Shown here: positions 1 to 64,000 of the stretch, piece by piece | How the letters are laid out: each line of letters begins with the position of its first letter | How positions within the stretch are numbered: the stretch's first letter is position 1 | DNA from: an uncultured Candidatus Peribacteria bacterium | Lineage (GTDB): Bacteria > Patescibacteriota > Gracilibacteria > Peribacterales > Peribacteraceae | DNA: 64,000 nt | Assembly (NCBI GenBank): GCA_964640945.1 | Contig: CAZXIV010000002.1 | Coordinates: 368 to 64,367, forward strand | Direction of reading: 5' to 3' | Translations under genes and position numbers: made by a program | The notes under the pieces: model-generated | The model's database searches: none | What the model saw: the letters and a program-made list of their open reading frames with translations, nothing else | What the model was told of the DNA's origin: nothing

Positions 1-8494: not shown

Positions 8495-10093
8495 ATGGCG
8501 ACCGCCATGACATTTCGTAGTCGTAAGGTGAGCCAGGAGAAGTCGGCCGTCGCCAAAGCCGCCGGCCAAGCGGCGTCCGAAGCCAAGAAAAAACTGGGCT
8601 CGTTTGTGCAAAAAACCCTCCCCCAGGCCCCCGTACCCGTCGCCGTCGATGGCGGCAAAAGCGCTGCCAAGAGTGAACGCCGCGTGCGCTGCCTGAAGTG
8701 CGTACTCACCATCCTGTTGGCCGTGCTGTGCATCGGCATCGTCCTCAATCTGGCCCTCGAGGGCATCTTTGGCCTGCGCACGCTCAGCCTCCAATCGGTG
8801 ATGTCGACCGTCGGCACGCCGCCCCCGGTGGATGCCTACGGCCACACGAACATGTTATTGCTCGGTGTGGGCGATAAAGACCATGACGGCGTCGACCTGA
8901 CCGACACTATTATGGTGGTGAGCCTAGACCCCAAGGACACGAAGACACTGGCCATGTTCTCTATTCCCCGCGACTTGTGGATCTCGAATGTGGACCACGT
9001 GGCCGATGGCCGCATCAACAGTCTCTTCCGCGACATTCAATCGTATAACCGCCGGGCCAATCCCGACCTGGAGGACCACGAGCTGGTGAAGCTAGCAATG
9101 GTCGGCACGGCCGAAGAGATTGGGCGGCGTATGGGCATTGAGATCCACGGGGTGATCAAGGCGGACTTCACCGGCTTCGTTGAAGCCGTCGACACACTGG
9201 GCGGCGTGGAGGTGGATGTGCCCGAAGATATCATCGACCTGCAGTACCCCGGCCCCCGGCCCGACACCTACGATCCGTTCCGCATCTCCAAAGGTCCGCA
9301 GCACTTAGACGGCGAAACGGCGCTCAAATACGCCCGTAGCCGCCATACCAGCAGCGATTTTGGCCGCAGCGCCCGCCAGCAGCAGATCATCGCCAGCTTG
9401 GGCCAAAAGGTGCGCGACCAGGGTGTCCTCAAAAATCCTGGCACCATCCTGACGCTCCTCAAAATCGCCGGCGAGCACGTGAGTATGACCATGAGCTCAA
9501 GCGAGCTGATCGGACTGGCCAACGTGGCCCTCAAGCTTGATCTTCGCCGCCCCTTCACCATCCAACTCTCGGATAACGACCAGACGGCCGGTGGTTTCCT
9601 CTATCCCCCGCCCCGCGACCAATTCGGCGGCGCGTCGGTGCTCCTGCCCGAAGGCGGCCGCGACGGCTGGCAGCAGATCCAAGACCTGGTCGCCCTGACG
9701 GTTCACCAGCGCCTCCTGGCCCGCCCCCACCAGATCATCGTCGAGAACGCTGGCGCTCGCTCGGGCTTAGGACGCTCGCTCGGCTTTGAGCTCATCCGCT
9801 TTGGCTTCAACGTCACGGATATCCGTAACCGTCCCAAGACTGCCGACGGCAAGAATGATGATATCCCGCACTCCCAAGTGAAGACCGACCCGACCGATCC
9901 CATCGGCACCTTCCTCGCCGGGCTGATGTCACTCCCCGTTCTGCCACTCCCCACGGGTAGCGGCAGCGGCGCCGTGCTCAGCGACGATCGCTCCTCCGCG
10001 CCCGTCGAACCCCCCGCCCCTCTTACCCAGGTGATCCTCGGGGAAGACTACAAGTTTGTGCCAATCTCGGACCTCCTCCACCTCAAGCCTTGA
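8495..10093 (+). CDS. LytR-CpsA-Psr (LCP) family protein
   Basis: 532 aa. N-terminal TM anchor, 'NMLLLGVGD...DTIMVVSLDP', 'SIPRDLW', 'LDGETALKYARSRH...SDFGRSARQQQI' and a C-terminal LytR_C-like region. Confidence 0.85.
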   Translation: MATAMTFRSRKVSQEKSAVAKAAGQAASEAKKKLGSFVQKTLPQAPVPVAVDGGKSAAKSERRVRCLKCVLTILLAVLCIGIVLNLALEGIFGLRTLSLQSVMSTVGTPPPVDAYGHTNMLLLGVGDKDHDGVDLTDTIMVVSLDPKDTKTLAMFSIPRDLWISNVDHVADGRINSLFRDIQSYNRRANPDLEDHELVKLAMVGTAEEIGRRMGIEIHGVIKADFTGFVEAVDTLGGVEVDVPEDIIDLQYPGPRPDTYDPFRISKGPQHLDGETALKYARSRHTSSDFGRSARQQQIIASLGQKVRDQGVLKNPGTILTLLKIAGEHVSMTMSSSELIGLANVALKLDLRRPFTIQLSDNDQTAGGFLYPPPRDQFGGASVLLPEGGRDGWQQIQDLVALTVHQRLLARPHQIIVENAGARSGLGRSLGFELIRFGFNVTDIRNRPKTADGKNDDIPHSQVKTDPTDPIGTFLAGLMSLPVLPLPTGSGSGAVLSDDRSSAPVEPPAPLTQVILGEDYKFVPISDLLHLKP

Positions 10094-10992
10094 CCCCCCG
10101 CGAGATCGTCGCCGAAGCCTGGGCCATCGCCAAACGCGAGCGGAAGCTCTGGCAATGGGGCTTTTTGGCCTCGTTTTTCGCCATCATGCTCAGCGTGAAA
10201 TTCTTAAGCTTCCAGACGTACATCTTTTACGAGTACTTCTTCGGCGGGAACGAAGCCGGTATGTTCGACATGGAGCTCTGGCTCATCAACAACACCCCTC
10301 AGTGGTTCTGGGTGAGCACGTTCATCATCTTCATTGTGATGCTCATCATCGAGTTTTTTATGCCCCACTTCACCGAGGGGGCCATCATCGGCCTAACGGT
10401 GAAGGCCCACCGCGGCGAGCCGCTCGAAGGCGGCCTGGTGCTGGGCCTGTATAACTTCTTCCCGCTCTTCGCTCTTCATGAATTCTTCATCCTCGCCAGC
10501 TGGAACCTGGTGATTTCGGCGATATCATTGACCCTCCGTTACCTGCCGGAAAGCCTGCACGGCATCATTATACCCACAGTCATCTTCCTCTTCGTCTTTA
10601 GCAATTTCTTCAGCTTCCTGACGAGCTTCGCCCCCGAAGGCTGCGTCATTAAGAAAATGGGGCCGATCGAGAGCGCCATGCGCAGTTATAAGCTGATTGT
10701 CAGTCACGTCAGCCACGTTGTTTTCTTGATGCTGCTGCTCTTCGTTATCACCATCCGTATCCTCATCAACACCGTTATCGTCTTCCTCATTCCCGCCGCG
10801 GTGGTGGGCATCGGTCTCTTGCTGACGTACGTCTTCTCACCCTTCGTAAGCTACCTGATTGGCGCCGGCATCGGCCTGCTGCTCATCGGCGTGGCCAGCT
10901 ACTCGCTCGCCTACCTGCACGTTTTCCGACGCGCTGTCTGGACACTCACTTTCTTAGAGCTCGACGGACGCAAGGATTTGGATGAGCTATAA
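10090..10992 (+). CDS. polytopic membrane protein, hypothetical
   Basis: 300 aa with several hydrophobic helices. The TTG start overlaps the LCP stop by 4 nt. No recognisable family. Confidence 0.5.
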   Translation: MTPREIVAEAWAIAKRERKLWQWGFLASFFAIMLSVKFLSFQTYIFYEYFFGGNEAGMFDMELWLINNTPQWFWVSTFIIFIVMLIIEFFMPHFTEGAIIGLTVKAHRGEPLEGGLVLGLYNFFPLFALHEFFILASWNLVISAISLTLRYLPESLHGIIIPTVIFLFVFSNFFSFLTSFAPEGCVIKKMGPIESAMRSYKLIVSHVSHVVFLMLLLFVITIRILINTVIVFLIPAAVVGIGLLLTYVFSPFVSYLIGAGIGLLLIGVASYSLAYLHVFRRAVWTLTFLELDGRKDLDEL

Positions 10993-11034
10993 GCCTACCG
11001 GCACGGTTCTACCGGACCTCAGAACGCGATCTGT

Positions 11035-11063
11035 TTGACAGTGGACGTTCGTGCACCTAGGAT
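11035..11063 (+). promoter_or_regulatory. lexA promoter TTGACA-N17-TAGGAT
   Basis: Hexamers at 11035-11040 and 11058-11063. The spacer is filled by the palindrome listed next. Confidence 0.55.
11041..11056. promoter_or_regulatory. candidate LexA operator GTGGACGTTCGTGCAC
   Basis: Imperfect 16-bp palindrome between -35 and -10 of lexA. A near-identical perfect-arm copy, GTGGACCTTCGTCCAC, lies at 21424-21439 upstream of rmuC/pcrA. Confidence 0.5.
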
Positions 11064-11089
11064 GGTGGACGACTGTTCCCCTGTCACCC

Positions 11090-11707
11090 ATGACGCTCAC
11101 ACCCCACCAGCGCACGGCCCTCAATTACATCCGTGAGTTCCAGCGCAAGCGCGGCTACTCGCCGTCACTTGCCGACCTGGCCGTGGCCTTCGGTGTCCGG
11201 AGCAAGAACGCTATCGCCAAGGTGGTGAATGTGCTCGTGAACCAGGGCTTTATCGAAAAGGATCCCAAAGGGCGTATCAAAATTATGGATACCCCGCCGG
11301 AGAACAATGCGAGCGAATCGGTGGGTGGCTTCACGCTCCCCCTTTTCGGACCCATCGCCGCTGGTTACGCAGCCCCAGTCGAGGAGCAGGCCGAGGAACT
11401 CGTTTCCATTCAGGATTACATTATCGGCGGCAAAGGAGCCAAGATCTTCCTCCTGCGCGTGAAGGGCGAAAGCATGATCGACGCCGGCATCCAAGAGGGT
11501 GACCTGGTGGTGGTGGAACGCGGCAAAGAGCCCCGCGTGAACGACATCGTGGTAGGCGTGCTCGACGGCGAATACACCTTGAAGCGCCTCCGCAAAGATA
11601 AGGGCAAGTTCTACCTGCAAGCCGAGAACCCCAAATTTCCCGACATGTATGCCGTGGATGAGTTGCAGACCGCGGGCGTGGTGAAGGGGGTGATTAGAAA
11701 GTATTAA
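11090..11707 (+). CDS. lexA: LexA repressor
   Basis: Winged-helix N-terminus ('LTPHQRTALNYIREFQRKRGYSPSLADLA'), cleavage-site region 'GPIAAGYA' and S24 peptidase 'VKGESMIDAGIQEGDLVVV...YTLKRL'. Start taken at ATG 11090 inside track ORF 11051..11707. Confidence 0.9.
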   Translation: MTLTPHQRTALNYIREFQRKRGYSPSLADLAVAFGVRSKNAIAKVVNVLVNQGFIEKDPKGRIKIMDTPPENNASESVGGFTLPLFGPIAAGYAAPVEEQAEELVSIQDYIIGGKGAKIFLLRVKGESMIDAGIQEGDLVVVERGKEPRVNDIVVGVLDGEYTLKRLRKDKGKFYLQAENPKFPDMYAVDELQTAGVVKGVIRKY

Positions 11708-11729
11708 GGGATGAGTATTAAGTATTATG
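11702..11729. repeat. left heptamer array (TATTAAG-like x4), inverted relative to 12088-12115
   Basis: TATTAAG|GGATGAG|TATTAAG|TATTATG. Overlaps the lexA stop and the start codon of the following gene. Confidence 0.7.
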
Positions 11730-12092
11730 GGTGCTATTCAATCCTTCACAGGCCTTATCGCCTGGCAGGAAGCCCACAAACTCGTACTCTTGGTTTATCG
11801 AGTAACTCAGACCTTTCCCAAGGAAGAATCCTTTGGTCTCACCAATCAATTGCGCAGAGCCGCAGTATCTATCTCATCAAATATTGCCGAAGGATTTAGT
11901 AGAAAATCGGCCAAGGAAAAATCTCAATTCTATCGGATGGCATTAGGCTCCTTAACAGAAGTGCAGAACCAGATCCTTATTAGTAGAGACATTCAATATG
12001 TAGCGAAGAAGGAATTTGATGACATCGCCCAGCAAACAGTCATCGTGAGTAAATTGATTAATGGACTGATCAAGTCGGCCAAAAACCCTTAA
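11727..12092 (+). CDS. four-helix-bundle protein (23S rRNA intervening-sequence protein family)
   Basis: 121 aa. 'LIAWQEAHKLVLLVYRVTQTFPKEE..GLTNQLRRAAVSISSNIAEGFSR......FYRMALGSLTEVQNQILIS' matches the family signature. Markedly lower GC than the flanks. Confidence 0.85.
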   Translation: MGAIQSFTGLIAWQEAHKLVLLVYRVTQTFPKEESFGLTNQLRRAAVSISSNIAEGFSRKSAKEKSQFYRMALGSLTEVQNQILISRDIQYVAKKEFDDIAQQTVIVSKLINGLIKSAKNP

Positions 12093-12115
12093 TACTTAAT
12101 ACCTAATACTGAATA
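12088..12115. repeat. right heptamer array CTTAATA|CTTAATA|CCTAATA|CTGAATA
   Basis: Four tandem 7-mers. 12090-12102 is the perfect reverse complement of 11715-11727 (13 bp). Confidence 0.75.
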
Positions 12116-12119
12116 CCCC

Positions 12120-13292
12120 ATGATCGCCCACCTCGATGCCGACTCTTTCTTCGCGTCCGTCCTTGTCCGCAAGGACCCTCGACTCCAAGGCAAACCACTC
12201 CTCGCCCTGGGGATGGGTGGCAGTTGTGTGATTGCAGCGACGTATGAGGCCAAAGCCTTTGGTGTGAAGACCGGCATGCGCCTGATGGAGGCCCGTAAGC
12301 TCGTTCCTGGGGCCATAGAGCTGCCCTGTGACTTCGCGGAGACCGCAGTGGCTTCCCGCCAGATTGAATCGATTGTGGAGGCGTCCTGCCCCATCTTCGA
12401 GCAGATGTCGGTGGATGAGTGGTACATGGACCTCCGGAGCTGCATCGGCGGCGACCCGAGCCATCCCCAAGACTGGGCGACTGCTCTGCGCGACCGCGTG
12501 AAGCGCGAGACCGCCCTCTCGGTTTCGGTGGGGGTCGGTCCAACGAAGCTCCTGGCCAAGATGGCGGGCGAGTACCGCAAGCCCGCGGGCGTGACCGTCA
12601 TCGATGCCCAGGTGGATCTGGCGCTCGAGCCTTTTTTACGCGATCGGCCGGCCGCTGCCATCCCCGGTATCGGCCGCAAGCGCGTCCAAGAAACGGACAG
12701 TCGCGGCTGGAAGACCGCCTGGGATTTCTCGCAGGCTGATCCCCTGCTGGTGCAGCAACTATTCGGACGAGGCGGCCTGGATCTGCGCGCCGAGCTGCAG
12801 GGCGAGTCCGTCTCGGCCGTGACCACCGAATCGGGACCGCCGAAGTCCATCCAGCGCGCCCGGAGTTTCCGCAGCACCAGCGACCGCGACGCCATTTGGG
12901 CAAGCATCTTGGATCACTTGGCCTACACCGTTTTAAAGATGCGCCGCCAGGAATTAGCCTGCCGCGGTGTCACCGTCTGGCTCCGCAACAGCGACTACCG
13001 CGGCGAGGGCGACGCACAGAGCTTCCCCCAAGCGCTCACGAATGAAACCCAGCTCCTGCCCGCGATCCGCCAGGGCTTCGACCGGCTCTACCGGCCGGGC
13101 CAGCGCTACACACAGACCGGCCTCAGCCTCTGGCGCCTGGGCGCCATTGGCGGGCAGCAGTTCTCACTCTTCACGCCGCCGGAGACACTGATGAAAAACG
13201 ATGATCTCCAAAAGGCTGTCGATGACCTGCGCGAACGCTACGGCAAAGACATTGTGAAGCGAGGGTCGGCGCTGACCAGATCTCAGCATTGA
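12120..13292 (+). CDS. dinB: Y-family (translesion) DNA polymerase, DinB/UmuC-like
   Basis: 390 aa. 'IAHLDADSFFASV' catalytic start, 'AATYEAKAFGVKTGM', 'SVDEWYMDL' and 'SVGVGPTKLLAKMA'. Lies downstream of lexA. Confidence 0.85.
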   Translation: MIAHLDADSFFASVLVRKDPRLQGKPLLALGMGGSCVIAATYEAKAFGVKTGMRLMEARKLVPGAIELPCDFAETAVASRQIESIVEASCPIFEQMSVDEWYMDLRSCIGGDPSHPQDWATALRDRVKRETALSVSVGVGPTKLLAKMAGEYRKPAGVTVIDAQVDLALEPFLRDRPAAAIPGIGRKRVQETDSRGWKTAWDFSQADPLLVQQLFGRGGLDLRAELQGESVSAVTTESGPPKSIQRARSFRSTSDRDAIWASILDHLAYTVLKMRRQELACRGVTVWLRNSDYRGEGDAQSFPQALTNETQLLPAIRQGFDRLYRPGQRYTQTGLSLWRLGAIGGQQFSLFTPPETLMKNDDLQKAVDDLRERYGKDIVKRGSALTRSQH

Positions 13293-13311
13293 GGAGCTGT
13301 ATAATAACGTC

Positions 13312-13869
13312 ATGTTCACCGTGTCGCGCAGGCTCCCGCCTGTCACCAAAGCCGACTTCTTGAAGGGGGCGGATGATCATACGTGTGCACTAGTGGAGAC
13401 AATGCTCGCCATCAGCGCCGCCGAGCCAAAGCGCCTCATTCTCGTCACCTCCGGATTTGTGCCCGATCTCTGTTTGGGCCACATCCACCGACCGCATCAC
13501 GATCTCGATCTTCTTATCGCCGCCGACGATGTCCCATTTTTTCGGACCAAGTTGGAGCAAGAGCAGTGGACCCTGAGTCAGTTCCGCAGCAAAAATCCTC
13601 TGAACACATTCAAGGCGACGAAGGCCGGCCAAGAGGTGGATATCGGCGGCATCGCCGTGACGGCATCAGAGGTCTACGACGAAACCGACGGATCGGGGCA
13701 GAAATATATCTGGCCAGTCCAAGCCCATGAATTGATCTTCTCCCGTCAGATCGATGACATCGATGTTCGCTTCGTCTGCCCAAAAGCGATCCTCTTTTTT
13801 AAAACAGAAAACACTCGTCAGGACGAAAGGGATGAAGCTGATCGTACGATCCTGGCGCGATTCATGTAA
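13312..13869 (+). CDS. nucleotidyltransferase-fold protein (ANT(2'')/Lnu-like family)
   Basis: 185 aa. 'SGFVPDLCLGHIHRPHHDLDLLI' resembles the GG..D..LG...R.H.DiDl motif of aminoglycoside/lincosamide nucleotidyltransferase-type enzymes. TATAAT lies 6 nt upstream of the ATG. Confidence 0.45.
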   Translation: MFTVSRRLPPVTKADFLKGADDHTCALVETMLAISAAEPKRLILVTSGFVPDLCLGHIHRPHHDLDLLIAADDVPFFRTKLEQEQWTLSQFRSKNPLNTFKATKAGQEVDIGGIAVTASEVYDETDGSGQKYIWPVQAHELIFSRQIDDIDVRFVCPKAILFFKTENTRQDERDEADRTILARFM

Positions 13870-13894
13870 AAAACCCAGGCGAACGACGCCTGGG
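13868..13894 (-). terminator. rho-independent terminator (minus-strand sense) ending the valS / small-ORF unit
   Basis: CCCAGGCG-AACGA-CGCCTGGG. The plus-strand A-run 13868-13873 gives a U-tract on the minus strand. Confidence 0.7.
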
Positions 13895-13903
13895 GGTGCA
13901 CTA

Positions 13904-14032
13904 CTAGAAGCAGTACTTCCAGATGAGCCAGCCGATTCCGACGCAGGCTCCTTCGATGATGGCGGCCCAGCAGAGGCCAATACACAGACCAACTGAGCAG
14001 TTGGTTTGTGAGGGGACAGGAACACGAGACAC
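13904..14032 (-). CDS. small hydrophobic Cys-rich peptide, 42 aa (below ORF-track cutoff)
   Basis: GTG 14032 is preceded by AAGGAGGTGA (14045-14036, 3-nt gap). Translation is MSRVPVPSQTNCSVGLCIGLCWAAIIEGACVGIGWLIWKYCF, with a double TAG stop and then the terminator. It begins 18 nt after the valS stop. Confidence 0.45.
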   Translation of the reverse strand: MSRVPVPSQTNCSVGLCIGLCWAAIIEGACVGIGWLIWKYCF

Positions 14033-14049
14033 GGGTCACCTCCTTTTGC

Positions 14050-16749
14050 TCAGTGCCCCAGATTCAAGAGCGTCACTTCGATCTTCGCAAGCTTTTCCTG
14101 CATCTCCGCAAGCTTCTGTTTCTCAAAATTCACCACCTTCTCGGGTGCTTTGGACACAAATGTCTCATCCTTCAGCTTAATCTCAGAAGACGCGATGCCC
14201 TTCTGGAGAAGCTCCTTCTCTTTGCCGAGCGCGACTCGTTCTTTCTCCACGTCAATGAGACCCTCGAGCGAGAGATAAACCTCGATGTCCGTGAGGAACT
14301 CGCTCACGGTCTGGCCGCTCGGCGCCTTGGGCGTAAAGCTCAGCGAGGCCACCTTGGCCAAGCGCTTGATCTGGGCCTGTTGCCCCTCGAGGAGCGCGCT
14401 GTGCTTGGCGCTCACAATCGTCACGGTCACTTCCTTGGTGGGCTCCACGCTCTGAGCGGTGCGCAGGCGGCGGATGGCAGTGATCACATCAATGAGATGC
14501 TGGAGGTCGGCGTGCTCCTGGGCATACCGCGAGGCGTCGGCCTCCGGCCACGAGGCGGCGATAAGGGCACCAGCCTTGGCGGGCTTCACTTCTTCCCACA
14601 GACGCTCGGTGATGAAGGGGCAGAACGGGTGGAGCAACACGAGCAGCGTGCGCAGTGTGCCCACGAGTAACGCTGGATTGCTCTCACCCTTCGACAGCTC
14701 CAGATACCAGTCGCAGAACTCGTTCCACGTGAAGGAATAGAGGCGATCGCCGGCGTCGCTGAGGCGGTAGATTTGAAGATGATCAGTGACTTCTGTGATC
14801 ACCGTATTTGTGGCTTCAATAAGCCACTTATCTGCCAGACTCTTGGCTTCATGATCAGCCTCGGTGTGCGGGTCAAAGCCTGCTTTTTCACACTCCATGA
14901 GTACGAAGCGCGAGGCGTTCCAGAGCTTGTTCACAAAGTTGCGATAACCAGCAATTTTTTCTTCCGAGAGTTTGCTGTCAGCACCCGCACTCTGGCCGAC
15001 GATCATAGAAAGGCGCAGCGCGTCGGCGCCGTACTTGGGGATGATATCGAGCGGGTCGATCATTGTCTTAGGATCGCTCTTGCTCATCTTTTTTCCTTCC
15101 TTGGTACGCACCAAGCCGTGGAAGTACACCGTCTTGAACGGCACCTGTCCGGTGGCGTAGGTCGTCATGAGGATCATGCGCGCCACCCAGAAGAAGATAA
15201 GGTCGTAGCCCGTCTCCATCACGTTCGTGGGGTGGAACTTCTGGAAATCAGGACTCTGGGCGAGCATGTCCTTGAGGCTCAACTCGTAGTCGCGCGTCAG
15301 CTTCGGGTCGATGAGCGTGCTCCAGGTCCAGAGCGCGGACGAGAACCAGGTGTCGAGCGTGTCGGAATCTTGGACGACCGGCGAGCCGCAGAGCTCATGT
15401 TTGGTGATAGGCTCGGCGCCCACGGTGCACCAGTCGAGCGGTGTGCCGTCCTCGTTTTTGCACTTGGTGCAGTAGAACACGGGCACACGGTGGCCCCACC
15501 AGATCTGGCGAGAAACACACCAATCGCGCAGGTTATCAATCCAGGAGAAGTATGTCTTCTCGAAGCGATCCGGGATGATCTTGATGTCACCGTGGTGGAC
15601 GACGTCGTGCATCACTTCCTTCAGACTCATGCGCTGGCCCTTCCACTCGACGACGGGCTTTTTCACGTCCACGAACCACTGCAGCTTGATCTGCGGCTCG
15701 ATGGTGCCGCCACCGCGCGAGTTGGTCGCCTTGTTGTGCACATAGTTCTCGTCCACTTTTACGAGCAGGCCCTTCTCTTTCAGTTTCTCCACCACTGCCG
15801 GCCGAGCTTTCTCAATGTGCATACCTGCGAACTCTCCCGCCATCGGCAGGAGTTTGCCGTCGAAATCGATCACCTGCTCCTTCTCTAGACCGTGGCGCTC
15901 GGCCATCTCGAAGTCGACGGCGTCGTGCCAGGGGGTGATGGTCATGCAACCCGTGCCGAAAGCCGGATCGACGGCGGTATCTTTGAGAACCGTCGCGCGG
16001 ATGGGGCCGTTGATCCATTCCAACTCGAGCGTCTGGCCGACCTGGTACTGCTTGAAGCGTTCGTCGTCGGGGTGCACCACCACGTACTTATCGCCGAACT
16101 TCGTCTCCGGACGCGAGGTGGAGATCTGGAAAGGACCGTACTGGAAGGTGTAAAACGGCGCCGTCTCTTCTTTCCACTCGATCTCATCATCCGACACGGT
16201 CGTCTGGAGCTTCGGGTCCCAGTTCACAATGCGATGGCCGCGGTAGATGAGGCCGTCCTCTTTCATCTGGGCGAAGACCTCGTTCACTAAACGATTCAGC
16301 GACGGCTCGAAGGTGTAGCGCTCGCGGCTCCAGTCGCACGAGCTGCCCATCTTGCGCACTTGGCCGCGAATGGTCGATTTGCTCTGCTCCACGAATTTAG
16401 CGATCTCGGCCACGAGCTTGTCGCGTCCGAGCTCTTTGCGCGGATCCTTCAGGCCGCCTTCCTTCAACTGCTTGATGACGAGGTTTTCGGTGGCGATGGC
16501 AGCATGGTCCGTGCCGGGCACCCAGAGCGCCTCTTTGCCGCGCATGCGGTTGAAGCGCGTGAGGATGTCTTCGATCGCAAGCATGACCGCGTGCCCTAGG
16601 TGCAGGCTGCCCGTGGCGTTGGGCGGCGGCATGCTGATCGTGAAGGGCTCTTTCTTACTCTTGGCGTCAGCCTTGAAGGCACCGCTCTCCTCCCACATCG
16701 CATAGATGCGGTCTTCGGTCGCCTGCGGATCGTAGGCCTTATCGAGCAC
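14050..16749 (-). CDS. valS: valine--tRNA ligase
   Basis: 899 aa. 'PPPNATGSLHLGHA' (HIGH), 'KMSKS', an editing domain and a C-terminal coiled coil. GTG start. Confidence 0.95.
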   Translation of the reverse strand: MLDKAYDPQATEDRIYAMWEESGAFKADAKSKKEPFTISMPPPNATGSLHLGHAVMLAIEDILTRFNRMRGKEALWVPGTDHAAIATENLVIKQLKEGGLKDPRKELGRDKLVAEIAKFVEQSKSTIRGQVRKMGSSCDWSRERYTFEPSLNRLVNEVFAQMKEDGLIYRGHRIVNWDPKLQTTVSDDEIEWKEETAPFYTFQYGPFQISTSRPETKFGDKYVVVHPDDERFKQYQVGQTLELEWINGPIRATVLKDTAVDPAFGTGCMTITPWHDAVDFEMAERHGLEKEQVIDFDGKLLPMAGEFAGMHIEKARPAVVEKLKEKGLLVKVDENYVHNKATNSRGGGTIEPQIKLQWFVDVKKPVVEWKGQRMSLKEVMHDVVHHGDIKIIPDRFEKTYFSWIDNLRDWCVSRQIWWGHRVPVFYCTKCKNEDGTPLDWCTVGAEPITKHELCGSPVVQDSDTLDTWFSSALWTWSTLIDPKLTRDYELSLKDMLAQSPDFQKFHPTNVMETGYDLIFFWVARMILMTTYATGQVPFKTVYFHGLVRTKEGKKMSKSDPKTMIDPLDIIPKYGADALRLSMIVGQSAGADSKLSEEKIAGYRNFVNKLWNASRFVLMECEKAGFDPHTEADHEAKSLADKWLIEATNTVITEVTDHLQIYRLSDAGDRLYSFTWNEFCDWYLELSKGESNPALLVGTLRTLLVLLHPFCPFITERLWEEVKPAKAGALIAASWPEADASRYAQEHADLQHLIDVITAIRRLRTAQSVEPTKEVTVTIVSAKHSALLEGQQAQIKRLAKVASLSFTPKAPSGQTVSEFLTDIEVYLSLEGLIDVEKERVALGKEKELLQKGIASSEIKLKDETFVSKAPEKVVNFEKQKLAEMQEKLAKIEVTLLNLGH

Positions 16750-16810
16750 GACGAGAGTTTACCGAACATCCCAGGTTCCTCCCACTCCGGAATATCTCCG
16801 GACACAAAAA

Positions 16811-16838
16811 ACGGCCGCCTTGAGGGTGGCCGTTTTTG
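16811..16838. other. GC-rich hairpin flanked by an A-run and a T-run in the valS / K-channel divergent region
   Basis: AAAAAACGGCCGCC-TTGAG-GGTGGCCGTTTTT. It looks like an intrinsic terminator in both orientations but lies between divergent genes, about 60 nt upstream of the valS start. Confidence 0.5.
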
Positions 16839-16956
16839 TAAATGAGAGGAAAGAGCGGAGCAGTGCCCTTTCGAGCAAGCCGGATACGTATACCAGGCTG
16901 TACACAGTCCAGGCAAGAGATTCTGGACCTAGAGCCACGCCAACCCCCGACGCATA

Positions 16957-16985
16957 CTGACAAACAGCGCTATTTCTGCTACAAT
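16957..16985 (+). promoter_or_regulatory. promoter CTGACA-N17-TACAAT for the K+ channel gene
   Basis: The -10 overlaps ATG 16984. With this promoter the transcript would start near the second ATG (16993), giving a leaderless mRNA. Confidence 0.45.
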
Positions 16986-17826
16986 GAGGGGAATGCGCCA
17001 TTTCCGTCCCGTCGGCATCCTGGAAACACTGTCGCAGGCCTCCTACTCGGCCCTGTGTTTGTTATGGATCTTCGTCAACCTCCTCTGCACAACGTTCTAC
17101 TTTGCCGCCACGCAGTGGTTCCCCGCCCATGGTCCAAGTATCGATGGGTCACTGTCCCCCTTCGAACGCCTGTGGGAAAGCAGCTACTTCAGCCTCGTGA
17201 CGGCCACCACGCTCGGCTACGGCGACTTCCTGCCTCAGGGCGCCTCGAAGGCTGTGGCTGTCGCGCAGGCCGCCGTCGGCGTGCTGATCTTCGGTATTCT
17301 CATTGCCAAGCTCGTGGCGCGCCGCACTGACGCCATTATGAGCGACGTCCACCGCCTCACCTTCGAGAGCATTTTCTATCACATCCGCCAGGGCCTGTTC
17401 ATCGTCCGCAAAGATTTCGACACCCTTATCCGCGATGCCGAGCACCACAACGGCCTCTCGGAACATGAATGGGAGAACCTGAGCGCCACCTACCTGCAGG
17501 CCCAGAGCCTGATTGAAGAAATATCCGACTTCTACAATAACGGCAATGCGTATGTCATCGACCGCAAGCGCGAGGCTCTGCTCATCGACTCCGTGCAGCG
17601 CACCTTGAGCCGCCTCCTGCGACTCCTGGCCTCCCTGGACCACCGCGGCGTCGACTGGCGCGGACACCAGGACAGCGCCATTCAACTGGATGCACTCGTG
17701 AGCATTATCGATACCGTGATTCTCGTCTGGCAGAAGCGCTCCCCCAACCACACGATCGAACACTTCCGCGTCATCCTCGAGCAGCAGCAATTGCTGCGGG
17801 GGCAGACGGCAGCAAAAAACGCATAA
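16984..17826 (+). CDS. two-TM potassium channel protein
   Basis: 280 aa. Pore helix and selectivity filter 'SLVTATTLGYGDFLP', followed by a cytoplasmic C-terminal domain of unknown type. Alternative start at 16993. Confidence 0.8.
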   Translation: MRGMRHFRPVGILETLSQASYSALCLLWIFVNLLCTTFYFAATQWFPAHGPSIDGSLSPFERLWESSYFSLVTATTLGYGDFLPQGASKAVAVAQAAVGVLIFGILIAKLVARRTDAIMSDVHRLTFESIFYHIRQGLFIVRKDFDTLIRDAEHHNGLSEHEWENLSATYLQAQSLIEEISDFYNNGNAYVIDRKREALLIDSVQRTLSRLLRLLASLDHRGVDWRGHQDSAIQLDALVSIIDTVILVWQKRSPNHTIEHFRVILEQQQLLRGQTAAKNA

Positions 17827-17849
17827 AAAAACCCTGCCGGTTGGCAGGG
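17825..17849 (-). terminator. rho-independent terminator (minus sense)
   Basis: CCCTGCC-GGTT-GGCAGGG. The plus-strand A-run gives a U-tract on the minus strand, downstream of 17880..18242. Confidence 0.7.
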
Positions 17850-17879
17850 GGAACTGGGCGACCAGTTCGATGAGAGTTA

Positions 17880-18242
17880 TTATTCCACCGGCCCGCTCTC
17901 GTTGAGCTGGCTGACTTGGCCGGCATTCAACTTGAAGCGACCGTCGATTTTGCCGCACTGATGGATGACGAACATCCCGTTCGTCTTTTCCCGACGGACG
18001 ACGTGAAACTCCGGACTGTGGACCACTTCGTACTGCGGCTTGTGGTCGAGCGGGCCCATGACACGATACGTGCCATCCGGCAGGGCCGTGATTTCCCGAG
18101 CCACCAGGCCGTTTTTTTCCAACGCGGACATCTTGTCCGTCAGTCGATTCGCTGTGATGGAAGCCGACACCCCCATCGCGACTGCCAGGAACATCCCGAC
18201 ACAGAGAAATGCGAGCAATAGGGTGAGAGACGTACGACGCAT
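17880..18242 (-). CDS. membrane-anchored/secreted hypothetical protein
   Basis: Start at ATG 18242, with GGAG 6 nt upstream. 'MRRTSLTLLLAFLCVGMFLAVAMG' is a signal or anchor sequence. No known family. Confidence 0.55.
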   Translation of the reverse strand: MRRTSLTLLLAFLCVGMFLAVAMGVSASITANRLTDKMSALEKNGLVAREITALPDGTYRVMGPLDHKPQYEVVHSPEFHVVRREKTNGMFVIHQCGKIDGRFKLNAGQVSQLNESGPVE

Positions 18243-18291
18243 GATTCGCTCCTGTGGTTTCAAAGGAACACGGACTGTGTTCTTAAAACAT

Positions 18292-18320
18292 ATTAAAGAA
18301 TTTTATTTAAATACTGTCAA
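18292..18320 (-). promoter_or_regulatory. promoter TTGACA-N17-TTTAAT
   Basis: On the minus strand, in an AT-rich gap between the pnp stop and gene 17880..18242. Confidence 0.5.
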
Positions 18321-18370
18321 TAGCCCCGAATCTTACGATCCAGGGCTATATGAGGTCCTATATCGACTTC

Positions 18371-20590
18371 TTACCGGCGGAAACCGCCACCGCCTCCCGG
18401 TCCGCGGCGCGGGCCGCCGAAGCCACCACCACCGCTGCGGGGAGGAGCTACGGACATGCCCTCCGGGGGCGGCGTCATCTGGCGCAGCGACATGCGCGTG
18501 CGGCCTTCGACGGCGTCGAACTCGATGCATTTGGCTTCCACCTCCTGGCCGACCTGGAGCACGTCCTCGACGCTCTCGGTGCGCTTCCACTGGAGCTCAG
18601 AGATGTGGATCATCGCGTCCTTGCCCTTGAGGAATTCCACGATGGCACCGGTGCCGTCGATGATGCGCACCACCTTGCAGTGGTACACCTTGCCGACCTC
18701 GGGCTTGGCGACGATGCCCTCAATCCACTCCTTGGCCTTCTGCATCGACTCGCCGTTGGTAGCCGTGACGAAGATGAGGCCGCTGTCGTCGATATCAATC
18801 TCGACGTTGAGCTCGCCCGTGATCTTCTGGATAGTCTCGCCACCCTTGCCGATAACGAGGCGGATGTCTTCGGGGTTGATGGTGATGGTCTCGATGCGCG
18901 GCGCATAGGGCGAGAGCTCCTTGCGCGGCTCGGGGATGGCAACGAGCATCTTGGCGAGGATGAACGCGCGACCGACCTTGGCCTTCTCAAGTGCATCAAT
19001 AAAGACGGAATCGGGGAGACCCTTGATCTTGATGTCCATTTGGATGGCCGTGACGCCCTGAGCGGTGCCGGTCACCTTAAAGTCCATATCGCCGCCGAAG
19101 TCCTCCTCATCCTGCAGGTCGGAGAGCACGACGTACTTGCCCTTCGCTTCGTCGGACATGAGTCCGAGTGCGATGGCCGAAACCGGAGCCGAAATCGGCA
19201 CGCCGGCCGCCATGAGGGCGAGGGTGGAACCGCAGGCCGCCGCCATAGACGACGAACCGTTGCTTTCTAAAATCTCCGTCACGACGCGGATGGTGTAGGG
19301 GAAATCTTCCTCCTTCGGGAGCACGGGCTCGAGGCCGCGCTGGGCCAGGTTGCCGTGGCCAATCTCGCGGTTGCCCACCATCAGGCGGTTGCTCGTCTCA
19401 CCCACCGAGAACGGCGGGAAGTTGTAGTGATGCATGTAACGGAGCTTGTGCTCACCCACCATGCCCTCAACGATCTGCTTGTCGCCGGGCGAACCGAGCG
19501 TGACCGTCACCAGGCCCTGCGTCTCGCCACGCTGGAAGAGCGCAGAACCGTGAACGCGGCTGGGTAGGAAGTCGACGGCGCAGGTGATCTCGCGGATCTC
19601 GTCGGGCTTGCGGCCGCTCATGCGGGTGCCCTCTTCGAGTACCAAGCGGCGCACTTCGCCCTTGATGACCTTGTCGGCGATGTCCTTGGCATTGGCGTAG
19701 AGTTTCTTGAGCGTCTCATCATCGCCGGCGGGACCGAACTTCTCTTCGAGCTTGGCCTTGGCCTCCTCCATGATGCCGTTGAAGATCTTGCGGCGGACGA
19801 GCTTGTCGAGGGGCTTCTTCACGGCGTCGTTGACGGTCGGGAGGGCCCAGGCCTTGAGGTACTGGTAAGCCTCTTCGTGACTGTAGGCCGGGTCAATTTC
19901 GAACTTCGTCTTACCCAGTTCCTTCTGCACGGTAGCGAAGAATTCCGCGATCTTCTGGGCCCACTTCTTGCCGAACGCAATAGCCTTCACAATCTCGGCC
20001 TCGGGCACCTGGTTGGCGCCGGCTTCGATCATAACCACACGCTCGAGCGAGGCCGTCACGAACATATCGAGGTCAGCCTTGGTGCGAGCTTCGACCGTAG
20101 GGTTTAAGACCAGTTCGCCGCCGATCAGGCCGACGCGGACCGTGCCGAGGGGACCGTCGCAGGGGCAGTCGCTGATGGCGACCGAGAGGTTGGCGGCATT
20201 GGCGGCCACGATGTCGTGCTCGTTCTCATAGTCATACGAAAGAACCGTGCACATCACCTGGATGTCGTTGCGGATGTGTTTGGGGAACATCGGGCGCAGT
20301 CCGCGGTCGATGACGCGGCCGAGGAGGACGTAGTCATCACCAGGACGACCTTCGCGCTTGCGGAAGCGGGAACCGGCAATCTTGCCGCCGGCGTAGAACT
20401 TCTCCTGGTAGACCACCTGCAGGGGCAGGAAGTCGACGCCGTCGCGCGGCTTGGCGCTGACGGTGGTGGTGCCGAGCGCGACGGTATCGCCCATCTTGCA
20501 GATGATGGAACCGTTCGCCTGGCGGGCGATTTGGCCGGTCTCAACGACAAGTTTCTTGTCGCCGAGCTCCAGCGTGAACTGTTTAGACAT
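18371..20590 (-). CDS. pnp: polyribonucleotide nucleotidyltransferase (PNPase) with a Gly/Arg-rich C-terminal tail
   Basis: Start taken at ATG 20590 ('MSKQFTLELGDKKLVVETGQIARQANGS'). Two RNase PH domains, KH ('IRLVIGKGGETIQKI') and S1 ('VGKVYHCKVVRIIDGTGAIVEF'), then '...RSGGGGFGGPRRGPGGGGGFRR'. Confidence 0.95.
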   Translation of the reverse strand: MSKQFTLELGDKKLVVETGQIARQANGSIICKMGDTVALGTTTVSAKPRDGVDFLPLQVVYQEKFYAGGKIAGSRFRKREGRPGDDYVLLGRVIDRGLRPMFPKHIRNDIQVMCTVLSYDYENEHDIVAANAANLSVAISDCPCDGPLGTVRVGLIGGELVLNPTVEARTKADLDMFVTASLERVVMIEAGANQVPEAEIVKAIAFGKKWAQKIAEFFATVQKELGKTKFEIDPAYSHEEAYQYLKAWALPTVNDAVKKPLDKLVRRKIFNGIMEEAKAKLEEKFGPAGDDETLKKLYANAKDIADKVIKGEVRRLVLEEGTRMSGRKPDEIREITCAVDFLPSRVHGSALFQRGETQGLVTVTLGSPGDKQIVEGMVGEHKLRYMHHYNFPPFSVGETSNRLMVGNREIGHGNLAQRGLEPVLPKEEDFPYTIRVVTEILESNGSSSMAAACGSTLALMAAGVPISAPVSAIALGLMSDEAKGKYVVLSDLQDEEDFGGDMDFKVTGTAQGVTAIQMDIKIKGLPDSVFIDALEKAKVGRAFILAKMLVAIPEPRKELSPYAPRIETITINPEDIRLVIGKGGETIQKITGELNVEIDIDDSGLIFVTATNGESMQKAKEWIEGIVAKPEVGKVYHCKVVRIIDGTGAIVEFLKGKDAMIHISELQWKRTESVEDVLQVGQEVEAKCIEFDAVEGRTRMSLRQMTPPPEGMSVAPPRSGGGGFGGPRRGPGGGGGFRR

Positions 20591-20746
20591 ACGAATATGG
20601 GGGAAAGGAAGCGACGCAAGCGCGTCAGTCTCCCTGTCCCGCCATAGATGCACATACGAATCCCCGGACGGGAACTCAGACGTACACCCACGGGTGCAAC
20701 GGAAGACCACAGAAGAGTACATGAATTATCCCATTTTGACCACCAA

Positions 20747-20773
20747 AAAAGGCCCCGGATCGCTCCGGGGCAC
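20747..20773 (-). terminator. intrinsic terminator/attenuator inside the pnp 5' region
   Basis: Minus strand reads GCCCCGGA-GCGA-TCCGGGGC followed by CTTTTTT, about 155 nt upstream of the pnp ATG. Confidence 0.65.
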
Positions 20774-20906
20774 AGGGGTTTTCCATACCATTCAGCCTAT
20801 TGAGCCGTCGACATGGGACCACCGTGTCTTCCGTCGCCGTAGGACTGTCCATAAGCATGGAGCTTGGAGAGAACGCAGCCAAAGACAACCGCCTTTGACG
20901 CGCGGG

Positions 20907-20935
20907 ATTCTATGATCCGACTGCGGAAAAGCCAA
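20907..20935 (-). promoter_or_regulatory. promoter TTGGCT-N17-TAGAAT immediately downstream of the rpsO terminator
   Basis: Hexamers read on the minus strand. It would start a transcript about 155 nt upstream of the 20747-20773 terminator. Confidence 0.5.
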
Positions 20936-20965
20936 TAAAAACGCCACCCCTCGCGGGACGGCGTT
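20936..20965 (-). terminator. rpsO rho-independent terminator
   Basis: Minus strand reads AACGCCGTCCC-GCGA-GGGGTGGCGTT followed by TTTA. Two positions are G-U pairs only in the minus-strand RNA, which makes the structure strand-specific. Confidence 0.7.
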
Positions 20966-20992
20966 CTTGGAATCAACCGTGGGAACGGGGAG

Positions 20993-21262
20993 TTATTTCT
21001 TGAGCTTGTTCTTCTCGAGCACATCCTGGTAGTGCGTCGGATTCTCGCGCTGGAGATACTTGAGCAGATCGCGGCGCTGGGCGACCTTGCCGAGGAGTCC
21101 GCGGCGGGCGGAGTGATCCTTCTTGTGCGACTGGAGGTGGCCGGTGAGCTCTTCGATCTCCTTGGTAAGCAGGCGAACCTGCACCGAGGGGGAACCGGTA
21201 TCCTTCTTGTGAGTCTGACTCTGTTCGATGAGCTTCTTCTTCGCCTTCTGCTTGAGGGCCAT
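20993..21262 (-). CDS. rpsO: 30S ribosomal protein S15
   Basis: 89 aa from ATG 21262 inside track ORF 20993..21541. 'DTGSPSVQVRLLTKEIEELTGHLQSHKKDHSARRGLLGKVAQRRDLLKYL'. Confidence 0.95.
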   Translation of the reverse strand: MALKQKAKKKLIEQSQTHKKDTGSPSVQVRLLTKEIEELTGHLQSHKKDHSARRGLLGKVAQRRDLLKYLQRENPTHYQDVLEKNKLKK

Positions 21263-21347
21263 AAGATTAAGGGGGAAGGAGGACGCGAAAGGAATCCTTG
21301 CCGAGCCATGGGGGCCAAACGCCACCCGTAGCACGGACGTGAGGGCA

Positions 21348-21375
21348 ATTCTAAGGAGACGAACTGGGAAATCAA
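21348..21375 (-). promoter_or_regulatory. rpsO promoter TTGATT-N16-TAGAAT
   Basis: Read on the minus strand, leaving a leader of about 80 nt before the rpsO ATG. Confidence 0.5.
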
Positions 21376-21423
21376 GGTAGGCAATGAATTTATGGCCAAA
21401 GGAAGAGCAAAAAATCGACACTA

Positions 21424-21439
21424 GTGGACCTTCGTCCAC
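21424..21439. promoter_or_regulatory. palindrome GTGGACCTTCGTCCAC (candidate LexA operator) upstream of rmuC-pcrA
   Basis: Perfect 6-bp inverted arms with a 4-nt spacer, 19 nt before ATG 21458 and just upstream of a TACGAT -10 box (21446-21451). Confidence 0.5.
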
Positions 21440-21457
21440 CCGTGGTACGATGCCGCC

Positions 21458-22675
21458 ATGACCCCCATCGAGATCGTCCTCAGCGTTGCCATGGTCGCCG
21501 TTGTCGGCGCCATGATCTGGAAGATGCGCTCCCCCGCCCAAGGCGGAAGCTCTGCGGAGTTAGAACGTGAAAACGCCAAGCTGCACGCCACCTTGGAACA
21601 AGCCCAGAAGGAGGTAGGCAAGCTGCAAAGCGAATTGGAAGCACAGAAGGGCGAATACAAGGAGCTGCAAGGTAAGGGCAAGCAGCTCGACGTGCAGTTC
21701 ACCGAAGTGAAGAATAACCTGGAGCATGCCAAGAAGGACGCCGAGGAGTTGCAGAAAAAGTTGGCCAAGCACGAGGCCGCCGCCGAGCGCCACGAGAAGG
21801 AGCGAGCCACCGAGCTACAGAAACTGGAGGCGGCCAAGCAGAGCCTGGACCAGGAGCGCCAGCGCGTTATCCGGGAGGATGAGGAGGCCCTCGCGCTCGC
21901 CGAGGCGAACCGCGACCGCATTTGGAACGAGCACGAGAAGAACGTGGTCGCGATGATGCAGAGCCTCTGCAAACAACCGCAGTATGCCTTCACATGCTAC
22001 TCAAACACCGACCTGCCCGAGGGCTTCGACGGCAGCCTGAAGCCTGACGTGCTGATTGAGTTTCTCGACCAGTATGTCATCTTCGACGCCAAGAAATCGA
22101 AGAGTGAGAGTCTCTCGACCTACATCAACAACACCGTGAAGGCGACGGTAACCAAGGTGAAGAAAAACCCGAAGATCGCCACCATGATCTTCCTGGTGGT
22201 GCCGAGCGAGGCCATTTCGGAGCTCAGGGCGCACCATGCCGTGCACGACGGCTACACCTTCTACGTCATCTCACCCGAGGCGCTCGCGCCCATCCTCGCC
22301 AGCCTCAAACAAATCACCAATTACGAAGCTTTCGAAGGCATTGACCCGCAGCAGCGCGAGAACATCGTGCAGTTGATCGCCGAATACGACTTCCACATCA
22401 ACTTCCGCAACGCCGCCGACCTTGTCATCTCGAAGATGGGCACTGAGCTTCTCAAAAAGGCCGAGCGCCTGGACCCGGCCATGACGGCCGAGATCACTCA
22501 ACGCAAGCAGCCGATGAACGCCAAAGTGGCAATCGCCGCCGGAGAGCTTCGTCGCCTGGTGGGTTCAGCCGCCGAACAGGTGACGACTATTGATGAACTC
22601 TCCTCGCCGCGCGCGCTGGTAGATGGCGCCCTGGTGAAGGCCGTCAAAAGCGCCGTCACCTCGAAAGAGGACTGA
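21458..22675 (+). CDS. RmuC-like DNA recombination protein
   Basis: 405 aa. N-terminal TM, long Lys/Glu coiled coil, then 'LKPDVLIEFLDQYVIFDAKKSK', resembling the RmuC PD-(D/E)xK-like core. Confidence 0.55.
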   Translation: MTPIEIVLSVAMVAVVGAMIWKMRSPAQGGSSAELERENAKLHATLEQAQKEVGKLQSELEAQKGEYKELQGKGKQLDVQFTEVKNNLEHAKKDAEELQKKLAKHEAAAERHEKERATELQKLEAAKQSLDQERQRVIREDEEALALAEANRDRIWNEHEKNVVAMMQSLCKQPQYAFTCYSNTDLPEGFDGSLKPDVLIEFLDQYVIFDAKKSKSESLSTYINNTVKATVTKVKKNPKIATMIFLVVPSEAISELRAHHAVHDGYTFYVISPEALAPILASLKQITNYEAFEGIDPQQRENIVQLIAEYDFHINFRNAADLVISKMGTELLKKAERLDPAMTAEITQRKQPMNAKVAIAAGELRRLVGSAAEQVTTIDELSSPRALVDGALVKAVKSAVTSKED

Positions 22676-22680
22676 AGTCC

Positions 22681-24984
22681 GTGCCATCGTCCCCCACTCC
22701 GATTACACTCTCGCCCGTGCCTGTCCTCGACACGGATATCCTTCTCGGCCCCCTGAACCCCGAACAGCGCGCAGCCGCCGAGACGACCGAAGGGCCGGTG
22801 CTCATCTTGGCCGGCGCCGGCAGCGGCAAGACCAAAGCCCTGACGCACCGCATCGCCTATTTAATGAGCAAGGGCGTGGAGCCCTACCAAATCCTGGCCG
22901 TCACGTTCACCAATAAGGCCGCCCGCGAGATGAAGGACCGCATCCGCGCCCTCCTCCATTTAACCGGCGAGGACCAGAGCGACCTCATCACGCCGGGCGC
23001 CGGACGCATGCCCACCATGGGCACGTTCCACTCGGTGTGCGTGCGTATCCTCCGCCGCGACATCGAGCACCTCGGCCGCGACCGCAGCTTCGTCATCTAC
23101 GACTCCGACGACCAAGAGCGCCTGATGAAGGAAGTACTCCGCGAGCAAAAGATCGACGAGTCGATGCTCAAACCCCGCGCCGCCCTCTCGGCCGTGAGCC
23201 GCTGGAAGTCGGAAGCCTACCTACCCAAAGACGCCCACACCCAGGCCACGAGCGCCCGCTTGGAGATGATGGCCAACGCGTATGCCTCCTATCAAAAAGC
23301 CATGATGGGCGCGAACGCCATGGATTTCGACGACCTACTCCTGGAGACCGTTCGCCTCTTCCATGAATGCCCCGACGTGCTCGCGCGCTACCAGAACACC
23401 TGGCGCTACGTGCACGTAGACGAGTACCAAGACACGAACCACGTGCAGTACCTGCTCATCATGCTGCTGACGAAGACGCACAAGAACCTGTGCGTCATCG
23501 GCGACCCCGACCAGTCGATCTACGGTTTCCGCGGCGCCGACCTCCGGAACATCCTGGAGTTCGAGAAGGAATACCCCAACGCCAAGCGCATCACGCTCGA
23601 GCAGAACTACCGCTCGACGCAGCTCATCCTGAGCGCGGCTGACGCCGTCATCGCCCAGAACCCCAACCGCCCCAAGAAGACGATGCGCAGCGACCGCAAG
23701 GAAGGCCCGAAGGTGCTTATCCAGGAACTGCGCGACGAGCGCGGCGAAGCCGAAGAAGCCATCCGCGCGGCCAAGCAGCTGGCTAAGGAGGGCGTGCCGC
23801 TCTCGGACCAGGTGATCCTCTACCGCACCAACGCCCAGTCGCGTCTCTTTGAAGAAGCCTGCCTGCGCGAGGGTATGCCCTACCGCCTCTTGGGCGGCAC
23901 CAAGTTTTACGCCCGCCGCGAAGTGAAGGACGTGCTCGCCTACCTGCACGCCATCTTGAATCCCAAGGATGTGCTCTCGCTCCTGCGCATTATCAATGTG
24001 CCCGCCCGCAAGATCGGCCAGACGACGCTCGAGAAGATTCAGGCGCACTGCCAGGCCGCCCAAATTTCTCTCTGGCAAGCCGTGCAAGACCCCGAGAGCA
24101 TCCCCGGCCTGGATGCCGGCGTGAAGCAGCGCTTGGCCGTGTTTGCCGCGCTCATCTTGCGCTTCCGGAGCCTGGCCGACAGTAAGCGCGTGGGCGAACT
24201 CACGGACCAACTGCTCGACGCGCTCAACATGCACCAGTGGCTGATGGAGGATGATGACGGCGAGGAACGCTGGCAGAACGTGCGCGAACTGCTCTCCGTT
24301 ATGCAGAAATATGAGCACTTGGAACCCAAGGCGTCGCTCACAGCCTTTTTAGAAGAAGCCGCCCTCGTCTCGGAGGCGGACAAGCTCGGCGACGAAGACC
24401 GCCCCTCGCTCACGCTGATGACGGTGCACCTCTGCAAGGGCTTGGAGTACGAGCACGTGATGGTGGCCGGCTGCGAGGAGGGCATCTTCCCCCATAGTTC
24501 GAGCCTCTTGGACCGCGCCCAAATTGAGGAAGAACGCCGCCTGATGTACGTCGCCATGACGCGCGCCAAGACACACCTGCGCCTACTCCTAACGCGCAGT
24601 CGCCTACTCTGGGGCCAGCGCCAGACCAACGCCAAGAGCCGCTTTCTTGATGATGTTCCGGCCGAGGTCTGCGAGCGCCGCAGCGACGACGTCCTCTCGG
24701 CTTTTGCTTGGGCCAGCGAGCGCGCGGTCACTCATCCCAGCCGCTCCTCGGGCAAAAAGCTCGATCCCTTCGTGCAGCAGGAAGTGAGCATCGAGTTTAA
24801 CCAGGATCTCGGCCAGGACGACGGCGAGTCGCAAGCGGAAGTGGATATCGGCTCGCGCATCGAACACCAAGTCTTCGGCCAAGGCACGGTCACGCGCCGC
24901 CGCGGCGATGTGATCGACGTGGCCTTCGACGACGGCCGCCAAAAGACCCTTGCCCTCAGCGTCGCCAAAGTGCGGATACTTTGA
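22681..24984 (+). CDS. pcrA: ATP-dependent DNA helicase PcrA/UvrD (SF1)
   Basis: 767 aa. 'AGAGSGKTKALTHRIAYL' (Walker A), 'VHVDEYQDTN', 'GDPDQSIYGFRGA', 'LEQNYRST', 'MTVHLCKGLEYEHV', 'RLMYVAMTRAK' and a C-terminal Tudor-like 'GSRIEHQVFGQGTV'. Confidence 0.9.
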   Translation: MPSSPTPITLSPVPVLDTDILLGPLNPEQRAAAETTEGPVLILAGAGSGKTKALTHRIAYLMSKGVEPYQILAVTFTNKAAREMKDRIRALLHLTGEDQSDLITPGAGRMPTMGTFHSVCVRILRRDIEHLGRDRSFVIYDSDDQERLMKEVLREQKIDESMLKPRAALSAVSRWKSEAYLPKDAHTQATSARLEMMANAYASYQKAMMGANAMDFDDLLLETVRLFHECPDVLARYQNTWRYVHVDEYQDTNHVQYLLIMLLTKTHKNLCVIGDPDQSIYGFRGADLRNILEFEKEYPNAKRITLEQNYRSTQLILSAADAVIAQNPNRPKKTMRSDRKEGPKVLIQELRDERGEAEEAIRAAKQLAKEGVPLSDQVILYRTNAQSRLFEEACLREGMPYRLLGGTKFYARREVKDVLAYLHAILNPKDVLSLLRIINVPARKIGQTTLEKIQAHCQAAQISLWQAVQDPESIPGLDAGVKQRLAVFAALILRFRSLADSKRVGELTDQLLDALNMHQWLMEDDDGEERWQNVRELLSVMQKYEHLEPKASLTAFLEEAALVSEADKLGDEDRPSLTLMTVHLCKGLEYEHVMVAGCEEGIFPHSSSLLDRAQIEEERRLMYVAMTRAKTHLRLLLTRSRLLWGQRQTNAKSRFLDDVPAEVCERRSDDVLSAFAWASERAVTHPSRSSGKKLDPFVQQEVSIEFNQDLGQDDGESQAEVDIGSRIEHQVFGQGTVTRRRGDVIDVAFDDGRQKTLALSVAKVRIL

Positions 24985-25036
24985 ACCGACCCCCACCTTG
25001 CGATGGGGGTCAGAGGGACCCGAAGGTCCCACGCGA

Positions 25037-25414
25037 TTACTTTTTCATCGCGTCCGGCTTTTGCGGAACCTCGGAAGTGGCTCCCTCTGGGATGCCAATG
25101 TGGACCTCAGGAGTGAAAAACGTGCCACCGAGGCGAATTGTCACCTTTGCGCCACCGACGTTGGCCACCTTCGGGGTGTGGCCGCGGACAATCAATTTTT
25201 GGCCGCCGTCCGCCGTCTTCTCGACGACGATCGTCGGCGACTTACTGATAACCTTGGACTTCTCCGGCATGTACTCCATGCCCGGGGGTAGCACAATGAC
25301 GGCATCCTTGCCCGCCATATAGACCTTGATCACCGGCGGGACAGAGGCAGGCTGTTGGGCCGCAGCGGCTGCGACGAGCAACAACGTGACGGCGACAGCA
25401 CAGAAACGAACCAT
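25037..25414 (-). CDS. secreted hypothetical protein
   Basis: Start taken at the ATG of 'MVRFCAVAVTLLLVAAAAAQQ' (signal peptide), by codon count from track ORF 25037..25498, with GGAG upstream. No family recognised. Confidence 0.5.
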   Translation of the reverse strand: MVRFCAVAVTLLLVAAAAAQQPASVPPVIKVYMAGKDAVIVLPPGMEYMPEKSKVISKSPTIVVEKTADGGQKLIVRGHTPKVANVGGAKVTIRLGGTFFTPEVHIGIPEGATSEVPQKPDAMKK

Positions 25415-25468
25415 ACGAGATCTCCTACAAAAAAAACGGACTAGTGGTGAGAAAGTAACGCTATCTAT

Positions 25469-25497
25469 ATTATACAATATATAATACATATTGTACA
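25469..25497 (-). promoter_or_regulatory. promoter TGTACA-N17-TATAAT in an AT-rich palindromic region
   Basis: Read on the minus strand. Embedded in the inverted repeat TACAATAT (25473-25480) / ATATTGTA (25488-25495). Confidence 0.45.
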
Positions 25498-25551
25498 TTT
25501 AGAGATTCTGGCCTAGATGCGGCCGAAAGGGGCCATCCCTATACTTCCGCT

Positions 25552-26622
25552 GTGGAAACGCGCACCAGTTTCGTCGCAAGATTTACTCCCGCCTTCGAGA
25601 TAGAGGTGGCCCGCCTGTGCGCGGCGATGACCAGCGTGTCGACCGATCCCTGCATCCGCGAGACCTACGGCCAAGTGCAGGCGCTGGCCGCCGGCAGCGC
25701 CAAACGCATCCGCCCCTACGTAGCCTCACTCCTCTTTCGTGACGCGGCCGGCACTAACTCGGACGCGCCGATCATGCCGGCACTCGTCGCCCTCGAGGCC
25801 TTCCATCTCTTTGCGCTCGTCCACGACGACATCATGGATGACGCCGACGAGCGCTACGGCATCCGGACGCTGCACGCCTTCATCCGCGAACGCGAGCAGG
25901 CCCGTTTGGGCGCGCGCGGCGCCGACCAGCTCGGCCGCGCCCACGCCATCCTCGCCGGGGACGCCCTCCTCACACTCGTCCATGATCTCTTCGTCCGCCT
26001 GGCAGAAGAGCAACCGACCCTGCCCGTCACGACCGCCCATCGCTTACTTATCAAAGTGAGCCACGAGATCGTCACCGGCCAGCACCTCGATATCGCCTTC
26101 ACGGTCCGCCCGGATTGCGCCGAAGCCGACATCATCCAACGCCACCACCTCAAGACCGCGCTCTATACCTTCGCTCGGCCGATGCAAATCGGCGCCGTGC
26201 TCGGCGGAGGAAAGAAAGACACGCTCGTCTTTTGCGAGGCCTTCGGTTCCGCCCTAGGCGTCGGTTTCCAGCTGGAGGACGACTTGCTCGACCTGCTCGG
26301 AGACGAGGCTGAGACCGGCAAGACGCCAGGTATCGACATCACCCAGTGCCAGCACACGCTGCTCACCCAGCACGTAAAGGAGCGCGGCACACCCGAGCAG
26401 AAAGCCCTTCTCACCACGCTCTGGGGCAAACATTTTGCGGCCGGCGACTTGGCCAACGCCCGGACGCTCTTTACCGAAAGCGGGGCCGTGGACGCCCTCC
26501 GCGCCAAGGCCACCGCCGCCTTCGACGAGGCCGACCGACTGCTGGCTCAGTGCCCTCTGCAACCGGCCACCAAGGAAACGCTCGGCGGCCTGGTGTCATT
26601 CTTGCGCCAACGCCTGCCATGA
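25552..26622 (+). CDS. crtE: polyprenyl (geranylgeranyl) diphosphate synthase
   Basis: 356 aa. First Asp-rich motif 'LVHDDIMDDADERYG' and second 'QLEDDLLDLLGD'. GTG start 6 nt after a TATACT box. Confidence 0.85.
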   Translation: METRTSFVARFTPAFEIEVARLCAAMTSVSTDPCIRETYGQVQALAAGSAKRIRPYVASLLFRDAAGTNSDAPIMPALVALEAFHLFALVHDDIMDDADERYGIRTLHAFIREREQARLGARGADQLGRAHAILAGDALLTLVHDLFVRLAEEQPTLPVTTAHRLLIKVSHEIVTGQHLDIAFTVRPDCAEADIIQRHHLKTALYTFARPMQIGAVLGGGKKDTLVFCEAFGSALGVGFQLEDDLLDLLGDEAETGKTPGIDITQCQHTLLTQHVKERGTPEQKALLTTLWGKHFAAGDLANARTLFTESGAVDALRAKATAAFDEADRLLAQCPLQPATKETLGGLVSFLRQRLP

Positions 26623-27485
26623 CCGCCTGGTCGCGCCCCGAGGATGTGGCGGTCTGCGCGGCCATCCAACGCCGTCACGCGTCCACCTACGCCCTGGCCA
26701 CGCGCTTCTTCCCGCCGCGTGTACGCGCCGCCACCCAGGTGTTCTACGCCTTCGTGCGGACGGCCGATGACTTGGTCGATGAGCCGACCGATCCCGATCC
26801 CGAGGCGGTCCGCGCGATATTCGAGGACTGGACCGCTCGCTGGCACGCCGCCTACGCCGGCGCACCCTCGGACGATCCCGTCATCCGCGCCTCAGCCGCG
26901 CTCTTCCGCGAAGAAGAATTGCCGCTCGCCGACGCCGACGCCTTCTTGGCGGCCATGCGCCGCGACCTCGACTGCAAGCGCTACGGAACCTACGACGAGC
27001 TGATGCGCGGCTACGTCTATGGCTCGGCCGCCGTCATCGGCCAGGTGATGGCCCGACTCTGCGGCGCGCAGGACGAAGCCACGCTCGTCACCGCCCGCCA
27101 GCTCGGCGAGGCGATGCAACTGACAAACTTCCTCCGCGATGTACGCGCCGACCTGCTGCAGCGCGAGCGCCTCTACCTAGCCGACGAGGACTTGGTCTTC
27201 TACGGTGTGAGCGACGCCGATATCCGCGCCGGCCGCCTGACGCCGGGTTTCAAAGACCTAATGCGCGAGTACGTCCGCCGGGCACGTACACTGTATATCT
27301 CCGCCGACGCCGGCATCCCCCGCCTGCCGCCCTACGCGCAGAAAGCGGTCCGCCTGAGCCGCATCCTCTACGCCCGCATCCTCGACCAGATCGAAGCCCA
27401 GGACTACGACGTCTTCACGCGCCGCGCCTCGGTGCCCCCGCTTCGAAAACTTTTCACTGCCGCCCGCATCCTCCTCCTGCCGTGA
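26619..27485 (+). CDS. crtB: phytoene/squalene synthase family protein (phytoene synthase)
   Basis: Start at ATG 26619 (ATGA overlap with the crtE stop). 'STYALATRFFPP..R.A....YAFVRTADDLVDE' and 'QLTNFLRDVRADL...RLYL' motifs. Confidence 0.85.
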   Translation: MTAWSRPEDVAVCAAIQRRHASTYALATRFFPPRVRAATQVFYAFVRTADDLVDEPTDPDPEAVRAIFEDWTARWHAAYAGAPSDDPVIRASAALFREEELPLADADAFLAAMRRDLDCKRYGTYDELMRGYVYGSAAVIGQVMARLCGAQDEATLVTARQLGEAMQLTNFLRDVRADLLQRERLYLADEDLVFYGVSDADIRAGRLTPGFKDLMREYVRRARTLYISADAGIPRLPPYAQKAVRLSRILYARILDQIEAQDYDVFTRRASVPPLRKLFTAARILLLP

Positions 27486-28987
27486 GCCAGCCAACCGTCA
27501 TCATCGGCTCAGGCATCGGCGGCCTAGCGCTCGCCTGCCTACTCGGTCAGCGCGGGGAAGAGGTGCTGGTACTTGAGAAGAACGAACAGCCCGGCGGCCG
27601 CGCCAGCCTGCTGGAAATAGATGGCTTCCGCTTCGATATGGGTCCCTCGTGGTACCTCATGCCCGAAGTGTTCGAACACTTCTTCGCGCTCCTCGGTGAA
27701 AAGATCGGCGACCATTTGCAGCTGGAGCGCCTGACCCCGAGCTACCGCGTCTTCTTTCCGGGCCAGCCCGAGCCGGTTGATATCCACTCCAATTTAGAGA
27801 AGGACCTGGCCACTTTCGAACGGCTGGAGCCCGGCTGCACGCAAAATCTCCTGGCCTACCTAGACGAAGCCAAACGAAAATACGAGTTCTCGCTCCAGAA
27901 TGTGCTCTACCGGAACGTCGATTCGATCTTCGACCTGATGCGGCCCGAGTACGCCGAGCACGCTAAAGGGCTGAAATTACTGCGCTCGATGGACCGCTAC
28001 ACCAAGTCGATGTTCAAGAGCGAGGAGCTCCGGCAGATCCTGCAGTACTCGCTGGTATTCCTCGGGAACTCGCCGAAGAACTGCCCGGCGCTCTACAGCA
28101 TCATGACGCACATCGACATGGCCCAGGGCGTCTTCTATCCCCAGGGCGGCCTCACGACCGTCATCGCCGCGCTCGTGAAGCTAGCCAAGGCCCGCGGGGT
28201 GAAGATCCGCTGCGATGCCGAAGTGACGCGCATCGAGACAGAGGGCAAACGCGCCACGGGCGTCGTACTCGCCTCGGGCGAACGCCTCGCCGCCGACCGG
28301 GTGGTGAGTAACGCCGACCGCCACTGGACCGATACGGTGTTACTCCCGCCCCTGAAAGGCAATACCAGCGAGCGCTACTGGAAAAAGGCCGTCCTGGCGC
28401 CATCGGCGCACATCCTGTATCTCGGCGTCCGCGGCCGCTGTGAGAGCCTGGCGCACCATAACTTCATCTTCGCGAAGGATTGGGACCGTCACTTCGAGAC
28501 CATCTTCGGTCAGGCGGCCTGGCCCGATGAACCGTGCGTGTACGTCAGCGCTCCTAGCCGCACCGATCCCGGCGTCGCCCCACCTGACTGCGAGAATTTA
28601 TTCGTCCTCGTGCCGCTGGCGCCGGGCTTCGAGCGGCCGGAGAGCGAACAACTCGCCTTCGAGGAACGGCTGCTCGCGCTGATGGAAAAGAATTTGCGCC
28701 TGCCGGGATTGCGCGAGCGCCTCATCGTTCGCCGCCGCTTCACGGTCCAGGACTTTCGCGAGCGCTACCACAGCGTCCGCGGGACGGCCTTGGGCTTGGC
28801 CCACACCCTGCGCCAAACCTCACTGCTCAGACCCGGAAATCGCCACAAAACCCTCGAGAACCTCGATTATGTGGGTGCCGGCACCGTCCCAGGCATCGGT
28901 TTGCCGGTGTGTCTCATCAGTGCGGAGCTGGCGTTGAAGCGCCACATCGGCGATGATTCAGGGCGTCCCCTGCCCTGCCCATGCTGA
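27482..28987 (+). CDS. crtI: phytoene desaturase (CrtI family)
   Basis: 501 aa. 'VIIGSGIGGLALACLLGQRGEEVLVLEKNEQPGGRA' FAD fold and C-terminal 'YVGAGTVPGIGLPVCLISAE'. GTGA overlap with crtB. Confidence 0.9.
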   Translation: MSQPTVIIGSGIGGLALACLLGQRGEEVLVLEKNEQPGGRASLLEIDGFRFDMGPSWYLMPEVFEHFFALLGEKIGDHLQLERLTPSYRVFFPGQPEPVDIHSNLEKDLATFERLEPGCTQNLLAYLDEAKRKYEFSLQNVLYRNVDSIFDLMRPEYAEHAKGLKLLRSMDRYTKSMFKSEELRQILQYSLVFLGNSPKNCPALYSIMTHIDMAQGVFYPQGGLTTVIAALVKLAKARGVKIRCDAEVTRIETEGKRATGVVLASGERLAADRVVSNADRHWTDTVLLPPLKGNTSERYWKKAVLAPSAHILYLGVRGRCESLAHHNFIFAKDWDRHFETIFGQAAWPDEPCVYVSAPSRTDPGVAPPDCENLFVLVPLAPGFERPESEQLAFEERLLALMEKNLRLPGLRERLIVRRRFTVQDFRERYHSVRGTALGLAHTLRQTSLLRPGNRHKTLENLDYVGAGTVPGIGLPVCLISAELALKRHIGDDSGRPLPCPC

Positions 28988-29805
28988 AGACCCTCCTCGT
29001 CATCTCGCGCCCCCGCTTCTGGCTCTACCTGGCCGGCCCCGCGCTAGTGGGTCTCGCCGCCAGCGAGAATATCTGGAACGCATTGTCGCACTGGCAAATC
29101 GTCCTCTTCCTCCTCGCTTGGACGCTGCCGGCCAATCTCTTCCTCTACGGCGTGAACGATCTGGCCGACGCCGATACCGACGCGGAGAATCCCAAGAAGT
29201 CCGAGTACGAGCACCGCCTGAAGAAGAGCGAGCAGAAGCCGCTCGTCATCGCCATCTGTGCCTCAATGCTCCTCTTGGCTATCTCCGCCTTCCTCGTCGG
29301 TTCTCTCGGCGCGATGGCTTGGACCGCGGTCTTTTTGATCCTCGGTGTTAGCTACAGCCTGCCGCCCCAGCGTTTCAAGGCCGTGGCCTTCGCTGACTCC
29401 GCCAGTAACATTCTCTACGTTGCCGCCGGCTTCGCGATGGCGGGCGCCGTGGGCCTCTCCATACCGGTCATCGTCATTATCGCCGCCTGGGCCTGGGCCG
29501 CGGCCATGCATCTCTTCTCCGCCATCCCCGACATCACCCCCGATACGCAGGCAGGCCTCCGCACTACCGCCGTCGTTCTGGGACGCCAAGACTCATTACT
29601 CCTCTGCTTGGCGCTGTGGTTCCTGGCCGATCAAGTGGCCCTGCACCTGGGTTTCAGCGTCGTCGGTCTTTTGGGCCTCATCTACGCCATCATCCCGATT
29701 GTGCTCGTGGCCCGGCCCGAGTTGCCGGTGTTCGCCGTCTACCGCTGGATGCCGGTGGTAAACACCATCGTCGGCCTCGTCCTCTTCTTCACGCTGGCGC
29801 TGTGA
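28981..29805 (+). CDS. UbiA-family prenyltransferase (lycopene-elongase-like by context)
   Basis: 274 aa with about 8 TM helices and the 'NDLADADTDAENPKK' Asp-rich motif. Overlaps the crtI stop by 7 nt. Size is similar to carotenoid elongases, but the function is inferred from context only. Confidence 0.65.
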   Translation: MLKTLLVISRPRFWLYLAGPALVGLAASENIWNALSHWQIVLFLLAWTLPANLFLYGVNDLADADTDAENPKKSEYEHRLKKSEQKPLVIAICASMLLLAISAFLVGSLGAMAWTAVFLILGVSYSLPPQRFKAVAFADSASNILYVAAGFAMAGAVGLSIPVIVIIAAWAWAAAMHLFSAIPDITPDTQAGLRTTAVVLGRQDSLLLCLALWFLADQVALHLGFSVVGLLGLIYAIIPIVLVARPELPVFAVYRWMPVVNTIVGLVLFFTLAL

Positions 29806-30551
29806 GCGCGGACGCCGCCCCGATACGGGTGAGCGTGATTATCCCGGCCCTGGAAGAAGAACACTGGCTGCCGCTGCTCCTAAGCGATCTGGCCCGCCAA
29901 ACGCTGAAGCCGGCGGAAATTTTGGTCGTGGACGGCGGTTCGGCCGACCGCACGCGCGACGTGGCCGCTACCGGCGGCGCGACCGTGATCGCATCGCCGC
30001 GGGGCGTCGGCCATCAGCGCGATCTGGGCGGACACACCGCCACGGGTAACCTGCTCGTCTTCCTGGACGCGGATACCCGCCTAGAACCTGGTACGCTCGC
30101 GGCGCTCGTCGCCGCTTTCACTCAAAAGCGCGCCGATTGCGCCTGCCCGCGCTTCCGGCCCTGGCGCTCGACAGTGGCTATCCGCGCCATCTTCGCGGTG
30201 TTCAACGCCATGTTCTGGCTGCTGCAGAAACTCGTCGCCTCGGGCGCGGGCTGCTGCATCGTGGTGACGGCCGCACACTTCCAGCGGATCGGCGGCTTCC
30301 GCTCGGATACCGTGTACGACGATATCGCCTTCATCCGCGCCGCCTCGCGCGCGGGACGATTCAGCATCTTGCCCGTGGATGTCTTTGTCTCCGACCGGCG
30401 CTTCCGCCGCGAAGGGACGCTCGTCGTCCTCCTGCGCTGGCTGGCGCTCTGCCCATTTTTCTTCTTGGGGATCTTCAAGATCCAGCGACTGATCCCCTAC
30501 CGCTTTGCCCATTACCAGGAGAAAAGCGAGAATCAGCCGCTGGAGAGGTGA
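29802..30551 (+). CDS. family 2 glycosyltransferase
   Basis: Start at GTG 29802 (GTGA overlap). 'VSVIIPALEEEHWLPLLLSDLARQT...ILVVDGGSADRT' and 'FLDADT' (DxD). Confidence 0.75.
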   Translation: MSADAAPIRVSVIIPALEEEHWLPLLLSDLARQTLKPAEILVVDGGSADRTRDVAATGGATVIASPRGVGHQRDLGGHTATGNLLVFLDADTRLEPGTLAALVAAFTQKRADCACPRFRPWRSTVAIRAIFAVFNAMFWLLQKLVASGAGCCIVVTAAHFQRIGGFRSDTVYDDIAFIRAASRAGRFSILPVDVFVSDRRFRREGTLVVLLRWLALCPFFFLGIFKIQRLIPYRFAHYQEKSENQPLER

Positions 30552-31781
30552 TCACTGCGTAAAGCGGGGGCCGACGCCGAGTGGCGATTCGAGGTCCACC
30601 CAATCATAGGTCGTGATGCCGTCGGTCCAAGTGATGACGCCGGGCGCCGAAACGGAGCCCGATTCGCCGAGCGAGAGCTGTACGTAGGCCAAGTTCGGCG
30701 TGCCGATGATGGCTACGTCGCCGTAGACACGCAGGCGAACGGAGCTGTTCTTCGGGATGGAGCCGATGCCGGCAGGCAGGCTATTGCAGATCACCTGGTT
30801 ACTGGAGACGGAGCACGTGGTGGAGGTCGCGCCGTCGGCGGCCTGCAGGCGGACGTTCGTCAGGCTGATACCGGCTTGTGAGAGCGTGAAGGTCAGATCT
30901 GACAAACGCACCGCCGCCTCGCCATCGCTCGTTTCGGCTGAGACGTTAAAATCCCACAGTAACTGGCTAGCGCCCGTAGTGAGCGGCCAGTTGCCGACTG
31001 TGTTGGCTGAGGTGACGATGCCAGTAATGCGGCCGCGGGCCGTTTGCGAGGCAGGCAGCGTCTCAGTGGAAGTGACACTATAGTGCTCGGTGCTCCAATC
31101 GCCGGTGGCCTCGAGCGTCACTTGGTCGATGCCGATGGTCTCGCCGCCGCTACCGCCGCTATCCTTATTGCTCAACACGCCGCGGATGTAGATGGTGGCG
31201 TCGTTGCCTTTGTTGATCATAAAAGCGCCCAGAGAGATGGTGGCGCGGTAGCGCATGGGCTGCGAGGCGTCGCGCGTGGCGGTGGCCAGCAATTGACCAT
31301 TAAGAGCGTAGATGCGGATCGCCTCCAGCGAGGCGACGGGGCCATTGAGCTCAACCGTAACAGCATCGGCCGTCAGCGGCTCCTGCAGACTCGTGAAGCG
31401 AACGACGGCCAGCGTGGGCGTCGCCTTACCTAAAAGCAGGAGACGCGACTGCACCGGCTCGGCCGTGATGGGATCAAAACCCGGCTGGGACGAGGTGGAA
31501 GAGGAGCGGCTTGAGGACGAGTGCGACGACGATGAGGACGAGCTCGGGGGGCGAATGATGGGGCCTTGAGACGAGGACGACGAGGTACTCATTGAGGAAA
31601 GCCGACGGCAGGCGGCCGGACGGCGCTGAGCCAGTGGTGTGGCGCAAAAGCGCTCAAGGCGCTGCCGCATGGAACGCGCAAAGATTCCCTCCGCCTGGGC
31701 AGCGGGCGACTCAAATGCCAACGGCGCTAGGAGAGGCAGCGCAGCGATGGCGATGGCAGTGAAAAGAAGTCGGCGGTTCAT
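30552..31781 (-). CDS. secreted protein with a Ser-rich linker, hypothetical
   Basis: Start at ATG 31781 ('MNRRLLFTAIAIAALPLLAPLA' signal peptide). Long poly-Ser tract, then a beta-rich domain. Its stop abuts the GT2 stop. Confidence 0.55.
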   Translation of the reverse strand: MNRRLLFTAIAIAALPLLAPLAFESPAAQAEGIFARSMRQRLERFCATPLAQRRPAACRRLSSMSTSSSSSQGPIIRPPSSSSSSSHSSSSRSSSTSSQPGFDPITAEPVQSRLLLLGKATPTLAVVRFTSLQEPLTADAVTVELNGPVASLEAIRIYALNGQLLATATRDASQPMRYRATISLGAFMINKGNDATIYIRGVLSNKDSGGSGGETIGIDQVTLEATGDWSTEHYSVTSTETLPASQTARGRITGIVTSANTVGNWPLTTGASQLLWDFNVSAETSDGEAAVRLSDLTFTLSQAGISLTNVRLQAADGATSTTCSVSSNQVICNSLPAGIGSIPKNSSVRLRVYGDVAIIGTPNLAYVQLSLGESGSVSAPGVITWTDGITTYDWVDLESPLGVGPRFTQ

Positions 31782-31869
31782 AGTGAGTGGGGAACGGGCG
31801 GAAACAAAGTCTGGCACTCAAGAAGACGAAGTAAAAGGATTTTCCTTACTTTACGCGCCGGGCGCTTCC

Positions 31870-32712
31870 GTGGGAGGCTGGGGCATCGGCTCGCTCTCCG
31901 CCCGCATCGGCAATTTTTGTAAGGCCCACCGCCTGCGTCTCAACACCGACCTCGGACAACACTTCTTAGTGGATGAAACGGTGCTCGATTCCGTGATTGA
32001 GAACGGCGGCGTTCGCCCCGGCGAGCGCGTACTCGAGATTGGACCAGGCATCGGCGTGCTCACTGAGCGCCTCCTGAAGGAAGGCGCCCGCGTCACGGCC
32101 GTCGAGCTCGACGAACGTATGATCCCGCTCTTGCAAGAGTTCACCGCCAGCGACGGCCATCCGCACCCCGCCCTGGAGATCATCGCGGGTAACGCCCTGC
32201 ACGTCCCCTTCCCCACTGAGCCCTACCGCATTGTCGCCAACATCCCCTACCACATCACCTCGCCCCTGCTGCGCCACGCGTTTTTAGAATCAGAGCGCTC
32301 ACCCCTGAGCCTGACTCTCCTGATCCAACGTGAGGTGGCCGAGCGCATCTGCGAAACGCACGACCGTGGCCTCCTCACCATCGTCGTCGCCCTGTTTGGC
32401 AAAGCACGACTGGTCCGCCACGTGCCACCCATCGCCTTCTTGCCGCCGCCCGCCGTCGACTCGGCCGTCCTCCACATTGATTGCTACGAGAAACCGCTCG
32501 TCGACGGCCTAGCCCTCGATCATCTGCTCTGGACGCTCAAGATGGGCTTCCACCAGAAGCGCAAGATGCTGCGCACCACCCTCGGCCACCTGCCCGGCGG
32601 CAAAGACGCCCTTGAAGGCGCAGGCATTGCCGGCGACCGCCGCCCGCAGACGCTGACACCCGTAGAGTGGATCGCTGTGGCCGCCCGCCTCCCCGGACCG
32701 AACCCGGCCTGA
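31870..32712 (+). CDS. rsmA: 16S rRNA (adenine1518/1519-N6)-dimethyltransferase
   Basis: 'LGQHFLVDETVLDSVI', 'VLEIGPGIGVLTERL', 'VELDERMIPLL' and 'VANIPYHITSPLL'. The start is uncertain. In-frame GTG 31870 was chosen because the track start 31639 would overlap the divergent gene. Confidence 0.8.
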   Translation: MGGWGIGSLSARIGNFCKAHRLRLNTDLGQHFLVDETVLDSVIENGGVRPGERVLEIGPGIGVLTERLLKEGARVTAVELDERMIPLLQEFTASDGHPHPALEIIAGNALHVPFPTEPYRIVANIPYHITSPLLRHAFLESERSPLSLTLLIQREVAERICETHDRGLLTIVVALFGKARLVRHVPPIAFLPPPAVDSAVLHIDCYEKPLVDGLALDHLLWTLKMGFHQKRKMLRTTLGHLPGGKDALEGAGIAGDRRPQTLTPVEWIAVAARLPGPNPA

Positions 32713-32713
32713 G

Positions 32714-34150
32714 ATGGTGCCGGCGCACGCGCTGCTGCTGGGCATCCCCGTCGGCGCGGCCCTGGGACTGGCCGGAACGCCGGCCCTGATCGGTGTGTGG
32801 CTGTGCCTCATACTCATGCTCAGCCCCCGACCCGCCTTCCGCTGGCGGGTGATGGTCGTGTTTGGCCTGGCCATCGGACTATTCCGCGCCGGACTAGTAC
32901 CCGCCCCACTCGCCCTCCCGGAGGGACGCTTCACCGTCACTGCCACGGTCCGCGATGTGCGCGAGAGCTGGCTAAAGACACGCTACTTTTTAACGGATGC
33001 CGCTACGACCAACGGGCAAGCACTCGGGGCAGTAGTAGCGACCGTCCGCAGTGCTGAGGCCGACGCCGGACCTGGTGACCAAGTGACGATCGTTGGTTCG
33101 CTCCTGCCCCCTACGCCCTACCTGGCGGCCCAAGGCCTCGTGGCCAGCCTCGAGGATGCGCGCGTCACAGTGGCCGCGCCGGGACCCTTCTCTCTTGGCA
33201 CTGGCTTAGCCCGCCTCCGCCGCGAGACGGAGCAGCGCCTCTCGGTCCTACTGCCCCTGCCCGAAAGCGCCTTGCTTTCGGGACTACTCCTCGGCACCGA
33301 TGAACGCCTCCCTCACACTGATAGCGACAATTTCCGCGCCGCAGGCCTCTCGCACCTCACCGCCGTCTCGGGCTCTAACGTCGCCCTCATTTTAAGTCTG
33401 ATGGGCCGCGCCCTCTGGTGGGTACCCAGACGATGGCAGCTGCTCCCCCTAGCGCTTGGCATCGGCGGCTTCACCCTCCTTGTCGGCGCACCGGCCTCCG
33501 CTGTCCGCGCGGCCCTCACGGGTGTGGTCGGCCTGATTGCCCTCCAAGGCGGCCGCCCCGCGGGGGGCCGGCGAGCGCTGATCCTCGCCCTGGCGGCCAT
33601 GACACTCTGGGAACCACGCCAGCTCATTGCCGACGCCGGTTTTCAACTCTCGTTCTTGGCCACGCTTGGCATTGTAGAATTAGGCCCGCCACTCAAGCGC
33701 CTGTGCGAGCGATGGTTACCCACCTTCCTCGCCGAAGCCACCGCCGTGACGTTGGCCGCCGAGCTGCCCACGCTGCCCTGGTCGGCCTGGATCTTCGGCA
33801 CGTTCTCCACCATCGCGCCATTCACCAACTTGGTCGCCGCTCCGCTCTCCGGCTTGGCAACCATGGGGGGCTTGGCGCTCCTCGGCACCAGTCTCCTCTT
33901 GCCGCCGCTCACGCTGCTGGTGCGGCCGGTGGCCTGGCTCGGGCTCCATGCTCTCATCGCCCTGGCGCACGTCGGCGCCACCCTGGGTGCGCTCTTGCCG
34001 GACCCAGGACCACCCCCGCTGCCGCTGCTCCTCTGCCTAGAAGGCGGACTACTCGCCGCTGCCCTGCTGTGGTCACGCCTTAGCGCCGGTACAGCCACAC
34101 CGTCTGGGGACCACGCCATGTTGGCACGACCTGCTCCGCCACGGGCGTAA
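32714..34150 (+). CDS. comEC: ComEC/Rec2-family membrane protein (short form, no metallo-beta-lactamase domain)
   Basis: 478 aa. 'FRAAGLSHLTAVSGSNVALI' competence-domain signature and many TM helices. Confidence 0.75.
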   Translation: MVPAHALLLGIPVGAALGLAGTPALIGVWLCLILMLSPRPAFRWRVMVVFGLAIGLFRAGLVPAPLALPEGRFTVTATVRDVRESWLKTRYFLTDAATTNGQALGAVVATVRSAEADAGPGDQVTIVGSLLPPTPYLAAQGLVASLEDARVTVAAPGPFSLGTGLARLRRETEQRLSVLLPLPESALLSGLLLGTDERLPHTDSDNFRAAGLSHLTAVSGSNVALILSLMGRALWWVPRRWQLLPLALGIGGFTLLVGAPASAVRAALTGVVGLIALQGGRPAGGRRALILALAAMTLWEPRQLIADAGFQLSFLATLGIVELGPPLKRLCERWLPTFLAEATAVTLAAELPTLPWSAWIFGTFSTIAPFTNLVAAPLSGLATMGGLALLGTSLLLPPLTLLVRPVAWLGLHALIALAHVGATLGALLPDPGPPPLPLLLCLEGGLLAAALLWSRLSAGTATPSGDHAMLARPAPPRA

Positions 34151-34613
34151 ATCCCGGCAGGGCAAAAGTGAGACTGGCAATGCGCGCGCCCGGTGGTAGC
34201 TCGGCCTGCAGTTTCGGTGAAAGTTCAGCCAACAGCGCCGGCGTGAGATACAGGAAGACCGCTGTCACATCGTGAATGTCGGTGGTCCGCGCGTCGGCGC
34301 AGGTGAAGACGGCTGGCGTGCGCGTCACAAACAGACGAATCTTCCCGTTGAGCCAGACCGGCCAGACGGCCTCCACCCCCCGAAGCGTCACGCCCGGCTG
34401 CCGCGAAGCGACGGTCAGCACCCGGCCGTCGCCCGCTCCTAAGTCGCAGAAAATATCGCCCGGCCTGAGCCCGAGGGCAGTGAGGGCCGCCACGATGGCG
34501 GCGTCGGGCGCGGGTACGAAGGGCACGCCTAAGATGAGGTGCTGAACGACCGCCCACACCAATAGGAGCAGCAAAACTACCGCCAGCACCAAGACCGCAT
34601 CAACGAGGATCAC
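34080..34613 (-). CDS. class I SAM-dependent methyltransferase with an N-terminal TM helix
   Basis: 177 aa. 'FCDLGAGDGRVL' motif I. Its 3' end overlaps the comEC 3' end convergently by about 70 nt. Confidence 0.6.
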   Translation of the reverse strand: MILVDAVLVLAVVLLLLLVWAVVQHLILGVPFVPAPDAAIVAALTALGLRPGDIFCDLGAGDGRVLTVASRQPGVTLRGVEAVWPVWLNGKIRLFVTRTPAVFTCADARTTDIHDVTAVFLYLTPALLAELSPKLQAELPPGARIASLTFALPGFTPVAEQVVPTWRGPQTVWLYRR

Positions 34614-35011
34614 GCGCTAACCGGCTCTGAGGACTTCAGACCGGAGTAAGCGACCTGCGTGGCAACGGTGGCGGACGCCAGGGTGACGACTAAGAAAGCG
34701 GGAATAGCGACTAGTAGCGAAAACTCGCTCTTCCAGGGAGGTGCCACCCCGACCAAGATGGAGAAACAGACAGCGAACACCAGCGCCAACGTAAAGTAGG
34801 CAGTAACGGGCTGACCGACAAAGCGGCCGATAAGGAAGAGCGGCAGGATGCCGACAATGTTCAAAAAGCCGACGACGAAGATATGGCCACCAATCCCAAA
34901 CGGCACAAAGGAGAAGCCAACCAGATCCATACCAAGATCGAACAACCAGGAAACCAACGCCCCCACGAGAGCAGCCAGGAAACCAGCGACGATGCAACGG
35001 AGGAAGAACAT
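34610..35011 (-). CDS. small polytopic membrane protein, hypothetical
   Basis: 133 aa with about 4 TM helices. 4-nt overlap with the downstream methyltransferase gene. Confidence 0.5.
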   Translation of the reverse strand: MFFLRCIVAGFLAALVGALVSWLFDLGMDLVGFSFVPFGIGGHIFVVGFLNIVGILPLFLIGRFVGQPVTAYFTLALVFAVCFSILVGVAPPWKSEFSLLVAIPAFLVVTLASATVATQVAYSGLKSSEPVSA

Positions 35012-35171
35012 CGGGGGTAATGCTACCGTAGTTCCCAGAGAAAAGGAGCGGAGAACGCTTGCTCAAAGCCTTAAACAGGAGTGCAATAAATAGCAAATCG
35101 GCATTCGCCTCCTCCTTACCGTCTCCTCAGCGACCAACGGTAAGAGTCTGGGACTCCCTCCGTCTTGTGCT

Positions 35172-35672
35172 ATGCCCCACCACTCCGACCAACCACTGCT
35201 TGATGCGTACGACGCGTACGCGGACGCCATCTTCCGACACTGCCTGTTTCGTGTCCGGGACCGTGATCGTGCAAAAGAGCTGATGCAAGACACGTTCCTT
35301 CGCGCTCTAGAAGCGCACCGAAAGGGAAGTGAAATCCAAAATATGCGCGCCTTCCTCTATCGCATCGCCCACAACTTGATTATCGACACCTATCGCCGTG
35401 ACCATGGCGATAAATCGCTCGAGGAACTCGAAGAAACGGTGGGCTTCGACCCGCCGGACGAATCGCAGAATCCCGCCCGCGACTTTGCCGGCAGTGAAGT
35501 CTTAGAAAAGCTCCAAGGTGTGGAAGAGCCGTACCGCTCGGCTGTGGTCATGCGCTACGTCGATGGTCTCGATCCGCGTGATATCGCCGAAACACTCGGC
35601 ATCAGCGCCAACGTTGTCTCTGTCCGTATCCACCGAGGATTGAAGCGCCTTGGATTACTCCTTAAAGCCTAA
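35172..35672 (+). CDS. ECF-subfamily RNA polymerase sigma factor
   Basis: 166 aa. Region 2 'AKELMQDTFLRALEA...FLYRIAHNLIIDTYR' and region 4 'YRSAVVMRYVDGLDPRDIAETLGISANVVSVRIHRGLKRL'. Confidence 0.85.
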   Translation: MPHHSDQPLLDAYDAYADAIFRHCLFRVRDRDRAKELMQDTFLRALEAHRKGSEIQNMRAFLYRIAHNLIIDTYRRDHGDKSLEELEETVGFDPPDESQNPARDFAGSEVLEKLQGVEEPYRSAVVMRYVDGLDPRDIAETLGISANVVSVRIHRGLKRLGLLLKA

Positions 35673-35679
35673 TACGTCG

Positions 35680-36792
35680 ATGACCCCCTTCGAAGACGCC
35701 CTCATCGCGGCCACGAAAGATACTGCTCTCACTCCAGGTGAGAAGGCCGCTGGGCGTATGACGCTCATTGCCGCCATCGGCCTCCACGGTATCGAAACCA
35801 ACCGCCTCCGACTCAGTGAGGCTGAGCACAACGAAGGTTGTGCCGTTTTACAGGACGCCATTGCAGGCAGCCCGACGCGCGGACCCATCATGCAGCGCGT
35901 GCACAACTTCTTACGCCTGCCCGCCATCGCCATGGGCCTCGTCCTCTCCACCGGTCTGGCTGTAGCTGCCAACAACACCATCCCCGGCGATTCTCTCTAC
36001 AGTATGAAGATCAGCGTGATCGAGCCCATTATCGCCGTCATCCAGCCCACTTCGAGGCTGCGCGCCGCTTGGGAAGTCAACCTCCTCAACCGCCGTCTCT
36101 GGGAACTTGATGAGATCAGCGCCCGCCGAGAAGCCAACGAAGAGACTGCCCGCAATCTGGAATTCATCGAAAACCAGTTAAAAGAGCAGGCGGTCCGCAT
36201 CCTGGATGTGACGGGCGCTCTGCCGGACGAAAGCAGCAAGGCAGAGCTACGGAAACAAGCCCAGGACGCAATCAACGCCCATACCGAGGCGTTGCGACGC
36301 ACCTTGGTCGAAAAGGCCAACGACGGCCGCCGCCTGCCGCTGGAATCGGTGCTCACCATCTTGGAAGAGAACGGCCGCTCGCTCACGGGCGAGCCTGGGG
36401 TCTCTTCCTCGTCGTCCAGCCGCCCGCCAATCGTCCCTGGCTCCGAAACGGGCGACAAGCAGCCCGACCGCGGCGAGATCCGCGTCACCGTTCCCCTGCC
36501 GTCGCACATCACCATCACCACCGATCCCATCTCGTCGAAGCCCATCAAGATCGAGATCTCATCGCCCAACTCGTCGTCGCAGACATCGTCCTCTAGCGCG
36601 CACGCGGCGGCCACGAGTAGTCGTTCAGCCCCCACTTCTTCTTCCTCCGGCGCCTCGGTTTCCTCCACTTCCAGCGTCACCTCCGTGACGTCCTCAAGTG
36701 ATCCGGCCAGCAGCAGATCAACTGCCCCAATTGTGCCTATACCGTCGGTTCCTGAGGTTTTTCCTCCCACCGGGACAAGTCCGATTTTGTAA
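35680..36792 (+). CDS. DUF5667-like membrane protein, putative anti-sigma factor partner
   Basis: Start at ATG 35680. A single TM ('LPAIAMGLVLSTGLAVAA') followed by 'PGDSLYSMKISVIEPI', a helical region and a long Ser-rich tail. Lies immediately after the ECF sigma gene. Confidence 0.55.
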   Translation: MTPFEDALIAATKDTALTPGEKAAGRMTLIAAIGLHGIETNRLRLSEAEHNEGCAVLQDAIAGSPTRGPIMQRVHNFLRLPAIAMGLVLSTGLAVAANNTIPGDSLYSMKISVIEPIIAVIQPTSRLRAAWEVNLLNRRLWELDEISARREANEETARNLEFIENQLKEQAVRILDVTGALPDESSKAELRKQAQDAINAHTEALRRTLVEKANDGRRLPLESVLTILEENGRSLTGEPGVSSSSSSRPPIVPGSETGDKQPDRGEIRVTVPLPSHITITTDPISSKPIKIEISSPNSSSQTSSSSAHAAATSSRSAPTSSSSGASVSSTSSVTSVTSSSDPASSRSTAPIVPIPSVPEVFPPTGTSPIL

Positions 36793-36832
36793 GAAAAAAC
36801 GTAAGACCATTAAGGGTCGATCGTCTTCTACT

Positions 36833-36866
36833 ACGTGCCCCGAAAGGCGCACGTTTTATTTTTTAC
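36833..36866 (+). terminator. rho-independent terminator
   Basis: ACGTGCCCCGAAAGGCGCACGT followed by TTTTATTTTTT. Confidence 0.75.
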
Positions 36867-36877
36867 TCCCCGCGACT

Positions 36878-37432
36878 ATGAACCTCGCTACCCGTCTCAT
36901 GTCCGGCGCTGTCATCGCCTCTACCGCCTTCGCGGCGGTCCCCGCCTCGGCGCTCAGTCTCGATGTTTTCAGCTCATCCCACCCCTCAAGCCAAGCTCAC
37001 GACAGCTCGGCCAACGCCGCCGCTTCCGCCCGAGTCCAGGCGAAGACCGACCGCGATAGCCTCCGGGCCGAGAGCTCCCTCCGCGGTAATATCTTGACTC
37101 AGGGCAGAGCCAATGGTCGCCGCCTCGGTTGGTTGAAAGACCTGAAGAACGATTGGAAGAAAAACTGGCAGGACAGCTGGCGCAGCGGCACCGGCAGCAC
37201 CATGACCGGCAGCGGCCGCGTGATTGTGGCCCATGAGGCCAACATCAACACTTCCCTCCAGGCCGCCGCCACCCTCTCCGCTCGCCTCTCCCACCAGATT
37301 TGCAAACTCATGGGTGAAGAAGGCACGTCCTTCTCGACTTGCATGAATAGCCGCAAAGAGAAGATCAAAATGTCCTTTAACGCCATGATCGACGCGGCCT
37401 TCACGGCCTCCGTCTCGACTGAGAACGACTAA
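36878..37432 (+). CDS. secreted hypothetical protein
   Basis: Start at ATG 36878 ('MNLATRLMSGAVIASTAFAAVPASA' signal peptide), inside track ORF 36698..37432. Confidence 0.55.
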   Translation: MNLATRLMSGAVIASTAFAAVPASALSLDVFSSSHPSSQAHDSSANAAASARVQAKTDRDSLRAESSLRGNILTQGRANGRRLGWLKDLKNDWKKNWQDSWRSGTGSTMTGSGRVIVAHEANINTSLQAAATLSARLSHQICKLMGEEGTSFSTCMNSRKEKIKMSFNAMIDAAFTASVSTEND

Positions 37433-37474
37433 CCGCACCCAATCTGTTCTTTCCCTAGCGTGAGGTACAGAAAC

Positions 37475-37504
37475 GCCCCAGGCCCTGCGTCTGGGGCTTT
37501 CTGT
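37475..37504. terminator. bidirectional terminator hairpin
   Basis: GCCCCAG-loop-CTGGGGC with U-rich flanks in both orientations. The outer arms extend to a stem of about 14 bp (37467-37504). Confidence 0.6.
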
Positions 37505-37520
37505 ATACCAAGGAGAACGC

Positions 37521-37688
37521 TCACTCCTCCATTATCAGATCTTCTTTCTTCTTCGTTTTCCAGAGCTCCGCCGCTTCTGCCAGCAGCTTGGCCTGAGGGA
37601 GCTTCTTTACCTTGGGCACGCCGCCGTTCCCCTTGATCACCTCAGGAAGGCAGTCGCGCACGAGCTTGTTGTAGACGGTGATAGCCAT
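37521..37688 (-). pseudogene. truncated MazG-like NTP pyrophosphohydrolase fragment (55 codons, below ORF-track cutoff)
   Basis: 'MAITVYNKLVRDCLPEVIKGNGG...' matches the N-terminal 'YNKLVRDKIPEII..NG' of small MazG/PRA-PH-like proteins. It stops before the EExxE metal-binding helices would occur. Confidence 0.35.
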
Positions 37689-38014
37689 ACGACGGAGTCC
37701 ACCGCTGGTCCGGAGGCACGGTCACTTCTTCTTTTTCTTCTTACTCAGGGCCTCGATAAGCATATCTGGCACGGGCAACGCCACTTCGCGTACCGCCCAG
37801 CCAAAGAGATCGAGGAGCTGGCCGGCGAGAGGTTCGGACTTCTTTTTAGGTGGGAGAGGTTTTTTCGTGGGCATATCAGTGGAGACGCAGGAGGACCGAG
37901 AACCTTTCTAGGACCGTACTGTACCAAAGGATCCAAAGAAATAGTGGCCCCGTAAGGAATGCTCTCGCGAAACGTCCGTGGCTGTATCGGATTCTGTTTT
38001 CTCCCCCATTTTTT

Positions 38015-38164
38015 ATGGCCGTTATCGCCCCCTTCATCGTTTTACTCATCGTAGGAATCATCTTCAACTACATCCCTATGGATGGCCGTCTGAAGCAGGT
38101 AGGGAACCTCATCATCGGTATTGTCGCGATTGTCATGCTCCTACGCTTCGCTGGCATCTTCTAA
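38015..38164 (+). CDS. small 2-TM membrane protein (Thivi_2564-like)
   Basis: 49 aa from ATG 38015 inside track ORF 37850..38164. 'FIVLLIVGIIFNYIPMDGRLKQVGNLIIGIVAIVMLLRFAGIF' resembles a widespread small membrane-protein family. Confidence 0.5.
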   Translation: MAVIAPFIVLLIVGIIFNYIPMDGRLKQVGNLIIGIVAIVMLLRFAGIF

Positions 38165-38255
38165 AAAACGACCTCTCTCACCCTTATGCTCCTGAAAGGC
38201 AGGTCGAAGTGCTCTCGTGCGTAGACCATGAGCGAGCGCCGTAGCACGAGTCGAG

Positions 38256-38330
38256 TGGCAGCCCCACGGGGAATCGAACCCCGATTACAGGAATGAAAAT
38301 CCTGTGTCCTAGCCGTTAGACGATGGGGCC
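38256..38330 (-). tRNA. tRNA-Glu (anticodon UUC), CCA encoded
   Basis: Minus strand GGCCCCATCGTCTAACGGCTAGGACACAGGATTTTCATTCCTGTAATCGGGGTTCGATTCCCCGTGGGGCTGCCA folds as a cloverleaf. It has a 7-bp acceptor stem, the anticodon arm CAGGA-TTTTCAT-TCCTG and the T-arm CGGGG-TTCGATT-CCCCG. Confidence 0.9.
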
Positions 38331-38418
38331 ACTGAAGGAAAGAACCCGCCTTCGCCACCGGGCTTCGGCGGGCAGGCGCCGGGCGAGTATAGCAAGCCCT
38401 CCCGGGCCTACAATGTGC

Positions 38419-39771
38419 TTAATTGGGATCAAAGAGGGATTCTGGCAGTTCTTGCCCCGCTAACAGCTGGGCGATGCGATGCCCGCCGTAGATGGACGGC
38501 AGAATGCCGACACCGTTGCAGCCCAAGTTATAGAGTAATACGCGGTTCTTCGGCTCGTAGCCGATGCGGCGAACGCCGGTGGGGGTGTAGCCCATCAGGC
38601 CATGCCAAAGAAAGTCACGCTTGGCCTTGGGATCAAACTCGCGGTAGACGCCCACCAGCGCCCGCTCCAATTCTTCTTCAAGATCAGCCGGGAAGGCCGA
38701 CGTCGCCTCATAGGTAGCGCCCGCTGGCAGCAATCGCTCCGGGCCGCCGATGCAGAGCAGCGACGACTTGGCACCTCCGCGCTCGTAGGGCCGCCGCGTG
38801 AGGTAGTGATAGGCATCGGCGGCGTTGTCGCCCCGCACATAGCTGACGGCCAGGGCCGGCGCCTGCCGCGGCTCCAGGTAGCCCGCCATGTAACCGATCA
38901 CACCCTGTACCTCGGCATGGAAGCGCGGGTCCACCGGATCGCCGTAGAGGTTCGTCAGCCGGAAATTCTCGAAGCCGTTGGTACAGAGCACAACGCGCTT
39001 CGTGCGGATCATCGGACCGGTAGTGAACAAGTCGGCATCTTCGGCGCGCAGCACGGCCTCCACGAGTGGCAGCTTCTCCACTACTGTCAGGCGGTCGCCG
39101 TGGCGCTTCAGCATGGCCGCCACCAGGCGCTCGCAGAAAAGAGCGCTGTTGAGACAGGCCTTAGGTTCGCTGTCGGCGGCCAAAAAACTCGTGTCCTCAG
39201 TCGTCAGGGCTCGCAGCACGGTCGAACGCGGCACCGTGAGTGCGTGCGTCAGGAGCTTCTGAGGAATCTCCTGGTGGAGCTTGGCATCCAGCGCGATGAG
39301 CAACGGCTCTTGCGTGAGTCCGTGACGGGCACGCAGCGCCTTGTCTTCCAATCGGCGCAGAATCTGCGGCAGCGTACTCCAACCCGAGTGACCGAGGCTC
39401 CGGTGAAGATCCCCCATCAGGCCGTACTCGCTCAGAATGTCATCGAGCAAGCCCCAAGCCGACTCAATCTGCGTCTGAGCGGCGATAGCTTTTTCTTCGC
39501 CATACGCGGCCGCCAGGTCGGGCAATTGGCGCTCGAAGTAGCTCACCACCTGGCCGGCGTTGTGGCCGGTGGCGCCGTGGGCCAAGCGCCCAGCCTCGAG
39601 CAGCAGCACTTTGGCGGTCGTACGCTTCAGGAGAAAATGCGCGGTGGCGATGCCGGCAATGCCGCCGCCCACGATGGCGATATCGGTTTCGGTTTCGGCC
39701 TCCAGACGAAAGTGGGGACGATCCTGCTCGAGCTGGTCGAGCCACGGCGAACGAACCGGAGCAGCAGCCAT
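38419..39771 (-). CDS. FAD-dependent oxidoreductase (DAO family)
   Basis: Start at ATG 39771, just after the upstream stop. 'DIAIVGGGIAGIATAHFL' dinucleotide fold and 'LGCNGVGILPS' near the C-terminus. Confidence 0.75.
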   Translation of the reverse strand: MAAAPVRSPWLDQLEQDRPHFRLEAETETDIAIVGGGIAGIATAHFLLKRTTAKVLLLEAGRLAHGATGHNAGQVVSYFERQLPDLAAAYGEEKAIAAQTQIESAWGLLDDILSEYGLMGDLHRSLGHSGWSTLPQILRRLEDKALRARHGLTQEPLLIALDAKLHQEIPQKLLTHALTVPRSTVLRALTTEDTSFLAADSEPKACLNSALFCERLVAAMLKRHGDRLTVVEKLPLVEAVLRAEDADLFTTGPMIRTKRVVLCTNGFENFRLTNLYGDPVDPRFHAEVQGVIGYMAGYLEPRQAPALAVSYVRGDNAADAYHYLTRRPYERGGAKSSLLCIGGPERLLPAGATYEATSAFPADLEEELERALVGVYREFDPKAKRDFLWHGLMGYTPTGVRRIGYEPKNRVLLYNLGCNGVGILPSIYGGHRIAQLLAGQELPESLFDPN

Positions 39772-39772
39772 A

Positions 39773-40237
39773 TCAGCGATCGGCGGTAAAAGCGCGGCCC
39801 GTGCGCTCGGTGATCTGAATCCGGAAGATCGTGCCGTGCCCCTGCCCCACAATGGGTAGCGACCGGGAGGCATCAAACTCTACTTTTACCCCCACCGACT
39901 GCTGTACCACACCCAGACGCGCCACCAGGCCCGCCAAACTCTCCAGTAGCTCCGGCGCGAGCGGGGCCGACAGGTCAACCTCCTCAAACTTTCCCCAGCA
40001 CACCACGCTCTCCCAACCGTCGGAGCCAAGCGCCTGCACCTGGAAACAAACGTCGGGATGCTGGCGGAGAATCTCCGTCTTCTTCCCTTCCATCGTCTGG
40101 CCGTAGAGCACGCCGTCGCGGTGGTAGTACGCTAAGGGGATAATGTACGGCCGGCCGCCACTTTGGCAGGCCAGATGGCCCGTGACCTGGCTCTCTAAAA
40201 GCGCGTCCATCTCGGCGGCGGTGAGTTCTCGTTGCAT
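39773..40237 (-). CDS. pyridoxamine 5'-phosphate oxidase family (flavin-binding split-barrel) protein
   Basis: 154 aa. 'MDALLESQVTGHLAC.SGGRPYIIPLAYYHRDGVLYGQT..GKK' is typical of PNPOx-like/NimA-like proteins. Confidence 0.7.
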   Translation of the reverse strand: MQRELTAAEMDALLESQVTGHLACQSGGRPYIIPLAYYHRDGVLYGQTMEGKKTEILRQHPDVCFQVQALGSDGWESVVCWGKFEEVDLSAPLAPELLESLAGLVARLGVVQQSVGVKVEFDASRSLPIVGQGHGTIFRIQITERTGRAFTADR

Positions 40238-40270
40238 GGCTACACTCTAACTGTCGGCGAGCGCGCGCAC

Positions 40271-40296
40271 AAAAAAGGGCGGCCTTGCGGCCGCCC
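40271..40296 (-). terminator. rho-independent terminator (minus sense)
   Basis: GGGCGGCC-TTGC-GGCCGCCC. The plus-strand A-run 40271-40276 gives a U-tract on the minus strand. Confidence 0.75.
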
Positions 40297-40309
40297 CCTT
40301 CAAGCCTCA

Positions 40310-40420
40310 TTAGGCGGGCTTCTTCTGATCGCCGCCGAACTGCGGCTTCTTCTCGTCACCACCGAACTTGGGCTTCTTCTCATCGTCGAGAAGAGGCTGC
40401 TTCTTGTCGTTACCGACCAT
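40310..40420 (-). CDS. small Lys-rich repeat peptide, 36 aa (speculative)
   Basis: ATG 40420 gives MVGNDKKQPLLDDEKKPKFGGDEKKPQFGGDQKKPA, with three KKP-containing repeats and a strong terminator directly after. There is no SD, and track ORF 40310..40537 extends it to 75 aa from a TTG. Confidence 0.3.
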   Translation of the reverse strand: MVGNDKKQPLLDDEKKPKFGGDEKKPQFGGDQKKPA

Positions 40421-40698
40421 ACAAAGAGGGGGGAAGAAGTAAGCCTCCTCATGGTATCCGGACGGCGTCCAGTGTCGATCTTCCAAAATTGACGAGGGGT
40501 GGAAAACCGACAATCTTTCTTGGCTTAGGAAAGCCAAAGTCAGCCCCTGCCCTGGGCGGGCCTACGGCACTTGCGTAGGGCTCGCGAAGAGTATGGAAAG
40601 AACAATCTAAAAAAACTGTCAATCTGGGCCTCGCGCAGAGCAAAAAACCGCGGAAAGCGGGAAACGATGTGGCTTCTATAAGCCAAGAACATTGATTT

Positions 40699-41553
40699 TT
40701 AGACTGCTCGCGGCGGCGGGAAGAGCTTTTCGCGTTGTATCCAAAGAGCACTCAATAAGATGCCTCCAAAGAAAATGAGACGGAGTGCGCCCAGCGCGTC
40801 GGGCGAAAGTGGGAGAAGGCGTAAACTCTCTTTAAGAACAATGAGCACTGTCGTCGCAATCGCCACGCCCACTGTGCTACCCGGTCCGCCGGCAACGGTC
40901 ATCATCACGATCAAGATCATAAAGGGAAACGTATAATCGTTCGGGTGCAACAGACGAACATACGGCGGATAAAGAGCTGCCGTCAGCCAGGCACCCGCGC
41001 CAGCCAGCCCGAAGGCGATGGTCGTGACGCGAAAACGGTTGATACCAAGGGCCTCCGCATGTTGCGGCTGCTGCGCCAGCGCCGCCAACGCGCGCCCGAA
41101 GGCGGAGCGTTCTAAGTGCAGGATGAGTACCAGCCAAGCCACAGCCACACCCGCACAGAGCCAGGCGTAGCCCATCGTCGAATCGATGCCGAACGGTCGC
41201 GCAATGCCTGAGATACCAAGCGCCCCGCGGGTGAGTGACATCGAGTTGAGCACTAGGGCGAGCAGGATGAGGTGTAGGGCGATGCTGAGGATGGCGAAGG
41301 CATCCGCCGGCAGACGCACGGCCAGTCGGGCCAAGAAGAGAGAAAAGAGGGCGATCACCAGCAGGCTGAAAGGGATGGTGAGCCAGACGCTCCAGCCGTA
41401 GTAGAGCGGCAAGAAGAGCGAATAAGAGGCGAGCAGGGCCGTGCCTTCTTGGCCGAAGTGGAGAATTTTCCCGCGCCCGAAGACGAGGTTGTAGCCCAGC
41501 ACGATCGGCAGCATGTAGCCGATATTCACGACGATGTGCCAGAAGAAATCCAT
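40699..41553 (-). CDS. livM: branched-chain amino acid ABC transporter permease (LivM type)
   Basis: Start at ATG 41553 ('MDFFWHIVVNIGYMLPIVLGYNLVFGRGKILHFGQEG'), 1 nt after the livH stop. Confidence 0.8.
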   Translation of the reverse strand: MDFFWHIVVNIGYMLPIVLGYNLVFGRGKILHFGQEGTALLASYSLFLPLYYGWSVWLTIPFSLLVIALFSLFLARLAVRLPADAFAILSIALHLILLALVLNSMSLTRGALGISGIARPFGIDSTMGYAWLCAGVAVAWLVLILHLERSAFGRALAALAQQPQHAEALGINRFRVTTIAFGLAGAGAWLTAALYPPYVRLLHPNDYTFPFMILIVMMTVAGGPGSTVGVAIATTVLIVLKESLRLLPLSPDALGALRLIFFGGILLSALWIQREKLFPPPRAV

Positions 41554-41554
41554 C

Positions 41555-42430
41555 TTAGGCGGTGCGGGAAGGAGTGGCGAACAGGCCCGTGGGTTTGAAG
41601 AGCAGGAAGACGATGATAGAGAGGAGCGCGACACTGAACTGGTAGCCCGGCGACAGGTAGCCGACGAGCGGCCACTGGATGCCCACCACCAGCTGCTCAA
41701 GCAGGGCAATGAAATAGGCCGCCAGGATGGCCCCCCAGAAGTTGCCGCGTCCGCCCACGATGACAGCCGCATAGGCCTTGATAGTGAGGGCGAAAGCGAG
41801 CGTGGGCGTGAGCGTCTGGTCGAAGCCGATGAAGAGCCCGCCGCCGGCCGCCAGGACGCCGCTCACCACGAAGATCCAGGCGTGCAGCGCACTAGCCGGA
41901 ATGCCGAGACTCATTGCCGCTTGCGGATGCTGCACCACCGCCCGCAAACGACGCCCCAAGGCCGTAGAATGGAGCACCCACGCAAACACCGCCAGGCCTA
42001 CGAACGTCAGGCTGCAGAGCAAAACATGGTGCCAGCCGAAGCGCGCACCCAAGAAGAGGAATGAGGACTTCACGCCGCTGAGGAGCGTGACGGGCTGTTC
42101 GCCGAACACGAGCAAGATGACGCCATCGAGCACCATCCCCCAGCCGATGGTGGTGACGATGGGAAGGAAGCGATGGCGCCGGTAGAACGGTTTGACGACA
42201 AGTAGGAAGGTGAGCCAGGAGAGTAAAGCGCCGCCGCCGATGCCGCCGAGAATGGCCAGGGGCAGCGGCACGCCCAGTTGCAACAAACGCCAGCAGAGGT
42301 AGCCGCCGATGAGGGCCATCTGGCCAAGCGCCAAATTAAAGACATCGAGAATGCCGTAGACCAACGCTAAGCCGCCGGCCATGAGAGCCAGCAGCGAGCC
42401 AGCGATGAGGGCATTGACGATCAGCTGCAC
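41555..42430 (-). CDS. livH: branched-chain amino acid ABC transporter permease (LivH type)
   Basis: 291 aa. 'MQLIVNALIAGSLLALMAGGLALVYGILDVFNLALGQM' is a typical LivH N-terminus. Confidence 0.85.
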   Translation of the reverse strand: MQLIVNALIAGSLLALMAGGLALVYGILDVFNLALGQMALIGGYLCWRLLQLGVPLPLAILGGIGGGALLSWLTFLLVVKPFYRRHRFLPIVTTIGWGMVLDGVILLVFGEQPVTLLSGVKSSFLFLGARFGWHHVLLCSLTFVGLAVFAWVLHSTALGRRLRAVVQHPQAAMSLGIPASALHAWIFVVSGVLAAGGGLFIGFDQTLTPTLAFALTIKAYAAVIVGGRGNFWGAILAAYFIALLEQLVVGIQWPLVGYLSPGYQFSVALLSIIVFLLFKPTGLFATPSRTA

Positions 42431-42498
42431 GGCGACATTCTAGCCGAAAACGGCGGCCGCCCGGGAGGACGACCGCCGCGACGGGTAGAGGGACGAAA

Positions 42499-43623
42499 TT
42501 ACAGGGCGATATTCTTCACAAACACTGCCTTGCCCGCCTCAAATTTCTTCAGGATGAACGGCACCCCCACGACGTCGCCGTTCTGGTCGAAGTGCCAGTC
42601 GCCGATAACGCCCTGGTAGGACGTCATGGCGGTCAGGCCGTCACGCAGGGCCGTGCCGTCCGTAGCGCCCTTCGTGAGCACCGAGAAGACAGCGCCCGCA
42701 GCGTCATAGGCATGCGCAGCAAAAGCGATGCCCGACTTGGCCGCCCCGAAGGCGGCGACGAAATCCTGCTCAAAGTCTGTCCCCTGACCGGCGGTGGGAA
42801 CGGTCACCAGCTCCATGGCTTCGACTGCCTCCTTGGCATTGCCACCGAGAGTGGCGGAGTCGGCCACTTCGTGCGAGAAGATCGGCTGCTTGAAACCGAG
42901 ATCGCGGAACTGCTGGACCATGGGCGTCATCACACCATCGCCGTTAGCGTTGACGTAGAAGACGTCGAATTCTTGACCCTGCAGGCGGCTGAGCACCGAG
43001 CGGAAATCCTTGGTGCCCGGATCGACAACCTCATCGAAGATGAGCGCACCCGCCGGCAAATCGGTCTTGAGGTGGCTGCGCACGCCCTGGCAGAAGTCGG
43101 TATTTTCACTGAGGACGGCCACCTTCTGGTACCCCTTCTCCGCAAATACCTGCGCCGTCGCAATCGTCTTAAGCGCGTCGCTGGGGTAGTTGCGGAAGAT
43201 GTACGAACCAGCGTTCGTGATATCGGGATTGCTGGAACCAGGCGAGATCACCGGGACCTTGGCAGCCTCGGCGATGGGCGCGATAGCCAGCGTCTCCGAA
43301 CTACAGAGACCGCCGATGATGGCGATGACGTGGTCCACATTGATGAGCTTCTGGGCGGCTGCAGCCGCGTCGGCGCCGTTACAGCGACCGTCCTCGGCGA
43401 TGAGCTGCACCTGCTTACCATTGATGCCGCCCTTGGCGTTCCATTGGTCGACCGCAAGCTGGGCGCCGTGGAGCAAATCGACACCGAGCGAGGCGGTGTC
43501 ACCGGTGAGCGGGCCAACGAAACCGAGCTTGATGACGTCTCCGGTCGGAGTCGGAGTAGTGGCGGACGAGCAAGCGGCAAGTGTCATGGCCGCGAGCAGT
43601 CCCAGAGCGAGAGAGCGCCTCAT
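42499..43623 (-). CDS. ABC transporter substrate-binding lipoprotein (LivK/type 1 periplasmic binding fold)
   Basis: Start at ATG 43623. 'MRRSLALGLLAAMTLAACSS' lipobox, then 'IKLGFVGPLTGDTASLGVDLLHGAQLAVDQWNAKGGINGKQVQL'. Confidence 0.8.
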   Translation of the reverse strand: MRRSLALGLLAAMTLAACSSATTPTPTGDVIKLGFVGPLTGDTASLGVDLLHGAQLAVDQWNAKGGINGKQVQLIAEDGRCNGADAAAAAQKLINVDHVIAIIGGLCSSETLAIAPIAEAAKVPVISPGSSNPDITNAGSYIFRNYPSDALKTIATAQVFAEKGYQKVAVLSENTDFCQGVRSHLKTDLPAGALIFDEVVDPGTKDFRSVLSRLQGQEFDVFYVNANGDGVMTPMVQQFRDLGFKQPIFSHEVADSATLGGNAKEAVEAMELVTVPTAGQGTDFEQDFVAAFGAAKSGIAFAAHAYDAAGAVFSVLTKGATDGTALRDGLTAMTSYQGVIGDWHFDQNGDVVGVPFILKKFEAGKAVFVKNIAL

Positions 43624-43734
43624 AGGATGAAAGTGGAAGAAGATAATCGTCTGAATTGTAGATTTGTAAAAACGGAACGACAAGGACCATTCCCAGTCCT
43701 CGACCGGGTTCTGGCTCGCCGGTACGATCACGCT

Positions 43735-44160
43735 GTGCCGCTCCTCACGGTCTCCCATCTCTCCCTAACGCTCGGCGGGCAGCAAATCCTGCACGATATC
43801 CGCCTGGAAGCGGAGGCCGGCGAAGTGGTGGGTCTCATCGGCCCCAACGGCTCGGGCAAGACGACGCTCTTCAACATCCTCTCGGGCTTCCTCCAACCCG
43901 ATAGCGGGACGGTGCATTTCCACGACCACGACATCACACGCCTCTCCCCCGCCAAGCGCGCGCGACTGGGCATCGGCCGCGTCTTCCAGAATTTCGGCAT
44001 CTTCCGCGAGATGACGCTCCGCGAGAACGTGCTGGTAGCGCTCGAAAGCTTAAGCAAAGAAGAGCGTTTCAAACTCGACGACCTGCACCACGCTGTCCAC
44101 GAAACGCTCAGCATGGTGGGCCTGGAGCACCACGCCAATAAGAAAGCGAACAGCCGCTAT
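43735..44160 (+). pseudogene. 3'-truncated LivG-like ABC ATPase remnant
   Basis: GTG 43735. 'GLIGPNGSGKTTLFNILSGF' (Walker A) and 'RVFQN' (Q-loop) are present. No LSGGQ signature or Walker B appears in any frame. Homology is lost near 44150, where hairpins and a terminator begin. Confidence 0.6.
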
Positions 44161-44191
44161 GACACCGGCGCGGTGTCGAACTCCCATCACA

Positions 44192-44224
44192 AACCCCTCT
44201 GCTCAGGCGGAGGGGTTCTTTTTT
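44192..44224 (+). terminator. rho-independent terminator
   Basis: AACCCCTC-loop-GAGGGGTT followed by CTTTTTT. Confidence 0.7.
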
Positions 44225-44243
44225 ATGCCAAAAAAACACGCGT

Positions 44244-44438
44244 AAAAAAAGCCCCTCTCAGGGCTTTCGGAGTCCGCGGCGCGAAAACCCGGATGATGAC
44301 GGCGCGGTCGATTGCGCCTGAGAGGGGGGGTCGGATCAGGCCGCCGAGGCGGCCTGACCTAAAGTTTATCGAGGAGCTTTTTCACCTCGATCTCCTTATG
44401 CTGGAGAAACTCCTGTTCCGGGCTACACACCCGGGAAC
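44244..44438 (-). ncRNA. candidate structured small RNA (~195 nt), family unknown
   Basis: Bounded by promoter 44445-44472 and a 3' long stem (44252-44262 pairs with 44317-44327) plus U-tract. Internal hairpins include GGTCAGGCCGCC-TCGG-GGCGGCCTGATC. No credible ORF. Confidence 0.5.
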
Positions 44439-44444
44439 AAGCTC

Positions 44445-44472
44445 ATTCTAACCAACCTTAGATACTTGTCAA
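44445..44472 (-). promoter_or_regulatory. near-consensus promoter TTGACA-N16-TAGAAT with an AT-rich upstream element
   Basis: Read on the minus strand just downstream of the pyrG stop. The hexamers are identical to those of the rplJ promoter. Confidence 0.6.
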
Positions 44473-44505
44473 TAGTTGATTATATTTTTAAATATACGTT
44501 AGGTT

Positions 44506-46248
<1,743 letters not shown>

Positions 46249-46500
46249 TCAGTAGATAAGGCGCAGGAGCGCGAAGAGACCAATACCCGCCCAGATGAGA
46301 TTAAGGAGAGCAGGCTGGAGATCACCCTTCGTGGTCGACACCGCGACAATGCCGAGCGCGCCGCTCACGTTGAGGATCTGGAAGGCCGCGCTGCCTGCGG
46401 GCAGGACCCCAAAGCTGACGAGGACGTACGCCCCGAGTAGGGCAAGGACGCCATACCAGCCGAGGACCTGCGCCAGCAGGCGGAAACGCGAGGGCTTCAT
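46249..46500 (-). CDS. small 3-TM membrane protein (CBU_0592-like)
   Basis: 83 aa. 'FQILNVSGALGIVAVSTTKGDLQPALLNLIWAGIGLFALLR'. Confidence 0.5.
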   Translation of the reverse strand: MKPSRFRLLAQVLGWYGVLALLGAYVLVSFGVLPAGSAAFQILNVSGALGIVAVSTTKGDLQPALLNLIWAGIGLFALLRLIY

Positions 46501-46844
46501 TTAATGGCCTTCTTCACGGCCTTCATCGCCTTCTTTCCTTCTTTCATGGCCTTCTTCTCGGCGTCTTTCATCATCGCGGCCACGTCGTCCTTAGCCTTCT
46601 CAAAGTAGTCCTTGGCGGCCACTTTCATCTTCTTCATATTGTCCTGGACCATGTCGCTGTCGACAAACTTTTTCACCTCGCCACCGATACGCTTGCCGTC
46701 ATGCTGGAGATGCTTGCTCAAAATCTTCCCCGCATCGTCGGCCGTCTTGGCCGAGGAGAGTTCCTTGCGGAGGTTCTCGTTGCTAAAGAGATAACCGGCC
46801 AGGGCGCCACCGAGAGCACCGAAGAGGAGAGACGCTTTACGCAT
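46497..46844 (-). CDS. YtxH-domain protein
   Basis: 115 aa. 'LLFGALGGALAGYLFS' N-terminal helix followed by a Lys/Asp-rich amphipathic region. Confidence 0.65.
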   Translation of the reverse strand: MRKASLLFGALGGALAGYLFSNENLRKELSSAKTADDAGKILSKHLQHDGKRIGGEVKKFVDSDMVQDNMKKMKVAAKDYFEKAKDDVAAMMKDAEKKAMKEGKKAMKAVKKAIK

Positions 46845-46984
46845 AGGGAGAGAGGGGAAAAGAAAAACAATCGGACCCTATCATAGACGGACGAAAGTCT
46901 CACTTCTTTCCCAGGACAGTTGGCGCCCGATAGTGGCGTCGCTGACGATTGACAGTTACCTCAGAAAAGTTTTTGATTGGCACA

Positions 46985-48016
46985 ATGACTAATCGTGAAA
47001 CGTTCGGCGTAGAAGAGGTGGCAGCGATCGCCGAGGTGGCGCTGGATCCGGCGCTGCTCGCCACGAAGATCACACTGCGAACCATCAAGAAGAAGCACCC
47101 CGAGCTGGCGTTCCATCTGGCCGAATGCTTGTGCGCGCTGTGCGGTGCGCGCGATACCAAGCTCAAGCCAGCGACGCCGAACGAGTTCCATTACGTGATG
47201 GGCAATCTGGCGGCGATCGACTTGGGCGTGCCCGGCGATAAGAAGGAGGCAGGTTACGTCGACGGCTGCCTCGCCTCGCTGGCCGATTGCACGGAGGGCG
47301 AACGTTCGTCGAACTGGCAGCGCATGCGCCGGCTCTTGGCCCAAGGGCGGGAGCATGGCGGCAGCCGCGGCCGCGAGGGCTCGGTGGCGACCTTCGACGG
47401 CGAGAAGCGGAAGGAGACCAAGCGGCAGACCAACGACCTCCGCACACTGGTCGATATGCTCGCAATCAACGTGCCGGTCGGCATCGACCTGCTCGGCAAG
47501 CCGCCGTTCGAGCGCATCCAGACCCTCCCCATTGAGCAGCCGATCACGATCAGCTTCGGCGAAGGTAAAGATGAGGAGACAATGCGCATCGCTACCGACC
47601 GCCGCCGCCACAGCTGCGTCACCTGGGCGATGCACGAAGAGGGTTACCGCGAAGTGATGCAAGACAGCATAGACGATGACGATATGGCGTTCGTCGGCGA
47701 GGCCTACCACCTCGACCGCTGGTTCGGGCACTCGTTCCGGAACCACATACCCCTGCCCACGACCATGAACCTCGGCGAGCAGCCGACGGCATCGTGGCTC
47801 TCGATCGTGCGCAGGCGCGGCCGCATCGCCCTGCTGCTGCGCCGCCCGCGCGGCATCGTGACGGTGGAGCAAGGCGACAATATCTGGCGCTACGACCCCA
47901 CCGCGGCCCACGGCGACACGTTCGGCACAACGGCGCATGAATCGTTGAAAGAGCGGCTCAATTATCTAGAGCTGCCCGACGAGAACGATGAGGAGGATAC
48001 CGTCCTCGAGCCCTGA
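46985..48016 (+). CDS. hypothetical protein, no recognisable domain
   Basis: Start at ATG 46985 inside track ORF 46949..48016. High third-position GC and a balanced composition support this strand over the antisense ORF 46961..47938. Confidence 0.5.
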   Translation: MTNRETFGVEEVAAIAEVALDPALLATKITLRTIKKKHPELAFHLAECLCALCGARDTKLKPATPNEFHYVMGNLAAIDLGVPGDKKEAGYVDGCLASLADCTEGERSSNWQRMRRLLAQGREHGGSRGREGSVATFDGEKRKETKRQTNDLRTLVDMLAINVPVGIDLLGKPPFERIQTLPIEQPITISFGEGKDEETMRIATDRRRHSCVTWAMHEEGYREVMQDSIDDDDMAFVGEAYHLDRWFGHSFRNHIPLPTTMNLGEQPTASWLSIVRRRGRIALLLRRPRGIVTVEQGDNIWRYDPTAAHGDTFGTTAHESLKERLNYLELPDENDEEDTVLEP

Positions 48017-50383
48017 TCAGGCGGACCGGAAGGCTTTGAGCTGCACGGTCGTGAGAATCTCTTTGAGTTGTTCGTCGCTGGCGGACTGAGCGCCTTGGAG
48101 CGAACCGAATTTCTTGAGCAGTGCCGCCGCTGTCACCGGCCCGATGCCGGGGATGGTGGGCAAGCGCGAGGCTACCATCTTGGCACTGAGGCGACCCTCA
48201 CGGTGGCGGTTGGCGAAGCGGTGCGCTTCGTCGCGTAAACGCCGGAGGAGGATGTGGGCCGGGCTATCGGAGGCCATCGCCAGCGGCGTGCTGCTGCCGC
48301 GGGTGAATACTTCTTCTTCGCGCTTGGCCAAGCTTAAAAGGGCGATAGGCAGACCAGTGCGTTCCAGTTCGATTTCAACCGCGTGCAGCTGACCGAGGCC
48401 GCCATCAATCAGAATGATGTCGGGCATCTTCGCCAGCGAAGCATCGGCCTTGTGCTCGTCGGCCTGCCAAACCATCGGACAGAGCGGCGGTTCGTCGGGG
48501 TGCGTCTCGCGGTACGCGCGCTCAGCCTCCACCACGGCTTCTGGGGGTTTAAGAATGTGGCGGAAGCCAACCTGCATATAGAAGCCCTGTAGGGCCTCTT
48601 CGCAGTGAAGATAGACTTTTTTCGCTTTCGTCTTGGAGAGTGCAAAGCGAACGAGCGCCAGGCCAAGCTTGGCACCACGCTCCGACGGAATCACAAGCAG
48701 GGAACGCAGCCCCGTAAAGCCGCCCGGGAAGACACCCACCCGCACGATGCCCACCACCGCCTCGCCGCGGATGGCCACAACCCCTTCTTTGTACAAGAGC
48801 GGATCGGTAGTGGTTGAACCGTCGGCTGCACGCAGCGCCGTGATCGCTGCCTGGTCCGCCTTTACGGCTTTACGAAGCACAATCCCCCGTTCGGCCCAGC
48901 GCTGCGCCTCACCCTTCATGCCGCCGGTCAGGTGCCTAAAGCGCCGACGCAGCACTTCCTGCAAGGAGCGATAATCGTCGATATCTCCGGACTTAAGCGT
49001 CTGGACCGTAAATGAGCGGTAGTGCTCGCGCTTCGGTTTGCCGTTCTCGAACACCACCATGCTGCCTACGGTCTCGGTGCCGCCGAGGTGGCTGATGTCG
49101 TAACACTCGATGCGGCTGGGCGGCCCAGGTAAAGAAAGAAATGATTGCAGCTCGGCGGCGGCACTCTGGGTGTTGCGGATTTCGGCCTCCCACTTCGCCT
49201 CCTGCTGCGTCACCTTCTGCCGGGCATTGCTCATGGCCACGTCGAGCAGCTGGGTTTTCTGGCCACGCGCGGGCACGCGCACCTCCACCTTCCGGCCGGC
49301 GCGCTCGCCGAGCCAAGCCGAGAGCGTGGCTGCACTCTCGATCTCTTCGGGCAGGAGGATGAGCGAGGGGAACGTGGGCACGTCGCTGTAGTAGAGGGGC
49401 AGAAACTGCTCGAGCGCTTCCTGCACCGTCTCGGGTTGGCCGCTCAAGGCCGTGGCGATCTCGCCCATAACCTTGCCGTTACGCTTCTGCAGCACCACCA
49501 CTTGGCAGCGGCCGGCCATGAGGGCGATGCCGACGGCGTCAGTATCTTCGCCGGAGGTATCGGACACTACCTGCTCCTCGGCTAGCGATGTGATGCGCTG
49601 GAGCTGGTCACGGTACTGGGCGGCCGTCTCGAACTGCTTGGCCACCGCGGCCTCCTGCATCTTCACTTTAAGGAGCTGCGTGACGGGACCGAGCTCCCCT
49701 CTCCAAAAACGGATGACGGGCTCGATGCACTGCTCTTTATACTGCGCGGGCGTGAGCGAACCGATGCAGGGCGCTCTACATTGCTGCATGTGATAATCCA
49801 GGCAGGGCACGGGGCGGTCGCGGTGCATGCACACCACCTCGAGCGGGATGGTCGTACCGGCACCCTCGGCCGGCTCGATCGTCATCTTGCAGTTGCGGAA
49901 GCGGTAGAGCTTGCGAAGCACGGCCAGTACCTCGTACACCTGCCAGGCCGCAGGCTTGGGGCCGAAGTAGAGCGCACCATCCTCTTCGATCTGTCGGACA
50001 ACATCGATGCGGGGGTAGGTGTGATTGCTGATCCGCACGTAGACGTAGTTCTTGCCGTCCTTCATTAGGACGTTGTATTTGGGGCGATGCTCCTTGATGA
50101 GGTTCGTCTCCAGCACCAGCGCCTCAAGCTCGGTACGCACGACAGTCAGATCAAAGTCGCGTACTTGGCGCACGAGCGACTCTTTCCAGGGGCCAAGCTT
50201 GGCGCCGGGCGCAACGTAACTGCGCAGACGCTGGCGCAGGTCTTTGGCTTTGCCGACGTAAAGGATCTCACCCTCGCTGCCGAGCCAACGGTAGACGCCC
50301 GGGCCGGTGGGGGCCTGGCCGATGCGCTGGCGCAGCTTCAGTAAGACCGGCGAAGAGGGTTCCGGGCGAGGCACGGCCCCCAT
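48017..50383 (-). CDS. uvrC: excinuclease ABC subunit C with an inserted GNAT-like domain
   Basis: 788 aa. GIY-YIG ('GVYRWLGSEGEILYVGKAKDLRQRLRSY'), UVR ('AAQYRDQLQRI'), 'IECYDISHLGG', 'PDIILIDGGLGQL' and (HhH)2 ('IPGIGPVTAAALLKKFGS'). About 165 extra aa lie between 'VLRRRF' and 'PDIILIDGG'. Confidence 0.9.
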   Translation of the reverse strand: MGAVPRPEPSSPVLLKLRQRIGQAPTGPGVYRWLGSEGEILYVGKAKDLRQRLRSYVAPGAKLGPWKESLVRQVRDFDLTVVRTELEALVLETNLIKEHRPKYNVLMKDGKNYVYVRISNHTYPRIDVVRQIEEDGALYFGPKPAAWQVYEVLAVLRKLYRFRNCKMTIEPAEGAGTTIPLEVVCMHRDRPVPCLDYHMQQCRAPCIGSLTPAQYKEQCIEPVIRFWRGELGPVTQLLKVKMQEAAVAKQFETAAQYRDQLQRITSLAEEQVVSDTSGEDTDAVGIALMAGRCQVVVLQKRNGKVMGEIATALSGQPETVQEALEQFLPLYYSDVPTFPSLILLPEEIESAATLSAWLGERAGRKVEVRVPARGQKTQLLDVAMSNARQKVTQQEAKWEAEIRNTQSAAAELQSFLSLPGPPSRIECYDISHLGGTETVGSMVVFENGKPKREHYRSFTVQTLKSGDIDDYRSLQEVLRRRFRHLTGGMKGEAQRWAERGIVLRKAVKADQAAITALRAADGSTTTDPLLYKEGVVAIRGEAVVGIVRVGVFPGGFTGLRSLLVIPSERGAKLGLALVRFALSKTKAKKVYLHCEEALQGFYMQVGFRHILKPPEAVVEAERAYRETHPDEPPLCPMVWQADEHKADASLAKMPDIILIDGGLGQLHAVEIELERTGLPIALLSLAKREEEVFTRGSSTPLAMASDSPAHILLRRLRDEAHRFANRHREGRLSAKMVASRLPTIPGIGPVTAAALLKKFGSLQGAQSASDEQLKEILTTVQLKAFRSA

Positions 50384-50535
50384 CGTAGCGCATCAACCGG
50401 CTCCATTCCGAGTGGCCACCCAACCACCATCGCCCTTCCCTTGACTGGAAATTAGGGTTGGAGGACGCTTGGCCGGCTTAGATGCCGACTCGACCAGCCG
50501 GCGCCTCCCTTCCTAGTTTCCTCCCCCTCTCTGGT

Positions 50536-52617
50536 ATGACGAATACCCTAACGCTTGAGTTATTTGCGCCCGTGATCGCGCTTATCTCTCTCCTCTTCGC
50601 TTGGGCCTTTTGGCACCAGGTAGGACGGGGCGGGAACGGCACCCCCGGCATGCAGAAGGTGGCCGCCGCTATCCACACCGGCGCCCGCGCCTTCATTAAG
50701 CGCCAATACACGACCATCGCCATCCTCTCGGTGGCCGTCGGCGCCGCGATGTTCATCGGTTACGCCCTCGGTGGCGATATGACCAAGGGCATCCAACTCT
50801 CCAGCTCCTTCCTCCTCGGCGCTCTCTTCTCCGGTGTCGCCGGCGTGGTGAGCATGGTGGTCGCCACCAAGGCCAACCTCAAGACGGCCTCAGCCGCGAC
50901 GCATAGCCTCAACGCGGCGCTCAAGATGTCGCTTCGCAGCGGCACGGTCTCGGCCATCGTTATCATCGCCCTGTCCATCATCGGACTCGGCGGCTTGTTC
51001 CTCTACTACCACCTCTACATCGGTCTGGATCCTTCGGCCATCCCCGGCTTGATCGTCGGTTACGGCTTTGGCGCCAGCTTCGTTGCTCTCTTCGCCCAGC
51101 TGGGCGGCGGCATCTACACCAAGGCCGCTGACGTGGGCGCCGACCTTGTCGGCAAGATCGAGGCCGGCATCCCCGAGGATGATCCTCGCAACCCCGCCGT
51201 TATCGCCGACCTCGTCGGTGACAACGTTGGTGACTGCGCTGGGCGCGGCGCCGACCTCTTCGAATCTATTGTCGCAGAAAATGTCGGCGCCATGGTCCTC
51301 GGCGTCGTCCTCTACACGCAGTTCGGTATCAACGGTGTCCTCTTCCCGCTCATCATCGGCGCCATCGGCCTGATCGCCTCTATCGGCGGCGTGCTCGTGG
51401 TCCGCCACCAGGGAAAGGAGACGCCCATGCAGTCCATGCTCAAAGGTTTCTGGCTCACAACCATCGTCACGAGCATCGCCCTCGTCGGCTGCTGCTGGTG
51501 GCTCCTGAACACCGGCACGGACGGCTGGAAGTGGTTTGCCGCCGCCGGTATGAGCGGCGTCGCCGCTTCGGTCGCCTTCGTCTACCTCACCGATTACTAC
51601 ACCGGTAAGAACTACCGCCCGGTGAAGTCCATTGCCGACGCTTCGGCCACGGGCCACGCCACAAACATCATCGCCGGCACAGCTGTCGGCATGGAATCGA
51701 CGCTCCTCTCGGTGCTCACGGTGTGCGCCGCTCTCTTCACCTCCTTCTGGTTCGGTGAACAGACCGGCATCGACCAGGGCGGCCTCTACGGCACGGCCGT
51801 GGCCACCATGGGCATGCTCGCCGCTGTTGGCTACATCCTGGCGATGGATATGTTCGGCCCGATCACCGATAACGCTGGCGGCATCGTTGAGATGTCCAAC
51901 AGCCCCGAGGCCGTCCGCAACGTCACCGACGAACTCGACGCCACGGGTAACACCACCAAGGCCCTCACGAAGGGCTACGCCGTGGGTTCGGCCGCTCTCG
52001 CCGCTTTCCTCCTCTTCTCCGCTTACCAGGCCGAAGTGAACCTCACGTCGGTCGACATCACGAAGATCCCCGTCTTCATCGGCGGCTTCCTCGGCGCCAT
52101 GACGATCTTCTTCTTCACCTCGCTCACGGTCCGCGCTGTGGGCCGCGCCGCCGGCGTGATTGTAGAAGAGGTCCGCCGCCAGTTCCGCGAGAAGACCGGC
52201 ATCATGGCCGGTACGGAAGAGCCCGACTACGCCGCCGCCGTGGACATCGCCACCAAGAGCGCGCTCCGCGAGATGATCCTCCCCGGCATCGTCGCCATCG
52301 CCGCTCCGATCCTCGTCGGTTTGTTCTTCAAGATGCAGGGTGTGGGTGCTGAGGCCGTCGCTGGCTTCCTCATCGTCGGCACAATCGTCGGCATGATCAT
52401 GGCCTGCTACCTCAATAACGCCGGTGGCGCCTGGGACAACGCCAAGAAGCTCATCGAAACCGGGTATTTGGGCGGCAAGAAGAGCCCCGCTCACCAGGCT
52501 GCCGTCACCGGCGACACCGTCGGCGACCCCTTCAAGGACACGGCCGGCCCGAGCCTGCACGTGCTCATCAAGCTGTTCTCGACGCTCACGCTGGCCCTGG
52601 CCTCGTTGTTCATCTGA
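50536..52617 (+). CDS. hppA: membrane-bound proton/sodium-translocating pyrophosphatase
   Basis: Start at ATG 50536. '[54 protein letters not shown]' and '[16 protein letters not shown]' are hallmark motifs. Confidence 0.95.
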
Positions 52618-52625
52618 GATCAAAG

Positions 52626-52657
52626 AAAAAGCCCTCCGCGCTGCGGAGGGCTTTTTT
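52626..52657. terminator. bidirectional rho-independent terminator
   Basis: AAAAA-GCCCTCCGC-GCT-GCGGAGGGC-TTTTTT. Confidence 0.85.
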
Positions 52658-52686
52658 GTTACTGGCGCGCCTGCGAGTGGCAGGCG

Positions 52687-52830
52687 TTACCCGCGGACAA
52701 TGGGCACAAACTTCACAAGCATGTACCGAGGATGCTCCTTGAGCCATTGCCGATGGTCCGGGGCTTCCCGGTAGGCGATGAACAGAAGGACGGCCATCAG
52801 GATGCCTAAGGCCAGGGTCAGACTTCTCAT
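52687..52830 (-). CDS. small single-TM peptide, 47 aa (below ORF-track cutoff, speculative)
   Basis: ATG 52830 gives MRSLTLALGILMAVLLFIAYREAPDHRQWLKEHPRYMLVKFVPIVRG, with TAA 52687-52689, and ends just before the bidirectional terminator. Only a weak purine-rich element lies upstream. Confidence 0.3.
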   Translation of the reverse strand: MRSLTLALGILMAVLLFIAYREAPDHRQWLKEHPRYMLVKFVPIVRG

Positions 52831-53020
52831 GACGGGACCTTTCTTTAAAACAATTCCGGGTATCCGAACTAAAACTCACTCTAGGCTTTTTGGGTGATAT
52901 GTCAATTATACTTAACTAGAAAGACCCTAGCCACGCATTGCGTGATCTCGCCGATAGAAAAGGCGGGCGGATCGACCCGGTCGGGGGCTTTCTCCCTAGA
53001 TCACGCGACGTCGACTGCGC

Positions 53021-53049
53021 TTGACCCCTCTTCTTCATTCCCGTACTCT
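53021..53049 (+). promoter_or_regulatory. promoter TTGACC-N17-TACTCT for rplY
   Basis: The -10 ends 8 nt before ATG 53058, so the leader is very short or absent. Confidence 0.5.
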
Positions 53050-53057
53050 CCGGGCCC

Positions 53058-53726
53058 ATGGAACTCACTCTCTCCGCCACCACCCGCGACTCGGCCGTGA
53101 AGGCCAAAGTCATCCGCCGCACGGGCCGCGTGCCCGGCGTCGTCTACGGCAACAAGGTCGCCACCCTCACCTTCGAATGCGATGAGGCAGCCGTCACCCG
53201 CGCCTACGCCAAGGCTGGCGAGAACACGCTCGTCGAGCTCGACCTGAGCGGCAAGAAGACGCCCGTCCTGTTCCACGGCGTCCAGTTCCACCCGGTGACC
53301 GACAAAGTAGTCCACGTCGACTTCTACGCCGTCGACCTGACCAAGGAAATCGAGGTCCCCGTGCCCGTCCACATCACCGGCGAGTCGCTCGCGGTAAAGG
53401 AACTCAACGGCGTCCTCGTCACCCCTCTCGACCACGTCACCGTCCGCTGCCTCCCCACGGCCCTGCCCAAGGAGTTCATCGTCGACATCTCCTCGCTCAC
53501 AGAGCTCCACTCCAGCCTCACCGTCGCCAGCCTTAAGGTGCCGGCCGGCGTTACAATCGTGAATGATCCGGCTGACGCCCTCGTGCTTGTGCAGGAGAAG
53601 CGTATCGAAGTCGAAGAGACGCCTGTCACCGCCCCCGCCGAAGGCGAGGCTGCTGCTGGCGCCGAGGGTGCCCCAGCCGCCGATGGTGCCGCGCCCGCAG
53701 GAGAGAAGAAGGAAGAGAAGAAGTAA
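53058..53726 (+). CDS. rplY: 50S ribosomal protein L25/general stress protein Ctc
   Basis: 222 aa. 'RRTGRVPGVVYGN', 'HPVTDKVVHVDFYAV', a second beta-barrel domain and an acidic/Ala-rich tail. Confidence 0.9.
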   Translation: MELTLSATTRDSAVKAKVIRRTGRVPGVVYGNKVATLTFECDEAAVTRAYAKAGENTLVELDLSGKKTPVLFHGVQFHPVTDKVVHVDFYAVDLTKEIEVPVPVHITGESLAVKELNGVLVTPLDHVTVRCLPTALPKEFIVDISSLTELHSSLTVASLKVPAGVTIVNDPADALVLVQEKRIEVEETPVTAPAEGEAAAGAEGAPAADGAAPAGEKKEEKK

Positions 53727-53748
53727 TCTCCATCCCATCGCATCTCAA

Positions 53749-53772
53749 AGAGGGCAGAAGCCCTCTTTTTTG
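53749..53772 (+). terminator. rho-independent terminator after rplY
   Basis: AGAGGGC-AGAA-GCCCTCT followed by TTTTTT. Confidence 0.8.
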
Positions 53773-53835
53773 TTTCTAAGATAAGAGTTGTTCTCAGGCG
53801 AAACAGAACCAACCGTACGGCTTGAGCAACATCTT

Positions 53836-53869
53836 CCCCCTCCTGAAGGGAGGGGGTTAGGGGGAGGGC
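53836..53869. repeat. left G/C-rich inverted repeat flanking the DUF559 gene
   Basis: CCCCCTCCTGAAGGGAGGGGGTTAGGGGGAGGGC is itself a hairpin. It closely matches the reverse complement of 54267-54299. Confidence 0.7.
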
Positions 53870-53895
53870 ATATAAAGCTAAGTAGCATCAGCCTT

Positions 53896-54279
53896 ATGCT
53901 TTGGAACTACGGTCCGACGCGACCAAAAACAGCCTTTGCCAGACAGCTCCGTAAGAAACAAACGTCTGGTGAAAAGGTGTTATGGAAGCTCCTACGCCGA
54001 AATCGCTTTGAGGGCTTGCACATTCGACGACAAAGTCCAATTGGACCCTACATCGTCGACTTTCTTTGCATGCGACGACGAATGGTCATTGAAATTGATG
54101 GCAGTTCTCATTTTGCACCAGGGGCACAAGAATATGACAGGCGGCGTGAAGACTATTTACGACAAAAGGGCTTTTGGGTGATTCGCTTTAGTAATGCCGA
54201 AGTAGTGCGATCCCCGGAGTTAGTACTGGCACGACTGAGGTGGGAGCTGGGAAATTCTCGGCCTGAGCCCTCTCCCTAA
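53896..54279 (+). CDS. DUF559 (Vsr-like endonuclease fold) domain protein
   Basis: 127 aa from ATG 53896. 'ARQLRKKQTSGEKVLWKLLR...IRRQSPIGPYIVDFLC....VIEIDGSSH......YDRRREDYLRQKGFWVIRF.N.EV'. Lower GC than the surroundings. Confidence 0.8.
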   Translation: MLWNYGPTRPKTAFARQLRKKQTSGEKVLWKLLRRNRFEGLHIRRQSPIGPYIVDFLCMRRRMVIEIDGSSHFAPGAQEYDRRREDYLRQKGFWVIRFSNAEVVRSPELVLARLRWELGNSRPEPSP

Positions 54280-54299
54280 CCCTCCCCCTCAGGGGAGGG
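54267..54299. repeat. right G/C-rich inverted repeat flanking the DUF559 gene
   Basis: GCCCTCTCCCTAACCCTCCCCCTCAGGGGAGGG. Overlaps the last codons and the stop of the DUF559 gene. Confidence 0.7.
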
Positions 54300-54336
54300 A
54301 AAGTTGCTGACCTTCATCAAAGTTTGTTCTCAGCAC

Positions 54337-54882
54337 TCAATCTTGATTGGCCTTCCGCACCATCTTCACGATTGGAATCAATTTGCTATTTATTTCATAC
54401 GTAGAAGCTTCGCCACTCTCTTCGAAGCCGGACTTTCGATAGAACCGAATCGCTTGGGCATTGTGAGTAAGTACCCACACGTCGATTGCGCGCTCTGAAC
54501 CTAGCCAGTCCAGATTGGCCCTCATTAAGGCTTGGCTGACGCCTTTTCCATGAAACTCAGGCTGAACATAGATGGCTGCCACTTCATGCTGATCGGCATT
54601 TTTTGTAGCCACGGAGTAGCCGACGATTTTCTCATCCTCCCGAGCGACAAAGATTTGCTTTCTATCACCTTGGGCTTCGATTGTCTTCTCCCACTTCCCG
54701 ATTTGTTCGGGTGTGCCATACTTTTTAGTCTCAATATCTTCCACGGTCAGCCCAACACTCGGATCTGGATAAAATTCCAGCCAGCAACGTTTTTGGATCT
54801 CGCCAATTTCCGTCCCATCACCAGGACGTGCATTGGTAATCTCAAAATCCGGCTCGCTCTCTGTTCTGGAATCAAGACTCAT
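54337..54882 (-). CDS. GNAT family N-acetyltransferase
   Basis: 181 aa. 'IFVAREDEKIVGYSVA...AAIYVQPEFHGKGVSQALM' and 'AIRFYRKSGFE'. Noticeably lower GC than neighbouring genes. Confidence 0.8.
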   Translation of the reverse strand: MSLDSRTESEPDFEITNARPGDGTEIGEIQKRCWLEFYPDPSVGLTVEDIETKKYGTPEQIGKWEKTIEAQGDRKQIFVAREDEKIVGYSVATKNADQHEVAAIYVQPEFHGKGVSQALMRANLDWLGSERAIDVWVLTHNAQAIRFYRKSGFEESGEASTYEINSKLIPIVKMVRKANQD

Positions 54883-54903
54883 GCGTGCATGATAGCAAAA
54901 TCA

Positions 54904-55371
54904 TCATTTCTGCAACGCCTTCAAATCATCCACAATCTCCCCCGCATGCTCCTCCGGATTCACTTCTGGATAGACCTTCGCAATCACACCCTTCGGATCA
55001 ATTAAATACGACACTCTCAAGATCCCCATATACTTCTTCCCCAGGAAGGACTTCTGCTGCCAGACACCATAGGCCTGACAGACCTTCGTCTCTTCATCCG
55101 CCAATAGAGGGAACTCCAACTTATACCGCTTGGCGAACTTCTCATGGCTCTTCACTGAATCTTTGCTGACCCCAAGCACCACGCCGTTATAGCGCTTAAT
55201 GGCCGAAAGACGGCTCTGCAAACCACAGGCCTCCTTGGTGCAGCCGGGGGTATCGTCCTTGGGATAGAAATAGAGCAAGATCCACTGGTTGGTGTACGTA
55301 TCCAGGCCGCGAGCAGTGCCGGTCTGGTCGTTGAGCGTAAAGGCGGGAGCGGTGTCACCAACGTTGAGCAT
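54904..55371 (-). CDS. bcp: thioredoxin-dependent peroxiredoxin Bcp
   Basis: Start at ATG 55371. 'VGDTAPAFTLNDQTG', 'ILLYFYPKDDTPGCTKEAC' and 'GVSKDSVKSHEKFAKRYKLEFPLLAD'. Confidence 0.9.
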   Translation of the reverse strand: MLNVGDTAPAFTLNDQTGTARGLDTYTNQWILLYFYPKDDTPGCTKEACGLQSRLSAIKRYNGVVLGVSKDSVKSHEKFAKRYKLEFPLLADEETKVCQAYGVWQQKSFLGKKYMGILRVSYLIDPKGVIAKVYPEVNPEEHAGEIVDDLKALQK

Positions 55372-55416
55372 GGCTCCATGGTAGCAAAGATTCCTCTCAA
55401 GAAGCCAAAAAGGCGG

Positions 55417-55428
55417 TAGAATGGCCCC
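55417..55428 (+). promoter_or_regulatory. TAGAAT -10 box 6 nt upstream of ATG 55429 (leaderless start predicted)
   Basis: GGTAGAATGGCCCCATG. Confidence 0.4.
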
Positions 55429-56610
55429 ATGAAGACCTACCCCGTTCTCCAGCTGAAGCCCGGTCGCGATGCGTCGTTGCGGAGCCGCCACCACGCCATC
55501 ATGCCGGCGGCCATCGGCTCGGCGGGCGAAGTGGAAGACGGCGGCATCGTGGAGGTGCGTGACGCCACGGGTGATTTCCTCGCCTTCGCGTTCTATAACG
55601 CCAAAGCCAATATCGCCGGCCGCGCCTTCGCTTTCCAGCCGGGCGATCCCCTCCTGCAGCTCAAAGCCTCCATCGAGCGCGCGCTTGAGAGCCGCGAGGT
55701 GCTGCGCGCCGACAAAGGCACCGACTGCTGGCGCCTCGTGAACGCCGAGGGCGACGCTGTTCCCGGCCTAATCGTCGACCAATACGGTCCGGTGCTAGCC
55801 GTGCAGTTCACGACCCTCGGCATGGATAAGCAGCGCGAGTGGGTACTCGACCTCCTAATGGCTCAAGTGAAGCCGGAAGCGATCTTTGAGAAATCGGCCG
55901 GCAGCGCTCGTGAAAAAGAGGGCCTCATTGAGGTGGAAGGCTGGGTGCGCGGCAAACCCCAGGGCACCGTGACCGTGAAAGAACGGGGCCTACGCTTCCT
56001 CATCGACCTCCAGGGCGGCCAGAAGACCGGCTTCTTCTTAGACCAGCGCGAGATGCGCACCCTCGTCCGAAACCTCGCCTCCGGCCGCACCGTGCTCGAT
56101 ATTTGCAGCTACGTGGGGGGCTTTTCGGTGAATGCACTGGCCGGCGGCGCCTTGGCGGCCGTGGCCGTGGACTACGACAAGGGCGCCATCACCCGCGCCC
56201 AGGAGCACGCCCGCGTGAACGGCTTCTCGCAGAGCCAATTCGAAACCAGCGCCGAAGACGCCTTCGCCTATCTGCGCCGCGTACCCAAGGGCGCCAAGTT
56301 CGACTTCATCATCTTGGACCCACCGGCCTTCGCCAAACGCAGCCAAGACTTGGAGCCGGCCAAAAAATCGTACGGAGACTTAAACCGCCTAGCCTTTCAG
56401 ATTTTGCCGCCGGGTGGCCTGCTGCTCACCTGCTCGTGCAGCTACCAGATGACCCAAGATCTCTTCCAAGATGTCGTCTTCCAAGCGGCCCGCTCGGCTC
56501 GCCGCGGTGTGAAGATCCTCTCGCGCCACCGCCAAGCGTTGGACCACCCCGTGAACCTCTTCCACCCCGAGGGCGACTACTTGAAAAGCCTGCTCCTGCA
56601 GGTGGATTGA
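55429..56610 (+). CDS. class I SAM-dependent rRNA methyltransferase with PUA domain (RlmI/RlmK-like)
   Basis: 393 aa. 'GLIVDQYGPVLAVQF', 'QKTGFFLDQREMR', 'VLDICSYVGGFS' and 'IILDPPAFAK'. Confidence 0.8.
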   Translation: MKTYPVLQLKPGRDASLRSRHHAIMPAAIGSAGEVEDGGIVEVRDATGDFLAFAFYNAKANIAGRAFAFQPGDPLLQLKASIERALESREVLRADKGTDCWRLVNAEGDAVPGLIVDQYGPVLAVQFTTLGMDKQREWVLDLLMAQVKPEAIFEKSAGSAREKEGLIEVEGWVRGKPQGTVTVKERGLRFLIDLQGGQKTGFFLDQREMRTLVRNLASGRTVLDICSYVGGFSVNALAGGALAAVAVDYDKGAITRAQEHARVNGFSQSQFETSAEDAFAYLRRVPKGAKFDFIILDPPAFAKRSQDLEPAKKSYGDLNRLAFQILPPGGLLLTCSCSYQMTQDLFQDVVFQAARSARRGVKILSRHRQALDHPVNLFHPEGDYLKSLLLQVD

Positions 56611-56700
56611 CGGAATTTTTGGCGTAGTTCGGGCAGAGCCACCACTACGCCAACAAGCCCGGCGCCCCCGAGGAGCGTCGGGCCTGGAGAGTCGCGGCGC

Positions 56701-57297
56701 TCAGCGCGTAAAGACGAGCGTGACTGTCACGGGAACCATCTCGTCGAGGAGTTTATCCTTATACGAATCAGCGGCGACGCTGTAGTCCTTGCGCGGGATT
56801 TCAAACTCAGCCGTAAGACCCTCGTCGGTCACAAGCGTGTCGGCCGTGAGGCTCTTGGTGATGCCTTTGATCGTCAGGTCGCCGGTAACAGCGAAACGGT
56901 TATCACCCTGGGCAACAATCGCGGTGGAGCGGAACGTGGCCTGGGGGTGCTTGGCCGTATTAAAGAAATCTTCTTTCTGCATGTGGCCATCGAGGCCGGC
57001 ACTGTCGGTCTTCACACTCGTCAGATCGATCGTGAATTCCAAGGTGGCCTTCGTAAAGTCAGTCGGGGCCGAGGCAGCAGGCGTCACCTTAGCGGTGAAG
57101 CGCTCAAAGACGCCGGGATGGTCGACAATGCTGCTCTTGCCGACAAAAGAGACGGTGCTCTTGGCCGGATCGACAGTCGTGAGCGTGCCCGTATAGGCGG
57201 TCTTCTGGGCGAGCGGGGCGGAAACAGCGGACGGCTGGGCGCTCTGGCAAGCGGCCAGGGCGAGCGTAACGAGGAGGACGGGAGCAAGACGACGCAT
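56701..57297 (-). CDS. YceI-family lipoprotein
   Basis: 198 aa. 'LLVTLALAACQS' lipobox, 'VSFVGKSSIVDHPGVFERFTAKV' and 'VTGDLTIKGITKSL'. Confidence 0.8.
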   Translation of the reverse strand: MRRLAPVLLVTLALAACQSAQPSAVSAPLAQKTAYTGTLTTVDPAKSTVSFVGKSSIVDHPGVFERFTAKVTPAASAPTDFTKATLEFTIDLTSVKTDSAGLDGHMQKEDFFNTAKHPQATFRSTAIVAQGDNRFAVTGDLTIKGITKSLTADTLVTDEGLTAEFEIPRKDYSVAADSYKDKLLDEMVPVTVTLVFTR

Positions 57298-57365
57298 GGC
57301 AAAAAGGGAGGAAAGAATGCTTCCGCACTGTAACGGTCGGGAATTAAGAAAAGATTAAGGCCGTC

Positions 57366-58589
57366 TTATTCGTAGCGCAGCGCCTGGATGGGTCGCAGCT
57401 TAGCTGCCTGCCACGCCGGCAAGAGGCCAAAAAAGATACCCACAGCAATCGAGAAGAGTAGCGCCAGCACGACCGATATGACCGAGATGGAGGCATCGAA
57501 ACCGAAGAACGTTTTGACGATGAATGATGCCGCCGCACTGAAGACCACGCCGATGATGCCGCCGAGCACGCTGAGCACGGTCGCCTCAATCAGAAACTGC
57601 AGCAGGATATCCTTCTTCTTGGCGCCGATCGCTTTACGAATGCCGATCTCACGCGTCCGCTCGGTGACGGACACGAGCATGATGTTCATCACGCCGATGC
57701 CACCCACGAGTAGCGAAATACCGGCAATACCGCCGAGCAACAGCGTGAAGATTTGCGTGACTTCGTTGAGCGTCTCAACCGCGTCCGCCTGGTTCAAGAC
57801 CGTGAAGTCCTGCTTGGCCGAATCCGTCAGGCCGTGGCTGTTCATGATCACCGCCGTGATCACTGCCTGTGTCTGCTCCATCTGCTCCGGATCTTCCACC
57901 GACACGCTAATGGTGCTGACAGTCTTCTTGCCAGTTAGACGCTGCTGAAGTGTCGTGAGCGGCACAATCACTTGGTCATCGGCATTCTGAAAGCCCGTCG
58001 ACCCCTTACTCGTCAGCACACCGACCACCGTGAAGATGGTGCCTTGAATGCGGATGTCCTCACCGATGGGCTGGGGGTTATTCGGGAAGACGTTCTTCAC
58101 CACCGTCGAGCCGAGCACGGCCACCTTCGCTACCTCTTCTACGTCGCTATCGGTAATAAAGCGGCCCACCGCCACCGTGGTGTTGCGCACAGCCGCGTAG
58201 TCGCCGGTTGTCCCCACTACCGAGGTGGAGGCATTGTTCGGACCGACAACCACCTGGGCGCGGGTGCTGGTCGAAGGCGCGATGCCGCTCAAACCGGTGA
58301 TGTACTCTTTGAGAGCGGCCACATCCTCCATGGTCAGCGCCGCGGCGCTGGTGCCGCCGGTAGTACCGCGCACGTTGGTCTGGCTGGGGCTGCCGGGCGA
58401 GATGGTGAGCAGGTTTGTGCCCAGACTCTGGATCTGCGAGGTGACGCTGCGCTGGGCACCCTGACCGATGGCGACCATCAACACCACCGACGCCACCCCG
58501 ATCACGATGCCGAGCATGGTGAGGCTCGACCGCAGCTTGTTGCTGACAATCGCTCCGAGCGCGCCGCGGATGTTTTCGAGGAAGTTCAT
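57366..58589 (-). CDS. ABC transporter permease, MacB/FtsX family
   Basis: 407 aa. 'NKLRSSLTMLGIVIGVASVV', a large periplasmic domain and a C-terminal FtsX fold with 'ERTREIGIRKAIGAKKKDIL'. Confidence 0.85.
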   Translation of the reverse strand: MNFLENIRGALGAIVSNKLRSSLTMLGIVIGVASVVLMVAIGQGAQRSVTSQIQSLGTNLLTISPGSPSQTNVRGTTGGTSAAALTMEDVAALKEYITGLSGIAPSTSTRAQVVVGPNNASTSVVGTTGDYAAVRNTTVAVGRFITDSDVEEVAKVAVLGSTVVKNVFPNNPQPIGEDIRIQGTIFTVVGVLTSKGSTGFQNADDQVIVPLTTLQQRLTGKKTVSTISVSVEDPEQMEQTQAVITAVIMNSHGLTDSAKQDFTVLNQADAVETLNEVTQIFTLLLGGIAGISLLVGGIGVMNIMLVSVTERTREIGIRKAIGAKKKDILLQFLIEATVLSVLGGIIGVVFSAAASFIVKTFFGFDASISVISVVLALLFSIAVGIFFGLLPAWQAAKLRPIQALRYE

Positions 58590-59254
58590 CGCTGGCGGTG
58601 GACGAGGCCGTCCTGCAAATGAATGGTGCGGTGGGCAAAGCCGGCCACCTTCGGTTCGTGCGTCACCATCACAATCGTCTTACCGGCGCGGTTAAAGTCG
58701 GTGAGAAGCTGCATCACTTCTTCGCCGGTCTTGGTATCGAGCGCGCCCGTGGGCTCGTCGGCCAAGATGAGTGCCGGATTCGTGACGATGGCGCGGGCGA
58801 TGGCCACACGCTGTTGCTGGCCACCGGAAAGTTCGCTGGGGTTATGACTCATGCGCTCACTGAGTCCAACGGCGTGCAGGGCCTCGTGAGCGCGGCGCTT
58901 GGCCTCTTCGCGGTCGATGCCCTGATAGAGCATCGGCTGCATCACCTGGCGCAGTGCGTCCATGCGAGGCAGTAAGTTAAAAGACTGAAACACAAAGCCG
59001 ATGCGCCGGCTGCGCACGCTGGCCTGGTCATCTTCCGTCAACGAGCCCACCTCACGCTTCTCTAACTGGTACGAACCAGTGCTGGGGCTATCGAGCAGCC
59101 CGATGATATTCATGAGCGTCGATTTACCCGAACCCGAGGGGCCCATAATCGCCACGAACTCGCCGGCGTTGATGGTAACCGTGATGCCCTTGAGCACAGT
59201 CACGTTCTCCGGACCGAGCGGATAGGACTTGGTGATGTCGATGAGATCGATCAT
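58586..59254 (-). CDS. ABC transporter ATP-binding protein (MacB/LolD type)
   Basis: 'GPSGSGKSTLMN', 'LSGGQQQRVAIARA' and 'ILADEPTGALD'. Start taken at ATG 59254. ATG 59287 is an alternative that overlaps the upstream gene. Confidence 0.9.
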   Translation of the reverse strand: MIDLIDITKSYPLGPENVTVLKGITVTINAGEFVAIMGPSGSGKSTLMNIIGLLDSPSTGSYQLEKREVGSLTEDDQASVRSRRIGFVFQSFNLLPRMDALRQVMQPMLYQGIDREEAKRRAHEALHAVGLSERMSHNPSELSGGQQQRVAIARAIVTNPALILADEPTGALDTKTGEEVMQLLTDFNRAGKTIVMVTHEPKVAGFAHRTIHLQDGLVHRQR

Positions 59255-59261
59255 GGCGTGG

Positions 59262-61238
59262 TTAACGGGGGCCTCCTCCACCTCCACCGCCCATGCGGAG
59301 GAGCTGGCCGGGGTTGGCCGCGGTGGACGACGTGCCGATAGCCACGTTGGTGGCAGTGACGGTCTGTCCTTCGTTCAGACCAGAAAGGATCTCGGTGTAG
59401 CGGCCGTCGCTGAGGCCAATCTGGACCGGCAGGCTGAGGCCGTTGGAGACAACGGTCATCTGGCCATTGACGCTGCGCAGGGCCAAGTTGGGCACTACCA
59501 ACACCTGCTCGCGGCGCTCAGTGTCGATCTGCACGGTGGCCGTCATGCCCGAGAGAATGGTGAGGTCCTTCGGAGCCGGTAGACGCACGTCCACTTGATA
59601 GGAGACGACGCCAGACTGTTCGACTGGGGTCGGATTAATAAGTGCGATTGTGCCTGTCATCGTGCGACCGACGACGGCATCCAGGACGATAGAAGCCGGC
59701 ATCCCCGCCTTCACACGTACCACGTCCGTCTGGTCGAGTAGGACAGTGACGAGCAACACGTCAGGGTTCTCGATCGTCACCGACGAGGTATCGCCAGTGT
59801 CGAGCAAGTTATCGCCCACCTTGTAATCGATATGGCGGATGACGCCGTCGAAGGGAGCGCGCAGTTCGTATTCGTCGGCGGTTTTGGCTGTTTTGGAATA
59901 GGAAGCGGAGCGCTGGGCGACGTCGTTCTGCTTCAACTGAATATTCACGTCGCTACTGCGCTTGGCGCTCTCAAGCGCAGATTGCTTGGAGCGCAGACTC
60001 TCTTCGGCTGAGGCGATGGCATCATCTTGCTCCTGAAAGCCGCCGGGCGTGCGAGCCTGGAGCAACTCAAGGTTCTCCTTAGCCAGGGTCAGGGCATTCT
60101 CAGCCGACTGGACCGCGTTCTGCTTGCTGCCAACAGTCACACTCACAGACCCGTTCGTGCCCGAGATATCCGCCAACTCCGAGAGGGCATCATCGGCCTG
60201 ACTGATGAGGTTGCTCGCCGTGTCGCGGTTGCCGCTGACAGTGCTGCGCAAGGCCGTGAGCTCCTCGGCCGGGAAAGTGGTGGTGTCGGTGGTGGCCCCG
60301 CGCATCATGTCGTAGGTTTTTTCCGCCAAAACTGAGAGCTTCAGAGCCAGATCTTTGGCTTTCTCTAGCGCCTGACGGAGGGTGGTCGGATTTTCTTCGG
60401 AAGTCAGCGACGTGCCGAAATCTTGACGCATCTCCAGCGCACTGTTCACACCATCGTAGTAGGCGAATTCCACCTCCCGCCCGAGGACGGGATCGTTGCC
60501 GAGGAGTGAGTCGATCTCAATGTCGTACTTGCCGTTCTGTGGACGGGCGGCCGTGCCGCGGGTGAGCGTTGAGTAGAAAGAATCAAGGAGTTTCTCGGAG
60601 GAGTTCAGCACCGATTGGGCGGTGGAACCGATGTCCTGATACTGGGTGTCTTCAGCCTTGGTGAGATCACGCTTCGCTTGTTCGAGAGCAGCGGTCTTAT
60701 CCAGCACGGCACGCTCGGCGGCGGCTAGGTCGGACGGCAGCTGCTGTTGAGCCACCTGCCAATCGTTCTGCACTTGGTCGAGCTGGCGAGCAGCCTGGTC
60801 CACCGCCGCTTGGGCGTCCTGTAGCGATTTCTCCCGATCAGCCTGGAGCTGGTCGAGCTGCAACTTACTGGCCGAAATAGACAGGGCTGCTTGGCGGATG
60901 TCGGACTGCACGGAGGTTTGATCGAGACTGGCGATGAGCTGGCCTTGTTTGACGATGTCACCCTCCTTCACGGCCACCTTAGCGATGGTGCCACGCTGGT
61001 TGAAACGCATCTGCTGCTCGCTGGCGAACGTCACTTCGCCTACGGCCTTCACGGACGAGACGATGTCACGGCGCTCTACCGTGGCAGTGGTGTTACCCGC
61101 CGACGACGCCGCTGGGGACGACAACATGATGTAACCAACACCAACAACGAGCACGGGTACCAAACCAATGAGGAAGCTCCGCCGCTGCATGGCAGCGACT
61201 AAGCCGCGGACACGATCAAGAATGGCGGTACTGTTCAT
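59262..61238 (-). CDS. periplasmic adaptor (HlyD/MacA membrane-fusion family) with a very long coiled coil
   Basis: 658 aa. N-terminal TM, lipoyl-like 'GDIVKQGQLIASLD', about 350 aa of coiled coil, then barrel domains and 'TEILSGLNEGQTV'. Confidence 0.8.
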   Translation of the reverse strand: MNSTAILDRVRGLVAAMQRRSFLIGLVPVLVVGVGYIMLSSPAASSAGNTTATVERRDIVSSVKAVGEVTFASEQQMRFNQRGTIAKVAVKEGDIVKQGQLIASLDQTSVQSDIRQAALSISASKLQLDQLQADREKSLQDAQAAVDQAARQLDQVQNDWQVAQQQLPSDLAAAERAVLDKTAALEQAKRDLTKAEDTQYQDIGSTAQSVLNSSEKLLDSFYSTLTRGTAARPQNGKYDIEIDSLLGNDPVLGREVEFAYYDGVNSALEMRQDFGTSLTSEENPTTLRQALEKAKDLALKLSVLAEKTYDMMRGATTDTTTFPAEELTALRSTVSGNRDTASNLISQADDALSELADISGTNGSVSVTVGSKQNAVQSAENALTLAKENLELLQARTPGGFQEQDDAIASAEESLRSKQSALESAKRSSDVNIQLKQNDVAQRSASYSKTAKTADEYELRAPFDGVIRHIDYKVGDNLLDTGDTSSVTIENPDVLLVTVLLDQTDVVRVKAGMPASIVLDAVVGRTMTGTIALINPTPVEQSGVVSYQVDVRLPAPKDLTILSGMTATVQIDTERREQVLVVPNLALRSVNGQMTVVSNGLSLPVQIGLSDGRYTEILSGLNEGQTVTATNVAIGTSSTAANPGQLLRMGGGGGGGPR

Positions 61239-61504
61239 ACGGAGGGGGTGGAAGACGACGACGTTGAAGAGGACGACGGGAGGCTGAGAGCACCCGAGCC
61301 GCGTATGCCACCAGAGCCGGTCGGGAAGGCACCCGATCCCCCGCGCAGCGAACCGCTACCGCCGCGCATCTGTTCCCACTGACCCCCACGACGTAGCGTC
61401 GGTTGGGACGAATTCAGACGGGGTAGGCTGCCGGAAACGAGCCAAAGGGCAATTGCGCCCGTGACAATGCCCGCCAGCAGAGAAGGGAAATGCAGAGAAC
61501 GCAT
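61235..61504 (-). CDS. small membrane-anchored Gly/Ser-rich protein, hypothetical
   Basis: 89 aa. An N-terminal TM, then 'GGSGSLRGGSGAFPTGSGGIRGSG' and a poly-Ser tail. 4-nt overlap with the adaptor gene. Confidence 0.45.
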   Translation of the reverse strand: MRSLHFPSLLAGIVTGAIALWLVSGSLPRLNSSQPTLRRGGQWEQMRGGSGSLRGGSGAFPTGSGGIRGSGALSLPSSSSTSSSSTPSV

Positions 61505-61626
61505 GAATATGGGGGTATTCGATCGTAATACATTTTAAAGGAGAGGCATTAAGACCGTATTAAAGTTCTGTATTCCCTGTTTTTAACAATGGCGGCGGCG
61601 GGGCAGGGGTATACTCTCGCCCTGAC

Positions 61627-62292
61627 ATGCGCATCCTGCTCGTCGAGGACCAGCCGAAGCTCGCTCAAAACATCCAAGCTTTCTTGGAGGCCGAGGCGTA
61701 CGCCGTTTTTTCCTGCGCCGACGGCAACGCCGCTCTGGAGCTGGCCTTAGACCAAGAGTTCGACCTCATCGTGCTCGACATCAACCTGCCCGGCCTCGAC
61801 GGCTACCAGGTGTGTGCGGCGCTGCGCGCCCAAGGCAAGCGCACACCCATCCTCATGCTGACCGCCCGCGACAGCCGCAAGGACATCGTCCACGGGCTGG
61901 ACATCGGCGCCGACGACTATCTCACCAAACCCTTCGACCTCACGGAGCTGCTCGCCCGCATCCGGGCCCTCCTGCGCCGAGCCGTGCCCGCGCGCGCCAG
62001 CATGTTGACGGTAGATGCCATCACCATCGATCCCGCCGCCCGTGAGGTGCGCCGGGACGGCGAACGTATCGAACTCTCGCCCAAGGAGTACGCCCTCCTC
62101 GAGTTTCTCGCCCGGCACCGCGGCGAGGTGCAAGACCGGCCCACTATCCTTGAACAAGTTTGGGGCGACCGCGACGACCTCATGTTCTCGCAAACCGTCG
62201 ACGTGCACATCGCCTACCTGCGCCGCAAGCTCGGCAAGGATGTGATCGCCACCGTCTCGGGCAAGGGCTACGTCATCCCCGCCGCCGCATGA
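61627..62292 (+). CDS. OmpR-family response regulator
   Basis: 221 aa. 'MRILLVEDQ', 'DLIVLDINLPGLDG', 'MLTARD', 'DDYLTKPF' and a winged helix 'LSPKEYALLEFL'. Confidence 0.9.
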   Translation: MRILLVEDQPKLAQNIQAFLEAEAYAVFSCADGNAALELALDQEFDLIVLDINLPGLDGYQVCAALRAQGKRTPILMLTARDSRKDIVHGLDIGADDYLTKPFDLTELLARIRALLRRAVPARASMLTVDAITIDPAAREVRRDGERIELSPKEYALLEFLARHRGEVQDRPTILEQVWGDRDDLMFSQTVDVHIAYLRRKLGKDVIATVSGKGYVIPAAA

Positions 62293-63488
62293 TCTTCCGC
62301 AAGATCGAACAATCGCTGGCCTTGCAGCTGACGGTCTTCGTCTTCGGTCTACTGCTCATCAATGGCGCCATCTTCCTGGCCGCCGACGCCCAAAACACCC
62401 GCCGTGAACACAGCCTGGAGCTGCTCCGTGAGGCGCAAGTGGTGCAGCGGTCGCTGCCCGAAAATCTCAACGAGTCCATCGACGTACTGCCCGCCCGCCT
62501 GCGCGAGCGCGTACGCATCATCGACCAGGAGGGCGACATTTTTTATGAGGGATCGTTCTTTAGCGGCATTCCCTTCTCATACTCCAGCGACGACGGCATC
62601 TCGCGCGTCTACGTACAGGACGACCCTTTCGACATGCTCACGGCGCCCATCGTCCGAGACGAGGAATTCCTGGGCTACATGCAGATCATGCGCCCGCTGC
62701 AGGCCACCATCGACTCGCTGCCCTTCCGCATCACAATCTATATCCTCGTGAGCATCACCATCTCCAGCCTGACGTACATTGTCGGCCGATTTTTCGCCCG
62801 CCAGAGTCTCAAGCCCGCTGAGGATTCGATGGTCCGTCTGGAGCAATTTACACAGGATGCCAGCCACGAGCTCCGCACGCCGCTGACGGTGCTCGGCTCG
62901 TCGCTCGATGTGGCACTCAAGACAAAGAAATTTGAAGATGGCATCATCTCGGCCAAGCAGGATTTGCGCGAAATCGTACGCCTGGTCGAGAAGATGCTCG
63001 AACTGGCACGCATCGACCGCTTCGCGCTGCAATCGAGCAATTTCGACTTGGCCGCCTTTGTGGAAGAACAGATAGAAAAACTGCGGCCGACAGCCAAGGC
63101 CGCCGGCGTCGCGCTCGAAACCACGATTGAAGCGGGCGTAACCGTGACCGGCGACCCGACTCTCCTGAAACACGTGATCATCAACTTGATCAGCAACGCC
63201 ATTAAATTCTCACCGGGGGGAACCATCACGGTCGCACTCACGCCCCGGACACTGACAGTGGCCGATACGGGCACGGGCATCGACGCCCAGGCGCTGCCAT
63301 TCATCTTCGAGCGCTTCTACCAAGGCGACGGCTCGCGCTCGCGCGGCGGCTATGGCCTGGGCCTGGCGCTCGTAAAGCGCATCGTCGATTTGCATCACTG
63401 GTCGATCGCGGTCGAGAGCGAGCCGGGGCGCGGGAGCACATTCACCGTGCGCTTCCCGGGCCGTAGCCGCGACCGACTGGCCTCCTAG
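62289..63488 (+). CDS. sensor histidine kinase
   Basis: Start at ATG 62289 (ATGA overlap). Two TM helices, H-box 'FTQDASHELRTPLT', N-box 'LISNAIKFSP' and G-boxes 'DTGTGI' and 'GYGLGLALV'. Confidence 0.9.
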   Translation: MIFRKIEQSLALQLTVFVFGLLLINGAIFLAADAQNTRREHSLELLREAQVVQRSLPENLNESIDVLPARLRERVRIIDQEGDIFYEGSFFSGIPFSYSSDDGISRVYVQDDPFDMLTAPIVRDEEFLGYMQIMRPLQATIDSLPFRITIYILVSITISSLTYIVGRFFARQSLKPAEDSMVRLEQFTQDASHELRTPLTVLGSSLDVALKTKKFEDGIISAKQDLREIVRLVEKMLELARIDRFALQSSNFDLAAFVEEQIEKLRPTAKAAGVALETTIEAGVTVTGDPTLLKHVIINLISNAIKFSPGGTITVALTPRTLTVADTGTGIDAQALPFIFERFYQGDGSRSRGGYGLGLALVKRIVDLHHWSIAVESEPGRGSTFTVRFPGRSRDRLAS

Positions 63489-63550
63489 GCAAAATAGAGA
63501 CGACCCGCGTCTTTGCGCACAATACCCGCTCATCGGTAGGCTGCTCGCGG

Positions 63551-64000
63551 ATGGACTCCTCCCGCCTCTCGTTCGTCGTAGATGCCAGCCGTGCCTGGCT
63601 CGATCGCCATAGTCACATCGTGATGATTGCAGCCGCGGTGATATTCGCGATCTACTTCTCGACGCTCGGGGTGATGAACCACTGGGGTCTGCGCACGCAG
63701 ATGAACGACTTAGGGCACGTGGAGCAGGCTCTTTGGTCGGCCACCCAGGGCCACCTCTCCATGCCCGTTTCGGACCCCGCCTTCGCGTCGCGCTTCGTCA
63801 CCCATAGCAACTTCATCCTCTATCTTCTTGTCCCGCTGTACGCGCTTCTGCCCTTCAGCGAGACACTGCTCATCCTGAGTGCGCTGGCGGGCGCGGGCGC
63901 AGGTTATTTACTCTACCGACTGGCTAAACTCATTCTCGGCCAAGGCTGGGTAGCGCTCGTTTTCGGCCTGGCACTGCTCTGCAATCCTCTGGTGCAGAGC
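63551..64000 (+). CDS. DUF2079-like polytopic membrane protein, 3' partial
   Basis: ATG 63551 opens a frame that runs to the window end and is not in the track. 'HWGLRTQMNDLGHVEQALWSATQGH...HSNFILYLLVPLYALLP' resembles DUF2079 (putative glycosyltransferase-like) proteins. Confidence 0.5.
   Translation, partial: MDSSRLSFVVDASRAWLDRHSHIVMIAAAVIFAIYFSTLGVMNHWGLRTQMNDLGHVEQALWSATQGHLSMPVSDPAFASRFVTHSNFILYLLVPLYALLPFSETLLILSALAGAGAGYLLYRLAKLILGQGWVALVFGLALLCNPLVQS

Follow-up and report, generated by a model that had tools for sequence, protein, structure and literature searches.

A candidate LexA operator (SOS box) in Candidatus Peribacteraceae: a conserved palindrome of the lexA promoter and its predicted regulon

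The lexA locus and the uvrD pair

Two groups of genes are at the centre of this analysis: lexA with dinB downstream of it, and a gene pair made of a 405-aa protein gene and a UvrD/PcrA-family helicase gene (Table 1). Both are found in a stretch of 64,000 nt, referred to below as the window, which belongs to contig CAZXIV010000002.1 of assembly GCA_964640945.1, from a Candidatus Peribacteria bacterium (Peribacteraceae). The genome of this member of the Patescibacteria/CPR amounts to 1.27 Mb in 39 contigs, with 58.5% G+C, and the closest counterparts of its LexA, RecA and other proteins are those of MAGs labelled Candidatus Peribacteria, Peribacteraceae or Peregrinibacteria. With regard to public data, four RNA-labelled runs contain the organism as assembled contigs, and the depth over them is flat, over genes and spacers alike. 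DNA identical to positions 10600-12100 of the window also turns up in many public runs of unrelated origin, among them metagenomes of fish, mosquitoes and surfaces as well as runs of several named organisms, which suggests that the bacterium is a common contaminant of water systems or reagents.

Judged by its sequence, the gene at 11090 is a true lexA. Its product scores above the TIGR00498 equivalog cut-off (141.4 vs 110.95 bits) and has the architecture of LexA, namely an N-terminal winged-helix DNA-binding domain followed by a C-terminal S24 peptidase domain. The Ala-Gly cleavage site and the catalytic Ser and Lys align with those of E. coli LexA (7b5g/1jhh), with IAAG matched to VAAG, GESM to GMSM and LKRL to VKRL. 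Further downstream, the product of dinB matches the NCBIfam models of DNA polymerase IV with scores below their cut-offs. These two genes are separated by a gene of the 23S-rRNA-IVS-protein family; some relatives have such a gene at that place and others have none. With or without this cassette, 31 of 43 relatives have dinB 3' of lexA and on the same strand, and the gene is probably co-transcribed with lexA.

How is the lexA promoter built? A consensus scan of positions 10900-11200 returned a single sigma-70-like promoter, TTGACA-17-TAGGAT, which agrees with the consensus at 10 of 12 positions. Positions 11035-11063 read TTGACA-GTGGACGTTCGTGCAC-C-TAGGAT, and the spacer measures 17 nt because it consists of the 16-mer, here called O1, plus one C. 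The initial annotation had placed a candidate SOS box in exactly this spacer, and all of its coordinates are correct. A second 16-mer, O2, which the initial annotation had not listed, follows the -10 hexamer, at a centre-to-centre distance of 24 bp from O1.

Table 1. Coordinates of genes and promoter features in the window
Feature	Position	Strand	Basis or remarks
-35 hexamer TTGACA, lexA promoter	11035-11040	+	sequence, promoter scan; TTGAC[ACT] kept in 43 related lexA loci
O1 box GTGGACGTTCGTGCAC	11041-11056	+	between -35 and -10; 21.7 bits (matrix without the window's genome)
-10 hexamer TAGGAT, lexA promoter	11058-11063	+	sequence, promoter scan; CTAnnATGG kept in relatives
O2 box GTGGACGACTGTTCCC	11065-11080	+	just 3' of -10, over expected transcription start; 14.7 bits
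lexA, 205 aa	11090-11707	+	Pfam LexA_DNA_bind PF01726 and Peptidase_S24 PF00717
23S-rRNA-IVS-protein family gene, between lexA and dinB	11727-12092	+	Pfam PF05635
dinB (Y-family DNA polymerase IV)	12120-13292	+	Pfam IMS and IMS_C
Perfect palindromic box GTGGACCTTCGTCCAC	21424-21439	+	18.1 bits; 18 nt 5' of ATG 21458
Extended -10 TGGTACGAT	21443-21451	+	6 nt 5' of ATG; leaderless-type promoter
405-aa protein gene	21458-22675	+	N-terminal hydrophobic segment, coiled coil
UvrD/PcrA-family helicase gene	22681-24984	+	Pfam UvrD-helicase and UvrD_C

This arrangement was compared with that of 43 Peribacteria lexA loci, whose LexA proteins share 67-89% identity with the one described here. All 43 species show the same succession at lexA: TTGAC[ACT], a 16-mer, C, TAnnAT, G and then a second 16-mer. 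The consensus of their O1 boxes is G T G K A C R W Y C G T M C A C, that is, GTGKAC-N4-GTMCAC, with C6, G11, T12, C14, A15 and C16 invariant, and A5 (40/43) and C10 (42/43) nearly so. Two mirror positions are free: 4, with mostly T or G, and 13, with mostly A or C. O2 is kept as GTGKACGTTCGTYC in about 41 of the 43 species, and its left arm is strong and its right arm weaker. The first mark of an SOS box, a dyad-symmetric site that overlaps the core promoter of lexA itself, is therefore found twice over, with O1 between -35 and -10 and O2 past the -10.

As the initial annotation had pointed out, the O1 box recurs almost exactly at 21424-21439, upstream of the 405-aa/uvrD pair. In most relatives, TGnTAnnAT lies 5-8 nt downstream of this box. 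Searches of Pfam and NCBIfam assigned the 405-aa protein to no known family and gave only sub-threshold matches of the coiled-coil type; its homologues occur in Peribacteria, spirochaetes and Methanoregula. A likeness to RmuC, suspected because of the layout, was dropped, as the searches gave it no support. The top NCBIfam match of the helicase is PcrA, at 781 bits, below the cut-off. A side observation concerns the leaders: at several box-bearing promoters the -10 lies just 6-9 nt 5' of the start codon (21443-21460 in the window; contigs C6 and C12 of the same genome).

Recurrence of the box in the genome and its relatives

Could the two 16-mers of the window resemble each other by chance? 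When up to one mismatch is allowed, GTGGAC-N4-GTSCAC has 6 strand-matches in the window, at 3 places, where 0.53 would be expected, and none of 100 shuffles reached 6. The third place, 59579-59594, has one mismatch, lies inside the coding region of an HlyD-family protein, and is probably a chance look-alike. The exact pattern occurs in the 1.27-Mb genome only at 11041-11056 and 21424-21439. For the looser perfect dyad GTGNAC-N4-GTNCAC, the size and base composition of the genome predict about 1.5 occurrences, so that an occasional match has to be expected; this genome holds five, all of them upstream of genes, the fifth being 10 bp 5' of ruvB. Coincidence is refuted by conservation, since orthologous promoters of dozens of species share the box, as opposed to 0 of 349 control windows, and its probability can be regarded as negligible. 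Shuffles and cross-species comparison thus agree with the initial annotation, for which two such 16-mers were unlikely to be a coincidence.

All 39 contigs were then scanned with a position weight matrix derived from the O1 boxes of the 43 relatives only; since these boxes come from lexA promoters, part of what the matrix captures, at positions 7-10 of the spacer and in the invariant half on the right, adjacent to the -10, may stem from promoter constraints rather than LexA contacts. Six matches reach at least 16 bits, and all of them are intergenic, in a genome whose non-coding part is about 23% by a crude gene call. The lexA O1 box, which serves lexA and probably dinB downstream, scores 21.7 bits, a value equalled by a box 19 bp 5' of the ORF for RarA/MgsA. 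They are followed by a box 5' of a 77-aa ORF, the small gene (20.4 bits), by the one at 21424-21439 before the 405-aa gene and uvrD (18.1 bits), by one in the divergent spacer between comM and yraN, with a second box 48 bp off (16.6 bits), and by one 18 bp 5' of the ATG of recA, with a second box 83 bp off (16.5 bits). Five of the six precede genes of DNA repair or recombination identified with Pfam: LexA/DinB, RarA, UvrD, ComM/YraN and RecA. No box was found in this genome at uvrA, uvrB, uvrC, ruvA, mfd, recG or dnaE, genes that were identified by signature motifs only. The genome-wide enrichment anticipated at the outset is accordingly present at recA, the uvrD operon, comM/yraN, rarA, the small gene and ruvB, but not at uvrA, uvrB or ruvA.

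The relatives were searched at the same genes. At recA (-250 to +60), a box of at least 13 bits is present in 18 of 22 Peribacteria species and in 0 of 204 control windows. For the 405-aa gene, at the same threshold, 12 of 15 species have it, as does none of 145 control windows. For comM the count is 29 of 30 genera at 11 bits or more, so that ComM is counted as a core member of the predicted SOS regulon. This gene encodes a Mg-chelatase-like/YifB helicase and is divergent from yraN (UPF0102); in the window's genome each of the two has one box (contig C22:10986-11049). The expectation that relatives would keep the box was borne out before lexA, recA, the 405-aa/uvrD pair and comM. The second mark of an SOS box, a motif that recurs 5' of recA and other repair genes beyond chance, is found both in this genome and in its relatives.

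The small gene lies outside the window, on the minus strand of contig C6 (46627-46857), and encodes 77 aa. Its box, GTGTACGnnnGTACAC, is near-perfect, and a box of 18.7-26.3 bits is present in 18 of 20 loci of this gene. A second, distal box was considered as a general feature of the small gene and rejected, as it is seen in the window's genus only. The protein has the conserved pattern IDCS...WV..P...HV.LP...LQ.LGC.VT. It has no match in Pfam, and a word-index search returned only the protein itself. Its AlphaFold model (pLDDT 83) displays a beta-beta-alpha-beta-alpha-beta fold, and the PDB match is not significant. About 184 representatives are found among 1.8 billion proteins. The small protein thus appears restricted to the family and linked to the SOS response, and it could be a lineage-specific SOS effector, e.g., a division inhibitor.

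Other genes are less constant. At ruvB, the box occurs in about 7 of 30 genera. As for rarA, its box reaches 21.7 bits here and is absent elsewhere in the genus and in nearly all of 30 genera, among which three weak sites (8.6-11.8 bits) were counted. The gene was for this reason rejected as a conserved target, and its box is considered a species-level gain rather than part of the core. Accordingly, ruvB and rarA are, as predicted from these comparisons, variable members of the regulon. From the conservation counts it follows that the conserved regulon comprises lexA(-dinB), recA, comM/yraN, the small gene and the 405-aa/uvrD pair. This predicted core of the Peribacteraceae has non-classical members: ComM/YraN, the family-restricted alpha/beta protein of about 80 aa, and the 405-aa coiled-coil protein.

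Throughout, the boxes overlap core promoter elements, in the spacer, in the +1 region or just 5' of an extended -10. At recA and rarA, a -10-like hexamer plus G comes immediately 5' of the box. At the 405-aa gene, it ends 5-8 nt 5' of the extended -10, and the ATG comes 6 nt past this -10. At ruvB and the small gene, the -10 itself, TACACT, comes from the right arm GTACAC and a T, with the ATG 6-9 nt further on, and 6-8 nt in the case of the small gene. Most species have two boxes at recA, 78-85 bp apart (contig C1:31277-31375 in this genome; loci L081-L099). The proximal one comes right after the -10, while the distal one abuts the stop codon of the gene before it and has a CATAAT-like hexamer on its 3' side. 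This spacing, constant at about 8 helical turns, is suggestive of cooperative binding or of looping, or else of a second promoter.

Such a close association with promoters raises another question: is the palindrome a promoter or structural element, such as a sigma-factor specificity element or a DNA or RNA hairpin, instead of a repressor site? The box is always in or beside core promoter elements, its right half coincides with the -10 (TACACT) in some promoters, and the flanking CTAnnATGG is conserved as well. However, its place with respect to -35 and -10 varies, from the spacer to +1, to the 5' side of an extended -10, and to about 82 bp upstream at recA. Moreover, the dyad is conserved in the manner of a protein site, with the central N4 and the fourth position free, and not in the manner of base pairing. 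Finally, the box is limited to a handful of repair genes, whereas the other promoters of the genome lack it. On balance, this explanation is very improbable, and a repressor site remains the preferred one.

Known LexA operators and the boxes of sister families

The operator of Gram-positive LexA (DinR), the Cheo box, is CGAAC-N4-GTTCG (PMC3091678). Like the Peribacteraceae box, it has arms of 5-6 bp around a 4-bp spacer, in the form xGxAC-N4-GTxCx with an AC-N4-GT inner core. Both lie over the core promoters of lexA and recA, with multiple boxes at lexA. The geometry of the Cheo box, an AC...GT core with a 4-bp gap, is evident in the O1 boxes of the relatives (A5 in 40/43; C6, G11 and T12 each in 43/43). 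The arms differ, being TGKAC/GTMCA here and CGAAC/GTTCG in the Cheo box, whose A/T position is free in Peribacteraceae and mostly T or G. Arms of the GAAC-N4-GTTC type were found in none of the 43 lexA O1, 20 recA and 14 405-aa-gene boxes, and in 2 of 43 O2 boxes. What distinguishes the Peribacteraceae box is the strong conservation of the outer GTG...CAC triplets, higher than that of its other parts, and the free fourth base.

Another point of comparison is the cyanobacterial LexA box, RGTACNNNDGTWCB or AGTACWNWTGTACT (PMC3091678). Its GTAC-N4-GTAC core is common to many Peribacteraceae boxes, e.g., GTGTACGATCGTACAC, and length and spacing are equal. The flanks are TG/CA in Peribacteraceae and A/T in cyanobacteria, and the central base of the arm is degenerate in the former. 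Only 3 of 43 O1 boxes fit the cyanobacterial GTAC-N4-GT[AT]C; neither box of the window does, their arms being GGAC/GTGC and GGAC/GTCC.

The E. coli lexA promoter has two SOS boxes of the type CTGT-N8-ACAG (PMC8565304). Its layout is shared, with an autoregulated lexA, two operators over the core promoter, and recA, uvrD, ruvB and dinB as targets. The sequence is unrelated: CTGT and ACAG arms 8 bp apart are absent from both 11041-11056 and 21424-21439. The DNA contacts of E. coli LexA are made by Ser39, Asn41, Ala42, Glu44 and Glu45 (PMC3091678). Peribacteria LexA keeps the Ser, Asn and Ala and has Ala and Lys in place of Glu44 and Glu45. The initial annotation held that the box matches neither the Gram-positive nor the E. 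coli type. This stands as far as the consensus is concerned, but not as a lack of relationship with the Gram-positive box, in view of the shared xGxAC-N4-GTxCx. By its sequence pattern, the Peribacteraceae box is a relative of the Gram-positive/cyanobacterial class and not a wholly new design.

Few regulators have changed their binding motif as often as LexA. Sanchez-Osuna, Barbe and Erill 2017 (Environ Microbiol 19:3465) reportedly compared the LexA network across Patescibacteria. The contents of that study aside, a full-text literature search found nothing that links LexA with Peribacteria, Peregrinibacteria or Gracilibacteria. The divergence of the LexA motif between phyla is well documented (PMC8565304).

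With regard to the class to which the Peribacteraceae belong, LexA identity is at least 66% within this family and at most 45% to the other families. The sister families (lexA loci L235-L257, recA loci L258-L274) keep the layout of the lexA promoter, TTGACx-16-mer-CTAnnATGG-second box, with other 16-mers. In Peribacteraceae, GTGKAC-N4-GTMCAC goes with a LexA helix 3 that reads SKNA[IV]AKV, apart from minor variants, in each of the 43 species. GTGAGT-N4-ACTCAC (= GGTGAG-N6-CTCACC; lexA loci L239-L250) is accompanied by SDNGILKHL, GTGAAn-N4-nATCAC (L235-L237, L253) by SVNGVIKHL, and the classical GAAC-N4-GTTC (L251, L254, L256) by SVNSVCQYL. One further 16-mer of the sister families is GTGAGCG..CGCAC. 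The box type at recA is that at lexA in the Peribacteraceae and in the GTGAGT families; in the GTGAAn and GAAC groups, a matching recA box was found in only some of the genomes looked at. Compared with the Peribacteraceae, the sister families have the same architecture, the same 16-bp frame GTG-N10-CAC and the same targets, lexA and recA; what differs is the three inner bases of each arm and, with them, helix 3 of LexA. The claim that the box is lineage-specific is in line with this picture, as the sister families have other boxes at the same promoter position and other LexA recognition helices.

The data make it rather likely that LexA switched its DNA specificity several times within one CPR class, while the GTG-N10-CAC frame and the promoter architecture stayed fixed.

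A different layout is observed in other Patescibacteria (L238, L245, L249, L252, L255 and many of L044-L080), where a tiny hydrophobic ORF, e.g., MIINSFLALFALTIAFGFLYIINHVR, precedes lexA; alternatively, a conserved gene ending in ...STFMF is located 5' of it. No box of the GTG...CAC type is visible directly 5' of lexA at these loci, so that the operator, if any, would be further upstream.

A predicted SOS regulon

The SOS response is the main transcriptional answer of bacteria to DNA damage. Taken as a whole, the comparisons indicate that the 16-mer is very probably the primary LexA operator, or SOS box, of Candidatus Peribacteraceae. LexA is proposed as the binder because the type of box co-varies with helix 3 of LexA across the class, which is the strongest piece of indirect evidence. 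Could a regulator other than LexA bind the box and control genes of DNA repair and recombination, lexA included? The set does have members that are not classic for SOS, such as comM, yraN, the small gene and the gene of the 405-aa coiled-coil protein, and uvrA and uvrB are outside the regulon. Against such a regulator, the box is within the promoter of lexA itself in 43 of 43 species, and in the sister families its type shifts with the recognition helix of LexA, in lexA and recA promoters alike. In addition, the core of the regulon, lexA, recA, dinB and uvrD, is the textbook set of LexA. Another regulator is therefore improbable, if somewhat less so than a promoter or structural element.

How would LexA act on these promoters? 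A LexA dimer would bind the dyad GTGKAC-N4-GTMCAC. At lexA, the protein bound to O1, between -35 and -10, and to the weaker O2, over the transcription start, would exclude RNA polymerase; lexA would hence repress itself, and probably dinB too. The same box lies over or beside the core promoters of recA, comM/yraN, the small gene and the 405-aa/uvrD pair and, in this genome, of ruvB and rarA. At every boxed promoter, the bound dimer would occlude RNA polymerase, which is the classical way of LexA repression. Upon DNA damage, RecA filaments would induce LexA, in which the cleavage site and the catalytic residues are in place, to cleave itself, and the promoters would be released.

These data add one more lineage, with a new variant of the motif, to a known system; nothing established is overturned, and a specialist would not be surprised. 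With the box known, the SOS regulon becomes predictable in the Peribacteraceae, which are uncultured and whose genomes measure about 1.2 Mb. The regulon predicted in this way is a small one, with lexA-dinB, recA, comM/yraN, the uvrD operon and the small protein as its members. For the class, the sister families offer a compact natural data set on the joint change of specificity of a repressor and its whole regulon. If the repeated switch of LexA specificity is true, they would provide a natural series of matched helix/operator pairs, from which the recognition code of the LexA winged helix could be read.

What the first reader, a model, noticed from the sequence alone, without database searches (positions are those of the whole stretch)
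11701..12119. Low-GC four-helix-bundle (23S-IVS protein family) gene bracketed by inverted heptamer arrays between lexA and the translesion polymerase
The 121-aa gene belongs to the family first seen inside 23S rRNA intervening sequences. Here it sits in a visibly AT-richer block between lexA and the Y-family polymerase.

The flanks are symmetric:
- Left: TATTAAG|GGATGAG|TATTAAG|TATTATG (11702-11729).
- Right: CTTAATA|CTTAATA|CCTAATA|CTGAATA (12088-12115).
- 11715-11727 (GTATTAAGTATTA) is perfectly complementary to 12090-12102.

The start codon lies in the last left heptamer and the stop codon in the first right heptamer. In an RNA the arms would form a long stem enclosing the whole ORF, as in rRNA IVS elements that RNase III excises.

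This looks like an IVS-like cassette that has colonised an mRNA context. If the stem is processed it could uncouple lexA and polymerase expression.
Basis: partly seen in the sequence, partly recalled or inferred. Interest (0 to 1): 0.65.

Follow-up and report, generated by a model that had tools for sequence, protein, structure and literature searches.

The report
IVS-type gene cassette splitting lexA-dinB
A small AT-rich gene of the "23S rRNA intervening-sequence protein" family sits between the SOS repressor gene and an error-prone polymerase gene, bracketed by mirror-image runs of 7-base repeats; the same bracket surrounds this gene family in many bacteria, and some relatives have an empty site, so it behaves like an inserted cassette.

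Summary
Window 11727-12092 encodes a 121-aa TIGR02436/PF05635 four-helix-bundle protein. It lies between lexA and a Y-family polymerase gene, at 41% GC in a 61% GC window. It is bracketed by four-unit heptamer arrays in inverted orientation.

This is not a local oddity.
- In 77 of 81 homologous loci, period 7 is the dominant period on each flank.
- The 4-nt unit core matches between the two arms in 52 of 60 loci.
- The same bracket occurs in Cyanobacteria, Bacteroidota and Alphaproteobacteria. It is also published for the genuine Coxiella 23S IVS, where RNase III cuts at the first heptamer.

Relatives of this organism show the lexA-dinB junction in several states: empty (7-12 nt), filled with the cassette, reduced to an ORF-less heptamer hairpin, or holding a RayT-like element.

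Best reading: an IVS-type, horizontally acquired cassette co-transcribed with the operon. Its arms form a stem that covers the cassette's own start and stop codons. RNase III cleavage and uncoupling of lexA from dinB are inferred, not shown.

None of the 80 nearest relatives lies in rRNA, so mRNA contexts are the norm for this subfamily. A rival reading is that the arrays are binding sites for the pentameric protein.

The parts
11035..11063 (+). Sigma-70-like promoter match (TTGACA-17-TAGGAT) upstream of lexA. It is the only + strand match in 9900-14100, and there is none inside the cassette.
   Evidence: This is a consensus match only: 2 were found against 1.7 expected, so it is weak evidence.
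11090..11707 (+). lexA (205 aa, start as called on identical contigs). Its last codons, AAG TAT TAA, form the first heptamer unit GTATTAA.
   Evidence: L001 gene call 3364-3981; sequence.
11699..11729 (+). Left (5') heptamer array of about 4 units, G-T-A-T-T-A-A type. The second unit is degenerate (GGATGAG). The array contains the lexA stop codon and the cassette ATG.
11727..12092 (+). 121-aa four-helix-bundle protein gene (TIGR02436 / PF05635, the S23p or '23S rRNA IVS protein' family). GC 0.43, GC3 0.46.
   Evidence: (PDB 2gsc, E 1.7e-22).
12088..12116 (+). Right (3') heptamer array of 4 units, TTAATAC type, the reverse complement of the left unit. It contains the cassette stop codon and ends 3 nt before the dinB ATG.
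11715..11731 (+). 5' strand of the predicted closing stem (13 bp perfect, a 1-nt bulge, then 4 bp). It pairs with 12086-12102 and covers the cassette AUG.
12086..12102 (+). 3' strand of the predicted closing stem. It covers the cassette UAA.
12120..13292 (+). Y-family (DinB/ImpB-type) DNA polymerase gene. In relatives with an empty site it starts 7-12 nt after the lexA stop codon.

Best explanation
Window 11699-12116 is an IVS-type gene cassette. It consists of a promoterless S23p/TIGR02436 four-helix-bundle ORF whose two ends are embedded in inverted arrays of about four tandem heptamers (unit G-W-A-K-N-W-N on the coding strand upstream, its complement downstream). It occupies what is, in some relatives, a 7-12 nt lexA-dinB intercistronic spacer. 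It came from a lower-GC source.

The cassette is transcribed as part of the lexA operon. In that RNA the two arrays pair into an imperfect stem of about 17-30 bp. The stem encloses the ORF and buries its AUG and UAA.

By analogy with the 23S rRNA IVS of Coxiella, where RNase III cuts at the first heptamer of the same kind of stem, the stem is most likely an RNase III substrate. Cleavage would cut the cassette out of the transcript without ligation and leave separate lexA and dinB RNAs. This would explain why such cassettes are tolerated exactly at intercistronic spacers and at rRNA helix tips.

Shown: the architecture, its family-wide conservation, the polymorphic site in relatives, the foreign composition, and the predicted pairing.
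Inferred: transcription through the cassette, RNase III cleavage, and any regulatory consequence for lexA or dinB.
For: Family and anatomy.

The bracket is conserved across the family:
- Period 7 is the best period in 77 of 81 left flanks and 77 of 81 right flanks, against 27 of 410 control segments.
- The arms share the same 4-nt core in 52 of 60 loci, against 17.6 expected and a maximum of 29 in 2000 shuffles.
- Own-arm duplex energy averages -32.5 kcal/mol, against -19.4 with another locus's arm (p 8e-13).
- At the orthologous lexA-dinB site the unit differs between species (GTATTAA, GTAGTAA, GGGGTTA, GAACGTA, GTATCTA, GTATGTC, GAATTAT), yet the arms stay complementary.

Insertion polymorphism at the lexA-dinB junction in relatives:
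- Empty: L095, L098, L100, L107, L108.
- Cassette-bearing: 12 loci.
- ORF-less heptamer hairpins: L102, L111.

Foreign composition:
- GC3 is 0.46 against 0.76-0.81 for the neighbours.
- The cassette gene has lower GC than its flanks in 79 of 80 loci.

Dependence on host transcription:
- No promoter or terminator match lies inside the cassette.
- Spacers to the neighbouring genes have medians of 40 and 32 nt, essentially just the arrays.
- Neighbours are co-oriented in 86.6% of pairs, against a 73.8% baseline (p 0.003).

Precedent: the Coxiella IVS carries 3-4 tandem heptamers (GACAGAT) directly upstream of the S23p ATG, within the inverted-repeat stem. The mapped RNase III 5' cut is at the first repeat (PMC4990558).

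Same bracket in other phyla: Nostoc, Picosynechococcus, Geminocystis, Riemerella, Azospirillum.
Against: - No transcript or cleavage data exist for this locus.
- The order of the variable unit positions 5-7 is not mirrored between the arms (0.716 observed, 0.718 with shuffled unit order, z -0.24). Left and right array lengths are uncorrelated (rho 0.06). Selection therefore seems to act on a shared unit rather than on an exact helix.
- The + strand RNA is not more stable than the - strand RNA (p 0.2), so an RNA-level structure cannot be told apart from a DNA-level one.
- The whole 436-nt fold is not exceptional (z -1.3).
- In Pseudanabaena the two arrays are direct, not inverted.
- The left array in this window is weak: its second unit is degenerate, and TRF reports 63% matches.
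- No RNase III signature was found in this 64-kb window, which says nothing about the rest of the genome.
Confidence: 0.5

Rival explanations
1. The heptamer arrays are repeated binding sites for the cassette's own protein. S23p proteins are homopentameric rings. One ring would read about 4-5 tandem heptamers in single-stranded RNA or DNA, much as TRAP reads its repeats. This would autoregulate the cassette gene, and the protein might also act on other heptamer arrays dispersed in the genome. This reading can coexist with the stem model, because binding would compete with hairpin formation.
For: - Arrays have 4-5 units in 54 of 76 left and 57 of 77 right arrays.
- PDB relatives 2gsc and 2rld each have 5 chains, and 2gsc is described as a homopentameric toroid (PMC4990558).
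- The unit core tracks protein distance: 0.374 for same-core pairs against 0.401 for different-core pairs, reached by 0 of 1000 permutations.
- Polarity is strict, with the purine-rich unit always upstream on the coding strand. A bare stem does not require this.
- The arms share a unit but not a mirrored order.
- Direct-orientation arrays occur in Pseudanabaena.
- 60 further heptamer arrays lie elsewhere in 452 kb of these loci. They resemble the cassette-flank unit of their own locus more than that of other loci (4.63 against 4.31 of 7, z 2.7).
- The related Avd protein works in a nucleoprotein complex (general knowledge; homology noted in PMC10053308).
Against: - No binding data exist.
- The correlation between core and protein could simply reflect co-inheritance of a cassette.
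- The 4-5 unit mode may reflect slippage dynamics.
- ORF-less hairpins persist without a linked protein gene.
- This window has no other heptamer array that such a protein could act on.
Confidence: 0.25
2. The arrays act at the DNA level, as the ends of a mobile element. They would be comparable to the inverted REPs that flank rayT in a REPtron, or to hairpin or cruciform recombination substrates. They would exist mainly to move or replace the cassette. Any RNA stem would be a by-product.
For: - Empty, filled and ORF-less states occur at one junction.
- Cassette proteins at this junction are not monophyletic in a neighbour-joining tree and do not track the host genes (Mantel r 0.03-0.19, not significant). 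This is compatible with repeated replacement.
- Duplex stability shows no strand asymmetry.
- The first left unit is supplied by the host lexA end (AAG TAT TAA), which suggests a preference for heptamer-like targets.
- The same junction holds a RayT-like gene with REP-like palindromes in L094 and L097, so it is a hotspot for small selfish elements.
Against: - The cassette encodes no recombinase, transposase or nuclease domain, only a 121-aa helical bundle.
- No target-site duplication is evident.
- The protein tree is star-like and poorly resolved.
- Co-orientation with host genes is higher than baseline, and the start and stop codons overlap the arrays. Both point to function at the transcript level.
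Confidence: 0.15
3. The gene is the Avd accessory protein of a diversity-generating retroelement.
For: - Weak similarity to Avd models: PF22296 at 27.3 bits, NF033474 at 24 bits, and PHROG 3206 'Avd protein of DGR' at E 2.6e-10.
Against: - Both curated cut-offs are missed (27.3 against 40; 24 against 80).
- No reverse transcriptase lies within 4 kb on either side. The neighbours are LytR, a membrane protein, LexA, an IMS polymerase, a 185-aa protein and ValRS.
- No template/variable repeat pair was found.
Confidence: 0.02
4. The gene is an ordinary resident gene, and the heptamers are chance or slippage-generated simple repeats with no role.
For: - Heptamer repeats are over-represented in many bacterial genomes (PMC4692102).
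- Such arrays also occur elsewhere in these genomes, including inside an ORF.
Against: - 77 of 81 loci have period-7 arrays on each side, against 6.6% of control segments.
- Inverted orientation and core concordance far exceed chance.
- The design is conserved across phyla.
- The site is polymorphic in relatives.
Confidence: 0.05

Closest known systems
ORF-containing 23S rRNA intervening sequences (IVS) of Coxiella burnetii and Leptospira (S23p ORF; Ralph & McClelland 1993; Warrier et al. 2016, PMC4990558)
   Same: - Same protein family (PF05635).
- The ORF is in sense orientation within a host transcript and has no promoter of its own.
- The ORF is bordered by complementary ends.
- In Coxiella, tandem heptamers lie directly upstream of the ATG, and RNase III cuts at the first one.
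- GC is lower than the host's, and horizontal acquisition is inferred.
   Different: - The host RNA here is an mRNA (an intercistronic spacer of the SOS operon), not helix 45 of 23S rRNA.
- The unit sequence differs (GTATTAA here, GACAGAT in Coxiella).
- Processing is not demonstrated here.
- In this clade none of 80 homologs is in rRNA.
- The protein here is strongly conserved (34 invariant columns among 23 sequences), whereas the Coxiella ORF appears to be decaying.
REPtrons: rayT (REP-associated tyrosine transposase) flanked by inverted REP sequences, with many orphan REPs or BIMEs elsewhere in the genome
   Same: - A small gene is bracketed by inverted copies of a short repeat.
- The same repeat also occurs without the gene, in intergenic spacers. 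Examples are the ORF-less inverted heptamer pairs in L102, L111 and L072, and the 70-75 convergent pairs per Xanthomonas genome reported in PMC4692102.
- A RayT-like element occupies this very junction in L094.
   Different: - The cassette protein has no HUH/Y1 catalytic domain.
- The repeats are tandem heptamer arrays, not single palindromes.
- No evidence exists that the protein mobilises the arrays.
Dispersed tandem heptamer repeats: cyanobacterial STRR, Xanthomonas GGGAATC and Nostoc GGGGATT (Rehm et al. 2015, PMC4692102), Beggiatoaceae TAACTGA (PMC4679880)
   Same: - Arrays are mostly about four units of 7 nt.
- They are intergenic and close to gene ends.
- They often occur in convergent (inverted) pairs.
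- Copy number varies.
- The Nostoc punctiforme cassette is flanked by CAGGAGT-type arrays.
   Different: - Those papers do not connect the repeats to S23p/TIGR02436 genes.
- The units are different and G-rich, and were interpreted as G-quadruplex or regulatory elements.
- The link to this cassette is an inference from 8 plasmid loci. It was not tested genome-wide.
Avd of diversity-generating retroelements
   Same: - Homologous four-helix-bundle fold.
- Pentameric.
- Acts with nucleic acid.
   Different: - No reverse transcriptase and no TR/VR pair.
- Scores fall below the Avd cut-offs.

Membership tests
TIGR02436 / PF05635 four-helix-bundle ('23S rRNA IVS protein', S23p) family | Sequence match above the curated cut-offs | tested here: met
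   PF05635 at 127.7 bits against a cut-off of 33.8. TIGR02436 at 123.6 bits against a cut-off of 24. PDB 2gsc at E 1.7e-22.
IVS-type element (as defined for 23S rRNA IVS) | Bordered by complementary sequences able to form a stem that encloses the element | tested here: met
   A 13-bp perfect stretch plus 4 bp forms the stem in the minimum-free-energy fold. The arms with a tetraloop fold at -25.5 kcal/mol, z -4.8. Across the family the own-arm duplex averages -32.5 kcal/mol against -19.4 with another locus's arm.
IVS-type element (as defined for 23S rRNA IVS) | Located within an rRNA gene (helix 9, 25 or 45 of 23S) | tested here: not met
   The cassette lies between lexA and dinB. The window holds no rRNA, and none of the 80 homologous loci does either.
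IVS-type element (as defined for 23S rRNA IVS) | Excised from the primary transcript by RNase III without re-ligation | not testable with these tools
   This needs transcript end mapping or an in-vitro cleavage assay. The only support is analogy to Coxiella (PMC4990558).
IVS-type element (as defined for 23S rRNA IVS) | Sporadic distribution, with empty sites in relatives | tested here: met
   Empty junctions of 7-12 nt occur in L095, L098, L100, L107 and L108. The cassette is present in 12 loci. ORF-less remnants occur in L102 and L111.
IVS-type element (as defined for 23S rRNA IVS) | Tandem heptamers at the 5' end, directly upstream of the S23p start codon (the Coxiella form) | tested here: met
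   Window 11699-11729. Seen in 77 of 81 homologous loci.
Diversity-generating retroelement (Avd) | Match to the Avd equivalog, plus an adjacent reverse transcriptase and a TR/VR pair | tested here: not met
   NF033474 scores 24 bits against a cut-off of 80. PF22296 scores 27.3 against 40. No RT family is recorded among genes within 4 kb on either side. No long direct repeat pair was found.
REPtron | A Y1/HUH transposase gene flanked by inverted REPs | tested here: not met
   The cassette protein has no transposase domain. Only the layout resembles a REPtron.
Known anti-phage defence systems (PADLOC) | Match to a defence-system protein model | tested here: not met
   No PADLOC hit at E <= 0.01.

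The most novel reading that the evidence does not exclude
S23p/TIGR02436 proteins may be the missing trans-acting partner of the dispersed tandem-heptamer arrays that have been described as orphan repeats in many bacteria: cyanobacterial STRR, Xanthomonas GGGAATC, and the arrays seen here throughout Patescibacteria loci.

In this reading, a pentameric ring reads about 4-5 heptamers. The gene sits between inverted copies of its own sites, as in a REPtron. ORF-less inverted arrays are its non-autonomous derivatives or its regulon. The 23S rRNA IVS would then be just one insertion context of this system.
Probability: 0.2. Interest if true: 0.85.

Novelty: new variant of a known kind. Interest (0 to 1): 0.62.

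Why it matters
Function of a large protein family. The S23p/four-helix-bundle family is very large; more than 7,900 hits passed E 0.001 in one capped search. It has had no known function since 1993. If its genes are, as a rule, bracketed by inverted tandem heptamers, three puzzles may be one system: the ORF-bearing rRNA IVS, the free-standing 'four helix bundle protein' genes, and the orphan heptamer repeats of several phyla. That gives concrete binding and cleavage experiments.

This locus. A structured, possibly RNase III-cleaved insert between the SOS repressor gene and a translesion polymerase gene would change their stoichiometry and coupling compared with relatives that have a 7-nt junction. 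That is a natural experiment in operon architecture.

Annotation. Heptamer arrays overlap the ends of the ORF. This explains the variable N- and C-terminal tails in this family.

Tried and rejected
1. A pre-existing hairpin formed by the lexA 3' coding end and the dinB 5' coding start, as an insertion target. The 50-nt, 70% complementary arms suggested it. Across 20 loci the z-scores range from -2.4 to +1.6 with no trend, so it was rejected. The stem consists of the arrays only.

2. In-register (mirrored) complementarity of the variable unit positions, as proof of a selected helix. No signal was found.

3. G-U asymmetry between + and - strand duplex energies, to separate RNA from DNA structure. 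The difference was not significant (p 0.2).

4. Any homolog lying in 23S rRNA within this clade. None was found in 80 loci.

5. A thematic link to SOS or repair neighbours. The downstream neighbours are diverse housekeeping genes: Pth, a RadA-like ATPase, NUDIX, an ABC ATPase, an epimerase, dCTP deaminase and PFOR.

6. A phage origin. There was no tblastn hit in 50,697 phage records.

7. A defence-system role. There was no PADLOC hit.

8. A DGR Avd role. Rejected.

9. An integron-cassette analogy. It was considered and dropped, for two reasons. Integron cassettes carry a single attC at one end (general knowledge). No integrase family appears among the neighbours within 4 kb.

10. Vertical inheritance against replacement of the cassette. 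The Mantel tests were underpowered: the host-host correlation itself is only r 0.34. This stays unresolved.

11. Literature searches for a published generalisation of 'PF05635 gene flanked by inverted heptamer arrays'. Only the Coxiella-specific description was found.
Full report
**1. The observation**

- lexA ends ...AAG TAT TAA at 11705-11707.
- The spacer to the next ATG (11727) reads as the units TATTAAG|GGATGAG|TATTAAG|TATTATG.
- The 121-aa ORF ends with TAA at 12090-12092, inside CTTAATA|CTTAATA|CCTAATA|CTGAATA.
- The polymerase ATG follows at 12120.

The 13-nt stretch 11715-11727 is perfectly complementary to 12090-12102. The motif occurs nowhere else in the 64 kb: all 5 matches lie in the two arrays, against 0.24 expected. 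TRF finds no other period-7 array of 4 or more copies in the window.

The ORF is PF05635 (E 2.7e-37) and TIGR02436 (123.6 bits). Its closest solved relative is the Xanthomonas XCC0516 structure 2gsc (E 1.7e-22). The flanking genes are LexA and an IMS-family (Y-family) polymerase.

The block is the only part of the window below 47% GC; the window mean is 61%. GC3 is 0.46 for the ORF against 0.76-0.81 for its neighbours.

The minimum-free-energy fold of 11690-12125 closes with the predicted stem, although the energy of the whole 436 nt is unremarkable (z -1.3). The arms alone, joined by a tetraloop, fold at -25.5 kcal/mol (z -4.8).

**2. The bracket is a property of the gene family, not of this locus**

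The nearest homologs are 60-76% identical, and all named ones come from Patescibacteria. I fetched 80 genomic loci for them and printed their flanks. Nearly every one shows tandem heptamers upstream and their reverse complement downstream.

- Period 7 is the best period in 77 of 81 left flanks and 77 of 81 right flanks, against 27 of 410 control segments from the same loci.
- The unit consensus on the coding strand is G-W-A-K-N-W-N.
- The modal 4-nt core (GAAT, GTAT, GTAG, GAAG and others) is the same on both sides in 52 of 60 loci. The expectation is 17.6, and the maximum in 2000 shuffles is 29.
- A locus's own arms pair at -32.5 kcal/mol on average. Pairing with another locus's right arm gives -19.4 (p 8e-13).
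- Arrays are typically 4-5 units long.
- The cassette gene has lower GC than its flanks in 79 of 80 loci.
- The upstream neighbour is on the same strand in 64 of 68 resolved cases, and the downstream neighbour in 58 of 71. The spacers have medians of 40 and 32 nt, so they are essentially just the arrays.
- Co-orientation with neighbours is 86.6%, against a baseline of 73.8% (p 0.003).
- None of the 80 loci lies in an rRNA gene.
- The downstream genes are unrelated housekeeping genes.

The design also holds outside Patescibacteria (plasmid-borne homologs).
- Nostoc punctiforme: CAGGAGT units.
- Picosynechococcus: GGAGATA units, between cas10 and cmr3.
- Geminocystis: AAGGGAA units.
- Riemerella: AGGTTTA units.
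- Azospirillum: GACAGAG/GACGGAT units.

All five have the complement on the far side of the gene. Pseudanabaena is an exception, with long direct arrays on both sides.

The genuine Coxiella 23S IVS has the same design. Three tandem GACAGAT units plus GACAGAA lie immediately upstream of the S23p ATG. Their copy number varies between strains. The RNase III 5' cut was mapped to the first repeat, within the inverted-repeat stem (PMC4990558).

**3. It behaves as an insertion**

A metagenome scan with the polymerase gave 23 related loci. Together with the genome loci, the lexA-dinB junction occurs in several states.
- Empty, with 7-12 nt between the lexA stop and the dinB ATG: L095, L098, L100, L107, L108.
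- Filled by the cassette: the window, L009, L014, L030, L031, L036, L096, L105, L106 and L113-115.
- Reduced to an 89-98 nt ORF-less pair of inverted heptamer arrays: L102 and L111. L111 folds at -29.1 kcal/mol, z -5.8.
- A 48-nt spacer of unclear origin: L101.
- An unrelated hairpin of about 130 nt: L099 and L109.
- A 205-aa RayT-like ORF with REP-like palindromes: L094 and L097 (NF047646 at 54.6 bits, below its cut-off of 80).

On a LexA+DinB tree, cassette-bearing loci are spread over the whole clade and the other states are nested within it. That fits an old presence with repeated loss. It also fits repeated gain.

At this one orthologous site the unit differs from species to species while the arms stay complementary. 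The cassette proteins at the site are not monophyletic in a poorly resolved neighbour-joining tree. Their distances do not track those of the host genes (Mantel r 0.03-0.19, not significant; the host-host correlation is r 0.34, p 0.03). I therefore cannot separate in-situ co-evolution of the arms from replacement by incoming cassettes. Persistently low GC3 favours turnover: for example 0.28 against 0.79 in L114, and 0.46 against 0.77 here.

**4. How it most likely works**

The cassette contains no promoter-like or terminator-like site. The only + strand promoter match in the region is upstream of lexA, at 11035-11063 (weak evidence). So the cassette is most simply read as co-transcribed with lexA and dinB.

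In that RNA the arms pair, and both the cassette's AUG and UAA lie inside the helix. The Coxiella precedent makes RNase III cleavage of this helix the most economical prediction. Excision without ligation is harmless only where RNA continuity is not needed. Those places are between cistrons and at rRNA helix tips, which is where these elements are found. This step is an inference. I give the whole chain 0.5.

Three results argue against a simple 'selected helix'.
- The order of the variable positions is not mirrored between the arms.
- Arm lengths are uncorrelated.
- There is no strand asymmetry in duplex stability.

Four further results make a protein-binding role for the arrays a serious rival or complement (0.25).
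- The polarity is strict.
- Arrays mostly have 4-5 units, and the protein family forms pentamers.
- The unit core co-varies with protein distance.
- 60 further heptamer arrays lie elsewhere in these loci, and they resemble the local cassette unit.

A purely DNA-level role in mobility remains possible (0.15). However, the cassette encodes no recombinase.

**5. Comparison with what is known, and novelty**

The protein family, the ORF-bearing rRNA IVS and its RNase III processing are all known. The Coxiella heptamers are published. I found no paper that generalises the inverted-heptamer bracket to free-standing family members. I also found none that links it to the orphan heptamer repeats of cyanobacteria or Xanthomonas (searches; papers read).

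The element fails one defining feature of an IVS, which is location in rRNA. It meets the structural features. I therefore file it as a new variant of a known kind: an IVS-type cassette resident in an mRNA, and one instance of a widespread pattern that appears not to have been described. It is not a DGR Avd, and it matches no known defence-system component.

**6. Verdict**

| Question | Verdict |
|---|---|
| Observation | Confirmed |
| Interest | 0.62 |

In the interpretation, the cassette nature and the IVS-like design are supported. The direction of 'colonisation' and the uniqueness of the locus are not. Processing is untested. The local gene is common and already annotated as a 'four helix bundle protein'. 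The family-wide architecture and the polymorphic SOS-operon junction are unexpected, and they can be tested directly.

Noticed in passing
L094 1878-2495 (also L097): In these relatives the same lexA-dinB junction holds a 205-aa ORF matching REP-associated tyrosine transposase (NF047646, E 1e-14, 54.6 bits, below the cut-off of 80). It is accompanied by two REP-like palindromes (GAGATCGACC(G/A)(C/G)(T/C)GGTCGATCTC). Heptamer-like remnants (GAAGTAT GAATCGT) follow the lexA stop. The junction looks like a hotspot for small selfish elements.
   Followed up: partly
L099 786-919 and L109 2372-2500: An insert of about 130 nt at the same junction carries an unrelated hairpin (CTTTGTCATGGT...ACCATGACAAAG) and no heptamers. 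Its nature is unknown.
   Followed up: no
L016 2523-2554: A GAATTAC array of about 4.5 units lies inside the coding region of a pyruvate:ferredoxin oxidoreductase alpha-like ORF. It is read in frame as ...NYELRITNYE.... It has the same core as the arrays flanking the cassette 450 nt downstream. Heptamer arrays can therefore sit within ORFs.
   Followed up: partly
L013-L092 outside the cassette flanks (listed): Sixty further period-7 arrays lie in 452 kb of Patescibacteria loci, about 1 per 7.5 kb. Some form close inverted pairs without an ORF (L072 2243-2309, L049 5015-5156, L085 4836-4901). Some are very long (L042 4071-4168, 14 copies of CATAACG; L079 2790-2851; L084 1668-1729).
   Followed up: partly
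L117 (Picosynechococcus plasmid) and L121 (Pseudanabaena plasmid): Cyanobacterial family members are inserted, co-oriented, inside CRISPR-cas operons (between cas10 and cmr3; between cas6 and cas4). In Pseudanabaena the flanking arrays are direct rather than inverted and exceed 10 copies (GCTAAAA / GCCAAAA).
   Followed up: no
Alignment A1, C-terminal columns: The variable C-terminal tails of the family (...KTIIHNS...TFLIPNS...MIHDS) are encoded by the right-hand heptamer array (for example ATT ATT CAT AAT TCA TAA). Part of the protein's end is therefore repeat-derived. In L036 and L114 much of the right array lies inside the ORF.
   Followed up: partly
window 13312-13869: A 185-aa ORF lies 20 nt downstream of the polymerase gene on the same strand. 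It has a borderline match to Aminoglyc_resit (nucleotidyltransferase; 21.9 bits against a cut-off of 21) and no NCBIfam hit. It is replaced by a different, opposite-strand 243-aa gene in L009.
   Followed up: no
window 10090-10992: A 300-aa hydrophobic ORF lies upstream of lexA and has no Pfam or NCBIfam match. It is conserved in synteny (41-50% identity) across the Peribacteria-like relatives, downstream of a LytR_cpsA_psr gene.
   Followed up: no
Record titles of L016, L018, L020, L024 and others: Many MAGs carrying close homologs are titled 'uncultured Gammaproteobacteria' or 'Bdellovibrionales' (binchicken co-assemblies). Their cassette proteins nevertheless sit among Patescibacteria sequences. 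The taxonomic labels look doubtful.
   Followed up: no

What the first reader, a model, noticed from the sequence alone, without database searches (positions are those of the whole stretch)
44244..44472. Orphan near-consensus promoter driving a ~195-nt highly structured RNA with its own terminator, downstream of pyrG
On the minus strand, 34 nt after the pyrG stop and following an AT-rich tract, lies TTGACA-N16-TAGAAT (44472-44445). These are the same two hexamers as in the ribosomal rplJ promoter.

The downstream ~195 nt contain no plausible ORF. The longest, behind a GGAG, is 8 codons (MKKLLDKL). They do fold into a series of stable hairpins:
- GTTCCCGGG-N7-CCCGGAAC
- GGAG-TTT-CTCC
- ATCGAGG-N10-CCTCGAT
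- a 10-11 bp stem with a UCGG tetraloop (GGTCAGGCCGCC-TCGG-GGCGGCCTGATC)
- a long-range 11-bp stem (44327-44317 pairing with 44262-44252) enclosing further helices, followed by seven U residues

The next minus-strand gene is more than 600 nt away, beyond the terminator, so this is not a 5' leader. The size and promoter strength fit a housekeeping-type RNA. 6S is the obvious size match, but I cannot fit it to 6S, SRP, tmRNA or RNase P features by eye. It may be an undescribed RNA family.
Basis: seen in the sequence. Interest (0 to 1): 0.7.

Follow-up and report, generated by a model that had tools for sequence, protein, structure and literature searches.

The report
Conserved eight-codon mini-gene after pyrG

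Summary
**Observation.** It is confirmed, minus strand throughout. The promoter TTGACA-N16-TAGAAT lies at 44472-44445, a chain of hairpins follows, and an 11-bp stem plus seven U ends the unit at 44244. The fold is more stable than shuffles (z = -4.7). Rfam and ARAGORN find nothing.

**Origin.** The window is Candidatus Peribacteria (candidate phyla radiation, CPR).

**What is conserved.**
- Two relatives with about 90% identical PyrG carry the same unit right after pyrG. It has a perfect -35 box, a 5'-terminal CCCGG hairpin, a Shine-Dalgarno (SD) site, an 8-codon ORF, a hairpin at the stop and a long terminator.
- Only the ORF aligns by BLAST: MKKLLDKL, MKKILNKL and MKKLLDHL.
- All 9 variable ORF sites avoid second codon positions (p = 0.009). 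Start, length and stop are kept.
- A pattern scan found the same ORF in Candidatus Collierbacteria and in an unidentified low-GC lineage. These copies also have a TTGACA promoter and a CU-rich box before the SD.

**Distribution.** The unit is patchy. It is absent at this locus in relatives with 77-78% identical PyrG. Here it sits where the 3' half of an ABC ATPase gene was lost.

**Mechanism.** Constrained folds show no antiterminator.

**Verdict.** This is a stand-alone, strongly promoted mini-mRNA for a conserved octapeptide. Its function is unknown. It is not a 6S, SRP or RNase P type RNA.

The parts
44473..44500 (-). AT-rich tract upstream of the -35 box; possibly an UP element
   Evidence: Read directly from the sequence. 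The role as an UP element is inferred.
44445..44472 (-). Sigma-70-type promoter TTGACA-N16-TAGAAT
   Evidence: It is an 11/12 match to consensus. All seven family members have a perfect TTGACA, a 16-17 nt spacer and a TAnnnT -10 hexamer.
44415..44438 (-). 5'-terminal hairpin GUUCCCGGG-N7-CCCGGAAC, starting about 7 nt after the -10 hexamer
   Evidence: Present in the MFE fold. L087 and L088 have a 5'-terminal CCCGG hairpin at the same place with different sequence. A role as a 5' stabiliser is inferred.
44403..44413 (-). GGAG-UUU-CUCC. The CU-rich box UCUCC (44407-44403) can pair either with the upstream GGAG or with the Shine-Dalgarno site.
   Evidence: A CU-rich box 5-8 nt upstream of the SD is present in all 7 members. 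The anti-SD:SD helix forms in 88.6% of cells, against 38-76% when the partner is slid.
44392..44397 (-). Shine-Dalgarno site AAGGAG, 6 nt before the start codon
   Evidence: conserved in all members.
44359..44385 (-). Micro-ORF GTG AAA AAG CTC CTC GAT AAA CTT TAG = MKKLLDKL*
   Evidence: It is the only BLAST-alignable segment between relatives. Substitutions follow a coding pattern, with 0 of 9 variable sites at second codon positions (p = 0.0087). The same peptide frame occurs in L118, L120, L124 and L128.
44368..44391 (-). Hairpin AUCGAGG-N10-CCUCGAU, which encloses the start codon and codons 4-6
   Evidence: Present in the MFE fold. L087 has the analogous pairing GAGGAU/AUCCUC.
44334..44359 (-). 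11-bp GC-rich hairpin (loop CUCG) that begins at the last base of the stop codon
   Evidence: A perfect hairpin abutting the stop is seen in all six Peribacteria mini-ORF units and in L124.
44244..44328 (-). Long irregular terminator hairpin (closing stem 44327-44317 with 44262-44252) followed by U7 (44250-44244)
   Evidence: The base CCCCCUC...GAGGGGGC plus U-run is conserved in L087 and L088. It stays intact in folds with a ribosome at the stop in 5 of 6 units.
44192..44224 (+). Convergent plus-strand intrinsic terminator AACCCCTCTGC-TCAG-GCGGAGGGGTT plus a T-run
   Evidence: Found. A homologous convergent terminator sits at the same relative place in L087 (read from the sequence).
43735..44154 (+). 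5' fragment (codons 1-140) of a LivG/F-type ABC ATPase gene, cut just before the LSGGQ signature. It is context, not part of the unit.
   Evidence: Pfam ABC_tran matches profile positions 1-105 of 137 only. It is 65% identical to the intact L141 orthologue over residues 1-140, then similarity stops. No remnant of the C-terminal half exists in any frame.

Best explanation
This is a self-contained, strongly promoted mini-mRNA, and its selected feature is translation of an 8-codon ORF with consensus M-K-K-(L/I)-L-(D/N)-x-L-stop.

**Steps read from the sequence (transcription itself is not shown)**
- Transcription starts about 7 nt after TAGAAT.
- The first 24 nt fold into a 5'-terminal hairpin.
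- A CU-rich box can close the Shine-Dalgarno site, and a second hairpin encloses the start codon. Initiation therefore looks gated.
- The ORF ends exactly where an 11-bp GC hairpin begins.
- A long hairpin plus U7 terminates the transcript about 195 nt from its start.

**Steps that are inferred**
- The hairpins serve as stabilisers and as the terminator. They do not form a switch for a downstream gene.
- The functional output is the octapeptide or the act of making it. The peptide could act in trans. It could also act on the ribosome that makes it.

What the peptide does is unknown. The unit behaves like a small, gain-and-loss-prone cassette in an insertion hot spot next to pyrG. It does not behave like a housekeeping gene.
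For: **Promoter, hairpins and terminator**
- They are present as described, and the fold is more stable than shuffles.

**Homologous units found by synteny alone**
- L087 and L088 were found by position after pyrG, not by pattern. They keep promoter, 5' hairpin, SD, an 8-codon ORF, a hairpin at the stop and the terminator.
- BLAST aligns only the ORF.
- Pairwise identity in this trio:
  - ORF 70-74%
  - 5' UTR 45-51%
  - 3' part 57-63%
- Variable ORF sites by codon position are 4/0/5, and P = 0.0087 that 9 variable sites all miss second positions.
- Start codons are GTG or ATG and stops are TAG or TGA, but the length is always 8 codons. The peptides are MKKLLDKL, MKKILNKL and MKKLLDHL.

**The same ORF in other lineages**
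- It occurs in Candidatus Collierbacteria (L124) and in a low-GC lineage (L118/L121, L120 with three copies, L128).
- Leu and Ile codons differ there (CTT, CTG, ATA). The conserved CUCCUC of the Peribacteria copies is therefore not the selected feature.
- These copies share two features that were not in the search pattern:
  - a perfect TTGACA promoter 50-120 nt upstream
  - a (G)GTTCTTCT / TTTCTCC box before the SD

**Independence from the downstream gene**
- L087 keeps the unit but has no ABC or liv genes.
- The terminator survives a ribosome placed at the stop codon in 5 of 6 units.

**No known RNA family**
- Rfam, tmRNA and tRNA searches are negative.
Against: - Only three sequences are free of ascertainment bias. 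The metagenome members were found with a pattern that itself imposed the peptide, so their codon pattern is partly circular.
- There are no expression or ribosome-occupancy data.
- In the MFE folds both the SD and the start codon are paired, so translation may be inefficient.
- Neighbouring units in L088 and L089 have the same build but unrelated 4-5-codon ORFs: MKRLT, M(L)KNA and MKKAL. The architecture may therefore matter more than the peptide.
- I know of no directly translated 8-residue bacterial peptide with a function other than cis-regulatory or cis-ribosomal roles (my own knowledge).
- In the low-GC lineage the ORF lies upstream of large secreted-protein genes. That position fits a leader.
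- The 13 contigs of this species are 100% identical, so they add no information.
Confidence: 0.5

Rival explanations
1. It is a cis-regulatory leader. The micro-ORF would be a regulatory or arrest peptide whose translation status controls read-through or downstream expression. In the window the target would be the livK-H-M operon 620 nt on; in the low-GC lineage, the dockerin-type secreted proteins. Ligand- or antibiotic-sensing short leaders work this way.
For: - Most known conserved ORFs of 10 codons or fewer are leader peptides (own knowledge).
- The micro-ORF lies upstream of, and in the same direction as, large genes in L118, L120 and L128. In the window it points the same way as livK.
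- A terminator follows directly.
- With a ribosome at the stop, the fold of the window copy does lose the long terminator stem.
- The peptide has D followed by K, H, R or G at positions 6-7. ErmBL stalls with Asp10 in the P site (PMC4935803).
Against: - The terminator is unaffected by ribosome position in 5 of 6 Peribacteria units.
- L087 keeps the unit with no liv genes downstream.
- In the window the intervening 600 nt is antisense to a gene fragment, faces a convergent terminator, and livK has its own promoter-like sites.
- There is no resistance gene nearby and no downstream SD sequestered by the leader.
- Three tandem copies in L120 are odd for an attenuator.
Confidence: 0.2
2. It is a purely non-coding structured sRNA. 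The SD/AUG-like segment would be a protein- or RNA-binding site, and the ORF would be incidental.
For: - The fold is very stable (z = -4.66).
- It has its own promoter and terminator.
- The 5' hairpin, the post-stop hairpin and the terminator recur with different sequences in relatives.
- The 3' part is 57-63% identical in the trio.
- The SD and start codon are paired in the MFE structures.
Against: - No Rfam family matches even at E < 10.
- No convincing covariation was found. RNAalifold supports only the terminator base.
- Conservation follows codon phase. ORF length, start and stop are kept while the surrounding sequence diverges.
- Across lineages only the SD-plus-ORF module of about 55 nt is shared. 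The 5' UTR varies from 52 to 119 nt and the 3' part from a terminator to about 500 nt of other RNA.
Confidence: 0.15
3. It has no cellular function. It would be a leftover or selfish promoter-terminator cassette in a recombination hot spot, with hairpins that are just terminators and GC-rich filler.
For: - The distribution is patchy. The unit is absent at this locus in L141, L143, L007, L008 and L089.
- It lies at a deletion junction that truncated an ABC ATPase gene.
- Mobile genes sit at the same spot in relatives: GIY-YIG in L141 and a transposase-like ORF in L007.
- L120 carries tandem copies.
Against: - The unit survives between genomes whose PyrG genes differ by about 10% in protein and 16-20% in DNA, with a coding-type substitution pattern.
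- The same 8-codon ORF with promoter, CU box and SD recurs in different CPR classes.
- No similar DNA was found in phage or plasmid collections.
Confidence: 0.1

Closest known systems
Ribosome-dependent attenuator transcripts with a leader peptide that also act on their own (Sinorhizobium rnTrpL / peTrpL; PMC6614838, PMC7968998)
   Same: Both are short transcripts with an SD, a very short conserved ORF and an intrinsic terminator. In that system the released RNA and the 14-aa leader peptide both have trans functions. It shows that a leader-like unit can be a gene in its own right.
   Different: - There are no Trp or other obvious regulatory codons.
- There is no antiterminator alternative in 5 of 6 units.
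- There is no biosynthetic operon downstream.
- The peptide has 8 residues, not 14.
- No conserved base-pairing seed was found.
Short antibiotic-sensing arrest leaders (ermBL, PMC4935803; from my own knowledge also ermAL1, catA86L, cmlAL and msrDL)
   Same: Both are ORFs of 5-10 codons whose amino-acid sequence, not only their length, is conserved. Both have a strong SD. An Asp followed by a basic residue is the stall site in ErmBL. They are portable modules found in front of different genes.
   Different: - No resistance gene follows.
- No downstream SD is held in a hairpin with the leader.
- The residue before Asp is Leu.
- Stalling is untested.
Minigenes of 3-8 codons (lambda bar type; PMC2490762, PMC8708949)
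   Same: Both combine a strong SD with an ORF of at most 8 codons and an early stop. Translation of such units loads the cell with peptidyl-tRNA and can modulate translation.
   Different: For bar-type minigenes codon identity and length matter, not a conserved peptide (own knowledge). Here the peptide is conserved across lineages, and the unit has its own promoter, stabilising hairpins and terminator.
6S RNA (Rfam RF00013)
   Same: It is similar in size (about 190 nt), has a strong promoter and is an independent gene.
   Different: - There is no covariance-model match.
- The fold is a row of hairpins, not a rod with a central bubble.
- It carries a conserved ORF.
- Its distribution is patchy.

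Membership tests
6S RNA | Match to the Rfam 6S covariance model | tested here: not met
   No hit at gathering score in the window. No hit at E <= 10 in 44100-44560.
6S RNA | Long, largely closed rod with a central bubble that mimics an open promoter | tested here: not met
   The MFE and centroid folds show five separate hairpins plus a weak closing helix.
SRP RNA / tmRNA / RNase P RNA | Match to the Rfam models, or to ARAGORN for tmRNA | tested here: not met
   The only RNA gene found in the window is tRNA-Glu at 38256-38330.
Ribosome-dependent transcription attenuator (trpL type) | SD-led short ORF directly upstream of an intrinsic terminator | tested here: met
Ribosome-dependent transcription attenuator (trpL type) | Alternative antiterminator pairing that depends on ribosome position | tested here: not met
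   In constrained folds with a ribosome at the stop, the terminator stays intact in 5 of 6 Peribacteria units. Only the window copy changes.
Ribosome-dependent transcription attenuator (trpL type) | A regulated gene immediately downstream on the same strand, conserved with the leader | tested here: not met
   In the window, 620 nt of antisense gene fragment precede livK. L087 has the unit but no liv genes.
Drug- or ligand-sensing arrest leader peptide (erm/cat type) | Short ORF with a conserved amino-acid sequence | tested here: met
   M-K-K-(L/I)-L-(D/N)-x-L occurs in 7 sequences from at least 3 lineages.
Drug- or ligand-sensing arrest leader peptide (erm/cat type) | Downstream resistance or target gene whose SD is sequestered by pairing with the leader | tested here: not met
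   No such gene or pairing is present in the window, L087 or L088.
Drug- or ligand-sensing arrest leader peptide (erm/cat type) | Ribosome stalling at a defined codon | not testable with these tools
   This needs toeprinting or ribosome profiling.
Dual-function sRNA (sORF plus base-pairing RNA) | Own promoter and terminator, plus an sORF conserved at the peptide level | tested here: met
   This rests on sequence only; there are no transcript data.
Dual-function sRNA (sORF plus base-pairing RNA) | Conserved single-stranded seed outside the ORF | tested here: not met
   Outside the CU box, SD and ORF, nothing is conserved across lineages.
ABC transporter ATPase (the 238-aa gene call that covers the element on the + strand) | Walker A and Q-loop | tested here: met
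   GPNGSGKTT is present, and Pfam ABC_tran matches profile positions 1-105.
ABC transporter ATPase (the 238-aa gene call that covers the element on the + strand) | LSGGQ signature, Walker B and H-loop | tested here: not met
   Similarity to the intact orthologue stops at residue 140, just before LSGGQ. The rest is absent in all frames.

The most novel reading that the evidence does not exclude
MKK(L/I)L(D/N)xL units would be a portable family of ribosome-directed octapeptide mini-genes in CPR bacteria. In one version the nascent peptide acts on the ribosome that makes it, sensing or displacing a tunnel- or PTC-binding small molecule as resistance pentapeptides and erm/cat leaders do. In the other it is a trans-acting micropeptide. 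The RNA hairpins would only provide stability and gating. That would make it one of the shortest conserved stand-alone genes known, and specific to ultra-small symbiotic bacteria.
Probability: 0.15. Interest if true: 0.8.

Novelty: new variant of a known kind. Interest (0 to 1): 0.55.

Why it matters
- If the octapeptide ORF is translated, this is a conserved 8-codon stand-alone gene shared by distant CPR lineages (Peribacteria and Collierbacteria). These organisms have about 1-Mb genomes, where little is expected to be dispensable.
- It would add a new class to the short list of functional ORFs of 10 codons or fewer. It would also give a concrete, easily synthesised object for testing ribosome-nascent-peptide effects: 27 nt, or an 8-mer peptide.
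- There is a practical lesson as well. Gene callers hide the element under a false 238-aa 'ABC ATPase' ORF. RNA-motif thinking dismisses the ORF as too short.

Tried and rejected
**Searches that found nothing useful**
- I used the antisense 99-aa translation of the element as a protein query, hoping to find relatives through spurious gene calls. It returned only a 19-residue overlap on a 1.1-kb contig.
- A viral-contig scan with a looser ORF pattern gave 28 hits. All were chance matches inside one conserved marine-phage gene or at ordinary gene starts.
- Of the 19 loci from the metagenome scan, 14 were rejected for the same reasons. They had TGG instead of a stop, lay inside coding sequence, or both.
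- GTDB relatives found through PyrG (L007, L008) lack the element. A transposase-like ORF or pyrD follows pyrG there.
- Exact-protein look-ups with PyrG and with the 83-aa neighbour gave only contigs that are 100% identical in the RNA region. There is no within-species variation to use.
- BLAST against phage and plasmid collections found nothing.
- A literature search for the octapeptides found nothing.

**Analyses that were uninformative**
- RNAalifold on the 3' parts of the three Peribacteria copies rested on a poor alignment. Only the terminator base was supported.

**Ideas considered and dropped**
- Decayed 3' half of the ABC gene: no remnant exists in any frame.
- Leu-codon attenuator for the liv operon: the unit persists without liv genes.
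- CsrA-type sponge: too few GGA motifs in loops.
- Retron, omega-RNA or DGR RNA: no partner gene is present.

Full report
**1. What is in the sequence**

On the minus strand, pyrG (46182..44506) ends and is followed by an AT-rich tract. The promoter TTGACA-N16-TAGAAT lies at 44472-44445. It is an 11/12 match and the best site in the 3.5 kb scanned. The same hexamers and spacing stand in front of rplJ/rplL at +5813.

From about 44438 the RNA can form the following elements:
- a 5'-terminal hairpin (44438-44415)
- GGAG-UUU-CUCC (44413-44403)
- the SD AAGGAG (44397-44392)
- a hairpin enclosing the start codon (44391-44368)
- an 11-bp GC hairpin that begins at the last base of the stop codon (44359-44334, loop CUCG)
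- a long irregular hairpin closed by 44327-44317 with 44262-44252, followed by U7 (44250-44244)

The MFE is -94.2 kcal/mol against -72.2 +/- 4.7 for shuffles, z = -4.66. Rfam gives nothing at gathering score in the whole window except a tRNA. It gives nothing meaningful at E <= 10 in 44100-44560. ARAGORN finds no tmRNA.

**2. The other strand**

Gene callers annotate a 238-aa 'ABC_tran' protein at 43735-44451(+), antisense to the whole element. Only residues 1-140 are ABC-like.
- Pfam matches ABC_tran profile positions 1-105 of 137.
- An intact orthologue from a relative (L141, 245 aa) aligns at 65% identity over residues 1-140. The match stops exactly before LSGGQ.
- No remnant of the C-terminal half exists in any frame.

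A plus-strand terminator (44192-44217) follows the fragment. The ABC gene is therefore truncated at about 44155, and the rest of the 'ORF' is read-through across the RNA gene.

**3. Organism and relatives**

The closest PyrG proteins in the species-level genome set are from uncultured Candidatus Peribacteria, at 75% and 69% identity. Thirteen Logan contigs of the same species are 100% identical over the element.

I fetched three clusters with 89-91% PyrG identity.
- In L087 and L088 the region right after pyrG carries the same kind of unit. It has:
  - a promoter TTGACA-N16-TATAAT or TATGAT
  - a 5'-terminal CCCGG hairpin
  - an SD
  - an 8-codon ORF
  - a hairpin at the stop
  - a long terminator whose base, CCCCCUC...GAGGGGGC plus U-run, is conserved
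- BLAST aligns only the ORF between these units.
- L089 lacks the octapeptide unit in the 970 nt available. It has a unit of the same build with a 5-codon ORF.

**4. The ORF is the conserved part**

| Source | Sequence | Peptide |
|---|---|---|
| Window | GTG AAA AAG CTC CTC GAT AAA CTT TAG | MKKLLDKL |
| L087 | ATG AAG AAA ATC CTC AAC AAG CTC TAG | MKKILNKL |
| L088 | GTG AAG AAG CTC CTC GAC CAT CTC TGA | MKKLLDHL |

These three were found by synteny, not by pattern.
- Their nine variable sites fall 4/0/5 on codon positions 1/2/3. The chance that all nine miss second positions is 0.0087.
- Start, length and stop position are kept, although the start and stop codons themselves differ.
- Pairwise identity is 70-74% for the ORF, 45-51% for the 5' UTR and 57-63% for the 3' part.

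**5. Wider distribution**

I scanned metagenome contigs for an SD plus the degenerate ORF and obtained 19 loci. Fourteen are chance matches in or at the start of ordinary genes. Five are intergenic units:

| Locus | Peptide | GC |
|---|---|---|
| L118 = L121 | MKKLLDRL | 0.43-0.44 |
| L120 | MKKLLDGL, three tandem copies | 0.45 |
| L128 | MKKLLDGL | 0.42 |
| L124 | MKKILDHL | 0.41 |

L124 is Candidatus Collierbacteria. Its PBP2 is 66% identical to that of Collierbacteria GW2011_GWB1_44_6. The lineage of L118, L120 and L128 could not be identified.

The search pattern forced the peptide, so the codon pattern of these hits is not independent evidence. Three other features were not in the pattern:
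- All have a perfect TTGACA, a 16-17 nt spacer and a TAnnnT hexamer 50-120 nt upstream.
- All have a CU-rich box just before the SD:
  - TGGTTCTTCT in both L118 and L124
  - TTTCTCC in the window
  - TTTTCC in L087
- Their Leu and Ile codons differ (CTT, CTG, ATA). The CUCCUC string of the Peribacteria copies is therefore not what is conserved.

The CU box can pair with the SD in 88.6% of cells, against 38-76% for slid controls. This support is modest and mostly one-sided. Pyrimidine-rich leaders can also act as translational enhancers (own knowledge).

**6. Is it a leader of something?**

In Peribacteria the content downstream of the unit is not conserved:
- The window has the ABC fragment and livK-H-M.
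- L087 has about 700 nt of other non-coding elements and no liv genes.
- Relatives with 77-78% PyrG identity (L141, L143) have pyrG facing an intact ABC ATPase gene and no micro-ORF unit. L143 has only 120 nt between the two genes.

The unit therefore sits in a variable hot spot. L141 has a GIY-YIG gene there and L007 a transposase-like ORF. In the window's lineage a deletion fused the unit's neighbourhood to codon 140 of the ABC gene.

I folded the RNAs with the region around the stop codon held single-stranded, to mimic a terminating ribosome. The terminator stayed intact in 5 of 6 Peribacteria mini-ORF units, and only the window copy rearranged. There is thus no conserved antiterminator logic.

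In the low-GC lineage the ORF copies do lie upstream of large dockerin-type secreted-protein genes. In L124 the ORF sits about 130 nt into a roughly 600-nt strongly structured non-coding stretch (z = -7.45). A leader role in those lineages cannot be excluded.

**7. Interpretation**

The best-supported reading is a stand-alone, strongly promoted and structurally stabilised mini-mRNA whose selected feature is the translated octapeptide ORF.
- Read from the sequence: the promoter, SD, ORF, hairpins, terminator, conservation pattern and patchy distribution.
- Inferred: that it is transcribed and translated, that the hairpins act as stabilisers and a gate, and that the peptide or its synthesis is the functional output.
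- Unknown: what the peptide does. Candidate roles are an effect on the translating ribosome, a trans-acting micropeptide, or a portable sensor.

Rivals are a cis-acting leader or arrest sensor (0.2), a pure structured ncRNA (0.15) and a functionless cassette (0.1).

**8. Comparison with known systems**

- It works most like leader-peptide transcripts that have become genes in their own right (rnTrpL/peTrpL; PMC6614838, PMC7968998).
- It resembles short arrest leaders in having a conserved peptide with Asp followed by a basic residue (ErmBL; PMC4935803).
- It has the anatomy of a minigene (PMC2490762).
- It fails the defining tests for an attenuator (no antiterminator, no conserved downstream gene), for erm/cat-type leaders (no target gene) and for 6S, SRP, tmRNA and RNase P.
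- No paper in the searchable library mentions the peptides.

I rate it a new variant of a known kind, of moderate interest. The evidence base is small: three unbiased sequences, and seven distinct sequences in all counting one copy per locus.

Noticed in passing
window 43735-44451 (+): A LivG/F-type ABC ATPase gene is truncated after codon 140, just before LSGGQ. It stays open for 98 more codons across the RNA gene, so pipelines call a false 238-aa 'ABC_tran' protein. Its partners livK-H-M (43623..40699, minus strand) look intact, but no ATPase gene is left in the cluster.
   Followed up: yes
window 44157-44231 (+): Two hairpins plus a T-run form a convergent terminator 20 nt from the end of the micro-ORF unit. 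There is a weak, sub-threshold Rfam resemblance to suhB/mmgR (19.7 bits, E = 0.11). L087 has a homologous convergent terminator at the same relative position, so an unknown opposite-strand transcript probably once ended here.
   Followed up: partly
L088 3590-3760 and 4100-4250; L089 1990-2150: Further mini-ORF units of the same build occur next to, or instead of, the octapeptide unit. Each has an SD, 4-5 codons (MKRLT*, M(L)KNA*, MKKAL*), a perfect hairpin abutting the stop and a long terminator. This suggests a diversified family of such cassettes in Peribacteria.
   Followed up: partly
L087 8403-8418; L089 2529-2544; L141 13506-13521: The motif AAGGGGGTGATC(C/A)AT is conserved in the non-coding island after pyrG. 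It is a near-perfect complement of the 16S rRNA 3' end, a 'super Shine-Dalgarno'. It lies inside 20-21-codon ORFs in two loci but is out of frame in the third, so it looks like a nucleotide-level element. It is not present in the window.
   Followed up: partly
L137 4400-6400; L138 2900-5450; L139 4980-5580; L140 2400-3260; L124 300-950: In Candidatus Collierbacteria the mrdA-topA gap (1.1-2.6 kb, no called genes) holds one to three tandem units. Each has a TTGACA-N17-TATATT promoter, often a 5' CUC-GAAA-GAG hairpin, a GC-enriched structured RNA of about 550-650 nt and a terminator. There is no Rfam hit and no sequence similarity between units. This may be an undescribed class of large RNAs.
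   Followed up: partly
L120 3850-3380 (minus strand): The micro-ORF and about 165 nt of downstream sequence are repeated three times in tandem. The repeats lie between one promoter and a 940-aa dockerin-type secreted-protein gene.
   Followed up: partly
L141 11784-12155; L007 5093-5990: Mobile-type genes sit directly after pyrG in other Peribacteria: a GIY-YIG nuclease in L141 and a transposase-like ORF in L007. The 3' side of pyrG seems to be an insertion and rearrangement hot spot.
   Followed up: no
window 5813-5840 (+): A second TTGACA-N16-TAGAAT promoter stands in front of a structured leader and rplJ-rplL (5991-7097). No Rfam L10-leader match reached the gathering score.
   Followed up: no

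What the first reader, a model, noticed from the sequence alone, without database searches (positions are those of the whole stretch)
48428..48925. UvrC contains an inserted GNAT-like acetyltransferase domain between the endonuclease core and the 'PDxxLIDGG' segment
In canonical UvrC, only about 10-30 residues separate '...DDYxxMxEVLxRR' from 'PDLxLIDGGxGQL'. Here about 165 residues (aa ~487-652) intervene.

The insert reads like a GNAT fold. It includes '...GVVAIRGEAVVGIVRVGVFPGGFTGLRSLLVIPSERGAKLGLALVRFALSKTKAKKVYLHCEEALQGFYMQVGFRHI...', which shows a beta-strand, an R-G-x-x-x-G acetyl-CoA-loop-like element and a terminal 'FY..GF' helix.

The flanking UvrC modules (GIY-YIG, UVR, RNase H-like endonuclease, HhH2) are all intact and in frame. 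This is therefore a domain insertion and not a gene fusion artefact. An acyltransferase module inside a nucleotide-excision-repair nuclease is, to my knowledge, not a described architecture. It could link repair to acetyl-CoA status or to acetylation of a partner or of DNA-bound proteins, or it may be a catalytically dead structural insert.
Basis: partly seen in the sequence, partly recalled or inferred. Interest (0 to 1): 0.65.

Follow-up and report, generated by a model that had tools for sequence, protein, structure and literature searches.

The report
UvrC repair nuclease with built-in acetyltransferase
The DNA-repair nuclease UvrC of this uncultured Peregrinibacteria bacterium carries a complete acetyltransferase-type (GNAT) domain spliced into its second cutting domain; this is a real, ancient, clade-wide feature that no paper I could find describes, and its job is still unknown.

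Summary
ORF 48017-50383 (minus strand, 788 aa) is a full UvrC. About 165 residues (aa 484-651, window 48431-48934) sit where T. maritima UvrC has 2 residues and 52 other bacteria have a short loop. The insert ends 9 residues before catalytic Asp660 of the 5'-incision domain.

The insert is a GNAT domain:
- It passes two Pfam gathering cut-offs.
- It folds confidently alone (pLDDT 88, pTM 0.84).
- It matches 409 solved structures; the 50 best listed are GNAT-type acetyltransferases, led by M. tuberculosis ArgA/Rv2747.

It is not an assembly artefact. All 229 related protein clusters that could be parsed carry an insert. Every organism label is Peregrinibacteria, Peribacteria, 'Gracilibacteria' or Patescibacteria, at a conserved locus. 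One GNAT-less and one internally deleted ortholog nest inside the clade, so those are secondary losses.

Two conservation layers appear in two independent protein sets:
- An acyl-CoA/catalytic set (R548, S561, R569, G570, G574, Y601/Y602) is intact in about 78% of members, including this one. These residues decay together.
- A basic/structural set (K505, K508, K586, K589, Y591, G606, F607) is kept even in decayed members.

Most likely this is a working acetyl-CoA-using lobe fixed to the nuclease. The substrate is unknown. It is a new variant of known kinds.

The parts
48017..50383 (-). uvrC gene, 788 aa plus stop codon
   Evidence: ORF listing. TIGR00194 scores 476.7 bits against a cut-off of 285. 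The locus order hppA / uvrC / ytxH-like / pyrG is conserved in relatives.
50072..50299 (-). GIY-YIG 3'-incision nuclease domain (aa 29-104)
   Evidence: PF01541 scores 36.7 bits. PDB entries 1yd6 and 1ycz match. Y31, Y42, K45, R52, Y56, E92 and N104 are invariant in 118 homologs.
49766..49891 (-). Cys-rich segment (C165, C194, C202, C206)
   Evidence: All four Cys are at least 90% conserved. From my own knowledge, not tested here: this is the position of the four-Cys [4Fe-4S] site reported for E. coli UvrC.
49592..49663 (-). UVR (UvrB-binding) motif (aa 241-264)
   Evidence: PF02151 scores 22.4 bits against a cut-off of 21.5.
49205..49546 (-). First RNase H-like domain (aa 280-393)
   Evidence: PF22920 scores 91.6 bits.
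48935..49144 (-). N-terminal part of the 5'-incision RNase H-like endonuclease domain (aa 414-483), with catalytic D429
   Evidence: PF08459 profile positions 2-72. It aligns to 2nrt residues 7-80. D429 corresponds to T. maritima D367 by offset. D429 is invariant.
48431..48934 (-). Inserted GNAT domain (aa 484-651; the core insert judged against outgroups is about aa 486-644)
   Evidence: PF13508 and PF00583 score above their cut-offs. The AF2 model shows GNAT topology with pLDDT about 89-97. Folded alone it gives pLDDT 88.4 and pTM 0.84. Foldseek finds 409 PDB hits at E<=1e-3; the 50 listed are GNAT-type acetyltransferases. Outgroups have 0-45 residues at this loop.
48662..48679 (-). GNAT motif A / pyrophosphate-binding loop, R569-G-A-K-L-G574
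   Evidence: Translation checked. Conservation in set 1: R 86%, G570 74%, L573 91%, G574 83%. ElaA has the same pattern.
48578..48583 (-). F601-Y602 on helix alpha4; Y602 is the candidate catalytic tyrosine
   Evidence: Among members with an intact motif A, Y602 is present in 98% (set 1) and 100% (set 2). Among members that lost motif A it drops to 60% and 24%.
48611..48628 (-). K586-A-K-K589-V-Y591, the always-conserved basic element at the alpha3-beta5 turn
   Evidence: K586, K/R589 and Y591 are 89-100% conserved whether or not the CoA motif survives, in both sets.
48860..48871 (-). K505-A-V-K508 at the beta1-alpha1 turn, second part of the always-conserved basic layer
   Evidence: K/R505 is 99% and K508 94% conserved in set 1. 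Both are retained in members that lost the motif.
48194..48430 (-). C-terminal part of the 5'-incision endonuclease domain (aa 652-730), with catalytic D660 and H721
   Evidence: It aligns to 2nrt from residue 83 onward. D660 corresponds to T. maritima D429 and H721 to H488. D660 is invariant and H721 is at least 90% conserved.
48020..48163 (-). (HhH)2 DNA-binding domain (aa 741-788)
   Evidence: HHH_5 scores 24.6 bits, below its cut-off of 27. The region aligns to the 2nrt HhH region up to residue 781. The AF2 model shows helices at 749-787.

Best explanation
SHOWN:
- This is the orthologous UvrC of a Peregrinibacteria (CPR) bacterium.
- A complete GNAT domain of about 160 residues, of the ElaA / short-NAGS-like branch, is spliced into the helix-to-strand loop of the RNase H-like 5'-incision domain. 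It ends 9 residues before catalytic Asp660.
- The domain was acquired once, at the base of the Peregrinibacteria / 'Gracilibacteria' clade. It has been inherited vertically, and a few lineages have eroded or deleted it.

INFERRED:
- In this protein the acyl-CoA site is intact (R548, S561, R569, G570, L573, G574, Y602).
- The lobe therefore most likely binds acetyl-CoA and works as an acetyltransferase. It is held rigidly beside the 5'-incision active site and acts locally at the incision complex. The most plausible targets are lysines of UvrB, UvrC itself or a DNA-bound protein, which would couple incision or complex turnover to acetyl-CoA.
- A second layer (K505, K508, R579, K586, K589, Y591, G606, F607) is kept even where the CoA site has decayed. 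It probably forms the contact with the nuclease domain or with DNA or a partner, which would explain why the fold is almost never deleted.

CONFIDENCE:
- Architecture and evolutionary history: about 0.95.
- Functional acyl-CoA site in this protein: about 0.7.
- Acetyl transfer onto a component of the repair complex: about 0.25-0.4.
For: Architecture:
- Pfam and NCBIfam domain calls.
- The boundaries of the insert against 2nrt.
- Full-length AF2 model: pLDDT 88.3, with junction blocks at 85 or higher, which argues against a floppy tether.
- The insert folds on its own: pLDDT 88.4, pTM 0.84.
- Structural neighbours are GNATs. The best are Rv2747/ArgA (5yo2, 5yge; TM 0.62-0.64), N. gonorrhoeae NAGS, EctA, AANAT and ElaA.
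- Profile against PDB sequences: ElaA 1e-9 and ArgA 1e-8.

Distribution and history:
- The 120 best hits to this protein and the 120 best hits to a distant relative are 670-890 aa apart from a few shorter entries. All 229 that could be parsed have at least 130 residues at the loop.
- Every organism label belongs to Peregrinibacteria, Peribacteria, Gracilibacteria or Patescibacteria. The list includes the complete Peribacter riflensis genome.
- Outgroups have 28-88 residues of total spacing.
- The GNAT-less L019 and the internally deleted L021 nest inside the clade and lie at the same locus.

A functional site:
- Motif A is intact in 98 of 118 (set 1) and 86 of 119 (set 2).
- In set 1 it was lost at least 13 independent times.
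- Where it is lost, Y601, Y602, S561 and R548 are lost too (Fisher p from 1e-5 to 1e-10 in set 1; Y602 p = 4e-19 in set 2). K508, K586, K589 and Y591 stay at about 80-100%.
- This co-decay is what is expected if the CoA/catalytic residues are held by selection on ligand use rather than on the fold alone.
- The window protein has the intact set.
- Non-synonymous change in the insert is well below synonymous change (pN 0.28, pS 0.73 against L001). This indicates purifying selection, although the insert evolves about 3 times faster than the core.
Against: - There is no biochemical evidence of any kind.
- 22% of orthologs have lost the CoA signature yet keep the domain. One ortholog lives without it. 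So catalysis is dispensable and cannot be the only reason the domain is retained.
- The central Gly of the canonical Q/R-x-x-G-x-G/A motif is Lys in this protein.
- The closest solved and stand-alone relatives are small-molecule (amino-acid) N-acetyltransferases, not protein acetyltransferases.
- I could not obtain model coordinates or PAE. The placement of the CoA cleft and of the basic patch relative to the nuclease active site rests on generic GNAT topology only.
- The Fisher tests are not corrected for phylogeny.
Confidence: 0.4

Rival explanations
1. Non-catalytic structural lobe (pseudoenzyme). The GNAT fold is kept only as an extra surface on the 5'-incision domain. It might add DNA-backbone contacts, a UvrB or dimer interface, or stabilise the catalytic strand. 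Acetyl-CoA would play no role in this protein.
For: - The most invariant residues of the insert are not the CoA loop. They are K505, K508, K586, K589, Y591, G606 and F607, which are kept even in members without motif A.
- 53 of 237 members lost the CoA signature but kept the domain at full length.
- L021 deleted the beta2-beta4/motif A core but kept the C-terminal half.
- Inserts are net basic. In set 2 they are more basic when the HhH2 DNA-binding domain is missing (+11.4 against +7.6).
- The junctions are modelled as rigid.
Against: - The CoA/catalytic residues are among the best conserved positions in the 78% of members that keep them. They decay as a block, which implies selection for ligand use in those lineages, and the window protein is one of them.
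- L019 shows that UvrC can do without the domain entirely.
Confidence: 0.2
2. Acetyl-CoA sensor. The lobe binds acetyl-CoA or CoA without transferring the acetyl group. Through its attachment 9 residues from catalytic Asp660, it allosterically tunes 5' incision to the metabolic state, in the way PanZ uses a GNAT fold as a CoA-dependent regulator.
For: - The CoA-binding signature is intact.
- The insertion is rigid and lies next to the strand that carries D660.
- PanZ appears among the profile hits (E = 0.004).
- That GNAT folds can act as ligand-dependent regulators is established knowledge from the PanZ-PanD system, not something tested here.
Against: - Y602, the usual general-acid tyrosine, is 98-100% conserved wherever motif A is intact and is lost with it. 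That fits catalysis better than mere binding.
- Nothing shows allosteric coupling.
Confidence: 0.2
3. Moonlighting enzyme. The GNAT acetylates a small molecule (an amino acid, a polyamine or similar) unrelated to repair. It happens to be hosted in a permissive UvrC loop of a small genome.
For: - The best structural and sequence relatives are amino-acid N-acetyltransferases and ElaA.
- The loop tolerates insertions in other phyla too; Dehalococcoidia have 20-50 extra residues there.
Against: - Scores against the NAGS and ArsN2 equivalog models are far below their cut-offs (15.6 against 154; 18.5 against 125).
- A housekeeping metabolic enzyme would not be expected to be lost at least 13 times while its fold is preserved.
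- The rigid, conserved junction and the invariant basic layer point to integration with UvrC.
Confidence: 0.13
4. Assembly chimera or gene-fusion artefact at the insert boundaries.
For: None found.
Against: - An identical protein lies on an independent contig (P0001).
- More than 229 orthologous clusters from NCBI, JGI, ENA and Logan carry the insert, including closed genomes.
- The reading frame is continuous, and GC content is uniform across the boundaries.
Confidence: 0.01

Closest known systems
Canonical UvrC (E. coli; T. maritima structures 1ycz, 2nrt; D. radiodurans 8b0q)
   Same: All canonical modules are present, in the canonical order and with their catalytic residues: GIY-YIG, the Cys-rich segment, UVR, two RNase H-like domains with the D-D-H triad, and (HhH)2.
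   Different: 168 residues forming an independent GNAT domain replace a 2-residue turn between the 'DDY...RR' helix and the strand that carries the second catalytic Asp.
Short N-acetylglutamate synthase ArgA/Rv2747 (5yge, 5yo2) and E. coli ElaA (5z6n), both GNATs
   Same: Best structural matches (TM 0.62-0.64) and best profile matches (ElaA 1e-9, ArgA 1e-8). ElaA has the same R-G-x-K-[LV]-G motif A. The closest stand-alone database relatives are annotated as NAGS-like GNATs.
   Different: About 22% identity. The NAGS and ArsN2 equivalog models are far below their cut-offs. The domain has an extra helix (aa 615-627) and is embedded in a nuclease rather than free-standing.
PanZ (GNAT fold used as an acetyl-CoA-dependent regulator of PanD)
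   Same: It is a precedent for a GNAT fold that acts through CoA binding rather than through acetyl transfer. It gives a weak profile hit (E = 0.004).
   Different: PanZ is a separate protein that acts on a decarboxylase. Nothing here shows regulation.
Eukaryotic NER-associated histone acetyltransferases (GCN5/STAGA, p300 with DDB)
   Same: Conceptual parallel only: an acetyl-CoA-dependent enzyme of the GNAT superfamily recruited to excision-repair sites. This rests on my own knowledge and was not tested.
   Different: Those enzymes are separate proteins that act on chromatin. Here the GNAT is covalently built into the bacterial incision nuclease, and no substrate is known.
Other rearranged UvrC-module proteins (Cho; DEDD exonuclease-GIY-YIG fusions, PRK07883)
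   Same: They show that UvrC modules are recombined in evolution. They appear as partial hits.
   Different: Those are truncations or terminal fusions. This is an internal domain insertion into the RNase H-like fold of a full-length UvrC.

Membership tests
UvrC (excinuclease ABC subunit C, TIGR00194) | Whole-protein score above the curated equivalog cut-off | tested here: met
   476.7 bits against a cut-off of 285.45.
UvrC (excinuclease ABC subunit C, TIGR00194) | GIY-YIG nuclease domain with its catalytic Tyr, Arg, Glu and Asn | tested here: met
   PF01541 scores 36.7 bits. Y31, Y42, K45, R52, Y56, E92 and N104 are invariant in 118 homologs. The domain aligns to 1ycz and 1yd6.
UvrC (excinuclease ABC subunit C, TIGR00194) | RNase H-like 5'-endonuclease domain with the Asp-Asp-His triad | tested here: met
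   PF08459 scores 150 bits, in two stretches. D429, D660 and H721 align to T. maritima D367, D429 and H488 and are conserved.
UvrC (excinuclease ABC subunit C, TIGR00194) | UVR motif and C-terminal (HhH)2 domain | tested here: met
   UVR scores 22.4 bits against a cut-off of 21.5. The HhH Pfam models fall below their cut-offs (24.6 against 27), but the region aligns to the 2nrt HhH2 domain and is helical in the model.
UvrC (excinuclease ABC subunit C, TIGR00194) | Dual incision together with UvrA and UvrB | not testable with these tools
   This needs biochemistry.
GNAT superfamily (PF00583 / PF13508) | Pfam score above the gathering cut-off | tested here: met
   Acetyltransf_7 scores 27.9 against 27. 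Acetyltransf_1 scores 24.6 against 20.7. Both are marginal. Relatives score much higher, with E-values down to 1e-13.
GNAT superfamily (PF00583 / PF13508) | GNAT fold (beta1-alpha1-beta2-4-alpha3-beta5-alpha4-beta6-beta7) | tested here: met
   AF2 secondary-structure order. Foldseek gives 409 PDB matches at E<=1e-3; the 50 listed are GNAT-type acetyltransferases.
GNAT superfamily (PF00583 / PF13508) | Motif A, Q/R-x-x-G-x-G/A (CoA pyrophosphate loop) | tested here: inconclusive
   The window protein has R-G-A-K-L-G. The first and last positions fit, but the central Gly is Lys. E. coli ElaA has the same variant. 39 of the 86 intact set-2 members have the canonical Gly.
GNAT superfamily (PF00583 / PF13508) | Acyl-CoA binding and acyl transfer | not testable with these tools
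   There is only indirect support: the active-site residues decay together.
Amino-acid N-acetyltransferase / NAGS equivalogs (NF005840, NF005921) | Score above the equivalog cut-off | tested here: not met
   NF005840 scores 15.6 bits against a cut-off of 154. The protein resembles this family but is not a member.
ArsN2 (NF040501) | Score above the equivalog cut-off | tested here: not met
   18.5 bits against a cut-off of 125.

The most novel reading that the evidence does not exclude
The embedded GNAT is an active acyltransferase whose substrate lies in the incision complex itself. Candidate substrates are a lysine of UvrB, UvrC or a nucleoid protein, or, more radically, the damaged strand or the excised oligonucleotide. 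This lineage would then perform an acetyl-CoA-dependent chemical step as part of bacterial nucleotide excision repair, which would be the first such case in prokaryotes. The always-conserved basic patch would help position DNA, partly substituting for the HhH2 domain that many relatives have lost.
Probability: 0.25. Interest if true: 0.8.

Novelty: new variant of a known kind. Interest (0 to 1): 0.56.

Why it matters
- UvrC is one of the most conserved and best studied bacterial repair enzymes. Internal domain insertions into its catalytic RNase H-like domain are not part of the textbook picture.
- A clade-wide acetyl-CoA-type module sits nine residues from a catalytic aspartate. This suggests either regulation of excision repair by central metabolism or a repair-coupled acetylation step in bacteria. 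Both are known only from eukaryotic chromatin-linked NER.
- The insert is a clean molecular synapomorphy for the Peregrinibacteria / 'Gracilibacteria' radiation.
- Its repeated decay offers a natural series of enzyme-to-pseudoenzyme transitions.
- The question is testable with recombinant protein, even though the organisms are uncultured.

Tried and rejected
- **Insert-only profile scan of GTDB genomes.** I used the full-length protein instead. The outgroup sample is therefore whatever shares exact peptides with this UvrC, not a systematic survey of CPR phyla.
- **Single-sequence search with the insert.** The search of 1.84 billion representatives found only 89 hits. It under-detects divergent inserts, so distribution was judged from loop length and a second homolog search.
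- **dN/dS between the window and L001.** dS is saturated in the insert (pS 0.73-0.82). Only pN below pS and relative dN are usable.
- **A strict regex for motif A.** It undercounted set 2, where canonical R-x-x-G-x-G/A forms occur. It was replaced by alignment-column scoring.
- **Literature.** Five searches found nothing on UvrC-GNAT, nor on acetylation of bacterial UvrC. The search covers open-access text only.
- **Model geometry.** I could not extract coordinates or PAE from the models. No contact between the GNAT and the nuclease domain, and no distance to the active site, was measured.
- **Ideas rejected.** The insert is not an intein or a mobile element, because it has a GNAT fold, the frame is continuous and the composition is unchanged. 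It is not a paralogous UvrC, because the locus order is conserved. It is not recent horizontal transfer, because it is clade-wide and GC content matches the flanks.
Full report
**What is in the sequence**

The minus-strand ORF 48017-50383 encodes a 788-aa protein. Pfam finds every UvrC module in the canonical order:
- GIY-YIG, aa 29-104.
- UVR, aa 241-264.
- UvrC_RNaseH, aa 280-393.
- The 5'-endonuclease domain PF08459, split into two stretches. The first is aa 414-486, matching profile positions 2-72 of 159.
- HhH motifs near aa 741-776.

Between the two halves of PF08459, Pfam finds GNAT models above their gathering cut-offs. Acetyltransf_7 scores 27.9 against 27, and Acetyltransf_1 scores 24.6 against 20.7 (aa 535-608). 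NCBIfam's UvrC equivalog TIGR00194 scores 476.7 bits against a cut-off of 285.

Against the crystal-structure sequence of T. maritima UvrC (2nrt), query residue 483 pairs with chain residue 80 and query 652 with chain residue 83. So 168 residues replace a two-residue turn. From the same alignment, the nuclease triad is D429 / D660 / H721, equivalent to T. maritima D367 / D429 / H488. The insert ends nine residues before D660. In window coordinates the insert is 48431-48934, and I checked all part coordinates by translation. GC content is uniform across the boundaries.

**The insert is a GNAT fold**

- AlphaFold2 on a 118-sequence alignment gave mean pLDDT 88.3 and pTM 0.67. The insert and both junctions were modelled at about 85-97.
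- The order of secondary-structure elements in the insert is: helix 488-498, beta1 501-505, alpha1 508-520, beta2-beta4 534-564, alpha3 573-584, beta5 589-594, alpha4 596-603, a short beta6, an extra helix 615-627, and beta7 635-640. That is the GNAT topology.
- The insert folded alone gave pLDDT 88.4 and pTM 0.84.
- Foldseek returned 409 PDB matches at E<=1e-3. The 50 listed are GNAT-type acetyltransferases, led by M. tuberculosis ArgA/Rv2747 (5yo2, 5yge; TM 0.62-0.64). N. gonorrhoeae NAGS, EctA, serotonin N-acetyltransferase and E. coli ElaA follow.
- A profile of the insert hits ElaA (1e-9) and ArgA (1e-8) among PDB sequences. ElaA shows the same R-G-x-K-[LV]-G version of motif A as this protein's R569-G-A-K-L-G574.
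- The closest stand-alone database proteins are 150-160-aa GNATs that their sources call 'NAGS-like GNAT' or 'amino-acid N-acetyltransferase'.
- The insert is not a member of the NAGS or ArsN2 equivalog families, because its scores are far below their cut-offs.

**Distribution and origin**

- The 120 best database relatives of this protein are 734-886 aa. Most carry precomputed GNAT Pfam hits. Every organism label is Peregrinibacteria or Peribacteria, including the complete Peribacter riflensis genome. One hit is an identical protein from an independent assembly.
- In an alignment of 118 of them, the insert columns are almost free of gaps.
- A scan of GTDB species representatives found the long form in Peribacteria/Peregrinibacteria loci and in two 'Gracilibacteria'-labelled loci. 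It also found it in one 38%-GC, 6.7-kb contig labelled Nitrospirota, which groups with those loci and is probably misbinned.
- In the same scan, Chloroflexota, Actinomycetota, Bacillota and other phyla have the short loop.
- In 52 outgroup loci the DDY-to-IDGG spacing has a median of 36 and a range of 28-88. It is about 190 here.
- A second homolog search, started from the distant L015 protein, returned another 120 clusters labelled Gracilibacteria, Peregrinibacteria or Patescibacteria. Nearly all are 670-790 aa.
- All 229 proteins from the two sets that could be parsed have at least 130 residues at the loop.
- The locus order hppA / uvrC / ytxH-like gene / pyrG is conserved, so these are orthologs.

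Two informative exceptions exist:
- L019 has no GNAT. It has only about 15 residues between the helix and the native 'D-x-S-L-x3-PDL' element.
- L021 has deleted the beta2-beta4/motif A core but kept the C-terminal half.

On a neighbour-joining tree of the UvrC core, both nest well inside the GNAT-bearing clade. So they are secondary losses of a domain that was gained once.

The 'D-x-S-[FL]' element also occurs in outgroups and is therefore native UvrC. Dehalococcoidia carry 20-50 extra residues at the same loop, which shows that the site tolerates insertions.

**Is the GNAT alive?**

The insert evolves faster than the rest of the protein. Mean column entropy is 2.2 in the insert against 1.1-1.8 in the other modules. 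Against L001, identity is 62% in the insert and 84-94% elsewhere, and dN is 0.345 in the insert against 0.05-0.12 elsewhere. Even so, pN (0.28) stays far below pS (0.73).

Two layers of conservation emerge.
- **Layer 1, the ligand/catalytic site.** It comprises R548, S561, R569, G570, L573, G574, Y601 and Y602. Motif A is intact in 98 of 118 proteins of set 1. By parsimony it was lost at least 13 independent times.
- Where motif A is lost, the other residues of the layer go with it. Y601 falls from 85% to 10%, S561 from 87% to 20%, Y602 from 98% to 60% and R548 from 91% to 45% (Fisher p from 1e-5 to 1e-10).
- **Layer 2, the always-conserved set.** It comprises G500, K508, R579, L582, K586, K589, Y591, G606, F607 and P614. 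These stay at 85-100% in both groups.

The pattern replicates in the independent set 2. There 86 of 119 proteins are intact, and all of them have R569 and Y602. The other 33 are decayed, and only 24% of them keep Y602. K505, K508, K586, K/R589 and Y591 remain at about 80-100% in both groups.

The tests are not corrected for phylogeny, but the losses are many and scattered. I read this as selection for acyl-CoA use in most lineages. The window protein carries the intact set. A separate, non-catalytic reason then keeps the fold in place when the site dies.

**Mechanism (inferred)**

In a generic GNAT, K505/K508 (the beta1-alpha1 turn) and K586/K589/Y591 (the alpha3-beta5 turn) lie at the pole opposite the CoA cleft. 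Beta7 leaves the domain towards the nuclease strand at that same pole. I therefore expect the invariant basic layer to face the nuclease domain or its DNA path, and the CoA/acceptor cleft to face outward. This is topology-based inference. I had no coordinates or PAE.

The most likely reading is a working acetyl-CoA-using lobe, rigidly mounted beside the 5'-incision site, that acts locally on the incision complex. I give about 0.7 that the site binds acyl-CoA in this protein. I give about 0.25-0.4 that it transfers acetyl to a component of the repair complex.

The rivals are:
- a CoA sensor that does not transfer acetyl (PanZ-like);
- a purely structural lobe;
- a moonlighting small-molecule acetyltransferase.

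An assembly artefact is excluded.

**Known or new**

Five full-text searches found no description of a UvrC-GNAT architecture or of acetylation-linked bacterial UvrC. The Peribacteria genome paper does not mention it. The architecture is visible in automated annotation, and some orthologs are even named 'GNAT family N-acetyltransferase'.

It is therefore a new variant of known kinds, UvrC plus GNAT. It is universal in one CPR clade and has not been characterised functionally.

**Context**

The neighbours are ordinary: CTP synthase, H+-pyrophosphatase, a ytxH-like protein and an ABC transporter. The window also encodes a UvrD/PcrA-type helicase, which is consistent with a working excision-repair pathway.

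Noticed in passing
L015, L017, L019, L020, L021 and about half of proteins P0221-P0339: Many relatives of this UvrC end shortly after the 'RDEAHRFA' helix at genuine stop codons (TAA, TAG or TGA), so they lack the (HhH)2 domain. In set 2, the proteins without HhH2 keep the GNAT CoA motif more often (52/59 against 34/60, p = 2e-4). Their inserts are also more basic (+11.4 against +7.6). These figures are not corrected for phylogeny.
   Followed up: partly
window 46949-48016 (+): A 355-aa ORF with no Pfam hit lies between uvrC and the ytxH-like gene. It is convergent with uvrC and ends one base before the uvrC stop codon. It is present only here and in the closest relative L001 (71% identity); in other relatives the ytxH-like gene follows uvrC more closely and the ORF has no match. 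Local GC content is a little higher (0.64-0.67).
   Followed up: partly
L017 (JAUVQE010000053.1, labelled Nitrospirota): This 6.7-kb contig with 38% GC carries a UvrC-GNAT that groups with the 'Gracilibacteria'/Peribacteria loci L015, L016 and L018. It is probably a CPR contig misbinned into a Nitrospirota MAG.
   Followed up: partly
L026, L027, L032, L038, L039, L067 (Dehalococcoidia): These UvrCs carry 20-50 extra residues in the same helix-to-strand loop where the GNAT sits. The loop seems to be a hot spot for insertions. I did not examine what these shorter inserts are.
   Followed up: no
L019 and L021: These are natural deletion variants of the GNAT at the orthologous locus. L019 lacks it entirely. 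L021 lacks beta2-beta4/motif A but keeps 'KNGKY...YYADMGFRH'. They are ready-made templates for deletion constructs.
   Followed up: yes
window 3425-4852 (-): A 475-aa protein has RelA_SpoT synthetase and TGS domains, but no HD hydrolase domain was detected at E<=1e-5.
   Followed up: no
window 22681-24984 (+) and 32714-34150 (+): A UvrD/PcrA-type helicase and a ComEC competence channel are encoded in the same window. The single Rfam match at gathering score is a tRNA at 38259-38330 (-).
   Followed up: no
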